DNA of 59,632 nucleotides, filler included. It is 8 parts of 8 records of this genome, joined end to end, with 100 filler letters (N's around TTAATTAATTAA, not from the genome) between each part and the next. Parts side by side here need not be neighbours in the genome. Positions count along the whole stretch, not along the records: positions 40,568 to 47,358 come from SRR31156797_74299; 7 more parts are not named here. One strand, written 5' to 3'. Position numbers and translations under genes: made by a program. Each line of letters begins with the position of its first letter. Within the stretch, counting starts at the first letter, position 1. Below the pieces are notes generated by a model. It saw nothing but the letters and a program-made list of their open reading frames with translations. It was not told where the DNA came from and did not search any database. Positions 1 to 59,632 of the stretch are shown piece by piece.

Positions 1-2
1 CC

Positions 3-452
3 TTGATTCGAACAAAAATCCCTATTCTCGGACAACCTCCTCGTACATTTAATTATATGTCTACCGTTCTGCTGATTGAGGTTTTAGGGGTTGTTTCGCT
101 GTTCACATTTATCGGGAGCCTAATTGCTGTTCCCTGGGTGATTAACCGCATGCCTGTCGATTTTTTTATACAGCATTGGCAGCAGTTGGCAGTAAAACGG
201 CAGTCCAACCCGGCTTTGACAATCCTGATACTTATCGGGCGAAACGCGTTGGGACTGCTTCTGGTTGCTGCTGGGATTGCGATGCTTTTTTTACCGGGAC
301 AGGGGCTGCTAACCGTTCTGGTCGGTTTCTGTGTGATGGATTTTCCAGGGAAACAGCGATTGCTGCAGTACCTGATAAACAAGAAAAATATCCAAAAAGG
401 ACTGAACTGGATTCGCCGAAAAGGCGGCAGGCAGCCTTTTTCGTTTTCCTGA
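3..452 (+). CDS. PGPGW-family small membrane protein (start uncertain, possibly ATG 57)
   Basis: Hydrophobic segments and the motif 'GIAMLFLPGQGLLT...DFPGK' typical of PGPGW-domain proteins. Confidence 0.7.
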   Translation: MIRTKIPILGQPPRTFNYMSTVLLIEVLGVVSLFTFIGSLIAVPWVINRMPVDFFIQHWQQLAVKRQSNPALTILILIGRNALGLLLVAAGIAMLFLPGQGLLTVLVGFCVMDFPGKQRLLQYLINKKNIQKGLNWIRRKGGRQPFSFS

Positions 453-553
453 AAGTAACTGCTCACAGGCCACCAGGTCTTTTCGCGATCAGCCTTGTTT
501 ATGTATGACCAATACACTCGTTTGGCGATCTCTGTCGCTTACCCTGTTCGTCG

Positions 554-1813
554 TTACTCCTGAAGCACATCTGGGGAGAATGGCTGATACAATGGATCGC
601 CGATCAGGACCATTTGCCAGGAAAGAAAGGGTAAGCTGATCAGGTATGTTTCTCCCAGGGTGAGATATCCCTCAGTCAGTTTGCTGAAAAAAATATCCGG
701 CATAGGGAATGCCTGCACATAGGGTTCATAAACAGGGCCGACAGTGGCTGCAACGCCTTCTTCTAGCATTCTTTTGCACCACACCTGCGATTTTTTTTGC
801 TTCAGGGTAGAGCATTCACCGCTGGCAATGTGAAATCCCACAGCACCCGGCACCCAGGTAAAGGCATCAACATATGTTGATAGACTGTACCAGCCAACGT
901 AGAGAGCGGTTTCAGGGCAGTCACCGGTTGTAAACAGTGCATCTTGATCATTGAGCAAAATATCCATCTTTCTATTGTGTGGTACCACTGCTGCCGCTTT
1001 ATGGATGGCAGCATCATACAGGGCGTAGCCACTGAGCTTCTTCTTTTGTTCGGGTTTGGGCCAACGTGCATCAAAGCAAGCTTTCCCCTGCAATCCTTTT
1101 TGTTCAACGGTTATGGAGTCATCGATGATTCTGTGAACAGTGTCTGGTGTAGGGCCGTCTAAGCGACTGACCATCAGCACCTTATCACGTTGAAGAAGAG
1201 TTTTTTGTCGTTGGAATCCTAGAAAATATGGATTAGGGAGCCAGTTCTCAAGCGGATAGGTATCTGTGAGTACCAGAGCCAATTCAGAATCTACTGCCGC
1301 TCTGGTATCTGTTTGTTGGAGTAGCTTGATTTGCAGCTTGAGTGAATCTATGATGCCTTTTAATTGGGACTGTTTTTTGTTTTGCGTTGCCTTGTGTTTT
1401 TTTTGTTCCAGGCTGAGCTGTTGTTTAAGGTGATTAACCTGCTCTTCATCATCAAAATCCAAAAGAGGTGGTCGTATTTTCAGTGGCACACCGTACATGG
1501 TTACCAAGCATCGAATACGTTTTTTTTGCAGCAGTTTTTGCACAGCTTTTTTTACAGGCTCGGCTATGTCTTCCTGGTATTGTTCCCTGTCACAGCTTTC
1601 TTTCCATGTCGTTCGAATGCTGATAAGATTTTCAGCAGGGATACCTCGTTGCTGCATATAGTATTTTGCCAAAGAGAGGCTATGGTTGGCTTTGGTGTTG
1701 GCAATAACGACGACCTGGTCAGGTGTGAGGGCAGAGCTATGTGTGGGAAATGAAAAAAATAGACAGGACAGCAAGATGAAGGTAAGGCTGCTTGAACAAG
1801 GTGATGTGTTCAT
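554..1813 (-). CDS. TIGR03790-family secreted protein (exosortase/PEP-CTERM-associated)
   Basis: Signal peptide followed by 'ALTPDQVVVIAN...SLAKYYMQQRGIP', 'AAVDSELAL', 'VSRLDGP', 'GWYS' and 'GPVYEPY...IGDPLYQPF'; ATG 1813 is preferred to the ORF-track start at 2038. Confidence 0.8.
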   Translation of the reverse strand: MNTSPCSSSLTFILLSCLFFSFPTHSSALTPDQVVVIANTKANHSLSLAKYYMQQRGIPAENLISIRTTWKESCDREQYQEDIAEPVKKAVQKLLQKKRIRCLVTMYGVPLKIRPPLLDFDDEEQVNHLKQQLSLEQKKHKATQNKKQSQLKGIIDSLKLQIKLLQQTDTRAAVDSELALVLTDTYPLENWLPNPYFLGFQRQKTLLQRDKVLMVSRLDGPTPDTVHRIIDDSITVEQKGLQGKACFDARWPKPEQKKKLSGYALYDAAIHKAAAVVPHNRKMDILLNDQDALFTTGDCPETALYVGWYSLSTYVDAFTWVPGAVGFHIASGECSTLKQKKSQVWCKRMLEEGVAATVGPVYEPYVQAFPMPDIFFSKLTEGYLTLGETYLISLPFLSWQMVLIGDPLYQPFSPDVLQE

Positions 1814-2143
1814 GGAAAGAGTGTTATCGTGTTGGTCGTACAGGGCGTCTTGAGTTATAGCTTTTTCTGCCAAATTCGGCGTTATGCTCAACGTTTTATC
1901 CTCGGAGGTAAGCGAAGACTCCAATAGTAAGTATATGGCTGTGGTGAAATTCTTTCGCATGCCTCGGAGTCGGGACTTGCCTGATCTTGATTGAAAAATC
2001 TTATTCTTCAAGACACCCCACAGTTTGTAAAAAATCAAAGCGTTTATGTTAAAGAGAACCCCACCGTTAATGAAAGAGTACTTTCATTGTAGGCTTTGGA
2101 GTTTGAAAAGTCCATCTGTGTAAGCAGGGTATAAGAGTAAGTT

Positions 2144-3235
2144 ATGTTGAATTTTCTGTCCACACCGCAGCAGCGGTCTTTTCAAAGCCATTTGTTGCAT
2201 TGGTTTAATCTCAATCAGCGGAGTTTGCCATGGAGAACCTCCTATATTCCCTATCATGTGTGGATATCGGAAATCATGGGGCAGCAGACTCAGATGGAGA
2301 GAGTCTCTGAATATTTTTTGCGTTGGATTGATCGATTTCCCTCTGTTGCTTCGGTAGCAGTTGCACCTGAGCGCGATATTTTAAAGGTGTGGGAGGGGCT
2401 AGGCTATTACTCCAGGGCGCGCAATATTCAGAAAACCGCACAGCTATTAATGGATAAATACCATGGAGAGGTGCCCTCTTCCCACAAAGATCTGCTAAGT
2501 CTCCCTGGTGTTGGCCCGTATACTGCCGCAGCTATTCTTTCCATAGGGTTTAATCAACCATGGCCACTTCTCGATGCAAATGTTGAAAGGGTGTTTTCCC
2601 GGTTGGCAGATATAGACAAGCCTTTGAAACAGAAAGATACCAGGAAGGAACTGGAAAGGATGGCAGATGAACTTCTGTATACTAAAGATCCTCGAAATTG
2701 GAACCAGGCATTGATGGAGTTTGGTGCGCTTGTCTGTACACCTAAAAAACCAGCTTGCTCCCTGTGCCCAGTGCAGTCCTCCTGCCTTGCCAATAAACGA
2801 GATACTGTTGACTGGCGGCCTGTTCCCAGAGAAAAGAAAAAGATAATTGATATAACCATGGCTTGTGGAATATTGCGCCGAGGTAACCTCTTTTTTATTC
2901 AACAGCGAATGGATGATGATATATGGGGAGGTCTGTGGGAGTTTCCAGGTGGTCGTCTTTTAGGTGACGAATCGCCCGAGGAAGGCGTGATCCGTGAAGT
3001 AGCAGAAGAAACCGAGTGGCAGGTCACGGACCCTGTACCATTTCGATCAGTGGTACATCATTACACCCGTTATCGTGTTGTCCTCCATAGTTTCTGGTGC
3101 CAGTTACCCAAAACGCCAGTGCAGCCAGTGCTGCATGCGGCAACAGATGCAGCATGGGTAACCCTACGGGAACTGAGTGAGTACCCTTACCCGGCCGGTC
3201 ACCGGAAATTAGTGCAGATGTTGCAGGAACAATAA
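2144..3235 (+). CDS. mutY: A/G-specific adenine DNA glycosylase
   Basis: WISEIMGQQTQ, WEGLGYYSRARN, HhH LPGVGPYTA, FeS motif CTPKKPACSLCPVQSSC, C-terminal NUDIX-like GLWEFPGG. Confidence 0.95.
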   Translation: MLNFLSTPQQRSFQSHLLHWFNLNQRSLPWRTSYIPYHVWISEIMGQQTQMERVSEYFLRWIDRFPSVASVAVAPERDILKVWEGLGYYSRARNIQKTAQLLMDKYHGEVPSSHKDLLSLPGVGPYTAAAILSIGFNQPWPLLDANVERVFSRLADIDKPLKQKDTRKELERMADELLYTKDPRNWNQALMEFGALVCTPKKPACSLCPVQSSCLANKRDTVDWRPVPREKKKIIDITMACGILRRGNLFFIQQRMDDDIWGGLWEFPGGRLLGDESPEEGVIREVAEETEWQVTDPVPFRSVVHHYTRYRVVLHSFWCQLPKTPVQPVLHAATDAAWVTLRELSEYPYPAGHRKLVQMLQEQ

Positions 3236-3411
3236 TTCCGGAAAATAGGTAAAGATACCTAGTGGGAATTTTTATTGTTTTTTTAGGTTGATATGAATCG
3301 TGATTTAATTTTTTTTCGAATTAGCGGAAAAAATTTGTCTGTTACCGCTAATAGTGCTAATGTGGAGCAAGCAATAATTTATTCCACTTTCTTTAACTGG
3401 TCTGGTTTATT

Positions 3412-4917
3412 TTGAGTAATTCAATCCTTGCAGCTGCAAGTATCCAAGACGAAGTAAATCGCCTCTCCACCAACTGGCGTACCCTGCTCGACGCCATGCC
3501 GGAAATGGTTTTGCTTTTGAGTGAGCATCGCTCTGTTGAATATATGAATCCGAGCGCTCAAAAGCATTTTGGCAAGAAGTGTTCTGAGAAGGTTGTCGAT
3601 GATTTATCTAAGATTGCTCTATGGACACAAGATAAAAAAGTCGTTGATAAAAAAAAGACTAACACCACGGTACAGGAAACCGTTATAGGTGATGTACCTG
3701 TAGAGTATTCTTCTGTCCCATTTGCAGGCTATACCGGCGAACGGCTGACCATGTTCGTGGTGCGGGACATCTCCAGACGAAAGGCCAGGGAAGAGGAATT
3801 ACGTCTTTTTAACACCAATATCGAAGATATCCTTCAGCAGAAAATTGCCGAACTGCAGGAAAGTGAAGAGATGCGGCAACGGTTGTCTCGCCAGGTAAAC
3901 AGCTTGAAGAGTCAGTTGGGGTATCGGCATGAGGCCGACAAGATGATTGGCTCCAGCCGCAAGATGCGAGAACTGCGAGAGATGATCCACCAGGTAGCGG
4001 GGTCAGATGCCACCATCCTCATTACCGGTGAATCCGGTACAGGCAAAGAGCTGGTCGCCAACCTTATTAAAGCGACCAGCAATCGGGACGACAAGCCCTT
4101 TCTTAAAATTAATTGTAATGCCATTAATGATTCCATCCTGGAATCTGATCTGTTTGGTTATGAAAAGGGTGCATTTACCGGTGCAAACGCAAGAAAGGTC
4201 GGTAAGTTCGAGGTCGTCAATGGGGGGTCTATTTTTCTCGATGAGATAGGGGATATCAGTCCTCGCATGCAGGCCTCTTTACTGCGGGTGCTCCAGAACG
4301 GGGAAATTGTCCGTGTTGGCGGAACTGAACCTGTGAAAGTGGATGTGCGTGTTATTGCAGCCACTAATGTGGACCTGGCAACAGCGGTTAAGGAAAAACA
4401 ATTTCGGCTTGATCTGTATTACAGGCTCAATATTATCAATATCGATATGAGTCCATTGCGAGATCGCAAGGAAGATATTGTTGAGCTGGTCTCTCACTTT
4501 GTTAAACACTACCGGGAAGCCTTTAAAAAAGACATCGATTTTGTACCCAAGTCTATCATCAATCGACTATTGCTCCACGATTGGCCTGGCAATGTCCGCG
4601 AACTCGAAAATTTGATCCAGCGGGCCGTGCTGATGACCAAGGGCAAGATGATCACCGAAAAAGATCTCTTCTTTGACCAAAATCTCGGTGAGCAGCAGAA
4701 GGACAACGGGAGCATCAATATCGAAAACAAATTGGGAGAAGACTCTCTCAAAATTATTCTCTCCGAATTCGAAGGCGAGATTATCACCCAGGCATTGCGC
4801 AAATTTAACGGCAATGTCGCCATCGCCGCCGATAAGCTCCAGGTCGGCAAGACCGCTCTTTATGATAAGATGAAGCGGTATAATATCTCTGCTAAGTCTA
4901 TTAAGAAGGGATTGTAG
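3412..4917 (+). CDS. sigma54-dependent transcriptional activator (PAS-AAA+-Fis HTH)
   Basis: Walker [33 protein letters not shown]-terminal HTH; N-terminal PAS-like region 'LLDAMPEMVLLL'. Confidence 0.93.
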   Translation: MSNSILAAASIQDEVNRLSTNWRTLLDAMPEMVLLLSEHRSVEYMNPSAQKHFGKKCSEKVVDDLSKIALWTQDKKVVDKKKTNTTVQETVIGDVPVEYSSVPFAGYTGERLTMFVVRDISRRKAREEELRLFNTNIEDILQQKIAELQESEEMRQRLSRQVNSLKSQLGYRHEADKMIGSSRKMRELREMIHQVAGSDATILITGESGTGKELVANLIKATSNRDDKPFLKINCNAINDSILESDLFGYEKGAFTGANARKVGKFEVVNGGSIFLDEIGDISPRMQASLLRVLQNGEIVRVGGTEPVKVDVRVIAATNVDLATAVKEKQFRLDLYYRLNIINIDMSPLRDRKEDIVELVSHFVKHYREAFKKDIDFVPKSIINRLLLHDWPGNVRELENLIQRAVLMTKGKMITEKDLFFDQNLGEQQKDNGSINIENKLGEDSLKIILSEFEGEIITQALRKFNGNVAIAADKLQVGKTALYDKMKRYNISAKSIKKGL

Positions 4918-4992
4918 GTCTTCCGGTTATTGGATAAACGATAAAGTTTTCTCTGTGCGCCGGGCCGGAATGTATTTTGCAAATGCCATCGT

Positions 4993-5241
4993 ATGCAAAA
5001 TATAAAAGTCAAACAATCTGTCGTCTCACCAATTGGTGACGTGCCCCTTGGCGAATCGATGTGTTGCCAGCACTGGACCGTTGCAACAAAGAGCTGTTGT
5101 GTTTTCCAAGATGGGCTATACCTTCCCTCCTCCGAGCAAGTAGGCACCTATTGTACTTCCCGTTTTTTCACTGCATGCAGTTTATATCAGGAGTTCCGTG
5201 GTGAGCAGGAAAAAGGACAAGTAGATTTTAAAAGTCTTTGA
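4993..5241 (+). CDS. small Cys-rich hypothetical protein (true start may be 5041 or 5059)
   Basis: ORF with CC..CC..GLYLP..YC..C pattern directly after the activator; a GG-N10-GC element lies at 4967-4980. Confidence 0.45.
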   Translation: MQNIKVKQSVVSPIGDVPLGESMCCQHWTVATKSCCVFQDGLYLPSSEQVGTYCTSRFFTACSLYQEFRGEQEKGQVDFKSL

Positions 5242-5263
5242 AAACTGTTGATTTTTTTGTGAA

Positions 5264-5300
5264 AATTCCGGATTGAAATTCATTTTTCCGGAATTTCGAA
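5264..5300. promoter_or_regulatory. putative enhancer (UAS) motif, copy A
   Basis: AATTCCG-N12-TTTTTCCG-GAATTT-CGAA; aligns without gaps to the copies at 5497 and 7726. Confidence 0.6.
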
Positions 5301-5496
5301 TTTTGAGAATGGTGTTTTGGATGTGATCTAGAAATTCTGGTTCTGCAGTGTCGTCCTCGTTTTTCTCGTGCTTTCCTGTTTTCCGCACATTTTTTTTGTT
5401 CGTATGATTTCTATCAGAAGGGTTTTGGTTAGTCCCAAAAATGTGAAATTGTTTTTTGATGGGTATTCGAAGGTTGGAGGAGATATTTTTGGGTGA

Positions 5497-5534
5497 AATT
5501 CCGGAATAAAACCCATTTTTTCGGAATTTTGGAA
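5497..5534. promoter_or_regulatory. putative enhancer (UAS) motif, copy B
   Basis: AATTCCG-N12-TTTTTTCG-GAATTT-TGGAA, about 100 bp upstream of a sigma54 promoter. Confidence 0.65.
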
Positions 5535-5630
5535 GTTTGTGGTGGTGGTGTCTGTTTTTGATTTGGGAGTGGGGTAGGTAAGTTGGGATAAGGTGAAATT
5601 ATATTTCACCTTATCCCTTTTTGTTTTTTC

Positions 5631-5646
5631 GGGCATGGCTTGTGCA
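5631..5646 (+). promoter_or_regulatory. sigma54 -24/-12 promoter of the first PEP-CTERM gene
   Basis: GGGCATGGCTTGTGCA: GG(5632-33)-N10-GC(5644-45). Confidence 0.65.
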
Positions 5647-5750
5647 TAGTGTGGTGTAATAAATATGCTAGTCAATTATTAGGTTTTGCTTAGTATTTTG
5701 GTTATTCATACGAGAAAGATTATCTAATTCTACCTTGGAGAGAGAGTGAA

Positions 5751-6407
5751 ATGAAAAAAACTATATTGAAGAGTGCGATGACAGTATGTGTAGGTATGGG
5801 GCTTGTTGCTGGATATGCAGTAACAGCCTCTGCAATCACAATGACGCTTGATACTGGCGTGCCAATCATGTTAATCGATGCTGTAGAAGACACTGTATAC
5901 GGTCAAACAGAAAATACTACAGTAACTGTTTCCAATTGGGATATTAACGATGGTTATTTCTTTGAATACAATGTAAATGGTGGAGCATGGAACGATATCG
6001 CAAATATTCTTCCAGACGGAGATGAAGTGTCTTTTGATGGAGGTTCTGTACTTGATTTCAGAATGGTTAGCCTAGATAGATCGTCTGATTGGGTTCTTTC
6101 TAATGATGCCGATGACGATACTTTCAGCGTTCAGATGATTTTTTCTGAACCAATCGAGGCTATTAATTCTCAAAATCCAGTAGTTGCGAATAATTACTGG
6201 GACAATCTAGAAATATTCTGGACTCTACCTTCTATCCCAGGTCAAGTTGGGAAAACAACCTCCAGCCTCACAATTGAGACTGGTGATTACGGAGATCCAC
6301 AATCAAAATTCGACGGATTCGCCCCAGTCCCCGAACCAACCACTATGTTACTCTTTGGTACAGGCTTAGCTGGATTGGCTGGAGTTGCGCGCCGTAGAAG
6401 AAAGTAA
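5751..6407 (+). CDS. PEP-CTERM sorting-domain surface protein
   Basis: Signal peptide; C-terminus APVPEPTTMLLFGTGLAGLAGVARRRRK. Confidence 0.93.
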   Translation: MKKTILKSAMTVCVGMGLVAGYAVTASAITMTLDTGVPIMLIDAVEDTVYGQTENTTVTVSNWDINDGYFFEYNVNGGAWNDIANILPDGDEVSFDGGSVLDFRMVSLDRSSDWVLSNDADDDTFSVQMIFSEPIEAINSQNPVVANNYWDNLEIFWTLPSIPGQVGKTTSSLTIETGDYGDPQSKFDGFAPVPEPTTMLLFGTGLAGLAGVARRRRK

Positions 6408-6425
6408 TGTAATCAAGTCTCATTT

Positions 6426-6470
6426 AATAAATAGCCTGTTGACTTTAAGTCAATGGGCTATTTATTTGTG
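6426..6470 (+). terminator. intrinsic terminator (possibly bidirectional)
   Basis: Stem AATAAATAGCCTGTTGACT / AGTCAATGGGCTATTTATT just after the stop codon. Confidence 0.7.
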
Positions 6471-6503
6471 TTTTATGAATATTATTATTTATTAGGTATT
6501 ATT

Positions 6504-7296
6504 AGGGGACAGACCACGTTTAATGTGATATGGTCAATAGAATTATTCTTCTTAACTAAGCGATTGAGTAGTGATCATGCCCAGGCGTCCCCGTATAGTA
6601 GTAGCCGGCGTTCCACTTCATGTTATTCAGCGAGGCAACAACCGAGAGGCGTGTTTTTACGCAGAGGAGGATTATCAGTTCTATCTTGAATGGTTGCAGG
6701 AGTATGCTGGCATGACCGATTGTGCAATACATGCTTTCGTTTTAATGACAAACCATGTGCACCTTTTACTGACCCCAAAGAAAACAGAGAGCGCTGCTCT
6801 GCTCATGAAAAAACTTGGGCAACGTTATGTGCAGTATGTTAACCGAACATATGAAAGAACAGGAACACTGTGGGAAGGGCGGTTTAGGTCGTGCGTTGCT
6901 CAAGAAGATAACTATTTACTTACCTGCCAAAGATACATTGAGCTCAATTCAGTTCGTGCCAATATGGTGGAACATCCTGGTGAATATCGATGGTCGAGCT
7001 ATCGTGCTAATGCTGTTGGTGAGAATATGGAGATGTTAACTCCCCATTCTCAGTATATGGCGCTTGGTAAAAGAGCAACCGATAGGCAGCGTGCATATCG
7101 TGAGCTTTTCCGCTATCAGTTGGAGCCAGGTCTCATTGACGAAATACGTAAAGCGACAAACGGTAATTTTGTCCTTGGCGACAATCGATTTGCAGATGAG
7201 ATCGCATCTAAGGTTGGAAGACGTGTAACTCGCAGCCTACCTGGAAGACCTCGGAAAGCAAATTAGGGCACCTCTTTCTAAAGTGGTCTGACCCCT
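6504..7296 (+). mobile_element. RAYT-encoding element bounded by a 14-bp inverted repeat
   Basis: AGGGGACAGACCAC (6504-6517) and GTGGTCTGACCCCT (7283-7296) match at 13/14 as an inverted repeat and tightly flank the transposase ORF. Confidence 0.7.
6577..7266 (+). CDS. REP-associated tyrosine transposase (RAYT, Y1 HUH)
   Basis: MPRRPR...HVIQRGNNR, HUH motif MTNHVHLL, GTLWEGRFRS, YIELNxVRA, YRWSSY. Confidence 0.9.
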   Translation: MPRRPRIVVAGVPLHVIQRGNNREACFYAEEDYQFYLEWLQEYAGMTDCAIHAFVLMTNHVHLLLTPKKTESAALLMKKLGQRYVQYVNRTYERTGTLWEGRFRSCVAQEDNYLLTCQRYIELNSVRANMVEHPGEYRWSSYRANAVGENMEMLTPHSQYMALGKRATDRQRAYRELFRYQLEPGLIDEIRKATNGNFVLGDNRFADEIASKVGRRVTRSLPGRPRKAN

Positions 7297-7300
7297 GTTT

Positions 7301-7647
7301 TTCCCTGCAGTAGGAAAAAGAAGTAGTTCCAGAGTTGTATCATCGAAATCTCCAGGGAAGGGCAAATCTAATCCGGCTGTTTTGACCCGATGGAGATAAT
7401 CACTAACTGCTCCCCTACCTATACTAAGACTTTGACTGATTTCAGGTATACTACAACTATAGTAGTATTTGAGGCGTAAAACCTACCGTATTTTCCCCAT
7501 AGATACCGCCTTCGCGGCATGACAACCTCCCTGAATCATTTGTCCAAAAAGGTCTGTCTCTACAAGATTCTTCTATGCGTCGCCTTACTCTATTTTTGCA
7601 GTCCAGATTAATATGGAGTCGGTGTCCGGTTTGCTCTGGAATATTCA
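7301..7647 (-). pseudogene. istA: IS21-family left end and decayed istA 5' fragment
   Basis: The minus strand from ATG 7520 (RBS GGGAGG) reads MPRRR/frameshift/SMGKIR*VLRLKY...EISQSLSIGRGAVSDYLHRVKTAGLDLPFPGDFDDTTLELLLFP, matching IstA N-termini; an IS21-like end TGAATATTCCAGAGCAAACCGGACACC starts at 7647. Confidence 0.75.
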
Positions 7648-7725
7648 TCCTAAGCTTTAAAGAAAGAGAAAACCTCCTCTTTCTTCTTTACGTTGCTTCT
7701 CTCAATCGTCACTTAAAACAAACAG

Positions 7726-7763
7726 AATTCCGTAAATAAATCCTATTTTCCGTAATTTCGGAA
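7726..7763. promoter_or_regulatory. putative enhancer (UAS) motif, copy C
   Basis: AATTCCG-N12-ATTTTCCG-TAATTT-CGGAA upstream of the second PEP-CTERM gene. Confidence 0.65.
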
Positions 7764-7837
7764 AAGAAGAGGGCGTTGATGGATACTATTAACAACGCGT
7801 TTAGGGGTGTGAATTATATTTCTAAGTATAACGCGAG

Positions 7838-7876
7838 TCACATTGTGGTACTTAACTGGTTCACATTGTGGTACTT
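7838..7876. repeat. 16-bp direct repeat, two copies (23-bp period)
   Basis: TCACATTGTGGTACTT at 7838-7853 and 7861-7876. Confidence 0.85.
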
Positions 7877-7929
7877 TTGCAGGCTAGAAAATTTCGAGAG
7901 CAGTAACAGTTGAGAGAGCATTTTCTTTT

Positions 7930-7945
7930 TGGCACGATAGGTGAA
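7930..7945 (+). promoter_or_regulatory. sigma54-like promoter of the second PEP-CTERM gene
   Basis: TGGCACGATAGGTGAA: perfect -24 TGGCACG, but the -12 element is GA instead of GC. Confidence 0.55.
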
Positions 7946-8027
7946 ATTGGTAATGGTAGCAGTGCCTAGGGAATTATTTAACTAGGTTGGGATTCATACT
8001 ATGCTAGCCAAACCCTTGGAGATAAAA

Positions 8028-8723
8028 ATGAAAAAAAGAATGCTTAAATCAACGATTATTGGTTTCTTTATCTGGGGTATCACCGCAGGCAGTGCACTGG
8101 CACTTCCAGGATATACAGGATTTGACGAGTTTGAACTTCTAAATCCTGACACAGTAGCGAATATAGATCCATTTAACATCGCTCAATTACCTTTTGATGC
8201 TACAGACACTGACGCAGACGGTTTTTATATCTGGACCAATAGCTCAAGGTCAGAAATGACCATTTTATGGACAGGTGATCAAGTCAATGGTGACACCCGA
8301 TTTAAAGGGGAAGTCAGCCTGCTAGGCCTCACAGCTACTCCTGCTAGCAAAATCCGTTTTGAATCTGGTACTGGTACAAACCAAGATGACCTTGATCAAT
8401 TCGGGAACACAATTGGTTTTAGAGCTTGGGCAGGTTCAAGTGGCAGTAGGTGGTATGATGGTTTCAGTATCGCTGTTACGCAAAACATGACCCCTTCTTA
8501 TTTTGCTTTTGATTTACAAACAAGTAAGAATCATCCGATTAATTTTTCACATGAAGAAACTAGGATTTTTTTTGGTGAGTCAGGAAATGCCATTGGGTTA
8601 TATGATGCGGACACAGATGGTACATTTGCTATTGCGGCACCTATTCCAGAACCGACAACTATGCTTCTTTTTGGTACCGGCCTTGCCGGTCTTGCCGGAA
8701 TAGCAAGACGTAGAAGAAAATAA
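8028..8723 (+). CDS. PEP-CTERM sorting-domain surface protein
   Basis: RBS GGAG before ATG 8028, signal peptide, C-terminus APIPEPTTMLLFGTGLAGLAGIARRRRK. Confidence 0.93.
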   Translation: MKKRMLKSTIIGFFIWGITAGSALALPGYTGFDEFELLNPDTVANIDPFNIAQLPFDATDTDADGFYIWTNSSRSEMTILWTGDQVNGDTRFKGEVSLLGLTATPASKIRFESGTGTNQDDLDQFGNTIGFRAWAGSSGSRWYDGFSIAVTQNMTPSYFAFDLQTSKNHPINFSHEETRIFFGESGNAIGLYDADTDGTFAIAAPIPEPTTMLLFGTGLAGLAGIARRRRK

Positions 8724-8734
8724 ATACTTAGTTC

Positions 8735-8783
8735 TTTTGGGGTACCCCGACTTTGGCGGGTACCCCCCCCCCCCAAAAAAAAA
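8735..8783 (+). terminator. GC-rich hairpin after the PEP-CTERM gene
   Basis: GGGGTACCC...GGGTACCCC stem followed by C12 and A9 runs. Confidence 0.45.
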
Positions 8784-9013
8784 TGCCAATTGCGTATATA
8801 ATAATACTGTTTAATTTCCTGGCTTTTTCTCAACTTTAAACTGCTAAGTAGGTAAGATAAGGTGAGAGTGCCACTTTCGCCTTGAATGCTGCTGAGTGTT
8901 TCCTTCTTGTTCTTTTTGCCATTCTCTGCTCCATTTTAATGACCATAGGGCCTATAAATAGGTAGCAGTTTTTTCACTTAACGGCTTGGTTCAATTTTCG
9001 GGGCCACCTCTGA

Positions 9014-9265
9014 ATAAAGGGATTTTTTATTGTAACGACCTTGCTGGATCCCATCAAATATCCTAGCGAGGAAATTACCGAACTGTACCAGAGGCGATGG
9101 AATGTTGAGCTTCTTTTTCGAGATATAAAGACGACCATGGGAATGGATATTTTACTGTGCCAAACTTCGGAAACGATATCCAAAGAGATCATTATGAACT
9201 TTATAGCTTACTACTGTGTTCGTAGGCTTATGTATGAGCCATCAATTGATATAAAATCCCTCCAT
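9014..9265 (+). pseudogene. IS4-family DDE transposase C-terminal fragment
   Basis: IVTTLLDP..YPSEEITELYQRRWNVELLFRDIKT (Y..RW..E..F..K signature); no N-terminal part upstream; runs into the contig end. Confidence 0.75.
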
Positions 9266-9365
9266 NNNNNNNNNNNNNNNNNNNNNNNNNNNNNNNNNNN
9301 NNNNNNNNNTTAATTAATTAANNNNNNNNNNNNNNNNNNNNNNNNNNNNNNNNNNNNNNNNNNNN
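9266..9365. other. artificial contig spacer
   Basis: N44-TTAATTAATTAA-N44, with stops in all six frames. Confidence 0.98.
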
Positions 9366-9442
9366 GGAAAACAGATTTAATCTTTTCAGATTTTAATTAA
9401 TCTGTCTTCCCTGTAACCTAAAATTTCAAAAATTGGTATAAT

Positions 9443-11695
9443 TTAATCTTCAAAACTATTCTTTATAAACGGCTGATGATAATACCGGGTTCCGGTTGCC
9501 TTGTACATTGCATTTGCCAAAGCTGCCATTACCGGCGGATATGGCGGTTCGCCCATTCCGGTTGGGTGAATGTCGTTTTCTACAAAATAAGTTTCTATTG
9601 TTTTAGGCGCTTCCGCATGACGAATTAACCGATAACCGTCGAAATTACTTTGCTGAGGTTCACCCTGATTAAAAGTCAGCTCACCAAACATGGCTGTCCC
9701 AATTCCATCAACAACAGAGCCTTCTGTCATATTGATGGCTGCATCCGGATTAATAACAATTCCGCAGTCGTTTGCATTGTATACTTTATCTACTTTTGGA
9801 GTCCCATTTTCCATAATAACATCGACCACCTGAGCCGTGTAACTGTTATGGCAAAAATATGCAGCTACGCCTCGGTTTTTTCCTGCTGAATTGGAATTCC
9901 AGCCCGATTTGTCGCGGACCAGTTCCAGCACTCCTGCGTAGCGGGCGGCATCGTAATCGTTGTTTTCGCCCACCGGATTTTCCTGGGCGCGTTTTAATAA
10001 ATCGAGACGGAACTGAATTGGGTCAACTCCCATTTCTTCAGCCACTTCATCTAAAAACGACTGTTCGGCAGCTGCATTAAAATTGGAGCCGGGAGCACGC
10101 ATTGCACCTACACTAATATTGGATTCGATAGCCCAGCTTTCAGCCAGGTAATTGTCGAGAGCTCCTGCCGGGAAACGGTTCGCATGCAAAGCGTTTTCAG
10201 GTACTCCACCCATTTTTACATGAAATGCGGTGAGTTTATTATCCTTATCAAAAGCTGCCCGATAAACTGCATGGTACATCGGGCGGTAAATTCCAAATGT
10301 CATATCGTCTTCGCGGGTGTACACCAGTTTTACAGGTGCCTTTATTTGCTGAGAGATTACAGCTGCTTCCACCATAAAATGACCATACAGCCGACGACCA
10401 AAACCTCCTCCCATCCGGGTCATTTCAACCTGTACTTTTTCAAGGGGTAAACCGAGCCGGTCGGCTACCGATTTTTGCATTGGTTCCGGTGTTTGTGTCG
10501 GGCCAACAACCACGGCACTGTCGTCTTTTACATCGGCAAAAAAGTTCTGTGGTTCCATCGGGTTATGAGCCAGAAAAGGTGCGGTGTATGTTCGTTCCAG
10601 AATTTTGGCAGCATTTTGAAATGCTTCCTCGGGATTGCCATCTCTTCTTTCAACGCTGCCTGGTTTCGATGCTGCGGCAATCATTTTTGCTTTATGCTCC
10701 TGAGTGCTTTCCAAACCAGTGGGAACATTTACTTCCCGGGCATCTCCTCCCCAGCCTGCTGCTATATATTTTTGTTCGCTAAATGTTTCCCATTCTACGT
10801 TCAACATCAGTTTGGCAGTCCAAACCTCCCAGGTTGAATTTCCAACAATAACCACCATTTCGTTAAATGATATGGCATCAGACCATTGTCTTTCGTAATC
10901 GTCGTTATATGTTTTCAGGGTAAAAACATCTTTAATCCCAGGCATATCTTTTACCTCGTTGGGATCATACGATTTCAATTTCATACCAAAAGCCGGAGGA
11001 TGAATTATCATGGCAGTAAGCATTCCATCTACTTTATAGTCGAGACCGAATATAGGTTTACCGGTTACTATTTTTAGTCCGTCCACATTTTTTTTAGAAT
11101 TTCCGATAATCGTAAAATCTTTTAGCTCTTTTAAATCGACTTTTTCAGGAACAGGAACCTCTGCAGCAGCAGAAGCAAATTCGCCAAAACCGGCTTTCTT
11201 TCCGGTTGCTTCATGCATTAAAAAACCTTCTTTTGCGGTAACCTCATTAATCGGGACATTCCAGGCTTTGGCCGCTGCCTCACGTAACATTGTTCTTGCA
11301 GAAGCACCTGCCATTCGAAGGGTCGACCAGGTGGTACGGATCGAATCGCTGCCTCCCGCCAACTGCCGTGTATATTTTGTTGTATTTAGAGGTGCTTGTT
11401 CAACCATCACATCGTTCCAGTTCACATCCAGTTCTTCTGCCACAATCATGGGCATCGAAGTTTTTACATTCTGGCCAATTTCCGGATTGGGAGAAAAAAT
11501 GGTTACCACACCGTTTTCACCTATTTTGAGATAGCCATTTATATCAAACCATTCGTCGGGAATTGATATTCCTTTTTCTGCATTGGAACTGCAGGCTGAA
11601 GCCATCCAGTTAAATCCTATTAATAATCCGCCGCCAACGGCCAATGAACTTTTAAAAAAAGAGCGTCTGTCAAGTTTTGTTTTTACAAGTGTCAT
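9443..11695 (-). CDS. xanthine dehydrogenase-family molybdopterin-binding subunit (IorB-like), Tat-exported
   Basis: Tat motif DRRSFFK; EIGQNVKTSMPMIVAEEL, HNPMEPQN, RMGGGFGRR, MRAPG, GMGEPP. Confidence 0.9.
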   Translation of the reverse strand: MTLVKTKLDRRSFFKSSLAVGGGLLIGFNWMASACSSNAEKGISIPDEWFDINGYLKIGENGVVTIFSPNPEIGQNVKTSMPMIVAEELDVNWNDVMVEQAPLNTTKYTRQLAGGSDSIRTTWSTLRMAGASARTMLREAAAKAWNVPINEVTAKEGFLMHEATGKKAGFGEFASAAAEVPVPEKVDLKELKDFTIIGNSKKNVDGLKIVTGKPIFGLDYKVDGMLTAMIIHPPAFGMKLKSYDPNEVKDMPGIKDVFTLKTYNDDYERQWSDAISFNEMVVIVGNSTWEVWTAKLMLNVEWETFSEQKYIAAGWGGDAREVNVPTGLESTQEHKAKMIAAASKPGSVERRDGNPEEAFQNAAKILERTYTAPFLAHNPMEPQNFFADVKDDSAVVVGPTQTPEPMQKSVADRLGLPLEKVQVEMTRMGGGFGRRLYGHFMVEAAVISQQIKAPVKLVYTREDDMTFGIYRPMYHAVYRAAFDKDNKLTAFHVKMGGVPENALHANRFPAGALDNYLAESWAIESNISVGAMRAPGSNFNAAAEQSFLDEVAEEMGVDPIQFRLDLLKRAQENPVGENNDYDAARYAGVLELVRDKSGWNSNSAGKNRGVAAYFCHNSYTAQVVDVIMENGTPKVDKVYNANDCGIVINPDAAINMTEGSVVDGIGTAMFGELTFNQGEPQQSNFDGYRLIRHAEAPKTIETYFVENDIHPTGMGEPPYPPVMAALANAMYKATGTRYYHQPFIKNSFED

Positions 11696-11765
11696 TTCAA
11701 GCAATTTTAATTTAATGAAACAAAAAATAAAATGGATAACTGGAATTTTGTTTTGAAATAAATAC

Positions 11766-12221
11766 CTAAGAATTAGCAGCTGTTTTTATTGCTGTTTTAA
11801 TTCTAGTGTAGGTACCACAACGACAAATATTACCGTTCATAGCGGTTTCAATTTCCTCATCGCTTGGATGTGGATTTTCGTTCAGCAAAGAAGCAGCCTG
11901 CATTATCTGTCCTGGTTGACAATAGCCACATTGTGCTACGTCGTGTTCGAGCCAGGCTTTTTGTACCGGATGATCGCCATCTTCCGACAAACCTTCGATA
12001 GTTGTTATTTCCTGATCTCCAATCGAATCGATGAAGGTGATACACGAACGTACTGCTTTTCCATTTAAATGGATGGTGCAAGCACCACATTGAGCAACTC
12101 CGCAACCATATTTGGTTCCCATCAAATCTAAATGATCTCTTAAAACCCAAAGTACTGGTGTGAATGGATCTACATCCACCTGGTATTCTTTTTTATTGAT
12201 TTTTAAATTGAAAACTGCCAT
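11766..12221 (-). CDS. (2Fe-2S)-binding small subunit (IorA-like)
   Basis: GTKYGCGVAQCGACT and QCGYCQPGQ...NICRCGTY. Confidence 0.93.
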   Translation of the reverse strand: MAVFNLKINKKEYQVDVDPFTPVLWVLRDHLDLMGTKYGCGVAQCGACTIHLNGKAVRSCITFIDSIGDQEITTIEGLSEDGDHPVQKAWLEHDVAQCGYCQPGQIMQAASLLNENPHPSDEEIETAMNGNICRCGTYTRIKTAIKTAANS

Positions 12222-12853
12222 AAGTTTGAAAATATTGTTTGTTTATAAAATAGATACTGATAATCATCTATATAACGTGATGAAACATGTAAAGGTTTAG
12301 CTTTTTTATAAAAATGAAAATCAATTTTTGACAGTTTTATTTGAAATGATAGAATTTGCCTGGTTTATATTTAATCCATTTTTTTTACCGTAAAATTACA
12401 GGGAGTGAATATATTTTTAAAACTTAGTAAATATCTTTTCTGAAGGTAGACATTTTTTATTCTACCTGTTTATAATCCGGAGTAGAAATCTTAACCTAAA
12501 AAATCTTTCTTATAGATTTGCAGGTATAAGTTGTTATTCCGGGCGGTAGTTTTTCGCAACATTTTTTTGTTTTTGGAAATATTGATTACGCAATTATTAT
12601 TATGAAATAACAGTAAAAATATCAGAAATTGGGGTCTCGATTTCGATTGCTGATTTTATTCATCATTTAAACAAATTGTACACTATTTCTAAACATTTTA
12701 GTCACACTGTTATTTTTCAAACAAAAATTATGTGCATTAGATTTGTAGCGGATATAAAATTTATGAAAGAATTATTTAAAGTAACTTTTAAAAACTTTGT
12801 TTATAAACCGCTATAATAACAGTTCTGTACAAATCAGACTTATAGAATAAATG

Positions 12854-12885
12854 AAAATACCGGAGGAAAACCGCCGGTATTTTTT
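12854..12885 (-). terminator. intrinsic terminator downstream of the cytochrome c gene
   Basis: AAAATACCGG-N10-CCGGTATTTT with flanking A/T runs. Confidence 0.7.
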
Positions 12886-12976
12886 GTTTGATGTAATTAT
12901 TGAAAAATTATTTGTATTGCCTTTCCCTTTAATGAAAACCAGAGATTATTTCTTGTTTTTTCGGTTATATTAACGC

Positions 12977-13579
12977 TTAATATTTTTTTTGACTGGCTAC
13001 TACATCGTTGGGTTTTGATGATAACCAACCTTCTGGCAATTCAAAACGATGACATTGCGTACAGGTATATACAGACTGACCGTGCATGGAGTGGCAGGTA
13101 TAACATTCCTGTTTTCCATGTCGGGGGTCATGCTGACTAAAAGCAAATGACATATTATTTGTTGCAGTTGTTGCTGTTATAATTTCAGCTTCCACATGAC
13201 ATCCTTCTGTTAAACAAAAACTGCGGGTTCCGATAATTCTCTGTTCCAGGGGGAATGTATAATTTCCTGTAATCCAACGAGCGCCTTCTGTTAATTGTTC
13301 TTTTAGTTTTTGAGCGTGGCAATCTACACATTTAAGTATTGTATCGCCGGAAGCATGTTGGGTAATCATAAGTGTAGTGTCACCTGCAAAATAATTCTCA
13401 ACATAGCTGTTCATTGGGGTATGACACGAGGTACAAAAGCCAGGTTTCTGATGCCATATTATTCCTCCGGTTAGAAGTCCTGATATTGTAACAATTATAC
13501 CCAGGGTCATAATAAATACCAGCCATCTTCTGCCTTTAGGTTTATTGCTTTTATTTTGGGTTTTATCGGTAATTTTCAT
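12977..13579 (-). CDS. membrane-anchored multiheme cytochrome c (NapC/NirT- or c3-like)
   Basis: N-terminal TM helix; CTSCH, CVDCH, CYTCH, CTQCH plus an atypical CLTEGCH. Confidence 0.85.
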   Translation of the reverse strand: MKITDKTQNKSNKPKGRRWLVFIMTLGIIVTISGLLTGGIIWHQKPGFCTSCHTPMNSYVENYFAGDTTLMITQHASGDTILKCVDCHAQKLKEQLTEGARWITGNYTFPLEQRIIGTRSFCLTEGCHVEAEIITATTATNNMSFAFSQHDPRHGKQECYTCHSMHGQSVYTCTQCHRFELPEGWLSSKPNDVVASQKKY

Positions 13580-13655
13580 AATACTTTCTACTTGTTGAAA
13601 TTGAATTTAATTTTATTTTGAATATGATTTGCAGCTAATTATTTTAGGTTGAAGG

Positions 13656-15311
13656 CTATAATTTTGCGACATATCTTCCGGCAAGATATCCAAAAGTGTA
13701 ACAACGCCCCAGCGACAAACCATAAACTGTAAGTGGGTAATCCACACCGCCATAGAATCCGCCGCCAAGATTTCCGATTGCATATAAACCATTTATTAAA
13801 GTTCCATTTGAATCAAGACACTGATGATTCTCATTAACAAGAAGCCCCGAGCATATTGCTGATATTCGCAAGGTGCGGAGAATACCGTAAAAAGGAGGAG
13901 TATCGATCGGTAGAAGCTGCTCTGCACGTTTGCCAAAATCAGTATCTTTTCCTGATGCGGCCAGTTGATTGTACCTTTTAACGGTTGCTGTTAAAGTTGC
14001 CGGGTCAACTTCTATTTTTTTTGCAAGCTCCTCAATAGTATCTGCTTTATGTGTATTTAAAAATGCTTCGTAAACGCCATGATGTTCTGTTACATTTTCA
14101 TCAGGCATATAATTCTTCAATGCTTCAGGAGGTACCAGTACTCCCGGCCAGTTTTTAGCCTGAGACATATAATTGGAATCAAAAATTTGTGAATATTGTC
14201 CTGTATTTTCCGGTCCACGCAGGTAATTGTTCAACAGCGACATTTCTACACTTTCATCTACAAATCGTTTCCCATTTTGATCGACAGCCAGAAAAGGCAT
14301 ATCGCACATGGTTGCCGGGCCGGCATCAAAATCGTGTAACATTTTGGTATGTCCGATGGGTTCAATCACTCCACCGGCCCAGTAACCCATTACAAATCCA
14401 TCGCCGGTTTTGTTAATCTGCTTTCTTCCAAAATTCTTTGTGTCGGGAACAAAATAGTCGCACATGGCTTTATTGTTCTGATAATCGCCTGTTGCCAAAA
14501 TAACCCCTTTATTTGCCATGAATTTCGTGTAAGTACCATCCTGGTTTTTCCCGATAACACCCTGTACTTCACCTGAATCATTCTGAACAAGTTGAACAGC
14601 CGGAGTACTGTAAAAAAAATTCACACCTTGTTTTTCTGTATAATCAGCCAGAGCCCGCATACCATCCCCGTTCGTGTATGGTTTCGATCCGAAATATGCT
14701 GTATGATAGTTAAGTTTGTAACCATTCATTTCGAGGATGTTCACCTGTTGAAGATTGCCCTGGTTAATCACCTTTGCTCCAGCTTTTGTTGCGCGGTCAA
14801 TTACCCACGAAACAGCTTCTCCGGAATGATAAGCCCATTCTCTAAGCAATTTGGGATTACATCGATGGGCGTTGTCTTTCATCAGTCGCGAAACCAGAGC
14901 TTCCACCCCGGCTTTGTCGCTGCTTTCAATATCAATTCCTGCTCCTGAATTTCCCTGTGAAATGGCTATATTTTCTTTCTGTAGTACCGCAACACTTGCT
15001 CCATTTTCGAGTGCTGAAAGTGCTGCCGGAACTCCCGATGCACCGGCACCAACAATAATCACATCAAATGTTTCTGTTCTATCGATGTCAGCATCATCTA
15101 TTTTTTCTGGTTTTGGAAGAAAGGAAAGTTGCGCCCCTTTATCGGAACTTTTCCCAAAATTTAAAGTGGTGTCGATATTATCCTGTCCGGGGCTATTGGG
15201 TTTACACCCGCTGAAACCAACTAAACCTGCGGCAGATGCTACTGCAGCACGCGATAAAAAACTTCGTCGGGAAATACCGTTTTGAAGCGTATGCTCGGTG
15301 TATTTATCCAT
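13656..15311 (-). CDS. Tat-exported flavocytochrome c / fumarate-reductase-family flavoprotein (probable lipoprotein)
   Basis: ISRRSFL Tat motif, FSGC lipobox, GAGASG FAD motif, VILATGDY, TGDG, GLYAIGN, G.C.TFGY.AG. Confidence 0.88.
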   Translation of the reverse strand: MDKYTEHTLQNGISRRSFLSRAAVASAAGLVGFSGCKPNSPGQDNIDTTLNFGKSSDKGAQLSFLPKPEKIDDADIDRTETFDVIIVGAGASGVPAALSALENGASVAVLQKENIAISQGNSGAGIDIESSDKAGVEALVSRLMKDNAHRCNPKLLREWAYHSGEAVSWVIDRATKAGAKVINQGNLQQVNILEMNGYKLNYHTAYFGSKPYTNGDGMRALADYTEKQGVNFFYSTPAVQLVQNDSGEVQGVIGKNQDGTYTKFMANKGVILATGDYQNNKAMCDYFVPDTKNFGRKQINKTGDGFVMGYWAGGVIEPIGHTKMLHDFDAGPATMCDMPFLAVDQNGKRFVDESVEMSLLNNYLRGPENTGQYSQIFDSNYMSQAKNWPGVLVPPEALKNYMPDENVTEHHGVYEAFLNTHKADTIEELAKKIEVDPATLTATVKRYNQLAASGKDTDFGKRAEQLLPIDTPPFYGILRTLRISAICSGLLVNENHQCLDSNGTLINGLYAIGNLGGGFYGGVDYPLTVYGLSLGRCYTFGYLAGRYVAKL

Positions 15312-15436
15312 ATTTTAAATTCATTTTCTGTAGTTTGATTCCTAAAATTAATTATCAACGAATTTACATAAAAGAACCAATACTTTCTTTTGTCTTATTT
15401 AATTTTGTTTTATTATCTTTTTTTGTTACTATTTTT

Positions 15437-17098
15437 TTATAGTTTACCAATTGATCTCCACATGTCTAGTTCTATTTTATACCTGTTTTTAATTACTTCA
15501 CAATTTGTATTAATGCGCATGGTAGGCTTTGTATTCAAATTATAGGCAGGCCATTCAGGTTCACCTTCGGCTGAAGGTACACCAGTACGTGCAAAATTAG
15601 TCCACAACTCTGCGAAATTGTGCGATGCCTTGCAACTTGCCGGAGAACTGTCGCCAAACATACGCCGTGTTTCTTCTCCTTCTTTTGGTGGCTGCACATT
15701 ATTGAATTTATAGGAAATATCCATCGCATGTGGTGTTCCCATCGGGAAGTCTGACCCTGGAATTTTCATGTCTGATTTATACCCGAAGTTATACAGGTAA
15801 ACCGGCGCACCATTTTCTTTGGCTTTCTTTTCTGCAATTTCCACAGAACCGAGCCCCATCATATTAATCGATAAAACGGCCATGTAAATCTCGGGAGCTG
15901 TTGCATTTGGCAAAGCTTTCCGGTAAGCACTGACGATTGTAGAAGCATCGCTGCCTAATTGTGATTCCAGTTTCGATGGAAGTTCATCAAAATTAAATTT
16001 TGTGAATTCGGTATCTCTTCGTTGCATGGCAAAAAATGCATATTCATCTTCATTCCACCCCGTAAGAAGTGGTTTGTCTTTTGAAATCTGAGGCGCCGTT
16101 GGATCAAAAGGATGATGGGGTAGCACAACTCCATCTATCACCGGACCAAAACCATGCATCGTTGGCATTCCAATTTCATCCATAAAAGGAGGGATAAAAA
16201 TGAATTTATTTTGTATTTCCAGTAGTTGCTCTGGTGAAACTTCGAGTAATTTCCTCCAGTTGTTTTTTGCAATATTCAACTCCTTTAATACCATTTCAGT
16301 AGTTTCGACAGCTAACTCTTTGGTGAGCATTCGAACACCCGGGCCACTTTCAATCGATGCTTTGTTAAAGTATGGCGAAGCTTCGGGCATGGCATAAATA
16401 CAGGAAGTTTTTCCTCCGCCTCCCGATTCTCCAAATACCATTACATTATTCGGGTCGCCACCAAATTCGGTTATGTTTTCATGTACCCATTTCAGTCCGG
16501 CAGTAATATCCAAAACGCCCATGTTTCCTGAACCGGCATAATCGGGGCCGGCAATTTCATCGAGATAAAGAAAGCCGAACAGTCCCAGCCGATGGTTTGT
16601 TTGCACCACCACTACATCAAAAAAACGTGCCAGGTTGGCACCGTCTTGTCCGCCCGAACCTCCCGACCCGCTAACATAACCGCCGCCGTGGTTGTAGAAC
16701 ATCACCGGGCGTTTTTTATTGTCGTTTGCCGGAGTCCATACATTTAGAAAAAGGCAATCTTCATCTGGTGCAGGACCGAATCCACCACCTTGCATCGCCG
16801 GAGAACCTAATTCCAAAGCATCACGTACTCCGCTCCATGGGTTAACAGGTGCGGGGCGACGAAAGCGATTGTCGCCGGAAACTTTTCCTCCGTAGGGAAT
16901 TCCTTTAAAAATATTAACACCCTCCTGCCTGATTCCCCGTAATTTTCCGTGAACACATTCCGTATTTACATAATCTTCAGCATTACTAAAGTTTGAAAAT
17001 AATTTGCCGGATGAATAGGCCAGACCTGAAAAAGCTGCGGTTCCAACTGCTGTTAACGATAATCGATTTACAAATTGTCTTCTGTTTATTGGATTCAT
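15437..17098 (-). CDS. Tat-exported type-B carboxylesterase
   Basis: INRRQFV; FKGIPY, EDCLFLNVWTP, HGGG, FGESGGG (catalytic Ser), GTPHAMD. Confidence 0.9.
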   Translation of the reverse strand: MNPINRRQFVNRLSLTAVGTAAFSGLAYSSGKLFSNFSNAEDYVNTECVHGKLRGIRQEGVNIFKGIPYGGKVSGDNRFRRPAPVNPWSGVRDALELGSPAMQGGGFGPAPDEDCLFLNVWTPANDNKKRPVMFYNHGGGYVSGSGGSGGQDGANLARFFDVVVVQTNHRLGLFGFLYLDEIAGPDYAGSGNMGVLDITAGLKWVHENITEFGGDPNNVMVFGESGGGGKTSCIYAMPEASPYFNKASIESGPGVRMLTKELAVETTEMVLKELNIAKNNWRKLLEVSPEQLLEIQNKFIFIPPFMDEIGMPTMHGFGPVIDGVVLPHHPFDPTAPQISKDKPLLTGWNEDEYAFFAMQRRDTEFTKFNFDELPSKLESQLGSDASTIVSAYRKALPNATAPEIYMAVLSINMMGLGSVEIAEKKAKENGAPVYLYNFGYKSDMKIPGSDFPMGTPHAMDISYKFNNVQPPKEGEETRRMFGDSSPASCKASHNFAELWTNFARTGVPSAEGEPEWPAYNLNTKPTMRINTNCEVIKNRYKIELDMWRSIGKL

Positions 17099-17150
17099 TT
17101 TATGTTTTTTATGAAAATAATCTTATTGATAGGAAATGGGATAGCTGGTT

Positions 17151-17981
17151 TTATTTCATTGATTTATCACCATAATTGATGCGTACACCGTATTTTGTGA
17201 TAATATGATTAAATCCAAAGCGGTTGCCTTCAGTCTCTTCTCCCTTTTCTTTACCTGAAAGTACATCTTTACTCAAAGTAATCATATCATCTACGCGTTG
17301 TTTTGTTTCGGGATTATTACCGCGAAAGTGCCCTGGAAACAGCTTTTCAATTCCTTCTTCTTCCATGACTGCACTCATTTTCTCACAAGAAGCTATCAGG
17401 TCAGAGAAAGTTCCTGCAAAAAGTAACAAATTTCCCGAACCAAATGAATCGCCGCTAAAGCCATAACCAGCGTCTTTATCGATGTATGTAGTAGAGCCCC
17501 AGGTATGTGCGGGTGTAAAAATCACTTCCAGTTTTCGGCCACCCAAGTCGATAACCTGCCCATCTTCCAGATATTTAAATTCACCTATGTAATTTGGCAT
17601 CATTTGCGCGGCAGATTCTTTGTCGCCCGGATTCATATACACTACCGGAAAATAGTCGGCAGCACCAACATGGTCAGGATGCACATGAGTTAGCATCAGT
17701 GTAACCGGTTTGTCGGTAATAGAAGCTACAATTTTATCGAGGTCGGTAATTTTGGTTGCCGCATCAAGTAAAACAGCCTTTTCATTTCCTTCAATCAGAT
17801 AGATGCTTTCGTTTGCCGACAAATTGCCGGTGCCCACCCATGTGTGATCGTCAATTTTATGAAAAACTACATCGTCGTTTTTAAACACTTCTTCTCCTTC
17901 GAAGTTGGCAGCTGGCATTTGCGCCCATATCGTTAACTGACACAAGGCCAGAATAAAAATTAGTGCGATCGATTTCTTCAT
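17151..17981 (-). CDS. secreted MBL-fold metallo-hydrolase
   Basis: Signal peptide; THVHPDHVG, TPAHT, SGD, PGH. Confidence 0.88.
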   Translation of the reverse strand: MKKSIALIFILALCQLTIWAQMPAANFEGEEVFKNDDVVFHKIDDHTWVGTGNLSANESIYLIEGNEKAVLLDAATKITDLDKIVASITDKPVTLMLTHVHPDHVGAADYFPVVYMNPGDKESAAQMMPNYIGEFKYLEDGQVIDLGGRKLEVIFTPAHTWGSTTYIDKDAGYGFSGDSFGSGNLLLFAGTFSDLIASCEKMSAVMEEEGIEKLFPGHFRGNNPETKQRVDDMITLSKDVLSGKEKGEETEGNRFGFNHIITKYGVRINYGDKSMK

Positions 17982-18047
17982 TATGATAATACTTTAGGAT
18001 TATTTCAACAAAATCATTTTGGTGTTTTGTAAATTAGAAATTCTATG

Positions 18048-19421
18048 TTAAAGTTTTGCCTTTTCCATAAGGTCAAGCGCCGTATTTACAATTGCCTTTT
18101 CTGCATATCCAGGTTTTAAACCAGAACCAATTACCTGAAATGTTAGGTGGTAACTTGCTTGATTGGAATAAATATAACCCGGTCCACGAGGTCCGCTGGT
18201 TAAAGAAACAAGCATTGTTTTTGTTGCCGGTGATTCTTTTTTTAAGCGCATACCAATCTCTGAATAAACCTCACCGCTTACTGTTACAATATTGATATCA
18301 CCAATCTGTATTAAACCCATACCGATGGTTACATCAGGGCCATCTTTATATCCTGGGTCATAATTTTCACGACCATTGGTATCTATACGAATACGTCCGG
18401 GACAAGAGATATTCTCTTTTTTACACCAGATATTTGCATCTTTTTCATATTTCGTTTCATATAGCATAACCCTCACTGCATTATTCCCAAGCATCGTTCC
18501 CAGCATGTGAACATAGTCGCTCTTACGCTCAATTGTTTTTTTGTGAGCAGTAAGATCTTCTTCAGGAATTTCTCCCGGTCCGGAGAACGATGGTTGATTG
18601 CCTGTAGATGGTTGGGCAGGTGGGGGTAATACGCCTTTTATCGATCCATCTTGAAAAATAGATGTATAAGCCAATTTGGGATTTTGATCACCTGAAGCAC
18701 CCTGGCAAAAGAGAGCAACTGTATTATCATCAAACATATCTTCTACATATTTAGTCGCATCGCCAGGAAAATCGGCGCTTATTACTCCACTTATAAAAAA
18801 GTTTACAGGGTGCATGGCATAATTCATGTACACCGCAATTGGCACATCATCTTCACCAAGAAATGTTAATACTGTAAGCGTTTTATCCGAAGGGCCATCC
18901 CAGTTTGCCGTTTGATGCCACTCCATATTTTCATCAAAATTATCGCGGTTTACATTTAAATCAACCTGTGTGGTTCCATATCCAACACGGGCAGGCGCCA
19001 TTTTTGACTTCGCCATATCAACGGAAGAAATGATTGCATTGGCAATTGTTTCATCTGTTGGTGCACCTCCAAAAAGTCCACCGGTATTGCCACTGTGGGT
19101 GTGTGTTCCGGTAACCAGGTAATTCTCAACAGGACAACCTGTTGATTCCGAAGATTCCTTTAAAACTGCATCTATGTTGTGTACTCCGCCGGCATCAACT
19201 GCCACAAGTACAACCGAGTTCGTTCCATTATCAATATAAATAGCCCGTACATAAAGGTTATCACGAATGATATCTGTTGAATTTTGCAGATCGCTTTGAG
19301 CAGGTGTAATATCAATTTTGGCAGCTCCAACTTTCAATTCGGTTTGAGCAAAAGTCGGGCAGGCAATCAATAAAATTGCGCTCCAAAGAATTAATGTAGT
19401 TATTTTTTTTATTCGTTTCAT
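18048..19421 (-). CDS. secreted neutral/alkaline ceramidase-like amidohydrolase
   Basis: KVGAAKIDITP, THTHSG, NYAMHP, ISADFPG, QGASGDQNP. Confidence 0.8.
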   Translation of the reverse strand: MKRIKKITTLILWSAILLIACPTFAQTELKVGAAKIDITPAQSDLQNSTDIIRDNLYVRAIYIDNGTNSVVLVAVDAGGVHNIDAVLKESSESTGCPVENYLVTGTHTHSGNTGGLFGGAPTDETIANAIISSVDMAKSKMAPARVGYGTTQVDLNVNRDNFDENMEWHQTANWDGPSDKTLTVLTFLGEDDVPIAVYMNYAMHPVNFFISGVISADFPGDATKYVEDMFDDNTVALFCQGASGDQNPKLAYTSIFQDGSIKGVLPPPAQPSTGNQPSFSGPGEIPEEDLTAHKKTIERKSDYVHMLGTMLGNNAVRVMLYETKYEKDANIWCKKENISCPGRIRIDTNGRENYDPGYKDGPDVTIGMGLIQIGDINIVTVSGEVYSEIGMRLKKESPATKTMLVSLTSGPRGPGYIYSNQASYHLTFQVIGSGLKPGYAEKAIVNTALDLMEKAKL

Positions 19422-19497
19422 AATTTAAATTTATGGTTGTTAATTTGTTGTCAAACTTATAATTTCAACTGGTCCTATTAATCCGGCTGGCACCAAT

Positions 19498-19597
19498 NNN
19501 NNNNNNNNNNNNNNNNNNNNNNNNNNNNNNNNNNNNNNNNNTTAATTAATTAANNNNNNNNNNNNNNNNNNNNNNNNNNNNNNNNNNNNNNNNNNNN
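19498..19597. other. artificial contig spacer
   Basis: N44-TTAATTAATTAA-N44. Confidence 0.98.
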
Positions 19598-20116
19598 GGC
19601 AGGAAGTGACTGCAAGGAAAAAATTTCACGGTTGGTGATAAAATCGATTTCATTTAACCCAGGAATCGGCGGCAGTGCCGGAGAGGAACCGGTGGCAATC
19701 ACCCAGTTTTTTGCACTGACGGATCGACCGTCTAAATCAACCGTATGGCTGTTTTGAAACACAGCGTTGCCGAATTCGATCTTCACACCCAATTTACAAA
19801 AACGTTCCTCGGAATCGTGTTTTTGAATAACGGCAATCACCTCTTTTATTCTCTGGGCAATTTTGGAAAAATCAACCGGTGGCACATCCACATCAGGCAA
19901 CCCGTACCGTCCGGCCTGTTTGATTTGGTGGCATACGTGGGCTGAACGAATCAATGTCTTCGATGGAACACAGCCATAATGAAGACAGTCTCCCCCCAAA
20001 ACAGGTTCTTTTTCGATAAGGAGCGTCTTTGCACCCAGTTGTGCAGAACCTGATGCCACAGTAAGACCGGCCGCGCCTCCGCCGATGATGCCCAAGTCAT
20101 AGTCAAATTCAGCCAT
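19598..20116 (-). CDS. class I pyridine nucleotide-disulfide oxidoreductase (Lpd/MerA-like), 3' truncated by the contig end
   Basis: GGGAAG, LGGDCLHYGCVPSK redox disulfide, IATGS. Confidence 0.88.
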
Positions 20117-20873
20117 TGTTCCCTCCTTGGGTCTTGTTCAGCGACCAATCGTAGGGGTTGAATCTAATTCGGATAGTCTTTTGATTCTTGATGAGTTCCG
20201 ACTTCAACGGCTCTTCGGCAAAACGAATAACAAAGGAAAGAGCATCTTCATTGAAATCCTCTGAAAACCAATCGAAGATCTTGCTGAGCCAAAGGGTTTC
20301 GTTTTCTAGCCTGTTGGAAGAGCTATCGTTAATGAATGCAATTGTCGCCTGGTTCAATTGATCATCAAGCCGATCTCCCGTGAAAGGTTCATTTTGAAGT
20401 GGAGGGCAACTCATGGAGGCACAATTGATAGCGAAATGGACACGGGGATCCCGATACTCTTTTCTTAAAATTTCATTTTCTATGTGATCTAAAGTAAGAA
20501 CCTCATCGTTAATGCGAGCGATCTTTTTTTTCCAGGGAGAGGAGAAAATGCCTCCCAGTTCCTTGATGGAATTGATTTCCGGGTACCGGGTGAGAATCAA
20601 TTTTAGCGTCCAGGCGTTGTATGCATTGATGTAGAAGGCAATTTTTTCACCTGCAGGAAGAGAACCGGGATCCACCGCTGCCAATGATTCCAAAAACTGA
20701 TCAAGAAGGGCTTCATCCTTTTGAAGTCCCTTGTAGTCCACACGACCGTCTTTTACATGTCGGATTAACAAGGTTGCGTAAGCGTTGTGGTCTACGGTTG
20801 ACGCAAGTGCAGGTGCATCAAAACAGCCGAACATAAAACAGAATGCAATCCAGAAGATATTTACCGATTTCAT
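20109..20873 (-). CDS. DUF547-domain secreted protein
   Basis: AFYINAYNA, TLDHIENEILR, DPRVHFAINCASMSCPPL, YDWSLN. Confidence 0.88.
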   Translation of the reverse strand: MKSVNIFWIAFCFMFGCFDAPALASTVDHNAYATLLIRHVKDGRVDYKGLQKDEALLDQFLESLAAVDPGSLPAGEKIAFYINAYNAWTLKLILTRYPEINSIKELGGIFSSPWKKKIARINDEVLTLDHIENEILRKEYRDPRVHFAINCASMSCPPLQNEPFTGDRLDDQLNQATIAFINDSSSNRLENETLWLSKIFDWFSEDFNEDALSFVIRFAEEPLKSELIKNQKTIRIRFNPYDWSLNKTQGGNNG

Positions 20874-21035
20874 AAGCCCTCCCCTTTAGGTCACTCTTTA
20901 AAAAGGAATTTACCTGATTCGTCGATAAACGGGGCCAGAACTTACAAAATTTCTGGAATGACTTGAAAAAAAACAACACACGTGAGAACGGACAGGATGC
21001 ATCATCGTTAACCACTTTTCACGAAGGTTGCGTGC

Positions 21036-21260
21036 TTATTCCTCACCCGGCCATGTTACCCCCGACTGCTCCTCGATGACATAACAAAAACGGTTCCAGT
21101 CGAACTCACGTTTGCTGAAAGGGCATCGCAACTTGATTTTGCGTTCTGTGATAGCCACCACTTCCCAATCCCCGTTGCGGGGACCGCCCTTAATGTTGAT
21201 TTTCTGACCGACCTTGAATGGATAAGGTTTGAAAATTGTTACATCATGGGTCTCCATCAT
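21036..21260 (-). CDS. small hypothetical protein
   Basis: RBS AGGGG upstream; co-oriented with its neighbours; plausible composition. Confidence 0.65.
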   Translation of the reverse strand: MMETHDVTIFKPYPFKVGQKINIKGGPRNGDWEVVAITERKIKLRCPFSKREFDWNRFCYVIEEQSGVTWPGEE

Positions 21261-21418
21261 TCCCCCTATTCGATCGGATAAGTTGGTCGAGATCTGCTAA
21301 AGTTTGACCCGCAAGTGCTCCGAAGGAAGTACTCTTGGATTGCATCGGTTGATATTCAAAGGAGTAATTTTTGAGCACAATGAAGATATTGATCAAATTC
21401 GCCTTTTATGGATGGGTA

Positions 21419-21631
21419 CTACTTAATTTTATCAAACTTGTCGTGCCATGCACACGCATTACAAAATGTCTCCGTTCCCTCATCAACCTGTGGACACTCT
21501 TCGTCCTCCAGGTCTTCATCAAAACAAACCACCCCCTCTTTACACTCAAATTCGTAAATATCGTAGTCGTCGTCCGGGTTTTTCACATAAAACTTCTTGC
21601 ATCCGCAAACAGGACATTTGGATTCGCTCAT
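21419..21631 (-). CDS. small acidic Cys-rich (zinc-ribbon/rubredoxin-like) protein
   Basis: RBS GGAGGAG; CPVCG...CNAC pairs; start lies just after the DUF3786 stop. Confidence 0.7.
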   Translation of the reverse strand: MSESKCPVCGCKKFYVKNPDDDYDIYEFECKEGVVCFDEDLEDEECPQVDEGTETFCNACAWHDKFDKIK

Positions 21632-21633
21632 AT

Positions 21634-22461
21634 TTACTCCTCCTTGCCACACAATAATTGACACAGCCTTTCCGCCAGAAAAACCATTGATTCAATATCC
21701 AGATGATCCGTGGCGGATTCATCAAACAGGACCTTTGCCGTTGCACTGAAACCGTCGATCAAATCCTCGTCCCAAAACAGCAGCAGCAAAGGCAAACGGG
21801 GCAATGGGGTGATAAAAATGGCAACATCCGCGTTGTTGGTCGAACCTGTCATCACTTTGCCGCCAATCCTGATCGCTGCGGATGTCAGCGCATCTATCTG
21901 CCCGTGAAATCGGTCCACCAAAGGGTTTTCCACTTGGCCGGACATCGATTTTACCTTTGAAACGGTATTGGGAAACTCTTCGAAACCTTTCCAGTTGCCC
22001 GTCGGTGTTTTGGTTCCTCCCTGGGCCATATGATTGTAGATGAACACCTTTTCCCATCGTGTCAGGGGCGTCCCATCCGATCGAACAATATCGTCCGAAG
22101 TGATCAACACATGGTCGGTAAAATAGGCCAGTTTTAAAACCAGGCCCGAGTCCGTTTCCACCAGTTTTCCGCCGATTCGAGCCGGAAGGTCTCTCAATGC
22201 CATGGAAGCCGACCGCTCTTTGGCCCACTTCAGCGCATCTTCGGCCATGTCACGCTTGGTCCATTTCCCATCTGAATATTGCTGATCAAGTTCAATGTTG
22301 CATTTCGCGATAACCTCAGCGGTCAGATAGGGACAACCGCTTAAAGGGTGTTTATCGGACACCACCATTCCGGCAAATGCAAGACAAGTTGGAAAACCGC
22401 AATCCCCGCAATTGGTTTTAGGAAGAACGTCCCTGTATAAATCAACAACAGATAGTGCCAT
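21634..22461 (-). CDS. (4Fe-4S)-binding domain plus DUF3786 protein
   Basis: LPKTNCGDCGFPTCLAFA...CPYL FeS domain; C-terminal PLPRLPLLLLFWDED...LFD...LDIE. Confidence 0.85.
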   Translation of the reverse strand: MALSVVDLYRDVLPKTNCGDCGFPTCLAFAGMVVSDKHPLSGCPYLTAEVIAKCNIELDQQYSDGKWTKRDMAEDALKWAKERSASMALRDLPARIGGKLVETDSGLVLKLAYFTDHVLITSDDIVRSDGTPLTRWEKVFIYNHMAQGGTKTPTGNWKGFEEFPNTVSKVKSMSGQVENPLVDRFHGQIDALTSAAIRIGGKVMTGSTNNADVAIFITPLPRLPLLLLFWDEDLIDGFSATAKVLFDESATDHLDIESMVFLAERLCQLLCGKEE

Positions 22462-22464
22462 GGC

Positions 22465-22920
22465 TTACCAGACCTCGGGGTATCCGATATCGGCAAACGC
22501 CGCTTCCATCTTCAACTTGTGGTCGCGCTCCATGGCGGCCAGATCCAGGAAAACCTGCTTTTTGTCACCGTCATCACATATCTCTGCCATAGCTGTATAC
22601 TGCTTCATGGCGGCCTCCTCTTTTTTCATGGCCAAGGCGAAGGCATCGGCAGGTTTCATGTCCATTGAAAGTTCCGGTTCTTCAACGGTTTCGGCAACTT
22701 TATAATCTCTCGTTTCTGAGAAATAACGATCGACAGTGTTGCTGGCAACGATTTTGGTCAGAATATCTCGATGTTTTTTCTCCTCTTCGGCAAGGGAGAA
22801 AAATAGTTTTTTCAAAATAGGATCCTGAAGCGTGTTGGCCGCATCTTCGTAAAATTTCTTAGCCTCCACCTCATTGGCAATCGCTTCTTTGATAATATCT
22901 TTGTAATCATTCAAATTCAT
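22465..22920 (-). CDS. rubrerythrin/ferritin-like di-iron protein
   Basis: AIANEVEAKKFY...EEKKH and AMKKEEAAMKQY...MERDH (two ExxH helix pairs). Confidence 0.88.
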   Translation of the reverse strand: MNLNDYKDIIKEAIANEVEAKKFYEDAANTLQDPILKKLFFSLAEEEKKHRDILTKIVASNTVDRYFSETRDYKVAETVEEPELSMDMKPADAFALAMKKEEAAMKQYTAMAEICDDGDKKQVFLDLAAMERDHKLKMEAAFADIGYPEVW

Positions 22921-22993
22921 TGTTTCCTCCTGTGGTCAAATTAGGGTTGCCGACACGCCGGTGGCGGATCGAACGCTTTTCGAATGGCGATTT

Positions 22994-23132
22994 CGCACCC
23001 ACCCAGAAATGGGCAGCTTGCCGCCTATCTTTGTTGCGCCCAAAATTTTTTTCTGAATCTTAATCATCCTTGCGAAGAAATTTATCGCACACCTTGATCT
23101 TGACCTAATTTTTCTATTTCTGGATGGACACT
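22994..23132. repeat. degenerate MITE-like element of about 140 bp
   Basis: Imperfect terminal inverted repeat: CCACCCAGAAAT on the left, ATTTCTGGATGG on the right. Confidence 0.5.
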
Positions 23133-23145
23133 GATTGTTATTTTA

Positions 23146-23161
23146 AGCAAAGGTTGTGCCA
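23146..23161 (-). promoter_or_regulatory. sigma54 -24/-12 promoter for the rubrerythrin-DUF3786 operon
   Basis: The minus strand reads TGGCACAACCTTTGCT, a near-perfect consensus. Confidence 0.8.
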
Positions 23162-23255
23162 GTTAAAAAACCGTAGCCGCATAAGAAATATTGGTGTATA
23201 AATGAGGAACTTTTCTATTCTAATTCAAAATCACCAAAAGCACAATGGAGGGACC

Positions 23256-24092
23256 ATGAACTGGCGCCCGTTTCTAACGCCCATGAAATCCATCGATACG
23301 ACACAGGCGAAATCCTACCTGTCTGAAAAAGAGGCGGATGAAGTGACAATTTTGGATGTCAGACAACCCATGGAATATGCAGCCGGGCACCTCCCCGGCG
23401 CCGTCCTGGCACCACTTCCCGAGCTTACCGATCACTTGAACCGCATCGACAAAAACAAACCGGTACTGGTTTACTGAGCTTCAGGTGCCCGCAGCCGGGT
23501 GGCTGCACAGTTACTCTCCGGTCAAGGCTTTGAAAATATTATCAACATGGCCGGTGGTATCAATGCCTGGACCAGCGAAACGGCGTTTTTGGGTGAGGAG
23601 AAGGGGCTGGCCCTTTTTGACGGTGTCACTTCGGTGGAAAGCGCATTGGCCGTAGCCTACTCGCTGGAGGCGGGATTAAAGGAATTTTATGATTCCATGG
23701 CTGAAAAGGTGGATAATGCCCCGGCGAGACAACTGTTTCACCAACTGTCTCAAATTGAAGTGAAACACCAGGACCGCATTCTGGAGCAGTACACGGAATT
23801 AACCGGGAAACCGGTTTCCCGGGATACATTTGAATCACGGCAGGTCCCGGAAGTGCTTGAAGGAGGCTTGACCACCGAAGAATATGCGAACTTATTGATG
23901 CCGTCTACCGATACGGTTGCGGATATCATTGAACTGGCCATGTCCATCGAAGCCCAGGCCCTGGATCTTTACCTGCGTGCTTCGCAACAAGCAAAAACCG
24001 ATGATGGAAAAAATGCGTTGATGCAAATTGCCAACGAAGAAAAAACACATCTTGCACGGCTGGGAGAGTTGATGGAAAAAACCATTGGGTAG
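23256..24092 (+). CDS. rhodanese-ferritin/rubrerythrin fusion, probable selenoprotein (UGA at codon 74)
   Basis: ORFs 23202-23477 and 23499-24092 are in the same frame; readthrough gives VLVY-U-ASGARS, with UGA exactly at the rhodanese catalytic Cys position; C-terminal ExxH pairs. Confidence 0.85.
23478..23508 (+). promoter_or_regulatory. candidate bacterial SECIS hairpin
   Basis: GCAGCC-GGGT-GGCTGC stem-loop; the G-initiated apical loop begins after a 19-nt spacer from the UGA. Confidence 0.65.
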
Positions 24093-24242
24093 TATTCGTT
24101 TTACATACGACATCTTTCGTCACGGGCCTTCGTTTTCGGTCGGCTGAATTCCTAAACGCAGCCCGATTGCCCTTGTTTTTATGGCAATCCCCTTTTTTAT
24201 GGCTCTTCAACCCTTTACCCATACGCCCATAGAGCTTACGAA

Positions 24243-25367
24243 ATGAAAAAAGAACTGGTTCTCATCGGTGGTGGCCACGCCCATATGGTCACGCTGGCCA
24301 ACATCGGTAAAATCGTAGAAATGGGCCATGGTGCAACCGTCATTGGTCCTTCCGACCACCACTACTATTCCGGAATGGGACCGGGCATGCTCTCTGGCAC
24401 CTACGAGCCGGAAGAAATTCGATTCGCAACCCGCCGGGTTGTCGAAGCGCAAGGCGGAAAATTCATCAAACAAAAAGCAATGCGAATTGATCCAAAAAGT
24501 AAAATCGTTATTTTGGAAAACGGAGAAAGTGTTGCCTACGATGTTCTTTCCTGTAACGCGGGCAGCCACGTCCCCACACCTGCCATCAACGGCAATCCCA
24601 AAGATCTCTATACGGTAAAACCCATCGAGCGCCTGATGGATGCCAGACGCCGGTTGACGGACCATTTCAACCGGCATGAACCCCATGTTGTCATTGTCGG
24701 TGGAGGCCCTTCCGCCGCTGAAATAGCCGGAAATGTATGGCAGCTGGCAAAAACCATCAATCATCATCTACCGAAAATCACCATATGCCCGGGGAAAGCC
24801 TTCATGTCCAGTTTCCCTGACTCCATTCGGCATCGGATTTCCATAACATTGACCCGGAGGAAGGTGACAATCCTTGAGGGAGCCTATGTTTCATCCGTTT
24901 CAGCAAAAGAGGCCCTTTTGGATAACGGTGAGACCTTACCGGCGGATTTCATTTTCCTGGCGCTGGGGGTGAACCCTTCACCTATTTTTACCGATTCAGG
25001 CCTTTCCACCGGACCGGATGGCGGGCTTTTGGTCAACCGGTATCTACAAAGTGTTCAGCATCCGGACATCTTGGGCGGGGGTGACTGCATCCATTTTAAA
25101 GACCAACCCCTGGATAAGGTAGGCGTTTATGCCGTCCGGCAGAATCCAGTGCTGTTTCATAACATCATGGCGAGACTCAATGGTGAAAAATTGCAGCGCT
25201 TCAGTCCGGGAGGTGATTATCTATTGATCTTCAACCTCGGCGGCGGTATCGGTGTCCTGAAAAAGCGCTGGCTGGAATTTGGTGGAAGGCCTGCCTTTAT
25301 GATCAAAGATTATATCGACCGCAAGTTTATGAAAGAATTTCAAGCCATAGAAGATGGAGAAACCTGA
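24243..25367 (+). CDS. NADH dehydrogenase-like FAD oxidoreductase, similar to the N-terminal domain fused to SelD
   Basis: ELVLIGGGHAH, YYSGMGPG, VKPIE, GGGPSAAE, KVGVYAVRQ, KDYIDRKFM. Confidence 0.8.
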   Translation: MKKELVLIGGGHAHMVTLANIGKIVEMGHGATVIGPSDHHYYSGMGPGMLSGTYEPEEIRFATRRVVEAQGGKFIKQKAMRIDPKSKIVILENGESVAYDVLSCNAGSHVPTPAINGNPKDLYTVKPIERLMDARRRLTDHFNRHEPHVVIVGGGPSAAEIAGNVWQLAKTINHHLPKITICPGKAFMSSFPDSIRHRISITLTRRKVTILEGAYVSSVSAKEALLDNGETLPADFIFLALGVNPSPIFTDSGLSTGPDGGLLVNRYLQSVQHPDILGGGDCIHFKDQPLDKVGVYAVRQNPVLFHNIMARLNGEKLQRFSPGGDYLLIFNLGGGIGVLKKRWLEFGGRPAFMIKDYIDRKFMKEFQAIEDGET

Positions 25368-25373
25368 AATCTG

Positions 25374-26450
25374 ATGACAGATCCGAGTCAACCATTGATG
25401 GAAGCAGAGAACCTGGCCGAAACCGCAATCGAGATTCTGTCTTCGATGCCCTTTGTATCCGCGCCACTCGCCGGCACAGGAGGAATCATCAAGGCCGTTC
25501 CGGAACACTTTGTGGTCGAAGAAAAACTGCCCTATGAAACCTGCGGCGAAGGTGAACACGTCTACGTCACCTTCCGGCGTACAGGTTGGAACACCGTCGA
25601 TGCGGCAAAGGCAATTCAAAAAAAATTAGGTCTGGCAGCCTCCGATGTCGGGTGGGGGGGGCGAAAAGATAAAACGGCGGTAGCCATTCAAACATTCTCG
25701 CTTCGCTGTGGAACAAAAAAGCCTCTATTGGATGTGGAAAAAGCACTGTCCGACCTCCCTTTTGAACTTCTCTCCATCGATCGCCACCGGAATAAAATCA
25801 AAACCGGCCATGTCGCGGCCAACCGCTTTACCATTATTCTCAGCCAACCCGAATCCGAAGCCCGATCGCGGGCCCTGGCAATTGCGCAACGGTTGAAAGA
25901 GACCGGTGTGCCGAACTTCTATGGGCCCCAGAGGTTCGGCTACCGGATGCAGAATATTTATCGCGGTTTCTCTATTTTAACATCGAAAAAAGGTAGAAAA
26001 AAAGACACCTTCATGATTTCGGCCGTCCAATCGGCGTTGTTCAATATCTGGCTCAAACAAAGGATGGAAGCGGATCATTTCAGGACGCTGATCGCCGGCG
26101 ACATCGCAAAAAAAACAGATACGGGGGGGATGTTTACGGTTGAAGATCCGGCCGTTGAATGCCCCCGTTTCGATGCAGGAGAAATCGTTTACACCGGCCC
26201 CATATTCGGGTTCAAGATGAAGAAGGGAACGGGAACGGCCGAGCAGCGGGAAATGGAAGTGCTCGACCGGTTCAACTTACCTCTAAATGCGTTTAAACGG
26301 TTCCGGGCTCCGGGTTCAAGGCGGGAGGCGATTTTAGACCTTGCCGATCTGGAGATTGACGAAGTGGCTGAAGGTCTGCAATTTATGTTCACCCTGCCCT
26401 CCGGAGCTTACGCAACAACAGTATTAAGGGAGTTTATACGCCAAGACTAG
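25374..26450 (+). CDS. truD: tRNA pseudouridine(13) synthase
   Basis: PEHFVVEE, GEGEH, GRKDKTAV (catalytic Asp), NRFTIIL, VPNFYGPQRFG, FTLPSGAYATTVLRE. Confidence 0.93.
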   Translation: MTDPSQPLMEAENLAETAIEILSSMPFVSAPLAGTGGIIKAVPEHFVVEEKLPYETCGEGEHVYVTFRRTGWNTVDAAKAIQKKLGLAASDVGWGGRKDKTAVAIQTFSLRCGTKKPLLDVEKALSDLPFELLSIDRHRNKIKTGHVAANRFTIILSQPESEARSRALAIAQRLKETGVPNFYGPQRFGYRMQNIYRGFSILTSKKGRKKDTFMISAVQSALFNIWLKQRMEADHFRTLIAGDIAKKTDTGGMFTVEDPAVECPRFDAGEIVYTGPIFGFKMKKGTGTAEQREMEVLDRFNLPLNAFKRFRAPGSRREAILDLADLEIDEVAEGLQFMFTLPSGAYATTVLREFIRQD

Positions 26451-26495
26451 GTTGTGCCCAAAATAAACGTCAAAACGGCCTCATAAGGAGACGCC

Positions 26496-26898
26496 ATGAC
26501 GCTCCTTAAAACCGGCATCCTGGATGCAATTCGCACGGACTCCGCAATCCAGATGATTGAGACGTTCGATCCTGAGGCGACCCAAAAAGAACGTTTAAAA
26601 CGTCGAAGAGAGGCGCTGGTATTCGATCTGTTTCTCACGGGTTCAAATGCGGTGACGGAGACAGGTAAGCGGGTCAACCTGGACATGGTTGGAAATCGGG
26701 TGGCCGGAATCACGTTCGGCCCCAAACATGTGGTTTTGGTGATCGGCCGCAACAAAATGGAGGCTTCACTTGACGATGCCATCCATCGCGTCAAGCATGC
26801 CGCCGCTCCGGTCAATGTCATTCGCCACACGGGATTGAAAACGCCCTGCGTGAAAACAGCCATGTGCAGCGACTGCAAAAGCCCGGACCGTATCTGCA
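26496..26898 (+). CDS. LutC/YkgG (LUD-domain) protein, apparently 5'-truncated and cut by the contig end
   Basis: DLFLTGSNAVTETG..VNLDMVGNRV..FGP, TPCVKTAMCSDCKSPDRIC; the upstream frame has a TAA at 26484. Confidence 0.7.
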
Positions 26899-26998
26899 NN
26901 NNNNNNNNNNNNNNNNNNNNNNNNNNNNNNNNNNNNNNNNNNTTAATTAATTAANNNNNNNNNNNNNNNNNNNNNNNNNNNNNNNNNNNNNNNNNNNN
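26899..26998. other. artificial contig spacer
   Basis: N44-TTAATTAATTAA-N44. Confidence 0.98.
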
Positions 26999-28236
26999 AT
27001 ACCATCTGTCTCCTTGATAATCGATTTAATGTTAAGTACGATAGTTTTCAGTCTTCCGATAAACCGATTGAATCCGGCGGCCAGAGTTCCTATCTCATCC
27101 TTCGTTCGGGCGTCCAGGGTCGCCGTCAGATCCGCATCACCTTCGGAAATTTCAGCCAGGGCATGCCCGGTTTTAATAATATTTCGGATCTGGGTTATGG
27201 AGATGATGAGTGTACTGCCGCAAAGAATGAGCAGAACAATAACACCCAGGCTGATGTTTCCGATCAGCTCTCCCCGAACCATCTTGGCCCCTCTGAGGTC
27301 GAAGGGCTGAGAAATATTGATGGCCCACTGTCCATTGGCAATGGTTTTATGGGCCACAATGATGGTCTGCCCGTCAAACTCCATGGGGAAACTGCCTCTC
27401 GCTCCGGTTAGAACCCCGAAAATACCTTCAACCTCTTCCCGGGGGACCGTAGTGTCCGAGCCCCAGACGAAATCAACAAAGGTCATGAGTTCGCTATCCG
27501 ACTCGGATAGAACCCCTTCTGCTTTCAACCGTTCGTAATCAGCATCAATAAGGATAGGACCAGTCCTGTCGTACAAACCGACAACCACCTCCAGCTCCTC
27601 CTCCAACACCTTCACCGTCTCTTTTATCTCATCCATAGAGAGGTCCATTCCAACAACACCGATGATTTTGTCCTCTTCCTCATCCAGGGCATCAAGGGCA
27701 TAGATCGGATACCCGAGAGAAACGCCGATGATCTGGTTGTCGAGATCCTCGAATTGATAGGGGGGAGTTAAACTAAACTCGTTATTGTAAACAGCCAATT
27801 GATACCAGGGGCGTTGATTGGAATGGTAGGAGGGGGGCATCGCCAGCCACTCCTTATCGATGGCCGGCTTAATTCCCTTATACCCCAGGTAGGTGTTGAT
27901 CACATCGTCTTCCAGCTCTTCTCCCGAGGCGAACTGTTCCTGCCAGACCCGGTATTCCGGGATCTCCGCCCAACGTTCAGGATCGTTTGATCCAATAACG
28001 GCCTCATAGAGATCGATCGTGGCTTTGAGCCGCGCCTGATCCTGGAGATACTGTTTTTTCTCATTCAGAGTGTCCTCAATCCGGGCACCTACATAATCAA
28101 GTTTTACTGATAAATCCCCTTGAAGATTCATCTCTGCAGCATTATGACTTCTATTTTGAAGAAATATCACCAATGCAGCTACAGCGGCAAGGGGGATCAG
28201 AATATTTATAATGATAAGCTTCGGTAAGAGTTTCAC
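26999..28236 (-). CDS. methyl-accepting chemotaxis protein (Cache plus HAMP), 3' truncated
   Basis: TM, Cache (RPWYQLA, TPPY), TM, HAMP (GDADLT...DEIGTLAAGFNRFI). Confidence 0.85.
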
Positions 28237-28474
28237 GGGAGACCTCCAAGAATAAGGCCTTCTAATACCTTATGTTTTTTATAATAATTAAAAATCACCG
28301 AAAAATCTATCCCGATGCTGAACATAATTTTCTTTCCAGAAGAGAGAGGACCTGGGAAAAACAAAAAAACGGGCCTCCTTCACTCTCTGTCACGTTTTCT
28401 GTCACGCCGCTCTGGCACAGTAGATGAAAATGGGAAAAATCCCTTGGTAAAAAACCATATTCAGGAGGCGTAAC

Positions 28475-31291
28475 ATGAGGATAGAGAGGGTACTGATAAA
28501 TCACTTATTCATTATTGTACTCGTGAGCTTTTTAATCGTGATAGGAGGGTGTGATACGGGTTTGAATACCGGTCCGAACGGGGGAGATGCCGGAACAACA
28601 GATACCTTCTCTATTGCCGGCGATGCTGCTGAGACGGAGACACGATCAGTGGTATTAGATTTTGATGTAGAACAGGCTGCAGCAATGCGCATCTCCAACC
28701 GACCGCTTCCAGCCGTTTCTACTACGGTAGCTTCAACCGCCGCAGCTTCAACCTCGCGGGGGCTCACACCGGATTTTGATCTGTCTACGGAACCGCTCTA
28801 TGAAACACTTGACCTTACAACCCTGGAGCTTACCCCGGCACTCGAGTCTCTGATCAACAAGTACGATGGACTCACGAATGCGGCCGTGATTGAGACCTTG
28901 AACAATAATAGCCTGGCAATCGAGATCATAGATCAGCACCCGGGAGTAGTTGAAGCGGTAAACATTGCCCCGGATATTGTCATCCCTGTAATAACCGCAC
29001 AACCCCTTGTAAATCCCCATCTGGTTGCAGCCTACACAAATATCGCAGAGGTTCTATCGGAACATTCAGGGCTTGTGACCGTTGACGACAGCGATGAGGA
29101 TTCACCAAACGCAACCGTCAATATACGAGGGCGAATGACCGATACTGAAACACTCGATTTTCTCACTGCCGTTGCAAATTATGAAGTTGCTGAAAGCGGG
29201 GTTGACTGGCTGGACACGGTAATAATGTACGAGCGTGATTCAACGGCTACCGATCCGGTACCCTGGACGGGCGAAGGCTCCATTACGACCGACTGGCTTC
29301 CCTATTCTGCCTCTATGGAATGGACATTACCTGCCGGCAATACCCAGCGCATGGTCTACGCCCAGTTCATAGATTCCGATGGGAAACTGATCTGGGATAC
29401 CCATGACGACATAAGTCTGAACGCCACCTATGAAGACGATCTTAACACCTATCTTGGAAGTATTCGGATTGTACCGCCAGACACCGATCTCGATCCTGGC
29501 GATAGCGAAGAAACAGGGACAGAGGAGGATAACAGCGGGGAAGACGACGGGATGTACTGCCAGGTTACAAGCTTCCAGGCACGTGCAGAGTATGATGAAA
29601 ATATTGTCCTGAACCCCTCTACCAGCATCATCTATCCGGGAGCAATCATAGATGCCATGTCGATTACCGAAGGAAGCTACCGAGCCCTCTCCTTCACCGA
29701 CGCGTCTAGAGGTTCGGGAACAATCCATGTTCCGGACGTTAAGAGTATCCCGAATGTATACACCACCGTAAATGAGGTGAATCCTGCGGTGGTCAATCAG
29801 GCCATGGCAACTCTGCTCCAGCAGGCGTTCGTAGATGCCGGAACAGGCTCAGTCTCTCAGCCGGCATCAACAGATGCGCCTGAATCACGTTCCCCGGTTA
29901 TCGGCGGTTCTGACTTTTTCTTCGGATCAAGCTCCGTCCCCAATCAGGGGGTAACCTTCGAAGTCATCGACGCCTATGACGAAGAATCAATGTCCTTCCA
30001 TCTCGGTGCCGAGTTCAAATACGCCGGTGCCGGTGGGGCGGCCTCATTCGACTACTCAAATGAGTCGATCAAAACGAGACTGCTCATTCGCTTCGTCCAG
30101 CATTACTATACCGTCGACTTCATGTACCCGGGGTCGGCTTCCGGCTTTTTCACTCCCGGAACAACACCGGCAAACGTGGAATCGGGCTTCGACCCCGGAA
30201 TGGTGCCGGTCTATGTCGCATCCGTAAAATACGGCAGAATGGGCTACTACTCTCTTGAATCTTCTATGACACGTAGCGATATTGCAGCTTCGCTGGAGGC
30301 ACAATACAAAGCCGGACCGGTCGAGGCCTCAGCCAACTTCTCCTTTGAACTCGGTGAAGTATCTTCAGAATCAACGACGAAAGGACAAATCTATGGCGGT
30401 GATGCAACTCTCGCGGCAGCAGCGGCTACAGATGTAGAAAAATTCTTTGACTGGATTGCAGCTGATACATGGCATATTGACAGTCTGGCCGAGCTTAACA
30501 CAGTCCCCATCAGTTATCAACTCAACTATCTGGACAACAACGAAGTCGCTCGACTCGGATTTATTTCCGATTACCAAATCCGCAACTGCTACGCTGCGGA
30601 GAATAAGTATACTGTTGGCAATTTTCGCCTCGAAATGCTGGACGTAAAGGAAGCGGATAAGGATCTTTATGGGACTATTTCAGTACGCGCCTACCAGAAT
30701 GTAGACACCGGAGAGGACAATAATTGGGACGGAGAAAACGACATTGAAATTCAGAGTGTTACACCCCAAAACGGTACCGACATTTACGCGATGGAGATAC
30801 TCCCGGAGGACAACGGCACCTATACAACCTTTAATCTCCTGACTGAATGGAATGCCTATCAGGGGGAAAACGGAGAAGAAAGTGAAGGTGGGTCAATTGA
30901 CGGGTCCAATGTCATTCAACTCAGTGGAACCGACGGTGTTGCGGTGAATACCAATGTCCCTGTGCCGGTGAAGGAACTGGAGTTTACTTTTAACCCAAAC
31001 ATGCTTTTTGCCAACCCCTATATTGAGGTTGAGGTAGACCTCAACGAATGGGACGGTGCCTACCCGGGGCAGGATTTTGGTATCGGAATAGACACCAGCG
31101 GAGATTATATAAGCTTTGATGATAAAACTCCCGCAAAACAGATTTATATAAACGGAAACTGGATGGGGGACCATTACATCGGCACTCTGGAGTCACAGGC
31201 ACACACGAAGTTCAACATCTTGTTTGAAATATGGACCACAGGAGCGCCTCATCCGGCATCAGCGGCAGCAAGTGTTAAAGGTAGTAATTAA
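28475..31291 (+). CDS. thiol-activated / cholesterol-dependent cytolysin-like (CDCL) lipoprotein
   Basis: Lipobox IGGC; NPSTSIIYPGAII, FVQHYYTVD...PVYVASVKYGR, IYGG, VPISYQL; no ECTGLAWEWWR undecapeptide. Confidence 0.85.
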   Translation: MRIERVLINHLFIIVLVSFLIVIGGCDTGLNTGPNGGDAGTTDTFSIAGDAAETETRSVVLDFDVEQAAAMRISNRPLPAVSTTVASTAAASTSRGLTPDFDLSTEPLYETLDLTTLELTPALESLINKYDGLTNAAVIETLNNNSLAIEIIDQHPGVVEAVNIAPDIVIPVITAQPLVNPHLVAAYTNIAEVLSEHSGLVTVDDSDEDSPNATVNIRGRMTDTETLDFLTAVANYEVAESGVDWLDTVIMYERDSTATDPVPWTGEGSITTDWLPYSASMEWTLPAGNTQRMVYAQFIDSDGKLIWDTHDDISLNATYEDDLNTYLGSIRIVPPDTDLDPGDSEETGTEEDNSGEDDGMYCQVTSFQARAEYDENIVLNPSTSIIYPGAIIDAMSITEGSYRALSFTDASRGSGTIHVPDVKSIPNVYTTVNEVNPAVVNQAMATLLQQAFVDAGTGSVSQPASTDAPESRSPVIGGSDFFFGSSSVPNQGVTFEVIDAYDEESMSFHLGAEFKYAGAGGAASFDYSNESIKTRLLIRFVQHYYTVDFMYPGSASGFFTPGTTPANVESGFDPGMVPVYVASVKYGRMGYYSLESSMTRSDIAASLEAQYKAGPVEASANFSFELGEVSSESTTKGQIYGGDATLAAAAATDVEKFFDWIAADTWHIDSLAELNTVPISYQLNYLDNNEVARLGFISDYQIRNCYAAENKYTVGNFRLEMLDVKEADKDLYGTISVRAYQNVDTGEDNNWDGENDIEIQSVTPQNGTDIYAMEILPEDNGTYTTFNLLTEWNAYQGENGEESEGGSIDGSNVIQLSGTDGVAVNTNVPVPVKELEFTFNPNMLFANPYIEVEVDLNEWDGAYPGQDFGIGIDTSGDYISFDDKTPAKQIYINGNWMGDHYIGTLESQAHTKFNILFEIWTTGAPHPASAAASVKGSN

Positions 31292-32811
31292 TGAATCCTC
31301 TCCTTACCGCTCATAACCTGCGATTCAGATTGGGTAGTTTGGTTCTGATATCAATCATTCTGCTATTCTCAATGTTTTTTATCTGCGGGTGCGATCTATT
31401 AAACGACCTTACGGGAAAATCCGAAACGAACGGCGAAGAAACACCGGAAAGATACACACTCTCCCTCATTTGTGACGGACCTGCATTTCTGGAACCTGAG
31501 GATAGTGTTGAGATTGAAAAGAACGCCGTTCAGGAGATCATAGTATCCCCCGCTGATGGTTTCAGCTTTCTGGAATGGGAGGTCTTTATCGGCAACGGAG
31601 TGAGTATCGCGGCCCCCTCATCAGCGTCGACAACGGTTACACTTTCGGAAGGGCCTGCAGTACTGCGGGCCCGGTTGGTCTACAATTCGGATCTATCAAC
31701 CATCACCATAATTACGTCCGAAGGAGGACAGGTTGATCAGGAAGGAGAAAACTCTGTGGAATTGGGTGAACCTACGTCAATCAAAGCAATTCCTTCGATA
31801 GGCTATCATTTTGACGGCTGGACAATTGTGGAAGGAGATGGAGCTTCTATCGCTTCTATTATTCAGGCAAACACGACTGTAACAATCACAAGCGGCACCG
31901 CAACCATCCAGGCGAACTTCAAAGATGCCGAAACCCAAGCCGCAGGCTCTCTGCTTGTACAGGCCGCGGAAGGCGGAACAGTAACTCCGCAGGGAAGCCA
32001 GACAGTCCGACTGGACCAGGCCCTGGAAATCTCTGCAGATTCGAACAGCGGCTATGATTTTACAGGCTGGAGTGTTCTTGATGAGGCCGATGTAACCCTT
32101 ACGGACTCTACAGCCGCCACAACCACGGTCACCCTCAACTCCGGTGTTGCAACTGTTGAAGCTGGTTTTTCACCGATACCCGAATACACCCTCACGGTCG
32201 CTGAGTCAGAAAACGGTACCGGCAGGCCGACCGATCCAACGACCGAATTCCGGGGCACACCAATATCGATAACAGCCAGCCCGGATCCGGGGTACATCTT
32301 TGACCACTGGCAGATCGTATATTGGCTCATATTCGGCGGAGAATGGGTGGTTGATGACTCACCGACAGGAATTACTATTGCAAATCCAGATGCTTCTTCG
32401 ACAACCGTGACCCTGACAGGCGGCGACAGGGCGGTCCAGGCGGTCTTTATAGAAGCCCCGAGCCACATAGCGAGTATCTCCAATGTAAAGTGGGCCGCAG
32501 TAACCGACAGCGATCGGGATAACTATGCTGAAGCATTGCTCCTGCAGTTTGATGTAACGGTAACAGGCAGCGGCACCTTCAGCGGACAAATATATTATAC
32601 TCCCGAAAGGGGCATGCCCACGCTTTACGGTATCATTAATGATATCGGCACTCCAGTCCGTCCCGGGGAACCGATCGAAGTCCAATATGCCATTTCAGCA
32701 GCAGGGATGGTACACGGGACCTACGATTTCTCGATCCGCGTTATGTATCAGAGTGACATTATGGACACTTACAGTGGAAGTCCACTCATTGATGTGGGAT
32801 TGGAGCCATAG
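31291..32811 (+). CDS. lipoprotein with four InlB B-repeat-like (Flg_new) domains
   Basis: Lipobox ICGC; four repeats of the pattern I.A.P..GY.F..W.....TTVTL....V.A.F; TAATG overlap with the upstream stop. Confidence 0.8.
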   Translation: MNPLLTAHNLRFRLGSLVLISIILLFSMFFICGCDLLNDLTGKSETNGEETPERYTLSLICDGPAFLEPEDSVEIEKNAVQEIIVSPADGFSFLEWEVFIGNGVSIAAPSSASTTVTLSEGPAVLRARLVYNSDLSTITIITSEGGQVDQEGENSVELGEPTSIKAIPSIGYHFDGWTIVEGDGASIASIIQANTTVTITSGTATIQANFKDAETQAAGSLLVQAAEGGTVTPQGSQTVRLDQALEISADSNSGYDFTGWSVLDEADVTLTDSTAATTTVTLNSGVATVEAGFSPIPEYTLTVAESENGTGRPTDPTTEFRGTPISITASPDPGYIFDHWQIVYWLIFGGEWVVDDSPTGITIANPDASSTTVTLTGGDRAVQAVFIEAPSHIASISNVKWAAVTDSDRDNYAEALLLQFDVTVTGSGTFSGQIYYTPERGMPTLYGIINDIGTPVRPGEPIEVQYAISAAGMVHGTYDFSIRVMYQSDIMDTYSGSPLIDVGLEP

Positions 32812-32984
32812 CCATGCCGGCCGAAAGAATAATGTTCACCGAAGACAACAACAAGAGAGACAGGGCTTCAAGTCCTCAATTTGACTCCCTTCCAGGCTGT
32901 TCGCCCCGACTACCCTTGCTGCAAGATTCTTCTTAAAAAGAAATCTACTTAAGAACAACCAATTGCCATATATAGAATTCAGCA

Positions 32985-33824
32985 ATGGAGAATGGATTAA
33001 TGAAAACAGATGTGGAGATGGAGCTCGATGATCGCGACAGCTGTTCGAGATCCATGCTCACTCTGCTGAATGCGGTGGCCGGAACTCCCCGGAAAGTTTT
33101 GGAGGAAGCCAGCGCGCACCTCTATGGGCAGGTTATAGCGGAGCTGGAAGAATGCTGTGGGATCTTCTGGGACGGGTCCCTTGCCGCCGGCGTCAGAGCC
33201 TCGGAGCGGATTGCCCCCCCCGAAGCGGCAGCCTTTTCGGCTCTTGCGGCAGCAAAGGAACTCTTCAGGCTATCCGTAGAAATCGATGCCGCGGAGACGT
33301 GCGGCGAGTTCAATGATCTACAAAAATATCAAATCCGGATGAAAGAGTACGCCTCTCTCTTTCACAAAAAAATCGATCAGATCCTGGACGAACCTTGCAT
33401 CGGAACATCTTCCCCCTGCCGAAACTGCGCCGTAGAAGGCTACCGGCAGGCTACCCGGATCCTGGGACTCCGGGAGACGGATGATATTGTTACCGCGGGA
33501 CTGGCGGGAGGTGTGGGACTCTCGGGAAATGTCTGCGGCGCTCTTTCGGCCTCTCTCCTGGCGATAGCGGTGAAATACTTTGAAAACAACAAAAAATCGC
33601 ATGACGGAAAGACAAGCTCCATCCTCCAGGAGATGTATATCGGCGATCGCTGGATGACTCCCCTCCATAACATCTCACGAAGGTTTCTCAAGGAAACAGG
33701 ATTCAAGCAGTGCTACAAAAGGACAGAACGGTATTTTAAGACTCCGGAGGAACTTTCCATATATCTTCAAGAGGGACATTGTGATGAAGTATTAAAGACT
33801 TTGGACAATCTCCTGAAATCGTAA
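32985..33824 (+). CDS. C-GCAxxG-C-C family redox-active protein (duplicated domain)
   Basis: CS...CCG and NCA...GLAGGVGLSGNVCGAL...C...C. Confidence 0.7.
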   Translation: MENGLMKTDVEMELDDRDSCSRSMLTLLNAVAGTPRKVLEEASAHLYGQVIAELEECCGIFWDGSLAAGVRASERIAPPEAAAFSALAAAKELFRLSVEIDAAETCGEFNDLQKYQIRMKEYASLFHKKIDQILDEPCIGTSSPCRNCAVEGYRQATRILGLRETDDIVTAGLAGGVGLSGNVCGALSASLLAIAVKYFENNKKSHDGKTSSILQEMYIGDRWMTPLHNISRRFLKETGFKQCYKRTERYFKTPEELSIYLQEGHCDEVLKTLDNLLKS

Positions 33825-34005
33825 TTCCAAATTATCTCCGAAACCTTATTGCCTCTTCCCAGAAGAAGCCCCCCATACTGTCGACCTTTCCGTTGATAAT
33901 GCAAAGATAAACGTGATTAGCATTAAACCTCACCATCTCTCTCCTGATAAACTGTGATAGAATGAGGAAACTTCTGAGATTTGATAGAACGGGAGAGGAG
34001 TTGAA

Positions 34006-34148
34006 GTGTACAATCTTTTACTTGTGGATGATGAATATCCGGAATTGGAAGGGCTCCAGTATACGGTGGACTGGGCCTCCTACGAATTGGACTTGAAGTG
34101 GGCCACAACCAGCGCTGCCGAGGCCCTGGAAATCATTAAAACTGAAAA
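34006..34148 (+). CDS. response regulator N-terminus (YesN-like), truncated
   Basis: RBS GAGGAG, GTG start, LLVDDE receiver motif. Confidence 0.75.
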
Positions 34149-34248
34149 NNNNNNNNNNNNNNNNNNNNNNNNNNNNNNNNNNNNNNNNNNNNTTAATTAA
34201 TTAANNNNNNNNNNNNNNNNNNNNNNNNNNNNNNNNNNNNNNNNNNNN
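34149..34248. other. artificial contig spacer
   Basis: N44-TTAATTAATTAA-N44. Confidence 0.98.
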
Positions 34249-37200
34249 CATAGGATTCAGAGAAAAATCCTTGAGATACTCGGTCAGCACTTCCTGGCTT
34301 GTGGAATTATCATCCACGATCAGAACGTCCATGCCCTTGAGATTAGGAGGAATGATTTCCCTGACGATCTCCTCTCTCACCTGGAACAGGGAGTTGAAGT
34401 AAAAGGTGGAGCCCTCGCCATATACGCTGCTCACGCCTATACGTCCTCCCATCATCTCGGCCAGGCGCTTGCTGATAGAAAGCCCCAGACCCGTGCCTCC
34501 GTACTTCCTCGTGGTAGAGGTGTCGGCCTGACTAAAGGCCTGGAAGAGCGTCCCTTGCTGTTCTCCGGTGAGACCTATTCCCGTATCACGCACCGAGAAT
34601 TTCAGGTCCGCCTCCGAATCCTTCATTCCCTGCAGTTCCACGCTAACGGCGATTTCTCCGACCTCCGTAAACTTGATCGCGTTGTTCGCCAGGTTAAGAA
34701 GCACCTGCCCCAGCCTTAGAGGATCTCCCATAAGCTGGGTGGGAACGCCGGTGCCGATATGGAATACCAACTCCAGATTCTTATCCCGGGCCTTTTCACT
34801 GATCATGCTGCCCAGATTGTCGAAGACGTCATGGAGATCAAAACTGATCTCCTCGATATCCAGCTTGCCCGCCTCGATCTTTGAGAAATCCAGGATATCG
34901 TTGATGATGCCCAAAAGGTTGTGGGCCGAACCGTGGATTTTCTGTATATAGTCTTCCTGTTTCTTAGTCAGATCGGTTTTCTGAATCAGATGGGACAGGC
35001 CTATGATGGCGTTCATGGGCGTCCTGATCTCATGGCTCATATTGGCCAGGAAGTTGGACTTGGCTCTGGTCGCCTCCTCCGCAAGCTCTTTGGCCTCTTT
35101 CAGCTCGTCCTCGAATTCGACCCGCTCGGTAAGGTCGATCCACATGGTAATGGCCAGCTCACCGAACTGAATAGTGTTGGATATGAGCTTGAGGATCTTT
35201 CCGGACTTCGCCCGGATGTCCAGGAACATCGGCTCCATGGGTTCTCCGGTTTCGGCGGACTTGGCGATGAGGCCGGTCCACTCTTCCCGGACCTTATCCC
35301 TGTAGGCCGGGTCGGGGTAGAACAGATCCCAGTGTGCTTCTACCGTGGGTATATCCTCCACCGTGTATCCCATCAGATTGGTGCAGGCCCTGTTCATATG
35401 AATGACCTCTCCGGTGGGGGAAAAGTGAGCCGCCGCAATAGGCATCTCCTCAATGAGGGTTTGCAGCTGGGCATGTTTTTCCTCCAGCTCCCTGCGGCCT
35501 TCTTCCGCCAGGTCTTTGGCATCCGCCAGGTTCTGTTCGGCGTTCTTCCGTTCGGTGATATCCTGATTGATTCCCATCAGGATTCTGGGACTGCCGTCGC
35601 TATTGCGTTCGACGATCTTGCCGGCTCCCGACAGCCAGACATACTCTTCATTGGAAGGGTGTCGGTAGCGGAACTCGGAGTAGTACATATCCGTTCTCCC
35701 TTCCAGGTGATCTGTAAGGTCCTGAAATGTACTGTCCCTGTCGTCAGGATGCAGACGCTCGCGCCAGACCTCCGAAACCTTCTGCTGGGAAGGATCGAAT
35801 CCGAAGACCGTTTCGTACATGGGAGACCCTATCGTTCTGTCTTCGGCCGTATACCATTCCCAAGTCGCCAGTCCGGCGCTTTCGGTGGCTATCTTAAAGC
35901 GTTCTTCGCTGCGCTTGATTTCGTCTTCAATCCTCTTACGCTCGGTGATGTCCAGGATGCTCCCGACCATGCGGAGGGGCTCCCCCCCCGGTCCGCGCTG
36001 GACGACCTTGCCACGGTCCTCGACCCATATGACGGAGCCGTCGTTCTTCAGAAGCCGATGCTCGCTGAAATAGGGAGAATCGTCTTCCAGGGTATTGTTG
36101 ATGCCCTTCATCACCATGTCCGCGTCTTCTGGATACAGGAGGGATCCGAAAAACTCCATATCATGGCGGAGGAAGGAAGGATCGAAGCCCATCATATCCA
36201 GCCAGGTATTGTTATGGCTGACCATTCCCGTTGAAACGTCCCAGTCCCAGATGCCTTCTCCCGTAGCCTCGAAGGCGTAAGCCAGCTGCTCCTGACTAAC
36301 CTTCAGGGCCTCTTCATTTCTTTTCTGATCCGTGATGTCCTGATAGGCTCCGTACATATACAGGATCTCGCCGTCCCTGTTACGGACCACCTTCCCCGCC
36401 GCATGTACCCAGACGATCCTGCCGTTTACAGGACTCTTATAGGCATACTCGGCATCATAGCTTTCGTATTTGCCGTCTATGGTCCCTTTGTAGCGTTCTG
36501 CGGCCAGGGCGGCGGTTTCCTTGTTGGCGGCTTCCAGATTGCAGAACCATTCATCCTGCAAATGATAGCGGCCGTCAGCTTTAGGCGGATCCCCCAGGAT
36601 TTCCGCTGCCCTTTCAGACTGGATGTAATAGTCCGGATCGCTGTAATCCACATGCCAGTAACCACTGTTGGTCAATTCCAGGGCCACATCGCTTCTGAAG
36701 TTAATCTGCTCGATCTCCTTCTGCTGCTCCAGCCGTTCGCTCAGGTCATGGAAGCTGACCAGAAGTACTGTATCGCCATCCAGTTCCAGAGGGGTCAGGG
36801 TGATTTCCACCGGCAGGAGGGAGCCGTCCTTTTTTTGATGCGTCCAGTCGAAGCGCAATCCGTTTTCCTTCAGGCTGAGGGCGATTTTCGCTGCTGCTTC
36901 CTCATCAGAACGGCTGCCGTTGGGCTGGTACTCAGGCGACAGGAAGCCGGGGGGATGGCCGATGATATCGGACTTCCGATCGTATCCGAGCATCTCCACG
37001 GCAGTTCTGTTACAGTCCGTAAAGATTCCGTTACTCAGTATGAGATAGGCATCGGCGGCCTTGTCAAAGAGTATTTCGAATCGTTCACGGCTTTTCCTTA
37101 TTTCCCGTTCCCCCTCCAGCCTCTCTGTGAGATCCTGATGGATGCCGGTCATGACCGAGGCCCGGCCCTGTCCGTTCAGGGATACATAGTATTTCACAAG

Positions 37201-40200
37201 AGCATGTTGCACAGCTCCTGATTTTGTAATGACCCTGTACTCGAACTGACCGTTGTGTTCACCCGTCCCAGCGGCGGCATGGGCGATCCTGTCCCGGACG
37301 ATGAGCCTATCCTCGGGATGGACATAGCGTTCGAGATAGGTCTCCGTATCCATTATGTATCCCCCCTCTTCACCGACTGTGGTTTCCAGAAGACGGTAAA
37401 CGCTGTCGCTGAAGGTCAGGACTCCGCTGACCAGGTCCAGTTTCCAATACCCCATCCGGGCCATTTCGGAAGCGAAATTAAGGGACTGATACATCTCCAT
37501 CAGTTCTCTGGAGGCATTCTTTCTCTCGGTAATGTCCAGAGAGTATTCGATCATCTGCACAACGTCGCCAATGTCATCAAAGATGGGATAACCGTGGACT
37601 TCAACAAAGCGAGGATTGTCGTTTTCATCAAAATGAATATGCTCCACTTCCACCTGGTCTTTGGTTTTCATCACCTCCACCAGGGGGCAGGGATGCTCCT
37701 TGCTGTCGCAGGGGGTATCTCTGCGATGGGTAAGACGGTAGCATGTGGATATTTCTTGTCCTTTGCTTGCTTTTTTCGCCGCCGAGTTGGCCAGGACGAT
37801 CTCATGAGTTTTCACATCAATCACATAAAAGGGGTGGGTGAGGGCTTCGATGGTGTTTTCCAGATTGCGTTTGCTCTCGGAAACCTCCCTGGTCCGCGCG
37901 GCGACCCGCCCTTCCAGCTCGTCATTGGCCCGGGCCAGAGAACTGTTGGCCCTCTCTCCGATGGAGATGCTGAAAATGGTCACTCCCGAAGCCACCAGGA
38001 TGATGATCACCAGAAGCATAACGACCAGAGTGAGGATCTGCCGGTAGGACTCCAGAGCATCAATGGTATCCACTTCGATAGTCAGGCCGTATTTCAAATG
38101 GGAATTCCAGAGCCATATGCCATAGACCTCCACTCCCCTGTAATCCCGGTAGCCTCTGAAGTTGAATCCCGACCGCCCGGCAAGGGCCTCTGAAGCCATC
38201 AGGGTAAAGGGTCGGTCCTCCTGGACGGCAACGGGAGGGAACCCCTCTTCCAGGTTTCCTCCGGGATCCTTGATATAAAGATTCAGGGCGCTGGACTGTC
38301 CAGCCTCCAGAAGACCGATGTTTTGCAGGGCCAGATCAAATCGGCTCTGGGAGAGGAGAAGCCCCGTTCTATCAAAGGCGTAGGTCTCCCCGGTACTTCC
38401 GAATCGGCCGATCTGACAGAGAGTTGTGAACATAGGGACCGGATCCTCGCTCTGAATCAGAACAGCGATGACATCGCCTGAATTATCGTATACGGGTACG
38501 GCATAATACATAACAGCCCGGTCAGGTCTTTCGTCCCCGACAGGGGAGGACAGGCCGGGGGGAATGAAAACAGGGCTTCCCCGCAGGACCTGCTCCCAGA
38601 GGGAAGGCTCCTTTTCGAAAACGACATGTTCTGATCCGATGCTGTTAACAAAAGACGATGCAAGATTAATGCCTTCGGGAGAAACGACGAAGTATGCGTC
38701 ATTAAAAGAGTAAGGAAGATACTTGTCGAAGTAATTGCGGATACTATCCATTTCAGAACTTGCCAGCAAGGCGTCCTTGCGGGGCTCCACTGCCAGAAGA
38801 TCACCTACCAGAAGACTGACCTGGGGATTCAGACCTACCTGCTCCACCTGCTTGAACATTTCACGAATCCTGTAGTCCAGGGCTTCGCTGGTAGTCTTGA
38901 GAGTCACATTCATATTCTCCCGGACAGAGGCGACAACATCTTTCCTGAACTTCGACAGGCCGATGTAGGAGATCAGGATGATAAAAGAAATGCTGATGCC
39001 GAGACTGACATAGCTGAACAGGCGTATCCTCCTGATGTTGAAGCCCTTCCTATTCTTTCGTTTCACCAGAATTTGAAAAACAACGAGTACGATAAGAAAG
39101 CCCGCCATAATCAGCAGGATCCTGATGAACAGTGCAAAAAGACTCAGACTCGGTTCGCCGCCGGGAAGTAGATCGCTGTCGTAGGCTCCGCCGAACCAGC
39201 GTTCGTTGAGGAGGTTCATTTCCTCTACGGTTACCTGGCTCATGGATTTCTGGAGGATGTTCCTTAGCTGAGGCCAGTCGTCACGAACGGCGATATTGAG
39301 TTTGCTGATCTCTTCATCTCCCAGATCCGCCTCGCCGGTCATGCTGATACCCCTCAGGCTGTTCTCGTCAATCAGATAGCGGATGACCGCCTGTTCCCCC
39401 AGGGAGGCATCCGCCTCGCCGAAGATAACGGCCTTCAGAGCTCCCAGCATATCTTCTTTCAGGAGCAGTTTGATCTGCGGAAAATCCCGCTCCAGGATTT
39501 CCTGATAGAAGAAGCCTTCGGGGATGGCAATGGTTTTCCCCGCCAGTTCGGATATCGCACTGTAGGGATACCTATCCCTGCTGACGATGGCATTGGGGTT
39601 CTGGGAGTAGGCGTCCGTGTAGAGAAGGTACCCCTCCCGGTCCTCTGTCCGGACGATGTTCAGCATCACATCCAGGTCTTTGCTTCTGATCATAGCCAGG
39701 AATTCGTTCCATGAGGGTCCGGAAATATATGTGATATCCAATCCGGCTTTCTCCGCCAGAAGATCCATGTAATCTATGGAGAATCCCATAGCCTTGTCAC
39801 TCTTATTGAAGTTGAAGGGAGGCCAGTCCATCTCATTGTGGATGCGAATGGTTCCGATATCCCTCAGAAACTGTTCCTCTTCGGGAGTCAGGATGATTTT
39901 CCTGGCTTTCCCGGCATCGATTGTCCGGGTCAATTCATCAAGATCCATGAAACTCCGAATGAGAGAATCATTGTGATTCTTCGAGTAGGGGATGAAATCG
40001 ATCTGTTCAGGAGAACGGGACATCAGCACCCGAAAGGAGGAGAGGTTAGACTTGTTCACCGCATACATGGGAGTGATGAAGGACAGGCCTTCTGAAGCGA
40101 AGTCGAATCCCTTCAGATAATCGTACATCATCAGAACGGACCAAGCACCCATCATGAAATGCCCGCCTACGGAACAGTGCTGTGTGCCTTCGAAGATAGC

Positions 40201-40467
40201 GCTCAGGGCCTCATCCGACCAGTTGACCCCTCCCAGAAAGATACGCTGTTCGATGCCCAGCTCCTCTATGGCGTCCCTTACCCCCGCAGCCATCCTGTCG
40301 CTGGCGCACCAGACCACATTAATTTCGGGATTCCGACCGTACTCGGTTTTAAAGATCTCCCCCGCAGTCTCCCTGTTCCAGGAAGCAGAAGCCTTCACAA
40401 AGCTTTTGACATCGGGATTCTGGCTGACAAAGGATTCCAGCCCTTCCGTCCGTTTCCGGGTTACCTC
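34249..40467 (-). CDS. very large hybrid sensor histidine kinase, partial at both ends
   Basis: Frame is open across the whole contig: sugar-type binding domain, SBP_bac_3 (DWPPF), TMs, Cache (YRDYRG), about seven PAS domains, H-box [16 protein letters not shown] boxes, start of REC (LIVDDN). Confidence 0.92.
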
Positions 40468-40567
40468 NNNNNNNNNNNNNNNNNNNNNNNNNNNNNNNNN
40501 NNNNNNNNNNNTTAATTAATTAANNNNNNNNNNNNNNNNNNNNNNNNNNNNNNNNNNNNNNNNNNNN
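40468..40567. other. artificial contig spacer
   Basis: N44-TTAATTAATTAA-N44. Confidence 0.98.
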
Positions 40568-40568
40568 A

Positions 40569-41300
40569 GGCGCATTCTCAGGGGCGGTCAAGGAACGCAA
40601 AGGTCGATTTGAACTGGCCCATAAAGGTACCTTGTTCCTGGACGAGGTGGCGGAACTGCCGTTGAAAACCCAAGTAAAATTGTTACGGTTCCTCCAGGAG
40701 GGATCATTCGAAAAAGTAGGCGGAGAAAAAAAAATCAGCGTGGATGTCAGAATTATCTCAGCCACCAACAAAGATCTGGCAAAAGAGGTCCGGCAAGAGC
40801 GCTTCAGGGAAGACCTTTACTACCGGCTCAATGTCATTCCCATCCACCTGCCTCCCCTGCGGGAAAGAAAAAATGATATCCCACTTTTAGCCGAGCATTT
40901 TTTGCGGGAGGCGGAAAAAGAAAACAAAAAAACCGTACCGGAACTTGCCCCTGATACCATCAGGGAAATGATGGACTACCACTGGCCGGGTAATGTCAGG
41001 GAATTAAAAAATGTGATCCAATTTTCCGTGGTCCGGTCCCGGGGCAGCGTTATCCTGCCCACAGATCTTCCCTTTGCATCCAATAGGCAGCCCATGCAGC
41101 CTAATGTATCAAATGAACCCGCAACGCCTGCGGTACCGGTTACCCGGGGCAAGCTCAATCAGGAAAATGTCCAAGCCGCCCTGGTCAAAACCGGAGGCAA
41201 TAAATCCAAAGCCGCCCGTGTTCTAGGTGTGGGCAGGGCAACCTTGTACCGCTTTCTAAGTGACCATCCGGAGATCAAAGCCTTTTCAGGCACCTTCTAA
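40569..41300 (+). CDS. sigma54-dependent activator, 5' truncated
   Basis: GAFSGA (from 40569), [26 protein letters not shown], Fis [22 protein letters not shown]. Confidence 0.92.
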
Positions 41301-41358
41301 GCCGGTAGAAATTATAATGGGTAGCCATAACATGAGAGGTTGTGGATAATTAGCATTA

Positions 41359-42285
41359 ATGGAAAAAGATTGTAGGATAAAATATTTTAAAGCTGCCGAT
41401 ATCACTATTCAGGTTCAATCTGATTATCCGATTGGAAAGAATACATTCCATTCAAAATTTGAGCGATTCGAAGTTTTTGGAAAAGATAAAGATTCGATTA
41501 CGATATTTCATCATTTCAACCCAAATGGCGAAGATAATGTATGGCCTAGGCCTGAGGGGGCGGAGAACGTTTATCAAAAAGATCAGTGGCGGATATTCAA
41601 GAATGATAGTCACTGGTTTTACTGCTATGATTCAATTTTCCCTAATGATCCGGTAAAAAAAGTTGTTGGAATAATAAACAATGATTATTCTGAAATTCAT
41701 ATTTATCCTGATAATATGTCAAAAGAAGTATACGCTCAGGGTCGATTCCCTGCGTTGACTTTGTTTAATACCGACCAGATGGTCTTTGCGAAGTTGCTCA
41801 GTGACCGTAATGGACTGGTGATCCATTCAAATGGGTTCAATATCAATGGTAACGGCGTTCTCATTGCAGGCGTGTCCGGTGCCGGGAAAAGTACCCTTTC
41901 AGGAATGCTTAAAAAATCAGGCCATGAAATCCTTTGCGATGACCGGATGTTTGTTCGGTCTATTGATGGGGGATTTCATGTTTTCGGCAATTGGTGTTAT
42001 GGATCTCACCCGGATGTGTCACCTTCCCATGCCCCCTTGTCCGGGGTTATATTTTTAAAAAAGGGGGGGCAGAACCGTATCAAGGAAATTACGGATCACA
42101 AAGCCATTGTATCAAAACTGGTACCGGTGATTGTGAAGCCCATGCTGGATGTTGGCGGGTGGAAAAAATATTTGTCTACATTTGAACGGCTGAGGAAATC
42201 AGCCCGGTTTTATGAAATTGAATTTGATTTATCCGGCAAAGCGGGCGATATTATAAACGATTATTTTAAATATGAATCTTTATAG
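41359..42285 (+). CDS. HprK-related P-loop kinase (ScmC/PadeK-like RiPP tailoring kinase)
   Basis: IHSNG, Walker A GVSGAGKST, ILCDDRM. Confidence 0.8.
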   Translation: MEKDCRIKYFKAADITIQVQSDYPIGKNTFHSKFERFEVFGKDKDSITIFHHFNPNGEDNVWPRPEGAENVYQKDQWRIFKNDSHWFYCYDSIFPNDPVKKVVGIINNDYSEIHIYPDNMSKEVYAQGRFPALTLFNTDQMVFAKLLSDRNGLVIHSNGFNINGNGVLIAGVSGAGKSTLSGMLKKSGHEILCDDRMFVRSIDGGFHVFGNWCYGSHPDVSPSHAPLSGVIFLKKGGQNRIKEITDHKAIVSKLVPVIVKPMLDVGGWKKYLSTFERLRKSARFYEIEFDLSGKAGDIINDYFKYESL

Positions 42286-42293
42286 TTGGAAAA

Positions 42294-42368
42294 CTCACAC
42301 AAAGACACCAAGACACAAAGGGAAATAAAACCCAATAAAAACTTTGTGTCTTGGTGTCTTTGTGTGAG
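42294..42368. repeat. perfect 27-bp inverted repeat built from 8-mers (REP/MITE-like hairpin)
   Basis: CTCACACAAAGACACCAAGACACAAAG (42294-42320) and its exact reverse complement (42342-42368). Confidence 0.9.
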
Positions 42369-42424
42369 AATAAATTTAGAGTTGCTGATAACCTGGTACT
42401 GAATCAATCTATTATTAAGGATAT

Positions 42425-42733
42425 GTGATGCCATCGTCTGTCGGATTAAATTGTATATATAAAATTTCAGAAGACGTTATTTTTAAAGAAATTGAAGGGA
42501 CTTCTATCCTGATTCCAATAATATCAGGGGTAGGGGATTTGAATTCTGATATTTTCCAGTTGAATGAAACCGGTTCCAGAGTGTGGGAGATGCTTGACGG
42601 CAAAACACCGCTTGAAAAGATCATCCTTAATCTGATTGATGAGTACGATGCGCCGGCAAAAATCATTGAACAAGACGTGTTAAATCTCATTGGAAATTTG
42701 GTGGAAAAACAATTTGTTTATGAAGTTTCATGA
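42425..42733 (+). CDS. PqqD-family protein (RiPP recognition element, RRE)
   Basis: VIFKEIEG..ILIP...IFQLNETGSRVWEMLDGK..LEKII..L..EYD......QDV..L...L.EK. Confidence 0.9.
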   Translation: MMPSSVGLNCIYKISEDVIFKEIEGTSILIPIISGVGDLNSDIFQLNETGSRVWEMLDGKTPLEKIILNLIDEYDAPAKIIEQDVLNLIGNLVEKQFVYEVS

Positions 42734-43200
42734 AAAATGAACGGCTCATGATTTCGGGCACTGCCTTTGCTTTGGTTGTGCAGACCGTTCTTAAAAAAGG
42801 GGTGACGGCAAAGTTCAAGGTCACCGGATCAAGCATGATACCCACGATTAGAAGCAATGATGTGGTTTCAATTTCACCATACAAGGAGAATAATCCTGAA
42901 GTTGGTGAGGTCGTTGCTTTGTTGGACCGGGCAAATAGCAGGATTATAATCCACAGAATTATCAAAAAGCGGGAAAACATGTTTTTGCTTAAAGGGGATG
43001 GTTTGTGGCGTTATGATGGCCTTTTTCCAAGAGAGTGGATTGCAGGGTTTGTTTCAGGGCTTGAAAGAAACGGTACTCCAATTTCGATGGATCGGCTAAT
43101 AACCGATAGAATCATTCGGATGTCAAAGTTAAGACTTTTTTGGCCGGTCAAGATTTTGTTCAAGATAGAAAATAGGGCAGGTTGTTTTTTTTGGCATTAA
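42730..43200 (+). CDS. S24/S26-family (signal peptidase-like) peptidase
   Basis: VTGSSMIPTI (Ser nucleophile), IIHRII (His base), LKGD; ATGA overlap with the PqqD gene. Confidence 0.85.
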   Translation: MKNERLMISGTAFALVVQTVLKKGVTAKFKVTGSSMIPTIRSNDVVSISPYKENNPEVGEVVALLDRANSRIIIHRIIKKRENMFLLKGDGLWRYDGLFPREWIAGFVSGLERNGTPISMDRLITDRIIRMSKLRLFWPVKILFKIENRAGCFFWH

Positions 43201-43207
43201 TATTGCT
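43192..43207 (+). promoter_or_regulatory. sigma54 -24/-12 promoter for the precursor and PEP-CTERM gene
   Basis: TGGCATTAATATTGCT: GG(43193-94)-N10-GC(43205-06). Confidence 0.75.
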
Positions 43208-43267
43208 GTTATGTTTTTGGCAGTGAATAGTGAAAGATCAAAATATAATTAACTAAGGAGATGAGTA

Positions 43268-43429
43268 ATGAAAGATAAAAATGAGGGTAAGTTAAAAAAG
43301 ACTTGGGTCGCTCCTGAGATTACAATTATTGAGGGCTTAGATTCCAGCATGGAATTTCTCTACACTGGAGATAACGGTAACCCTGGTGGCGGAACTATTG
43401 ATGGCGGAGACGGTGGTTTCCGCGGATGA
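43268..43429 (+). CDS. putative RiPP precursor peptide, 53 aa (not in the ORF track)
   Basis: RBS AAGGAG (43255-43260), 7 nt before the ATG; MKDKNEGKLKKTWVAPEITIIEGLDSSMEFLYTGDNGNPGGGTIDGGDGGFRG*; KKxWxxPxI leader motif; triple TGA stop. Confidence 0.8.
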   Translation: MKDKNEGKLKKTWVAPEITIIEGLDSSMEFLYTGDNGNPGGGTIDGGDGGFRG

Positions 43430-43497
43430 TGATGACCGCCTGAAAACTGGAAAATGTAACACAATGTTACCTGACATCTTAACAAGGAGGTGAAATT

Positions 43498-44271
43498 ATG
43501 AGTTTGGGATTGAACAAGAGACATTATTTCGTTTCTATCTTTTTTTTGTTGTTGCTTGCTTTGCCACTAAGTGCCTCTGCTCTGACTATTGATTCTGATT
43601 ATTACGGGGTTGGCGGGATTGGAGTTTATTTTGACATAAATAGAGATGGAGATGTTGCTGATTCGGGTGAAAGTTTTCAAACCGGCTCCTCAATGTTTCA
43701 AGTTAATTACAATAATTATAACACATGGGGATTCTGCATAGATTTAAGTAATGCGGTAGGGTTTGGCGAAAATGATATTGACGGTACTATTGAGATCACA
43801 GGCAATTATTTATATGTAAACTGGCTTATCGACACTTATGGGGGGGATTTGTTTGCACAAGCCAATTCTGGAACGGATATCAACCTTGCTGCTGCCGCGC
43901 TTGGCCTGGCAATTTGGGAAGTCTTATATGATGACTATGGCTCGTGGGATTCTAATTATACTACGGCGCAAGGTACCGGTGTTTTTTCATACATGAGGGA
44001 TCAAGTTGGAAGTGCTAATAATGGATATTACAGCGATATTAATGACAAGTATGATGAGTATATTGATCAATTGAGCTCTGCAGTTAGTAACACGGCTTCA
44101 TGGGCTAATTGGGAAAGTGAAGGAGAGTATAGTGTTCTTAAACTATCTCAGGCTAATGGTGCTGACGATACTCAGGACATTATCGTCAAAGTAGTTCCAG
44201 AACCCTCAACAGCCCTGCTTTTAGGCTTCGGGCTTCTCGGGCTGTGTGGCGTAGGGAGAAAAAGAGTGTAG
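43498..44271 (+). CDS. PEP-CTERM surface protein with thioester-domain-like motifs
   Basis: RBS AAGGAGG; signal peptide; GFCIDL, LAIWE, TQDII; VPEPSTALLLGFGLLGLCGVGRKRV. Confidence 0.9.
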   Translation: MSLGLNKRHYFVSIFFLLLLALPLSASALTIDSDYYGVGGIGVYFDINRDGDVADSGESFQTGSSMFQVNYNNYNTWGFCIDLSNAVGFGENDIDGTIEITGNYLYVNWLIDTYGGDLFAQANSGTDINLAAAALGLAIWEVLYDDYGSWDSNYTTAQGTGVFSYMRDQVGSANNGYYSDINDKYDEYIDQLSSAVSNTASWANWESEGEYSVLKLSQANGADDTQDIIVKVVPEPSTALLLGFGLLGLCGVGRKRV

Positions 44272-44303
44272 CATTCTCAATTGATTATTTCGCTTTTGCA
44301 GAG

Positions 44304-44331
44304 ACAGAGAGATTAACCCTCTCTGTTTTTG
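44304..44331 (+). terminator. intrinsic terminator
   Basis: ACAGAGAG-ATTAACC-CTCTCTGT followed by TTTT. Confidence 0.65.
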
Positions 44332-44366
44332 TGGTTTGATTTCAATGTCTTAGGGTCCATGTCTTC

Positions 44367-46211
44367 ATGACGCCGTCGTCACTTAAAAGCAAGCTGAAAA
44401 ATGCCATAAGGATTGATCGTGCTTTAACGTTTGTCTGGCAGGCTTCAAAGGGAACCACGATTTTGATGGGATTGCTGGTTGCGATTCTTGGTGTTCTTCC
44501 CATCGCTTCCCTTTACCTGGTTAAAATGATTATAGACCAGGTTGCTGCATTGGTTTCATCGCCACCGCTGGGGTTTATGGATCCGGCATTTCTTTTTGTT
44601 GCCCAGCTCATTACAGCGGCGTGCAGCATTGGGCTGCTGGCTGCGTTGCTCGGTTTTGCTGCTGACTATATCAAAAAGTCACAAGCCCATACCGTTGCCG
44701 ATTATATGTATGCCGTTCTTCACAAGCAATCCTGCCGGGTGGACCTCGCATTTTTTGAATCACCAAAATACCGGGATACCTTATTCCGGGCCCAGCAGGA
44801 AGGACCGTACCGGCCGACAAATATCGTCAACGGGCTATTTGCCGCCGGGCAGGCCGGGGCATCGTTTATAGCTGTTGCCTGGTTGTTGGCGGTGTTTAAC
44901 CCTTTGCTGCCGCTGATCATTGTTGCAGCGGCAGTGCCCGGTATTCTTCTAAGGCTGAATTATTCAAAGAAAATTTATGAATGGCAGGAAAAGAGGACTG
45001 AGGATGAACGGCGTGCCTATTATTTCCATTGGATGCTGACCGGTGCTGCCCATGCCCAGGAGTTCAGGCTGTTTAACATTGGGCAGTATTTCATTGACAG
45101 ATTTAAAAAGATTCGCCAAATTTTGAGAAAGGAGAAGCTTTGGTTTGAACGCCGACGGGCCATGGGGGACTTTATCGCCCAGGCAAGCTCCCTGATCTGC
45201 GTGTTTGGAGCCTTTGCATATATCGCTTTAAAAGCTGCTAATAGCGAAATTACAATAGGTGATTTGGTCATGTATTTTCAGGCATTTCAGCGGGGACTTG
45301 GCTTTTTGAAAACGCTGTTGGAAACCGGCGCGGAAATGTATGAGGATAATCTATTTTTATCCCATTTTTATGAATTTTTAAACGTCGAACCCGATGTTCA
45401 ATCTCCATCAAATCCGGTGCAGGTACCTGAACATATAAAATCCGGTATAGAATTCAAAAGTGTGAACTTTTTTTATCAAAATAGTGAAAAAAAAGTATTG
45501 GATTGTGTAGACTTTTCCATAAAGTCTGGTGAAATAATTGCGTTGGTCGGAAAAAATGGTTCGGGAAAATCAACAATTGTAAAAATTTTAACCCGCCTTT
45601 ATGATCCCCAAAAAGGAGGGGTGTATTTGGATGGTGTTAATATAAAAAAGTTCGACCCAGACTTGTTCAGGGAAAAAATCAGTGTGGTGTTCCAGGATCA
45701 TATAAAATATTACCTGAAGGCCGGTGAAAATATTTCGTTGGGCGACATAAGGCGACATGCTGACGAAGGCAGTCTCCAGGCAGCCGCACAAGAAGCCGGC
45801 ATTCATAAAAAAATTCGCCGGCTGCCTGGTGGATATGATACACTCCTTGGTCGCTGGTTTGAAAACGGAGAAGAGTTGAGTATTGGGCAATGGCAGATGC
45901 TTGCGATTTCCAGGGCGTTTTTCAGGGATGCCCAAATTGTCATTCTTGACGAACCGTCCAGCGCACTTGATCCTGAAGCCGAAAAAAAATTGTTTGTTTC
46001 GTTACGGCGGTTAATGCAAAATCGTTCTGCCCTGATCATCAGCCATCGCTATTCAACCGTCCGGCAGGCGGACAGGATACTGGTCATGGACCAAGGAAGG
46101 ATAATTGAGCAGGGCAGCCATGACGACTTGATGGGGCTTGGCGGAGAATATGCCCGCCTTTACAATACGCAGGCAAAGGGATATACCACGATAAAAGAGG
46201 ACGCCAATTGA
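44367..46211 (+). CDS. ABC exporter (fused permease/ATPase, no C39 peptidase domain)
   Basis: Six-TM region; GKNGSGKST, signature variant LSIGQWQ, ILDEPSSALD, ISHR. Confidence 0.9.
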   Translation: MTPSSLKSKLKNAIRIDRALTFVWQASKGTTILMGLLVAILGVLPIASLYLVKMIIDQVAALVSSPPLGFMDPAFLFVAQLITAACSIGLLAALLGFAADYIKKSQAHTVADYMYAVLHKQSCRVDLAFFESPKYRDTLFRAQQEGPYRPTNIVNGLFAAGQAGASFIAVAWLLAVFNPLLPLIIVAAAVPGILLRLNYSKKIYEWQEKRTEDERRAYYFHWMLTGAAHAQEFRLFNIGQYFIDRFKKIRQILRKEKLWFERRRAMGDFIAQASSLICVFGAFAYIALKAANSEITIGDLVMYFQAFQRGLGFLKTLLETGAEMYEDNLFLSHFYEFLNVEPDVQSPSNPVQVPEHIKSGIEFKSVNFFYQNSEKKVLDCVDFSIKSGEIIALVGKNGSGKSTIVKILTRLYDPQKGGVYLDGVNIKKFDPDLFREKISVVFQDHIKYYLKAGENISLGDIRRHADEGSLQAAAQEAGIHKKIRRLPGGYDTLLGRWFENGEELSIGQWQMLAISRAFFRDAQIVILDEPSSALDPEAEKKLFVSLRRLMQNRSALIISHRYSTVRQADRILVMDQGRIIEQGSHDDLMGLGGEYARLYNTQAKGYTTIKEDAN

Positions 46212-46594
46212 AAAAAAGAAGCTGTAACAGATTTTATATTCCAGGGGTCACGCTTCACTATCGGGAATCGTCATTTTTTTTCCTAAAAAGAAAATTTACA
46301 CAAGACTATTTTCCTGTGATCAATTTGAGTAAGGGCGGGGCAAAATTTTTATCCCACAAGCGACTGACGCCCGGAAAGGATCTTTTAATCAGGCTGAATA
46401 TTCCCGGCCGGGAAAATTCATGTGAGATCATGGCTGATGTCCGGTGGATATCAAGGAATCCGGAACAAAGTTATAAGTACCAGACCGGAATATCATTCAA
46501 ATCCTTTGGGAACGGAAAGAAAAAAAATTCTAAAAAAATTCTGGATTTTCTTACAAACCTTGAAAATTCAGGTGAAAATATCGATGCGACATAA
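46208..46594 (+). CDS. PilZ-domain protein
   Basis: RSCNR (RxxxR) and NLSKGG ([DN]xSxxG), VRW...GISF. Confidence 0.8.
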   Translation: MKKRSCNRFYIPGVTLHYRESSFFFLKRKFTQDYFPVINLSKGGAKFLSHKRLTPGKDLLIRLNIPGRENSCEIMADVRWISRNPEQSYKYQTGISFKSFGNGKKKNSKKILDFLTNLENSGENIDAT

Positions 46595-46607
46595 TTAATT
46601 CGAATTC

Positions 46608-46623
46608 AGGTACTTTTATTGCA
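46608..46623 (+). promoter_or_regulatory. sigma54-like promoter
   Basis: AGGTACTTTTATTGCA: GG(46609-10)-N10-GC(46621-22). Confidence 0.6.
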
Positions 46624-46703
46624 TTCTTTTTATTGTTATTGCGTTACTGCATAACAGCGAATAAACATAATTTATATTTATACGTTAAATATAAGGAGGT
46701 AGA

Positions 46704-47291
46704 ATGAAATACTTTGTGTCAATCCTGACTGCTGCTTTTTTGACAGCAGTATGCTGCACCCTAGGTACAGCACAGCCCACAGATGGGGACGACCTGTCTT
46801 GGTATCAGGCCTTTACAGAAGATCTTGAAAAAATCGGCAATCCTCAGAAAACCGATGGGCTTGGGTATACATTGACTGAAGAAGAGGCACTGGACCAGGC
46901 CATTGACAAGGCAATCAGTGACGGAGGATCTGCCTGCATGGTTGTAAAAATATCAGCCGGGATGAATTTTAATCCCTATTCTGTGCTTTCCAGCATTTTT
47001 AAATCCGGTGGGAAAGTTGAACTGGACCAGTTGTGTATGTGTGCAACTGAAACCGGTGACACTAATCCATTGTTAAGCGATCTTGATCTTGAGGATATTC
47101 CCATTAATAAAACTGTAATGAAACAGGCGGCCGATGATGCTGTTGCCGCCAATCTGCTCACCCAGGGCGAAGTTTCCCAGGCCCAGTGCCTGATGACCGA
47201 ACAGAACGATCAGGGTCTGGCATTTACCGATGAGATCACTCAAATTGAACGGAGTGATCCTGCGGGGGTGGCCACCGCTTATTCGGAATAG
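46704..47291 (+). CDS. secreted acidic Cys-containing hypothetical protein
   Basis: RBS AAGGAGG, signal peptide, several Cys residues (AC, CMC, QC). Confidence 0.75.
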   Translation: MKYFVSILTAAFLTAVCCTLGTAQPTDGDDLSWYQAFTEDLEKIGNPQKTDGLGYTLTEEEALDQAIDKAISDGGSACMVVKISAGMNFNPYSVLSSIFKSGGKVELDQLCMCATETGDTNPLLSDLDLEDIPINKTVMKQAADDAVAANLLTQGEVSQAQCLMTEQNDQGLAFTDEITQIERSDPAGVATAYSE

Positions 47292-47358
47292 AAGTTTTGT
47301 TTACTCAATGACCGAGTGTTTAACGTTGGGGGATCGAAGCGAAATCTCATGTGATTGC

Positions 47359-47458
47359 NNNNNNNNNNNNNNNNNNNNNNNNNNNNNNNNNNNNNNNNNN
47401 NNTTAATTAATTAANNNNNNNNNNNNNNNNNNNNNNNNNNNNNNNNNNNNNNNNNNNN
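47359..47458. other. artificial contig spacer
   Basis: N44-TTAATTAATTAA-N44. Confidence 0.98.
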
Positions 47459-49794
47459 ATTTTGAACCCTGGGACTGGATTATCTCGGTATCGTCGTACA
47501 AGTCGGAATTTTCTCAGCTTGTCTCTGTTGAAGATTTTAAGGACAACGTGCTGGCAATGGATTTATTGGGGACGGGCTACGCTTTTGTTTGCGACAGCCA
47601 GGCCAACATCATCATTCATCCTAAATTAACCGGCAACATGATGGATTATGCAATAAGCGAAACTAAAGACCAGATTCAGAAAATGATTGCACAGAAAAAA
47701 GGGATGGTGCGCTACCTTTGGAAAAACCCTGAAGATCAGGTCGTCAAAGAAAAATTGATGGTGTTTGATTATATACCGGAGTTTGATTGGATTATTGCTT
47801 CTTCAACGTATACGGAAAAAGCCTTTGCACAGCTTTTGGAAATACGCCGACTATTTTTTGTTATCCTGGCTTCGTCCATTGCCGTCATTGCGCTTGTTTC
47901 TCTGGCAGTCAGCACCTCCATTACCCGGCCGTTAACCAGTCTGATCGACCATTTAAACGTCAATATGGGCCAGGATTGGCAGTTACAGACGCTGGACAGC
48001 CGGCGCAAAGATGAAATCGGCGATCTTGAATCCAGTTTCAACGAATTTGTCGGGCGGCTGGAAACGTATAAAAACAATTTGATCAAAGAAAATACCATCC
48101 GCAAAGAGACTGAGATCCGGCTTCAACTATTTGAAAAAGTATTTGAAAATGCCAATGAGGGGATCACCATAACCGATTCCGACGGAGGTATCCAGGCCGT
48201 AAATCAGGCATTTACCGACATTACCGGCTACAGCGCCCAGGAAGCCATCGGACAAAATCCCCGGATTTTAAAATCGGACCGGCATGATGACGCCTTTTAT
48301 AAATCCATGTGGCAGTCCCTGACTGTAAAAGGCCAATGGTCTGGGGAGATCTGGAATCGTAAAAAGTCCGGACAGGCATACCCGGAATTTTTAAGTATCA
48401 GTGCCATTCGGAATAAACATGGAGAGACGAAAAACTACATGGCTGTGTTTCATGATATTTCCGAAATGAAAACCAAAGAAAAGCAGATCGAATATATGGC
48501 ATACCATGATCCGCTCACCGGTCTTCCCAACCGGACACTGTTTAAAGACCGGCTTGAACATGCCATAGTAAGAGCCCGGCGTGATGCAAAGATACTTCAG
48601 TTGATCTTTATTGATCTTGATAATTTTAAAAACGTCAATGATACGGCAGGGCATGCCCAAGGAGATGAGCTGTTAAAAGAGGCTGCACAAAGGTTGGACA
48701 ACGTCACCCGGGCCAGTGATACCGTGGCCCGGCTCGGCGGGGATGAATTCGTCATCATGGTCACGGACGCGGAGAATATGATGGAAATTATCCACATGGT
48801 CAGACGTATTCAGGATTCATTTTCAGCGCCCTTTAATATTGACGGCAAATTCTTTCACATCACCTGCAGTATCGGTATTTCCGTTTTCCCCGAAGATGGC
48901 GATGATGCGGAGACTCTGGTGCGTCATGCCGACCTTGCCATGTATTATTCTAAAGAAAAAGGAAGGAATCAATATTATCTGTTTGAGCAGAAAATGGCCA
49001 AAAAAATCTATCAGCGAATTGAGATGGAAATGAACATGCGCACGGCCATTGAAAATGATGAATTTCAAGTCTATTTCCAACCCCAGATTAATATCATAAC
49101 ATTACAGCCGGTGGGACTTGAAGCCTTGGTTCGCTGGATAAAACCGGATGGGACCGTTGTTTCCCCCGGCCGGTTTATTCCCCTGGCAGAAGAATCGGGT
49201 CTGATCATTCCCATTGGCAAACAGATTTTTGAAAAGTCGGTTGAACAGGCCTGCCGGATTAGAGAAAAAAGTCAACTGGATCTGATGCTGTCCGTTAACG
49301 TTTCTGCACGCCAGATGGATGACCCCTCATTTGAAAAAATGGCCGCAGGCATAATAGAAAAGACCTCATACCCGACAAACCGTTTGAAAATAGAGATCAC
49401 TGAGTCCTTGTTGATGCGTGATATCAACACCACCATGACCCGGCTTAAAAATTTGTCTCAAATAGGTATCTCAACGGCCATTGATGATTTTGGTACGGGG
49501 TATTCTTCCCTTGCCTATCTTAAACAGATGCCCATCACCACTTTGAAAATCGACAAATCCTTTATCGACGATATTGTTGATGATGACAATGCCCTTACCC
49601 TGGTTGAAACCATTGTACTGATGGCCAACAAACTGAACATGGGTATTGTGGCCGAAGGCGTAGAAGATGAAAACCAGTTGGAAATTTTAAATCAGCTGGG
49701 AGATATGGATATTCAGGGGTATGTGTTTGCCCGGCCTATGCCCCTGCACGAACTTGAGCCCTGGTTGTCGGAACATAGGCTAACACATGGCTGA
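47459..49794 (+). CDS. Cache-HAMP-PAS-GGDEF-EAL c-di-GMP protein, 5' truncated
   Basis: Cache, TM, HAMP (DEIGDL), PAS, ARLGGDEF, EALVRW, DDFGTGYSS. Confidence 0.92.
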
Positions 49795-49820
49795 TCCAGC
49801 TTGAACCCGGATACTGTCTC

Positions 49821-51344
49821 TTAACCTTTGCTGCATACCCGGTTTCGGCCTGTGTGTTTTGATTCATACATTGCATTGTCAGCCCGCTTCAGGGCATCTG
49901 TGTATGCATGGTCATTTTTATGGAAAGCACTGACACCAAGACTGATCGTGACTTGAGGAACAGGCACAAAGCAATGGGCTTCAACTCTGGATCTTAAATT
50001 TTCAGCAAGCTTGACACCATCTTCCAGGGATGTCCCCGGACAGATCACGATAAATTCTTCCCCACCCCACCGACCGAATACATCTACACGCCGTAAATGT
50101 TTGCTTACCAGAGAAGAAAATTGGGTTAGCACCTCATCACCACAATCGTGCCCGAACGTATCATTGACAGCCTTGAACTTATCAATATCCAGCATAAGCA
50201 CGCAAATATTTTCACCGTATCGTTTGAACCGTTCGAATTCATCAATCAGGATTTGTTCTGTTTTGAATCTGTTATACTGCCCTGTCAGGATATCCGTAAC
50301 GGAAAGAATTTTGAGTTTATCCGATTTTTGCTGTAATTCCCGGTTCAATTTATTGATCCGGTTGTTCCAGTACAGCATCAATAATATCAGGCATACGGCC
50401 CCAATAACGATTTTTGCATAAAAAAAGTAAGTAAGCGACGGTGCATCAATGCTTTCGATGAAGGCGACAATATAGCCAACTTTATCATTTGCAATGTTTT
50501 TTATTGGTAGGAAATGGATTAAGCTGAATGTGCTCTTGTTTCGGATCACTTCGTTAAATTCCGTCAGAGTGTCCATTTTCTGGCGTACATCTATCGGGTC
50601 GAAAGAAATGCATTCGCAAAGCTTAGTGTGTCTGTCAATTAAGGGACGATAATTTTTTTCAACTACAAAATTATCATTGATATTGCACACCCGGTATTTT
50701 TTGATGTCCTCTTTATTCAACAATTTTTTTTGAACAATATCTTTTTTAAGGAACATGACCAGGCAGGTACCGGTATAAGTGGACATCTCACGTTTAATCG
50801 CGTCAAAATCAAATCCCATTTCCACGGTGCCCAGGTGTTGACCATTAAAAAAAACAGGATAGACATACCTGAATCCTGTCCAAAATCGACCTTCCTCAAA
50901 TCCGGATACGAATTTTTGTGTTTCATTTACCATCTGAAGACTTTTTCTGAACGGGACCATCGGGTCCCCATACATCTCCGGTTTATGGAATCGAATTAAA
51001 TTGGTTCCATTAACCAAATGAAATTGAAGACGCCTGAGTCCCAGTTCCTGAACATTTTCATATACAGGCATAAATGTATCCAGCATTTTCTCCCTTATAC
51101 TGAATTTTTCATCAGGGGGGGCTGTATTATAGTCATTAAGCATTTTGCCGATGAGCTCTTCATATTGGCGATAAAATGTGTCTGCTAAAAGCCCCGTTTC
51201 TTTTAAGGCAAATTGATAACTTAAATTGATTCTGTTAGAATGATCATCAATAAAGTAGACGGCAGCATTCTTTCTGGCATTCTGTACTGCCAATACCGAC
51301 AAGAGGACAATCACTGCTATAAATACATATTGTGTATTTCGCAT
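49821..51344 (-). CDS. membrane diguanylate cyclase with periplasmic (dCache-like) sensor
   Basis: Two TMs; DIDKFKAVNDTFGH, I-site RRVD, GRWGGEEF. Confidence 0.9.
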   Translation of the reverse strand: MRNTQYVFIAVIVLLSVLAVQNARKNAAVYFIDDHSNRINLSYQFALKETGLLADTFYRQYEELIGKMLNDYNTAPPDEKFSIREKMLDTFMPVYENVQELGLRRLQFHLVNGTNLIRFHKPEMYGDPMVPFRKSLQMVNETQKFVSGFEEGRFWTGFRYVYPVFFNGQHLGTVEMGFDFDAIKREMSTYTGTCLVMFLKKDIVQKKLLNKEDIKKYRVCNINDNFVVEKNYRPLIDRHTKLCECISFDPIDVRQKMDTLTEFNEVIRNKSTFSLIHFLPIKNIANDKVGYIVAFIESIDAPSLTYFFYAKIVIGAVCLILLMLYWNNRINKLNRELQQKSDKLKILSVTDILTGQYNRFKTEQILIDEFERFKRYGENICVLMLDIDKFKAVNDTFGHDCGDEVLTQFSSLVSKHLRRVDVFGRWGGEEFIVICPGTSLEDGVKLAENLRSRVEAHCFVPVPQVTISLGVSAFHKNDHAYTDALKRADNAMYESKHTGRNRVCSKG

Positions 51345-51362
51345 ACCATACGGGAATAATTT

Positions 51363-52181
51363 ATGAAGGTTTTTAAAATCTTAACTATAATTGTCATCAT
51401 ATATCAGACTTTTACGCTGAATGCCATGTCCCAGATCAAGTTTGGCGCAATATCCATAATTGATCCGGTTGTGCTTACTCAAAGAATGGCACCCATAACG
51501 GCCTATCTTTCAAATTCTCTCAATGACCGGATCTTTCTCAAATTGGGCAGGAATTACAAAGAAATCATGGACAAGCTTGTCAATGGAGATCTTGACATGG
51601 GGTTCATCGGCCCCGCACCCTATGTGAAAATAAAGGATCGTGTGGAGATTGTCGCAACCTTGGTTTCAGATGGAACCCCTTATTTTAACAGCGTGATTGT
51701 TGTCAGGAAAGATTCTGAAATAACGGATGTTTCCGGGCTGTCTCAAAAAAAATTCGCCTTTGGCTCCCCTTATTCGACGCTCTCTTTTTACGTGCCGGCC
51801 CATATCCTTCATACGCAAAAGGTATTATCACAATTGGGAAATTATAATTTTTTAGGTAAACACGACCGGGTAGCCAAAAATGTGATCCTGGGAAAATATG
51901 ACGCCGGTGGTATCAAGGAGAGTGTGTATCTTCAGTATCAGAACCATCTTAAGGTTTTGCATAAAAGCGATCCGTTTTATGATTTTGTCATAGTGGTTAG
52001 AAAAAATTTTGATCCGGGTATGAAAAATCGGCTTGAAACAGCATTGTTAAACCTTAAATCGTCCTCTGTTTTAAGCGCGTTTAAGCCCGGTGCCACAGGA
52101 TTCATCAAAGGGCAAAAATCTAATTATGAAGACATAGCGATCATCATTGAGATGATTGATCGGTTGGGTCGCAAACAATAG
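51363..52181 (+). CDS. phosphate/phosphonate-type substrate-binding protein (orphan)
   Basis: Signal peptide; DMGFIGPAPY, SVIVVRKDS, FAFGSPYST, H..V...V..G.YDAG. Confidence 0.82.
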   Translation: MKVFKILTIIVIIYQTFTLNAMSQIKFGAISIIDPVVLTQRMAPITAYLSNSLNDRIFLKLGRNYKEIMDKLVNGDLDMGFIGPAPYVKIKDRVEIVATLVSDGTPYFNSVIVVRKDSEITDVSGLSQKKFAFGSPYSTLSFYVPAHILHTQKVLSQLGNYNFLGKHDRVAKNVILGKYDAGGIKESVYLQYQNHLKVLHKSDPFYDFVIVVRKNFDPGMKNRLETALLNLKSSSVLSAFKPGATGFIKGQKSNYEDIAIIIEMIDRLGRKQ

Positions 52182-52238
52182 TTAGTGTCTGAACGAAAGT
52201 TGAAATATCTGTACAGGTTACACAGGTTTTTTCAAAGA

Positions 52239-53103
52239 TTAATCCGGGTCTGCATTTAATTGGAAAAGCTCGATGATTTCATCCAGATTTTCCATAAACA
52301 CGTCCACCAGCCCAGGATCAAAATGCTTCCCAGATTCTTCTTTGATCACTGCCACAGCTTTTTCAATGGGCCACGCTTTTTTATAGGGCCGTTTACTGAC
52401 AAGGGCGTCAAAAACATCCGCCACAGCTACAATACGGCCAACAAGAGGAATCTTATCCCCCTTAAGGCCCTGGGGATAGCCCGTGCCGTCCCATTTTTCG
52501 TGGTGGGTTAACGCCACTGTTCTTGCCATATCCAAAAGTGGATTCTTATGTTCTCCTATAATTTTGGCTCCGATTTTCGTGTGCTGTTCCATGATGGCTC
52601 TTTCCTGGGCATCCAGCTTTCCCTGCTTGCCAAGGATATTATCCGGAATGCCGATTTTGCCGATATCGTGCATGGGGGATGCATTTAATATCAAATCAAC
52701 CTCTTGTTCACTCATACCGATTGCCGCTGCCATGACTTTGCAGTAATAACTCATACGAATGACATGCATGCCCGTTTCGTTATCTTTGTATTCTGCGGCA
52801 AGGCCTAATCGGCGAATAATTTCAAGTCTGCTGTTGTTCAGCGCTTTTGTCCGTTCTTGAACCAGATATTCCAGTGCTTTGTTTTGGTCGTACAGGTTTA
52901 GATGCGCTTTTACCCTTGCCAGGACAACCGGAGGGCTGACTGGTTTTGTTATATAATCAACAGCACCAACTTCAAATCCCCGGGCCTCATCCGTCACCTC
53001 ATTCATTGCCGTGACAAATATTACAGGGATATTTTTGGTATGAAGATCACGCTTTAATTGCGTGCATACTGCATAGCCGTCCATTTCAGGCATCATAATG
53101 TCC
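52239..53103 (-). CDS. REC-HD-GYP phosphodiesterase response regulator, 5' truncated
   Basis: DIMMPEMDG, DYITKP, MHDIGKIG, HHEKWDGTGYP, RPYK. Confidence 0.92.
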
Positions 53104-53203
53104 NNNNNNNNNNNNNNNNNNNNNNNNNNNNNNNNNNNNNNNNNNNNTTAATTAATTAANNNNNNNNNNNNNNNNNNNNNNNNNNNNNNNNNNNNNNNNN
53201 NNN
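53104..53203. other. artificial contig spacer
   Basis: N44-TTAATTAATTAA-N44. Confidence 0.98.
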
Positions 53204-53947
53204 TCCACCGGCAACTACCGGCTCCGGATCGGAAACCGGTCTTCAAAAGATTTTCACAAGGACGAAATCAGTCTGAACCTGGTGCGACTGTACAAGGCGG
53301 CCCATGAACTGGCACCGGGGGATCTCAGGAAACAGCTGTTGCAGTTCGGATATAAAAAAACAGCCACCCCCGAACCGGCCGAGGATAAAGTATCCGTCAT
53401 GGGCATGGCCCACAAAAAATGGGGGATCATTTATGGAAACCATGTGAAACCGCGCGTATCGGTGGCGGAACTGGATATTCAGATACAGGAATTATCCGGT
53501 TGGATCAAGAATTTAGGGCCGGAAATCCTGAATGTTACATTGTCCATAAACGGGTACCATCCCGTTTCAAAAGAGCTGATTCAGGCGGCCAGCCATCCGG
53601 AAATCGCCGAAGCATTTCTAGAATCGGAACCGACTGAGAAACACGGTGGGCGAAGCATTTCGTGGGAATCGGCTGGAAAATTCATTGGGAAACGGGTGAC
53701 CGTACAGGGAACCATTGTCCGCGCTTACAACTCGGGGAAAGTCTGTTTCCTCAATTTCCACAGAAATTTCACCCGGTATATGAGCCTCACCATCTTTGAA
53801 AACGCCCTGCGGAAATTCCCGTTCCGACCGGAGAAATACTATCTCAATAAGACGGTCCGGGTGAGGGGGAAAATCAAGCGGTATAAAGGGAGACCGGAGA
53901 TCGTTTTGGAAAGCCCGAAACAAATCGAGGTTGTCAAAAGCCATTGA
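53204..53947 (+). CDS. protein with a C-terminal OB-fold, probably 5' truncated
   Basis: A.KFIGKRVTVQG.I....SGKVCFLNF...Y.NKTVRVRGKI..YKGRPEI. Confidence 0.7.
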   Translation, partial: STGNYRLRIGNRSSKDFHKDEISLNLVRLYKAAHELAPGDLRKQLLQFGYKKTATPEPAEDKVSVMGMAHKKWGIIYGNHVKPRVSVAELDIQIQELSGWIKNLGPEILNVTLSINGYHPVSKELIQAASHPEIAEAFLESEPTEKHGGRSISWESAGKFIGKRVTVQGTIVRAYNSGKVCFLNFHRNFTRYMSLTIFENALRKFPFRPEKYYLNKTVRVRGKIKRYKGRPEIVLESPKQIEVVKSH

Positions 53948-54158
53948 TTTTATCGTCCTCACATCAAGGCTTTCTGAGGTCTGTTTTGTGCCAAGTGAAC
54001 GAAAGATATACAATCCCGGGGGGCTTCCCAAAGGGCTCTCAGCCGAAGAATTCGGCAAGCGAAGCGTCTGCCGCAACCCGCTCATTGCCAGTTTGCTGTT
54101 GCGATGCAACTATAACGTTGGCGGTCCTATGCCTTCGAACGTTACCTTAAGCTTTTCA

Positions 54159-54190
54159 TAAGTTAAAGCTAACGCGTTTTCTTTAACTTA
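54159..54190. repeat. perfect 10-bp inverted repeat upstream of the TnpA-like gene
   Basis: TAAGTTAAAG-N12-CTTTAACTTA. Confidence 0.6.
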
Positions 54191-54265
54191 AACGCTGGAT
54201 TGGAAGAGGATGTTCACCCTCGAAATCCCCATAAACTCATAGAAGGAGATATTCAATTGGAGGAA

Positions 54266-54928
54266 ATGACATCTCGTAATCATTTTCCTGAAAAATGTCT
54301 GGCGTGTGCCAAATCATCTGAGCCGTTCATTCATGATGAATGCAGCTTTTGCCGGGAGTTGAATTTTCAAGAAGAAGTGCTTTGTGATCTAAACCGGTCA
54401 ACTCAGGATCCAGTCCTCTTTGAATGCCACGCTTTTCAGCCGTTGCTGAAAGTGGTCGCCCTATCCGGACAGGAAACCCGGAGGGCGCCCAAAGTCCACC
54501 CTTCGCGGTTCTCCTTGGAAAAGCTGCTTGATTCCGATAAGGTAAAGTATCAACGAGCGTTAGCCCGCCAAAGGCTGGCCCGTAATCCAGACGAGATGGT
54601 GCTTGAAATCAAATACCATTTTGTCTGGAATGTGATCGGCAGAAAACCCGTCTTTTCGGAACCGGCGCCCATGATCGGCTTGATGGATAATATTATCACG
54701 ACTTGCAGCGGGGCAGTGGGCGGTTTCGCCGATCTCATCTGGCTGGCCCCGGACCATATACATTTATACGTAGAGTCGGATGGGGAAATATCTCCGGACA
54801 ATATGGCCCATGATTTGAAACGGCATTCGGAAGCCGCCATCCTTAAGCGGTTTCCTGATCTTATTTTATCGTCGGAGGCGAAAACCGGATTATGGGACGA
54901 AGCCTATTTCGTAGAAACAGTCGGTTAA
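54266..54928 (+). CDS. IS200/IS605 TnpA-like (Y1) protein with a Cys-rich N-terminus, lacking the C-terminal catalytic helix
   Basis: RBS GGAGG; CLAC..CSFC..C..C; YHFVW...RKPVF, PDHIHL, LWDEAYFVETVG*. Confidence 0.75.
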   Translation: MTSRNHFPEKCLACAKSSEPFIHDECSFCRELNFQEEVLCDLNRSTQDPVLFECHAFQPLLKVVALSGQETRRAPKVHPSRFSLEKLLDSDKVKYQRALARQRLARNPDEMVLEIKYHFVWNVIGRKPVFSEPAPMIGLMDNIITTCSGAVGGFADLIWLAPDHIHLYVESDGEISPDNMAHDLKRHSEAAILKRFPDLILSSEAKTGLWDEAYFVETVG

Positions 54929-54953
54929 AAAAACATTTAAGGAGGAAAAGGTT

Positions 54954-55589
54954 ATGAAGGTTATCGCATTTAACGGAAGCCCGCGGAAGAATGGCAATAC
55001 GGTGGGATGCCTCAATACGGTGTTGGGGGAACTGGAGAAACAGGGCATTGAAACAGAATTAATTCAGGCGGGGAAAGAAAAAGTTCGTGGGTGTCTGGCC
55101 TGTTATACCTGTTTAAAAAAACAGAATGAAAGATGTGCCGTTGAAGATGATCCGGTCAACGACTGGATTCAGAAAATGAAACAGGCCGACGGGATCTTGC
55201 TGGGATCACCGGTCCATTTCTCCGGTGTGGCCGGCACCATGAAGTCCTTTCTGGACCGGGCTTTCTTCGTAATCTCCGTAAATGGTGGGCTTCTTCGCCA
55301 CAAAGTGGGTGCGTCGGTGGCCGCGGTTCGTAGATCAGGCGGCATCCCCGCCATAGACACCCTGAATCACTACATCCAATATTCCGAAATGATCATGCCC
55401 AATGCCAACTACTGGAATGTGGCCCACGGCATGAACCCCGGCGAGGTGGAACAGGACGGCGAGGGCAAGCAGATCATGGAGGTGCTGGGCCGCAACATGG
55501 CGTGGTTGATGAAGGTGATGGAAGTGGGCAAAAGGGAAGTTTCGGCGCCTGTCCCGGTCGAAAAAACCCTCACCAACTTTGTACGATAA
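54954..55589 (+). CDS. iron-sulfur flavoprotein / flavodoxin-family protein
   Basis: FNGSPRKNGNT, CLACYTC....C, LGSPVHF, AVRRSGG. Confidence 0.9.
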   Translation: MKVIAFNGSPRKNGNTVGCLNTVLGELEKQGIETELIQAGKEKVRGCLACYTCLKKQNERCAVEDDPVNDWIQKMKQADGILLGSPVHFSGVAGTMKSFLDRAFFVISVNGGLLRHKVGASVAAVRRSGGIPAIDTLNHYIQYSEMIMPNANYWNVAHGMNPGEVEQDGEGKQIMEVLGRNMAWLMKVMEVGKREVSAPVPVEKTLTNFVR

Positions 55590-55592
55590 CAT

Positions 55593-56621
55593 CTAACCGA
55601 TTCGCAGCACCTTCGCGCCGCGTATTTTTCTTGTTTTGAGCTCGACAAGGGCCCGGTTGGCCTCTTCCAGGGGGTACGACTGGATATGGGGTCTGATATC
55701 CATCTCCCCCGCCAGGGCCAGAAACTCCCGCAGGTCCCTGGGGCTCACATTGGCAACACTCTTAATTTCCTTTTCCATCCACAGGTGGAGAGGGTAGTCC
55801 AGGCGCAACAGCGCCTTCTTGTCCACCTCTTCCTTCCGGATGGCGTTGATCACCAGTCTCCCACCGGGCTTAAGGTTTTTCAAGGCCTCCAGAATGGGTC
55901 CCCATACGGGCGTGGTGTCGATGATGCAGTGGAGCTTTTCAGGGGACGGCTCTTGCGTATCTCCTGCCCAGACCGCGCCCAGCTCCCGTGCAAACCTTCT
56001 CTGGCCTTCACTTCTGGCAAACACGAAAACCTTCGATTTGGGGTAAAGGTGTTCTACCATCTTCAAGACCAGATGTCCGGATGCTCCGAATCCGGTAAGC
56101 CCCATATTTCCCCCGTCTCGGAGTCCGGTTAACCGTAAAGACCTATACCCCACGGCGCCGGCGCATAACAAAGGCGCCGCTTCAGCGTCGCTGAAACCCT
56201 TCGGAATGGGAAAGGCGGACTTTTCGGGAACCGTCATATACTGGGCATACCCGCCGTTGGCGTCCCTGCCGGTGGCCTTGAAATGCCGGCACAGGTTCTC
56301 ATTCCCTTCCAGGCAGAACCCGCACTCTCCACAAGCGGAATAAATCCAACCGATCCCCACCCGATCCCCGATTTTGAAGGTGCCGGCCCTGTTGCCGGTT
56401 TCAGCTACGCGCCCCACCACTTCATGCCCCAAAACCATCGGGAGCCGGGGCGGCGGCGTTCTGCCCTCTATCTCATCCAATTCCGTATGGCAGACCCCGC
56501 AGGCGGAAACTTTCACCAGGATCTCATCCCCATTAGGAACGGGATCCGGGAGATCCATCATTTCCAGGGGTGCCTGATTCTCTTTGAGGCTGCAGAGGTT
56601 TTTCAGTACCATGGCTTTCAT
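55593..56621 (-). CDS. zinc-dependent alcohol dehydrogenase-family protein
   Basis: CGVCHTE, GHEVVG, CGECGFC..NLC, LLCAG, GFGASG; start ATG 56621. Confidence 0.92.
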   Translation of the reverse strand: MKAMVLKNLCSLKENQAPLEMMDLPDPVPNGDEILVKVSACGVCHTELDEIEGRTPPPRLPMVLGHEVVGRVAETGNRAGTFKIGDRVGIGWIYSACGECGFCLEGNENLCRHFKATGRDANGGYAQYMTVPEKSAFPIPKGFSDAEAAPLLCAGAVGYRSLRLTGLRDGGNMGLTGFGASGHLVLKMVEHLYPKSKVFVFARSEGQRRFARELGAVWAGDTQEPSPEKLHCIIDTTPVWGPILEALKNLKPGGRLVINAIRKEEVDKKALLRLDYPLHLWMEKEIKSVANVSPRDLREFLALAGEMDIRPHIQSYPLEEANRALVELKTRKIRGAKVLRIG

Positions 56622-56997
56622 TTGTGAGCGCCCTTTCGTTATCCGGAGCCAGAGAAAAACTCTGCCCGATTGCATCCATGCGCCTAAACAGGCCGTCATA
56701 CGGGCCTCCGGCGTGCGGTCAGGTAAAATCAACCGGTATAAAACACGAAAAAACCTTCAGAGTCAAGCACATGGATTTACGGATTGAAGACAGAACATCC
56801 TCTCTTCCCAAAAAAAAGGTATGCGGATACTAAACCGCAATACCACTGAAATCCGCGGTTGCACTGAAGAACCAAACCTGGTATCCCATTTCATTCCGCC
56901 GGGGAAACGTATCGAAATAAAGCCCTCCGGGTGAAGGGAAAAATCGAGATTGCCAAGCAACACCAAGGAAATTTTAGTTGAGGCATAAGGACGAACC

Positions 56998-58374
56998 GTG
57001 ACCGTTAAAACCTCGCCCTTTAAAATACGGAACATCCGGCTGTTCATCGCCTTTCGGGTCTTCTTTAATTCCCGGTTCTACTATCCCGTCTTCGCCATCC
57101 TTTTTCTGGACTTCGGGTTGACCCTGGAACAATTTGCGATGCTCAATCTGGTATGGGCCCTGACCATTGTCCTCCTGGAAATCCCTTCCGGCGCCCTGGC
57201 GGACACCATCGGCAGAAAAAACCTCCTGGTCTTTGCGGGCGTCTGCATGGTCCTGGAGATGACCCTTCTCTGTTTCGTCCCTTTGGGGAATCCCCGGCTG
57301 CTCTTTTATATGTTTCTTGCCAACCGGGTGTTGAGTGGCAGCGCCGAGGCAGCCGCCAGCGGCGCCGATGAAGCCCTGGCCTACGACTCACTCAAAAAGG
57401 AAGGCGATCCTGACGACTGGGGGAAGGTTCTGGTCAGGCAGATGGGGTTTCGCTCCATGGGGTTTGTTGTGGCCATGAGTTTAGGGGCAGCCGTGTATGA
57501 CCCCGGGCTAATGGTACGAGTGGCTCACTGGTTTGGCCTGAACATTTCCCTGAACCAGGACATTACCCTGCGATTTCCCCTCTATCTGACCCTTGCCACG
57601 GCCATTCTGACGCTCTTCATTACCCTCGCCATGAAAAGAATCGAACCTCGGAATGACGGGAAAATGCTGCTAGAAAGAACAGGTGGCGACTCTCTTATAA
57701 GGGCCATGAAACTGACAGTAACAGCCGGGAAATGGATACTGAAAACCCCCTTTGCCCTGGTCATTATCGCCACCGGAATGATCTTTGATCACATCATCCG
57801 CATGATGATCACGCTCAACAGCCAGTATTACAGGCTAATCGATCTGCCGGAATCCGTATTCGGTTTGATCGGATCCGGAATGGCCCTTCTGGGTCTGGTT
57901 ATCCCCCGCCTTGCTCTGATGCTGGCGGAAAAGCATTCTCCCGCTTTCAACACGGGGGTCTTGGCCATGATCGCCCTGGCGGGCTTCTGGGGGCTCACGC
58001 TGTTTCTACCGATCCTGGGGCTTATTCCCATGGTCCTGCTATCCAGCGTCATGTATTTCACCGGTTTTTTCGTAAGCCACTACCTCAACCGGATCACGGA
58101 TTCCTCCCGGAGGGCCACCGTATTGAGCTTCAAGGGGATGTCTTTCAACCTGGCATACGGGTTTATTTGTCTCTTCTATGCCGTTCTTTTGGGCATGCTC
58201 AGGTCACGCACTGCCGAAACGGATCCACATCTGACGGGACATGCCCTTGAGAATCATGTCTTCATCCGGTCAATCGAGTGGTTTCCCGTCTACTTGATGG
58301 TAATCCTTTTTATCCTTCTGGTTTTCGCAGCATGGAAATTGAAGCATTCAAAGGAACATCGAAAGCCCGGATAG
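56998..58374 (+). CDS. MFS transporter
   Basis: Many TM helices; EIPSGALADTIGRK, SGADEALAYDSL, RATVLS. Confidence 0.9.
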   Translation: MTVKTSPFKIRNIRLFIAFRVFFNSRFYYPVFAILFLDFGLTLEQFAMLNLVWALTIVLLEIPSGALADTIGRKNLLVFAGVCMVLEMTLLCFVPLGNPRLLFYMFLANRVLSGSAEAAASGADEALAYDSLKKEGDPDDWGKVLVRQMGFRSMGFVVAMSLGAAVYDPGLMVRVAHWFGLNISLNQDITLRFPLYLTLATAILTLFITLAMKRIEPRNDGKMLLERTGGDSLIRAMKLTVTAGKWILKTPFALVIIATGMIFDHIIRMMITLNSQYYRLIDLPESVFGLIGSGMALLGLVIPRLALMLAEKHSPAFNTGVLAMIALAGFWGLTLFLPILGLIPMVLLSSVMYFTGFFVSHYLNRITDSSRRATVLSFKGMSFNLAYGFICLFYAVLLGMLRSRTAETDPHLTGHALENHVFIRSIEWFPVYLMVILFILLVFAAWKLKHSKEHRKPG

Positions 58375-58939
58375 GGGGATACTTCCCTTCGATGGGCCCG
58401 TAAAAATCTTGAATGCGTTTCATGTCCCCTTCCATATGTCCCGTAATATCAATGGTCGGCCCGATGCCACCCACTTTCCGTCCGTAATCCAGATACCCCA
58501 ATACCACCGGCACACCCGCACCGTTGGCAATATGGTAGAAACCACTCTTCCAGTAACTCACTTTTTTGCGGGTGCCTGACGGCGGGACCACCAGAACCAT
58601 CCGGTTATGTTCGTTGAAGGCCTGAATCGATTGGGCCACCACATTATGAGATCCCGATCGATCAATGGGAACGGCCCCCAACCATCGCAGGAAGGGCCCC
58701 ATGGGCCAGCGAAACCAGGACTTTTTCATCATGATCCGGGGGTTTATGCCCAGGATGAATGCCAGACAGACCGTGTAAACAAAATCCCAGTTGGACGTAT
58801 GGGGGGCTGCGATAATAACGTATTTTGAAATACGGGGCCTGTGTCCGGCGGGTTTCCATCCCGATATTTTGAAGATCATCAACGCCACCCAGCGCATGAA
58901 GGTCTTACAAATAAATGTGTCATGAACGGTATTTTTCAT
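58310..58939 (-). CDS. lysophospholipid acyltransferase (PlsC-like)
   Basis: APHTSNWDF, PIDRS, PSGTR, WKSGFYHIA. Confidence 0.88.
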   Translation of the reverse strand: MKNTVHDTFICKTFMRWVALMIFKISGWKPAGHRPRISKYVIIAAPHTSNWDFVYTVCLAFILGINPRIMMKKSWFRWPMGPFLRWLGAVPIDRSGSHNVVAQSIQAFNEHNRMVLVVPPSGTRKKVSYWKSGFYHIANGAGVPVVLGYLDYGRKVGGIGPTIDITGHMEGDMKRIQDFYGPIEGKYPPIRAFDVPLNASISMLRKPEG

Positions 58940-58983
58940 TTTCGGATCCTTTTTTAATGGGGGCATTCCCCGCGAATTTAAAA

Positions 58984-59632
58984 TTATAAGTTTCGGCGCT
59001 TTCGAATTACCGTGAATAAAATTAAAACCAGCCCCAGCACCAGTGATATCCCCCCCAGCCAATCGCCATGGCGGGCGAAAAAAGTGCGACCCTCATAAAG
59101 ATGAACCTTTCCCTTGAGGGTGGCCTTTTCCCACCAAGGGGTTTTGGCCGTCACCTTTCCCTTTGCATCAATGATGGCGGAAATGCCGGTGTTGGCCACA
59201 CGAACCAGGTCCCGGCGGCATTCTATGGCGCGAATGGGGCTGAAATTATAGTGATGACGATAACCCGGCGTGTTTTTCCACCATCCATCGTTTGTAATCA
59301 TGCAGATAAAGCCTTTTTTTTGTGTCAGATTTTGAGCGCAGTAGGGACCGAACACCGATTCAAAACAGAGGATCGGCAGGATACCCATGGAACCGTCGGG
59401 CGATTCGAAATTTGTACTCTCCTGGCGGTAGCTGTAGGTGCCGTTATATCCCCCAAGCTCTAGGCTGAATTTCCCCAGAAAACCCAGGTACTGCACAAAA
59501 GGCATCCGCTCGAATATGGGAACCAGCTTGGTCTTGTGGTAAAATTGAGGATCCGCGCCGGGCGCCAGGAAAAGCGCCGTATTGAAAGCCTCATAATAGA
59601 AGCCCTTCTCCCCATTAAAACGACTCCCCGGA
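58984..59632 (-). CDS. lnt: apolipoprotein N-acyltransferase, 5' part outside the window
   Basis: YHKTKLVPIFERMP, LCFES, TNDGWW, RAIE.RR..VRVANTGIS. Confidence 0.88.
   Translation of the reverse strand, partial: PGSRFNGEKGFYYEAFNTALFLAPGADPQFYHKTKLVPIFERMPFVQYLGFLGKFSLELGGYNGTYSYRQESTNFESPDGSMGILPILCFESVFGPYCAQNLTQKKGFICMITNDGWWKNTPGYRHHYNFSPIRAIECRRDLVRVANTGISAIIDAKGKVTAKTPWWEKATLKGKVHLYEGRTFFARHGDWLGGISLVLGLVLILFTVIRKRRNL

Follow-up and report, generated by a model that had tools for sequence, protein, structure and literature searches.

Genes for an HprK-like kinase, a PqqD-type RRE, an S26 peptidase and a short peptide lie together in this locus beside a PEP-CTERM gene. Do they form a peptide pathway of their own, and is it one already described?

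Genes of the cassette and their contig

The window, the whole stretch of 59,632 nucleotides analysed, consists of eight contigs joined by 100-nt linkers (N44 + TTAATTAATTAA + N44), such as those at 40468-40567 and 47359-47458, and the true contig of the cassette is 40568-47358. Since the window genes beyond these limits belong to separate contigs linked by N's, they are not true neighbours, and the only real flanking genes on the contig are those of a truncated sigma54 activator, a PilZ protein and a 195-aa protein (p195); thus, the window alone gave no basis for judging the claim of an earlier note that no cyclase, B2 protease or radical SAM appears between the flanking genes. As listed in Table 1, all the ORFs which that note had named were found by ORF and domain searches, every one on the + strand and in the same orientation, and the ATGA overlap that it had described between the peptidase start and the PqqD stop was seen as well, coupling the peptidase translationally to the RRE gene.

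Table 1. Features of the cassette contig, in positions of the window.
Feature	Position	Strand	Basis
sigma54-dependent activator (EBP), C-terminal part, cut by contig end	40568..41300	+	PF00158, AAA_lid_14, HTH_8
HprK-like P-loop kinase (LppK-like)	41359..42285	+	HprK_rel_B, HPr(Ser) kinase, ScmC matches
Inverted repeat, perfect 27 bp, 21-nt loop	42294..42368	.	in 139-nt kinase-PqqD spacer
Discrete PqqD-family RRE (LppB-like)	42425..42733	+	PF05402
S24/S26 peptidase, ER/archaeal type (LppS-like)	42730..43200	+	PF00717, archaeal signal peptidase I model
sigma54 -24/-12 promoter-like site	43192..43207	+	consensus match, one mismatch
53-aa precursor peptide (LppA-like)	43268..43429	+	AAGGAG ribosome-binding site, W-x-x-P leader
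PEP-CTERM surface protein, TED fold, distantly PepA-like	43498..44271	+	PF07589
Terminator-like hairpin, 3' of PEP-CTERM gene	44296..44334	+	16-pair stem then T run; consensus match only
MsbA-like half-size ABC exporter (LppD-like)	44367..46211	+	MsbA_lipidA best match
PilZ-domain protein	46208..46594	+	PF07238
Weak sigma54-like site before 195-aa gene	46608..46623	+	two mismatches
195-aa protein (p195), N-terminal signal-like segment, no known family	46704..47291	+	ORF conservation

The kinase scored 29.6 bits with PF07475 (cut-off 33.3), and this match, like those to HprK_rel_B (E 7.6e-9) and ScmC (E 6.2e-8), is confined to the P-loop region; the protein stands below every curated family cut-off, and only the newer, precomputed PF27840 spans the family. 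Its 93 homologues, the named ones mostly from Desulfobacter*, have PF07475 and PF27840 as precomputed domains. An alignment of 23 sequences showed H156, G171, S173, G174, G176, K177, T179, D195 and R196 to be invariant, the kinase profile matched HprK in the PDB, and the AF2 model (pLDDT 90.3) gave matches to the PEPCK and HprK/P folds. The inverted repeat that follows the kinase gene has no second copy in the window; the kinase-PqqD spacer is around 30 nt in the closest relative (L019), versus 139 nt in the window.

The RRE matched PF05402 with 57.5 bits (cut-off 23.4). When a profile of 17 orthologues was compared with solved structures, the lasso RRE TbiB1 was the top match (36 bits), with PbaB1 (9x90, 24.7) and LppB (9x8z, 22.9) ranking under PqqD itself. 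The peptidase (PF00717, 29.6 bits; archaeal signal peptidase I model, E 6.5e-10) has SEC11C and SEC11A as its closest PDB relatives; S35, H75, D90 and D96 are invariant in 17/17 sequences, and its N-terminus, as read off the alignment, is a conserved amphipathic segment and not a membrane anchor.

Conservation in Desulfobacterales

The gene set is real and conserved in sulfate-reducing Desulfobacterales, recurring in 17 genome loci. The kinase, PqqD and precursor genes are present in 17/17, the S26 gene in 16/17 (L009 has none), the PEP-CTERM gene in 15 of the 16 loci covered, an intact gene for the MsbA-like exporter in 15/16 (55-67% identity), and those for p195 and PilZ in 16/16 and 11/16 of the loci covering their place; these counts bear on the co-occurrence of kinase, RRE, S26, short WxxP ORF and PEP-CTERM gene, which the earlier note had proposed to check in homologous neighbourhoods. 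The S26 gene stays beside those of the kinase and the RRE even where it has moved upstream of the kinase gene. In L010 the peptide genes are present, with no PEP-CTERM gene and the ABC gene as a fragment only.

The host locus is of the Wzx/Wzy exopolysaccharide (EPS) type, with a priming glycosylphosphotransferase, an EpsL-like barrel, Wza, Wzc and PilZ, and in 12-14 loci the cassette has the priming enzyme on one side and Wza/Wzc on the other. A PF14907 nucleotidyltransferase is encoded two genes upstream, directly 5' of the priming enzyme, in 12/17 loci, so that the word "minimal", used for the pathway before, does not fit these relatives; the window cannot show this gene, its contig stopping short of the position. 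An exosortase is present in 5/5 relatives' genomes, outside the locus. A lasso cyclase (Asn-synthase) and a B2 protease (Transglut_core3) were absent from the annotated clusters of the 17 loci and from 42 further representative ORFs, and PF13471 gave in five relatives' genomes just two marginal partial matches, inside ~500-aa ORFs. Three of the 17 loci have a radical SAM/SPASM gene, among glycosyltransferases 4-6 kb upstream and outside the cassette; the absence of these three enzyme types from the cassette itself, claimed from the window, thus extends to 17 longer homologous loci.

The precursor, 43-59 aa long across loci, has a W-x-x-P-x-[LI] leader and a variable, G/P/S/D-rich tail, the window copy showing W13-x-x-P16-x-I and a G/N/D/P-rich tail with Thr only and no Ser. 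All copies keep the W and the P, and the peptide is present in 18/18 loci (the window and 17 genome loci) and in 11/11 metagenome loci covering its place, supporting the RRE-dependent peptide cassette with its own short WxxP precursor that had been proposed. The phospho-acceptor is not fixed, the first Ser/Thr being found at core position 3 to 7, counted from the conserved Glu-x.

Ahead of the precursor, at a distance of 40-95 nt, 18/18 loci have a sigma54 site (consensus TGGCAC-N5-TTGCW), perfect in 8, with one mismatch in 7 and with two in 3, over a background of 67 sites in 316,797 positions, or 0.042 per 200 nt; in the window it lies 76 nt 5' of the precursor ATG. This promoter is common to the precursor and the PEP-CTERM gene in 15/15 sources having both (the window and 14 loci), and a site with one mismatch at most precedes the p195 gene in 13/16 homologous loci covering that place. 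The activator, whose C-terminal part reads from 40632 to 41300, scored 101 bits with PF00158; its best NCBIfam models, PrdR and the PEP-CTERM-box response regulator, were far under cut-off because the protein is truncated, and tblastn gave no match to it in L001-L039. The link to sigma54 and PEP-CTERM made in the earlier note therefore stands on the promoter and on the PEP-CTERM gene, and its adjacent activator is particular to the window.

The presumably co-transcribed PEP-CTERM protein (PF07589, 25 bits; cut-off 20.7) has a thioester-domain fold, the thioester bond itself being predicted. PF08341 (TED) matches 11/18 members and floc_PepA 18/18, each of the latter under cut-off, and comparison by VIA-align with nine TED entries gave Z values of 11.4 to 7.6, beyond which Z drops to 2.6. 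The members resemble the Gram-positive Class I TEDs (Cpa, SfbI, TIE; 4c0z, 5a0l, 6fwv, 6fwy, 5a0g) in this fold, in an invariant Cys (C80) in [FY]C[VI][DE] context and in conserved Gln residues (Q226 invariant, Q136 in 17/18), but here a PEP-CTERM tail is joined to the domain and the host is a diderm, and in the window copy Gly replaces the Gln of LQxAIW (136). The ABC exporter matched MsbA_lipidA best (288 bits), and HepA-family and type I secretion models too, all below their cut-offs; PilZ scored 30.2 bits with PF07238, and p195 had no match in Pfam and NCBIfam searches, the Atlas giving "hypothetical protein" clusters only.

Relation to the LPP pathway

The accessible part of Popov et al. 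(Nat Commun 2026, PMC13381572) describes Linear Polyphosphorylated Peptide (LPP) clusters of Bacillota, with LppA/K/B/S/D/N from Paenibacillus alginolyticus. LppK polyphosphorylates core Ser3, as shown by mass spectrometry and gene deletions, and does not accept an S3T substrate, and LppS (S29/H68/D93) cuts after T-1, LppB being required. LPP are called there restricted to Bacillota, and Supplementary Data 1 of that paper has no Desulfobacterales, non-Bacillota SpI+RRE pairs being classed as "other RRE". The two systems share a kinase of the HprK type, a discrete RRE, a leader peptidase of ER/archaeal type with Ser/His/Asp residues, a pump resembling MsbA and a PF14907 transferase (here in relatives of the window cassette). 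The precursor is short in both, its leader reading [Y/W]xxPx[L/V/I] and its tail being variable and rich in G/P/N/D; neither system has a cyclase, and both are sited within polysaccharide loci. Since this enzyme set is the published one, in part demonstrated by experiment there, the RiPP class is already described, contrary to the previous suggestion of a possibly undescribed one, and the present cassette would be a Gram-negative variant in a Wza/Wzc EPS locus. We consider it likely that the cassette is the Desulfobacterales version of the LPP pathway.

Several differences from LPP must be considered. The phylum is Desulfobacterota and not Bacillota, the leader begins with Trp and not Tyr, and instead of the FET|xxS junction there is E-[TNF], with the hydroxyl residue at variable distance. 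The locus is a Gram-negative Wza/Wzc/EpsL one with a conserved sigma54 promoter, and the fixed companions are the TED-fold PEP-CTERM protein, PilZ and p195. The RRE profile is no nearer to LppB than to lasso RREs, and therefore the cassette may be of parallel origin, not orthologous to LPP. Also counted against the LPP reading is that the substrate of the ABC pump could be the polysaccharide and not the peptide. To the same side belong the kinase scores under every curated cut-off, the unfixed phospho-acceptor with a Thr-only tail in the window where LppK refuses S3T, the missing S26 gene in L009, the PF14907 gene that the window cannot show, and the activator found adjacent in the window only.

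Other known systems resemble the cassette in part. Paeninodin/pseudomycoidin clusters share the HprK-like kinase, PF14907 transferase, discrete RRE and ABC pump, and paeninodin-type leaders the WxxP motif (PMC13381572, accessible part), but no macrolactam synthase or B2 cysteine protease is found here, and the varying C-termini of the precursors exclude phosphorylation at a C-terminal Ser. The RpoN-dependent PepA-type floc systems, in the part of PMC9850573 available, are alike in the distantly PepA-like PEP-CTERM protein, the EPS locus, sigma54 control and the exosortase in the genomes, and differ in that here the exosortase lies outside the locus and no PrsK/PrsR pair was seen. The literature searched yielded no paper pairing "PEP-CTERM" with "PqqD" in this sense.

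The product of the cassette is very probably a small peptide that is phosphorylated, trimmed of its leader and exported, these three steps being proposed by analogy. The sigma54 promoter, conserved in sequence and presumably active, would drive the precursor and the downstream thioester-type PEP-CTERM gene. The RRE would bind the W-x-x-P-x-[LI] leader, the kinase would phosphorylate a hydroxyl residue just beyond the leader-core junction, and the cytoplasmic S26 peptidase (Ser35/His75/Asp) would cut off the leader once the RRE presents the junction. In most relatives the nucleotidyltransferase may attach a sugar-phosphate, and the MsbA-like pump would move the linear G/P/S/D-rich phosphopeptide over the inner membrane. 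Since the cassette belongs to a Wzx/Wzy-type EPS locus, the peptide most likely has a part in the construction of matrix or biofilm, or is a signal for it.

Other possible fates of the peptide and roles of the peptidase

An unlikely proposal, extending the LPP reading without excluding it, is that the peptide is not freed and that the exopolysaccharide, or the thioester surface protein, uses it as a primer, cap or linker. Kinase and PF14907 enzyme would build a phospho-sugar link on it, as in pseudomycoidin, and it would be bound covalently to polysaccharide or caught by the reactive thioester of the PEP-CTERM protein. The place of the cassette and of the PF14907 gene around the priming enzyme is consistent with this, as is the shared sigma54 promoter, although co-transcription by itself is no proof of physical partnership, and L010 keeps the peptide genes without a PEP-CTERM gene. 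Also in its favour, a PF14907-type enzyme puts hexoses on the phosphoserine of a lasso peptide (PMC8498205, accessible part), and in the available text of PMC13381572 LPP are placed in capsule loci and the final product was not found; against it, LppN was inactive in the sole experiment given there.

It is very improbable that S26 is instead a dedicated signal peptidase of the neighbouring PEP-CTERM protein, comparable to SipW for TasA, the short ORF not being its substrate. The enzyme is of the same ER/archaeal type as SipW (PMC13381572, accessible part) and the second gene downstream of it codes for a secreted matrix-type protein; against this stand its translational coupling to the RRE gene, its N-terminus lacking a membrane anchor, its constant place beside kinase and RRE, its retention in L010, and the proven RRE-dependent leader cleavage by LppS (same source).

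Hardly credible is a decayed lasso or SynChlorMet-type (ScmC/ScmD with radical SAM ScmE/ScmF) cluster now missing its cyclase or radical SAM enzymes, a case that the earlier note had named as refuting its own reading: leader motif and RRE are lasso-like, the HprK-like/PqqD-like pair recalls ScmC/ScmD, whose models match weakly, and 3/17 loci have the radical SAM/SPASM gene, but both models score far under cut-off (32 bits against 125 and 19.6 against 100), no radical SAM gene lies in the cassette, cyclase or B2 protease occur in 0/17 loci, the full set is kept down to 32-45% kinase identity, unlike in decaying clusters, and L018 (Omnitrophota), the one genuine SCM-like locus among those recovered, has another gene set.

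Gene order of the cassette and its occurrence among relatives

The genes that the earlier note had read as one co-oriented run are arranged in this way, all on the + strand, as borne out by the ORF listing and the family scans. Their coordinates are collected in the table, together with those of the contig joins and of genes found in homologous loci.

Table. Features of the cassette contig, contig joins of the window, and genes near the cassette in homologous Desulfobacterales genome loci (positions within each locus)
Feature	Position	Strand	Remarks
Sigma54 activator, C-terminal part	40632-41300	+	PF00158, AAA_lid_14, HTH_8
HprK-like protein (kinase)	41359-42285	+	E 1e-8 to 1e-9, matches confined to the P-loop region; under all curated cut-offs
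PqqD (RRE)	42425-42733	+	PF05402, 57.5 bits
S24/S26 peptidase	42730-43200	+	ATGA, start overlaps the PqqD stop
53-aa ORF (precursor)	43268-43429	+	Preceded by AAGGAG
PEP-CTERM protein	43498-44271	+	PF07589, 25 bits vs cut-off 20.7
MsbA-like ABC exporter	44367-46211	+	MsbA_lipidA best match, 288 bits, under cut-off
PilZ protein	46208-46594	+	PF07238, 30.2 bits
195-aa protein	46704-47291	+	No family assigned by the scans
Linkers	9266-9365, 19498-19597, 26899-26998, 34149-34248, 40468-40567, 47359-47458, 53104-53203		Contig joins
Radical SAM/SPASM gene	L003 5224-6234		Cluster-16 members in L004, L012
Inserted genes	L001 4334-5326; L007 934-2340, 4020-4838, 9540-9947		

The window strings together eight separate contigs by linkers (100 nt each, N44 + TTAATTAATTAA + N44), and gene order says nothing across these joins; the contig that carries the cassette spans 40568-47358. 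The large histidine kinase on the left and the GGDEF/EAL genes on the right, being on other contigs, are not neighbours of the cassette. One of these other contigs carries an ORF for a hybrid sensor kinase, longer than 2000 aa (34201-40398, - strand), which reaches linkers at both ends and, given its separate contig, has no relation to the cassette; in its translation, periplasmic-binding, several PAS, HisKA/HATPase and receiver parts were recognized by eye. The sigma54 activator gene adjoins the cassette only in the window, with no tblastn match in any of the loci L001-L039 described below.

Two other observations concern the contig itself. The spacer between the kinase and PqqD genes is filled by an inverted repeat whose 27-bp arms match perfectly around a 21-nt loop (42294-42368). 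No second copy of it was found in the window, and it is absent from the closest relative, the metagenome locus L019, where the spacer measures around 30 nt; the repeat may serve to stabilize the transcript or may have been left behind by a small mobile element. The 195-aa protein shows a signal-like N-terminus and several Cys, and in the protein atlas it matched only "hypothetical protein" clusters, with low recognition.

The occurrence of the cassette was studied through its kinase, for which 93 homologues were found, nearly all of the named ones in Desulfobacterales MAGs. A kinase profile built from 23 homologues led to 18 genome loci and 21 metagenome loci. L018, an Omnitrophota genome locus with another cassette type, was left out of all counts, as were the metagenome loci L038 and L039, with P-loop-only matches, and metagenome duplicates were counted once (L026 = L009, L028 = L010, L032 = L013, L034 = L015). 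By tblastn and ORF clustering in the 17 Desulfobacterales genome loci, both the kinase and the PqqD genes were detected in 17/17, and the S26 peptidase gene in 16/17, being absent from L009. The PEP-CTERM gene was present in 15 of the 16 loci covering its place (missing from L010), an intact ABC exporter in 15/16 (a fragment in L010), the 195-aa protein in 16/16 covering loci and PilZ in 11/16. The absence of a conserved short precursor from homologous loci had been set beforehand as the risk for this reading, and the short precursor ORF was present in all 17. The proposed co-occurrence of kinase, RRE, S26 peptidase, short WxxP ORF and PEP-CTERM gene holds in most of these loci.

In some loci the S26 gene lies upstream of the kinase, not after PqqD, always with the module. 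The locus L009 carries two PqqD genes (9687-9986 and 10921-11217), one on either side of the kinase, no S26 gene and a retained precursor, a natural variant in which another leader peptidase may be at work. Full-length strong kinase matches (E <1e-50) were found in around 13 of 201 sampled genomes of the same order, and therefore the cassette is a minority trait in it.

Precursor peptide, sigma54 promoter and enzymes

Alignment of 18 precursor copies (the window and the 17 loci) revealed a W-x-x-P-x-[LI] motif with Trp and Pro invariant in 18/18, followed by a conserved stretch up to Glu-[Thr/Asn/Phe]-[Val/Leu]-[Leu/Tyr], and then a tail that varies and abounds in Gly, Pro, Ser, Asp, Asn and Gln. 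Metagenome loci gave seven additional distinct copies, a precursor being present in all of those that cover its place (11/11). At the level of sequence, the conserved N-terminus with a variable tail is the leader-and-core pattern of RiPPs. The conserved Glu-x lies 15-17 residues past the Trp, with the next Ser/Thr at +3 to +7, and the tail of the window precursor has only Thr as Ser/Thr residue. A structure prediction of the RRE with the S26 peptidase and the precursor, in which a control with the peptidase swapped scored close, says nothing either way on binding.

In the whole window, matches to the sigma54 consensus are at chance level (27 vs 28 expected), and therefore only positional conservation across loci is meaningful. 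A near-consensus -24/-12 element (TGGCAC-N5-TTGCW) was detected 40-95 nt before the precursor start in 18/18 loci, 8 of the sites being perfect, 7 having one mismatch (including that of the window, 43192-43207) and 3 having two, on a background of 67 sites in 316,797 positions (0.042 per 200 nt). Since this promoter stands before the precursor and the PEP-CTERM gene is closed by a terminator-like hairpin, these two genes look like one sigma54-driven unit; RpoN-dependent PEP-CTERM genes are on record (PMC9850573). A search of sequencing runs for the locus yielded none from RNA. A site with at most one mismatch also precedes the 195-aa gene in 13/16 loci, the one in the window (46608-46623) having two mismatches.

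Regarding the enzymes, the S26 peptidase residues S35, H75, D90 and D96 are invariant in 17/17, and the archaeal signal peptidase I model matches the protein with an E value of 6.5e-10. When its profile was compared with solved structures, the best matches were the eukaryotic SEC11C and SEC11A, not bacterial signal peptidases, and for this reason we assign it to the Ser/His type of the ER and archaea. In the kinase family, H156, the G-x-S-G-x-G-K-x-T loop and D195-R196 are kept and align with the active-site positions of HprK, and the AF2 model (pLDDT 90.3) matches the folds of PEP carboxykinase and HprK/P. The profile of the RRE, the PqqD-like domain expected to bind the leader, recovered from the PDB TbiB1 (36 bits), PqqD, PbaB1 (24.7 bits), LppB (22.9 bits) and also TfuB1, scores that do not favour LppB over lasso RREs and that are only a proxy for membership in the LppB clade.

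The PEP-CTERM protein and its exopolysaccharide setting

The PEP-CTERM family shows an invariant Cys (C80) within the motif [GA][FY]C[VI][DE], an [LMI]Q[LIM][AV]IW motif, and, directly ahead of the sorting signal, a Gln (Q226) that is likewise invariant. The Gln of the LQxAIW motif (Q136) is present in 17/18 members, the window copy having Gly (GGC) at this place. The Pfam thioester domain (TED) PF08341 matches 11/18 members, with a best E value of 5e-5, and floc_PepA matches 18/18, always under its cut-off. Foldseek with the AF2 model of the protein (pLDDT 74.1) gave nothing at E <= 0.001, and its weak rows were all thioester domains; VIA-align placed nine thioester-domain entries first, with Z values of 11.4, 11.0, 9.3, 9.0, 8.9, 8.9, 8.8, 8.5 and 7.6, the next entry falling to 2.6. 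According to this model, the PEP-CTERM protein has the TED fold, until now described in Gram-positive adhesins, with a putative thioester bond. In the literature searched, we found no publication treating a thioester domain together with PEP-CTERM, and no relevant one joining PEP-CTERM with PqqD. The protein has the traits of an exosortase cargo, with a C-terminal PF07589 domain, and a PF09721 exosortase is encoded in 5/5 relatives' genomes, distant from the cassette locus.

As deduced from ORF clusters and family scans in the Desulfobacterales relatives, the cassette sits within an exopolysaccharide locus. Upstream of it, a PF14907 NTP_transf_5 protein (127-177 bits) is encoded in 12/17 loci, the window contig ending short of that place, and a polyprenyl glycosylphosphotransferase priming exopolysaccharide synthesis in 14 loci (TIGR03025, 409 bits, above cut-off), often with a VanZ-like protein; GT4, GT2 and WecG glycosyltransferases and Wzy-like proteins appear further upstream. 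Downstream, an EpsL/TIGR03016-like outer-membrane barrel was detected in 15 loci, and a Wza/EpsE-like exporter and a Wzc-type chain-length/tyrosine kinase protein in 12 loci each. In some loci, the priming transferase and kinase genes are separated by inserted genes for HipA-like, Fic, DUF4143/AAA_14 and 23S-rRNA-IVS proteins, at a junction that seems tolerant of mobile or toxin-antitoxin-type insertions.

Relation to linear polyphosphorylated peptides

The combination of genes was compared with the Linear Polyphosphorylated Peptide (LPP) system, as defined in the article of Popov et al. (Nat Commun 2026; PMC13381572). As described there, the precursor has a YxxPxVLxHQxIxFETxxS leader and is accompanied by the HprK-like kinase LppK, the discrete RRE LppB, the peptidase LppS, the MsbA-like pump LppD and the NTP transferase LppN, in clusters without a cyclase located inside capsular polysaccharide loci of Bacilli. 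Through heterologous expression and deletions, that work showed that LppK adds up to four phosphates to Ser3 of the core, an S3T substitution not being accepted, and that LppS cuts the leader off after T-1 only if it is presented by LppB (PMC13381572). The authors report that the final product and its function were not found, suggest a biofilm role, and call the system restricted to Bacillota (PMC13381572); in the available portion of its Supplementary Data 1 there are no Desulfobacterales, and the few non-Bacillota pairs of SpI and RRE are labelled "other RRE". The literature searched contained no other publication on linear polyphosphorylated peptides, none joining RRE-Finder with HPr kinase, and none relevant on NTP_transf_5/PF14907.

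The window cassette resembles this system in its discrete PqqD-type RRE, its Ser/His/Asp peptidase of archaeal/ER type with a start overlapping the RRE gene, its HprK-like kinase, which matches in active-site residues and fold with curated cut-offs unmet, its [Y/W]xxPx[L/V/I] leader with conserved N-terminus and variable C-terminus, and its MsbA-like exporter. As no macrolactam synthase was found in the 17 loci, the product would also be linear. By contrast, the cassette belongs to Desulfobacterota and not to Bacillota, its leader is of the Trp type instead of the Tyr type (YxxP), its family lacks a fixed Ser3 at the junction, compared with F-E-T / x-x-S in LPP, its RRE is, by profile scores, no nearer to LppB than to lasso RREs, and it is surrounded by Gram-negative export genes and conserved companions.

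A lasso peptide pathway shares several of these traits. In Bacillota, a Trp-type leader is the mark of paeninodin-like lasso precursors, and it is tolerated by LppB (PMC13381572); paeninodin-type precursors are phosphorylated at their C-terminal Ser by HprK-like kinases, and in pseudomycoidin a nucleotidyltransferase puts hexoses on that phosphorylated Ser (PMC8498205). Nevertheless, the macrolactam synthase and the B2 protease of lasso clusters are missing here, as neither an Asn-synthase-like cyclase nor a Transglut_core3 B2 protease was detected in the window contig or in the 17 loci (recurrent clusters and 42 representative ORFs of at least 130 aa). A search for PF13471 in five relatives' genomes gave two marginal partial matches (2 of 5 genomes), inside ORFs of around 500 aa. 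The claim that the cassette is without lasso cyclase, B2 protease or radical SAM thus holds in the contig and in the 17 loci. In 3/17 loci there is a radical SAM/SPASM gene, placed between two glycosyltransferase genes 4-6 kb upstream of the cassette. Nor does a SynChlorMet cassette fit, since the contig contains no radical SAM ScmE/ScmF and the ScmC and ScmD scores are far under the cut-offs.

The suggestion that the cassette is possibly an undescribed RiPP class is not supported, as the genes present in the contig match those of LPP one by one, and we class the cassette as a variant of the LPP type, arisen either by common descent with the Bacillota system or in parallel. Beside the gene content, catalytic residues, conserved precursor and promoter, exopolysaccharide setting and cyclase absence read from the sequences, an LPP-type mechanism at the window cassette is likely. 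By analogy with LPP and lasso precedents, the RRE would bind the WxxP leader, the kinase would phosphorylate the precursor near the leader-core junction, the S26 enzyme would remove the leader in an RRE-dependent manner, the PF14907 transferase would possibly phospho-glycosylate the peptide, and the ABC pump would export it. New in the window locus, whose cassette has no radical SAM, is that a thioester-type PEP-CTERM gene is coupled to the cassette in a fixed manner, with a conserved sigma54 promoter in control.

The LPP class is only months old and without known function, and with the loci studied here a set of enzymes of the LPP type is placed in Desulfobacterota. In these, an LPP-like pathway is served by the Trp-type leader, which separates lasso from LPP in Bacillota. 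Such pathways have come to lie in polysaccharide loci on two occasions, among the capsule genes of Gram-positives and in a Wza/Wzc locus of Gram-negatives, which argues for a functional and not accidental link between peptide and polysaccharide, and a role in matrix building is suggested by the genomic context. Handles on this role are offered by the conservation of the sigma54 promoter and by the fixed companions of the cassette (thioester-type PEP-CTERM, PilZ and 195-aa proteins). A quite speculative extension, to which we give little credence, is that the PEP-CTERM protein with its thioester fold and the phosphopeptide, both produced from one sigma54-driven transcript within the polysaccharide locus, form a functional pair, in such a way that the processed, possibly phospho-glycosylated peptide would be covalently joined to the thioester of the protein or to the polysaccharide, producing a peptide-cross-linked biofilm matrix. 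If true, this pairing would be the first biological role for LPP-type peptides and for Gram-negative thioester domains.

Finally, the Omnitrophota locus L018 was rejected as a member of the cassette family, being SynChlorMet-like and not LPP-like. It encodes, between positions 264 and 7144, a glycosyltransferase, a PqqD-like protein, a radical SAM protein, an HprK-like protein, a second radical SAM protein of the SPASM type on the opposite strand, and an ABC-2 exporter.
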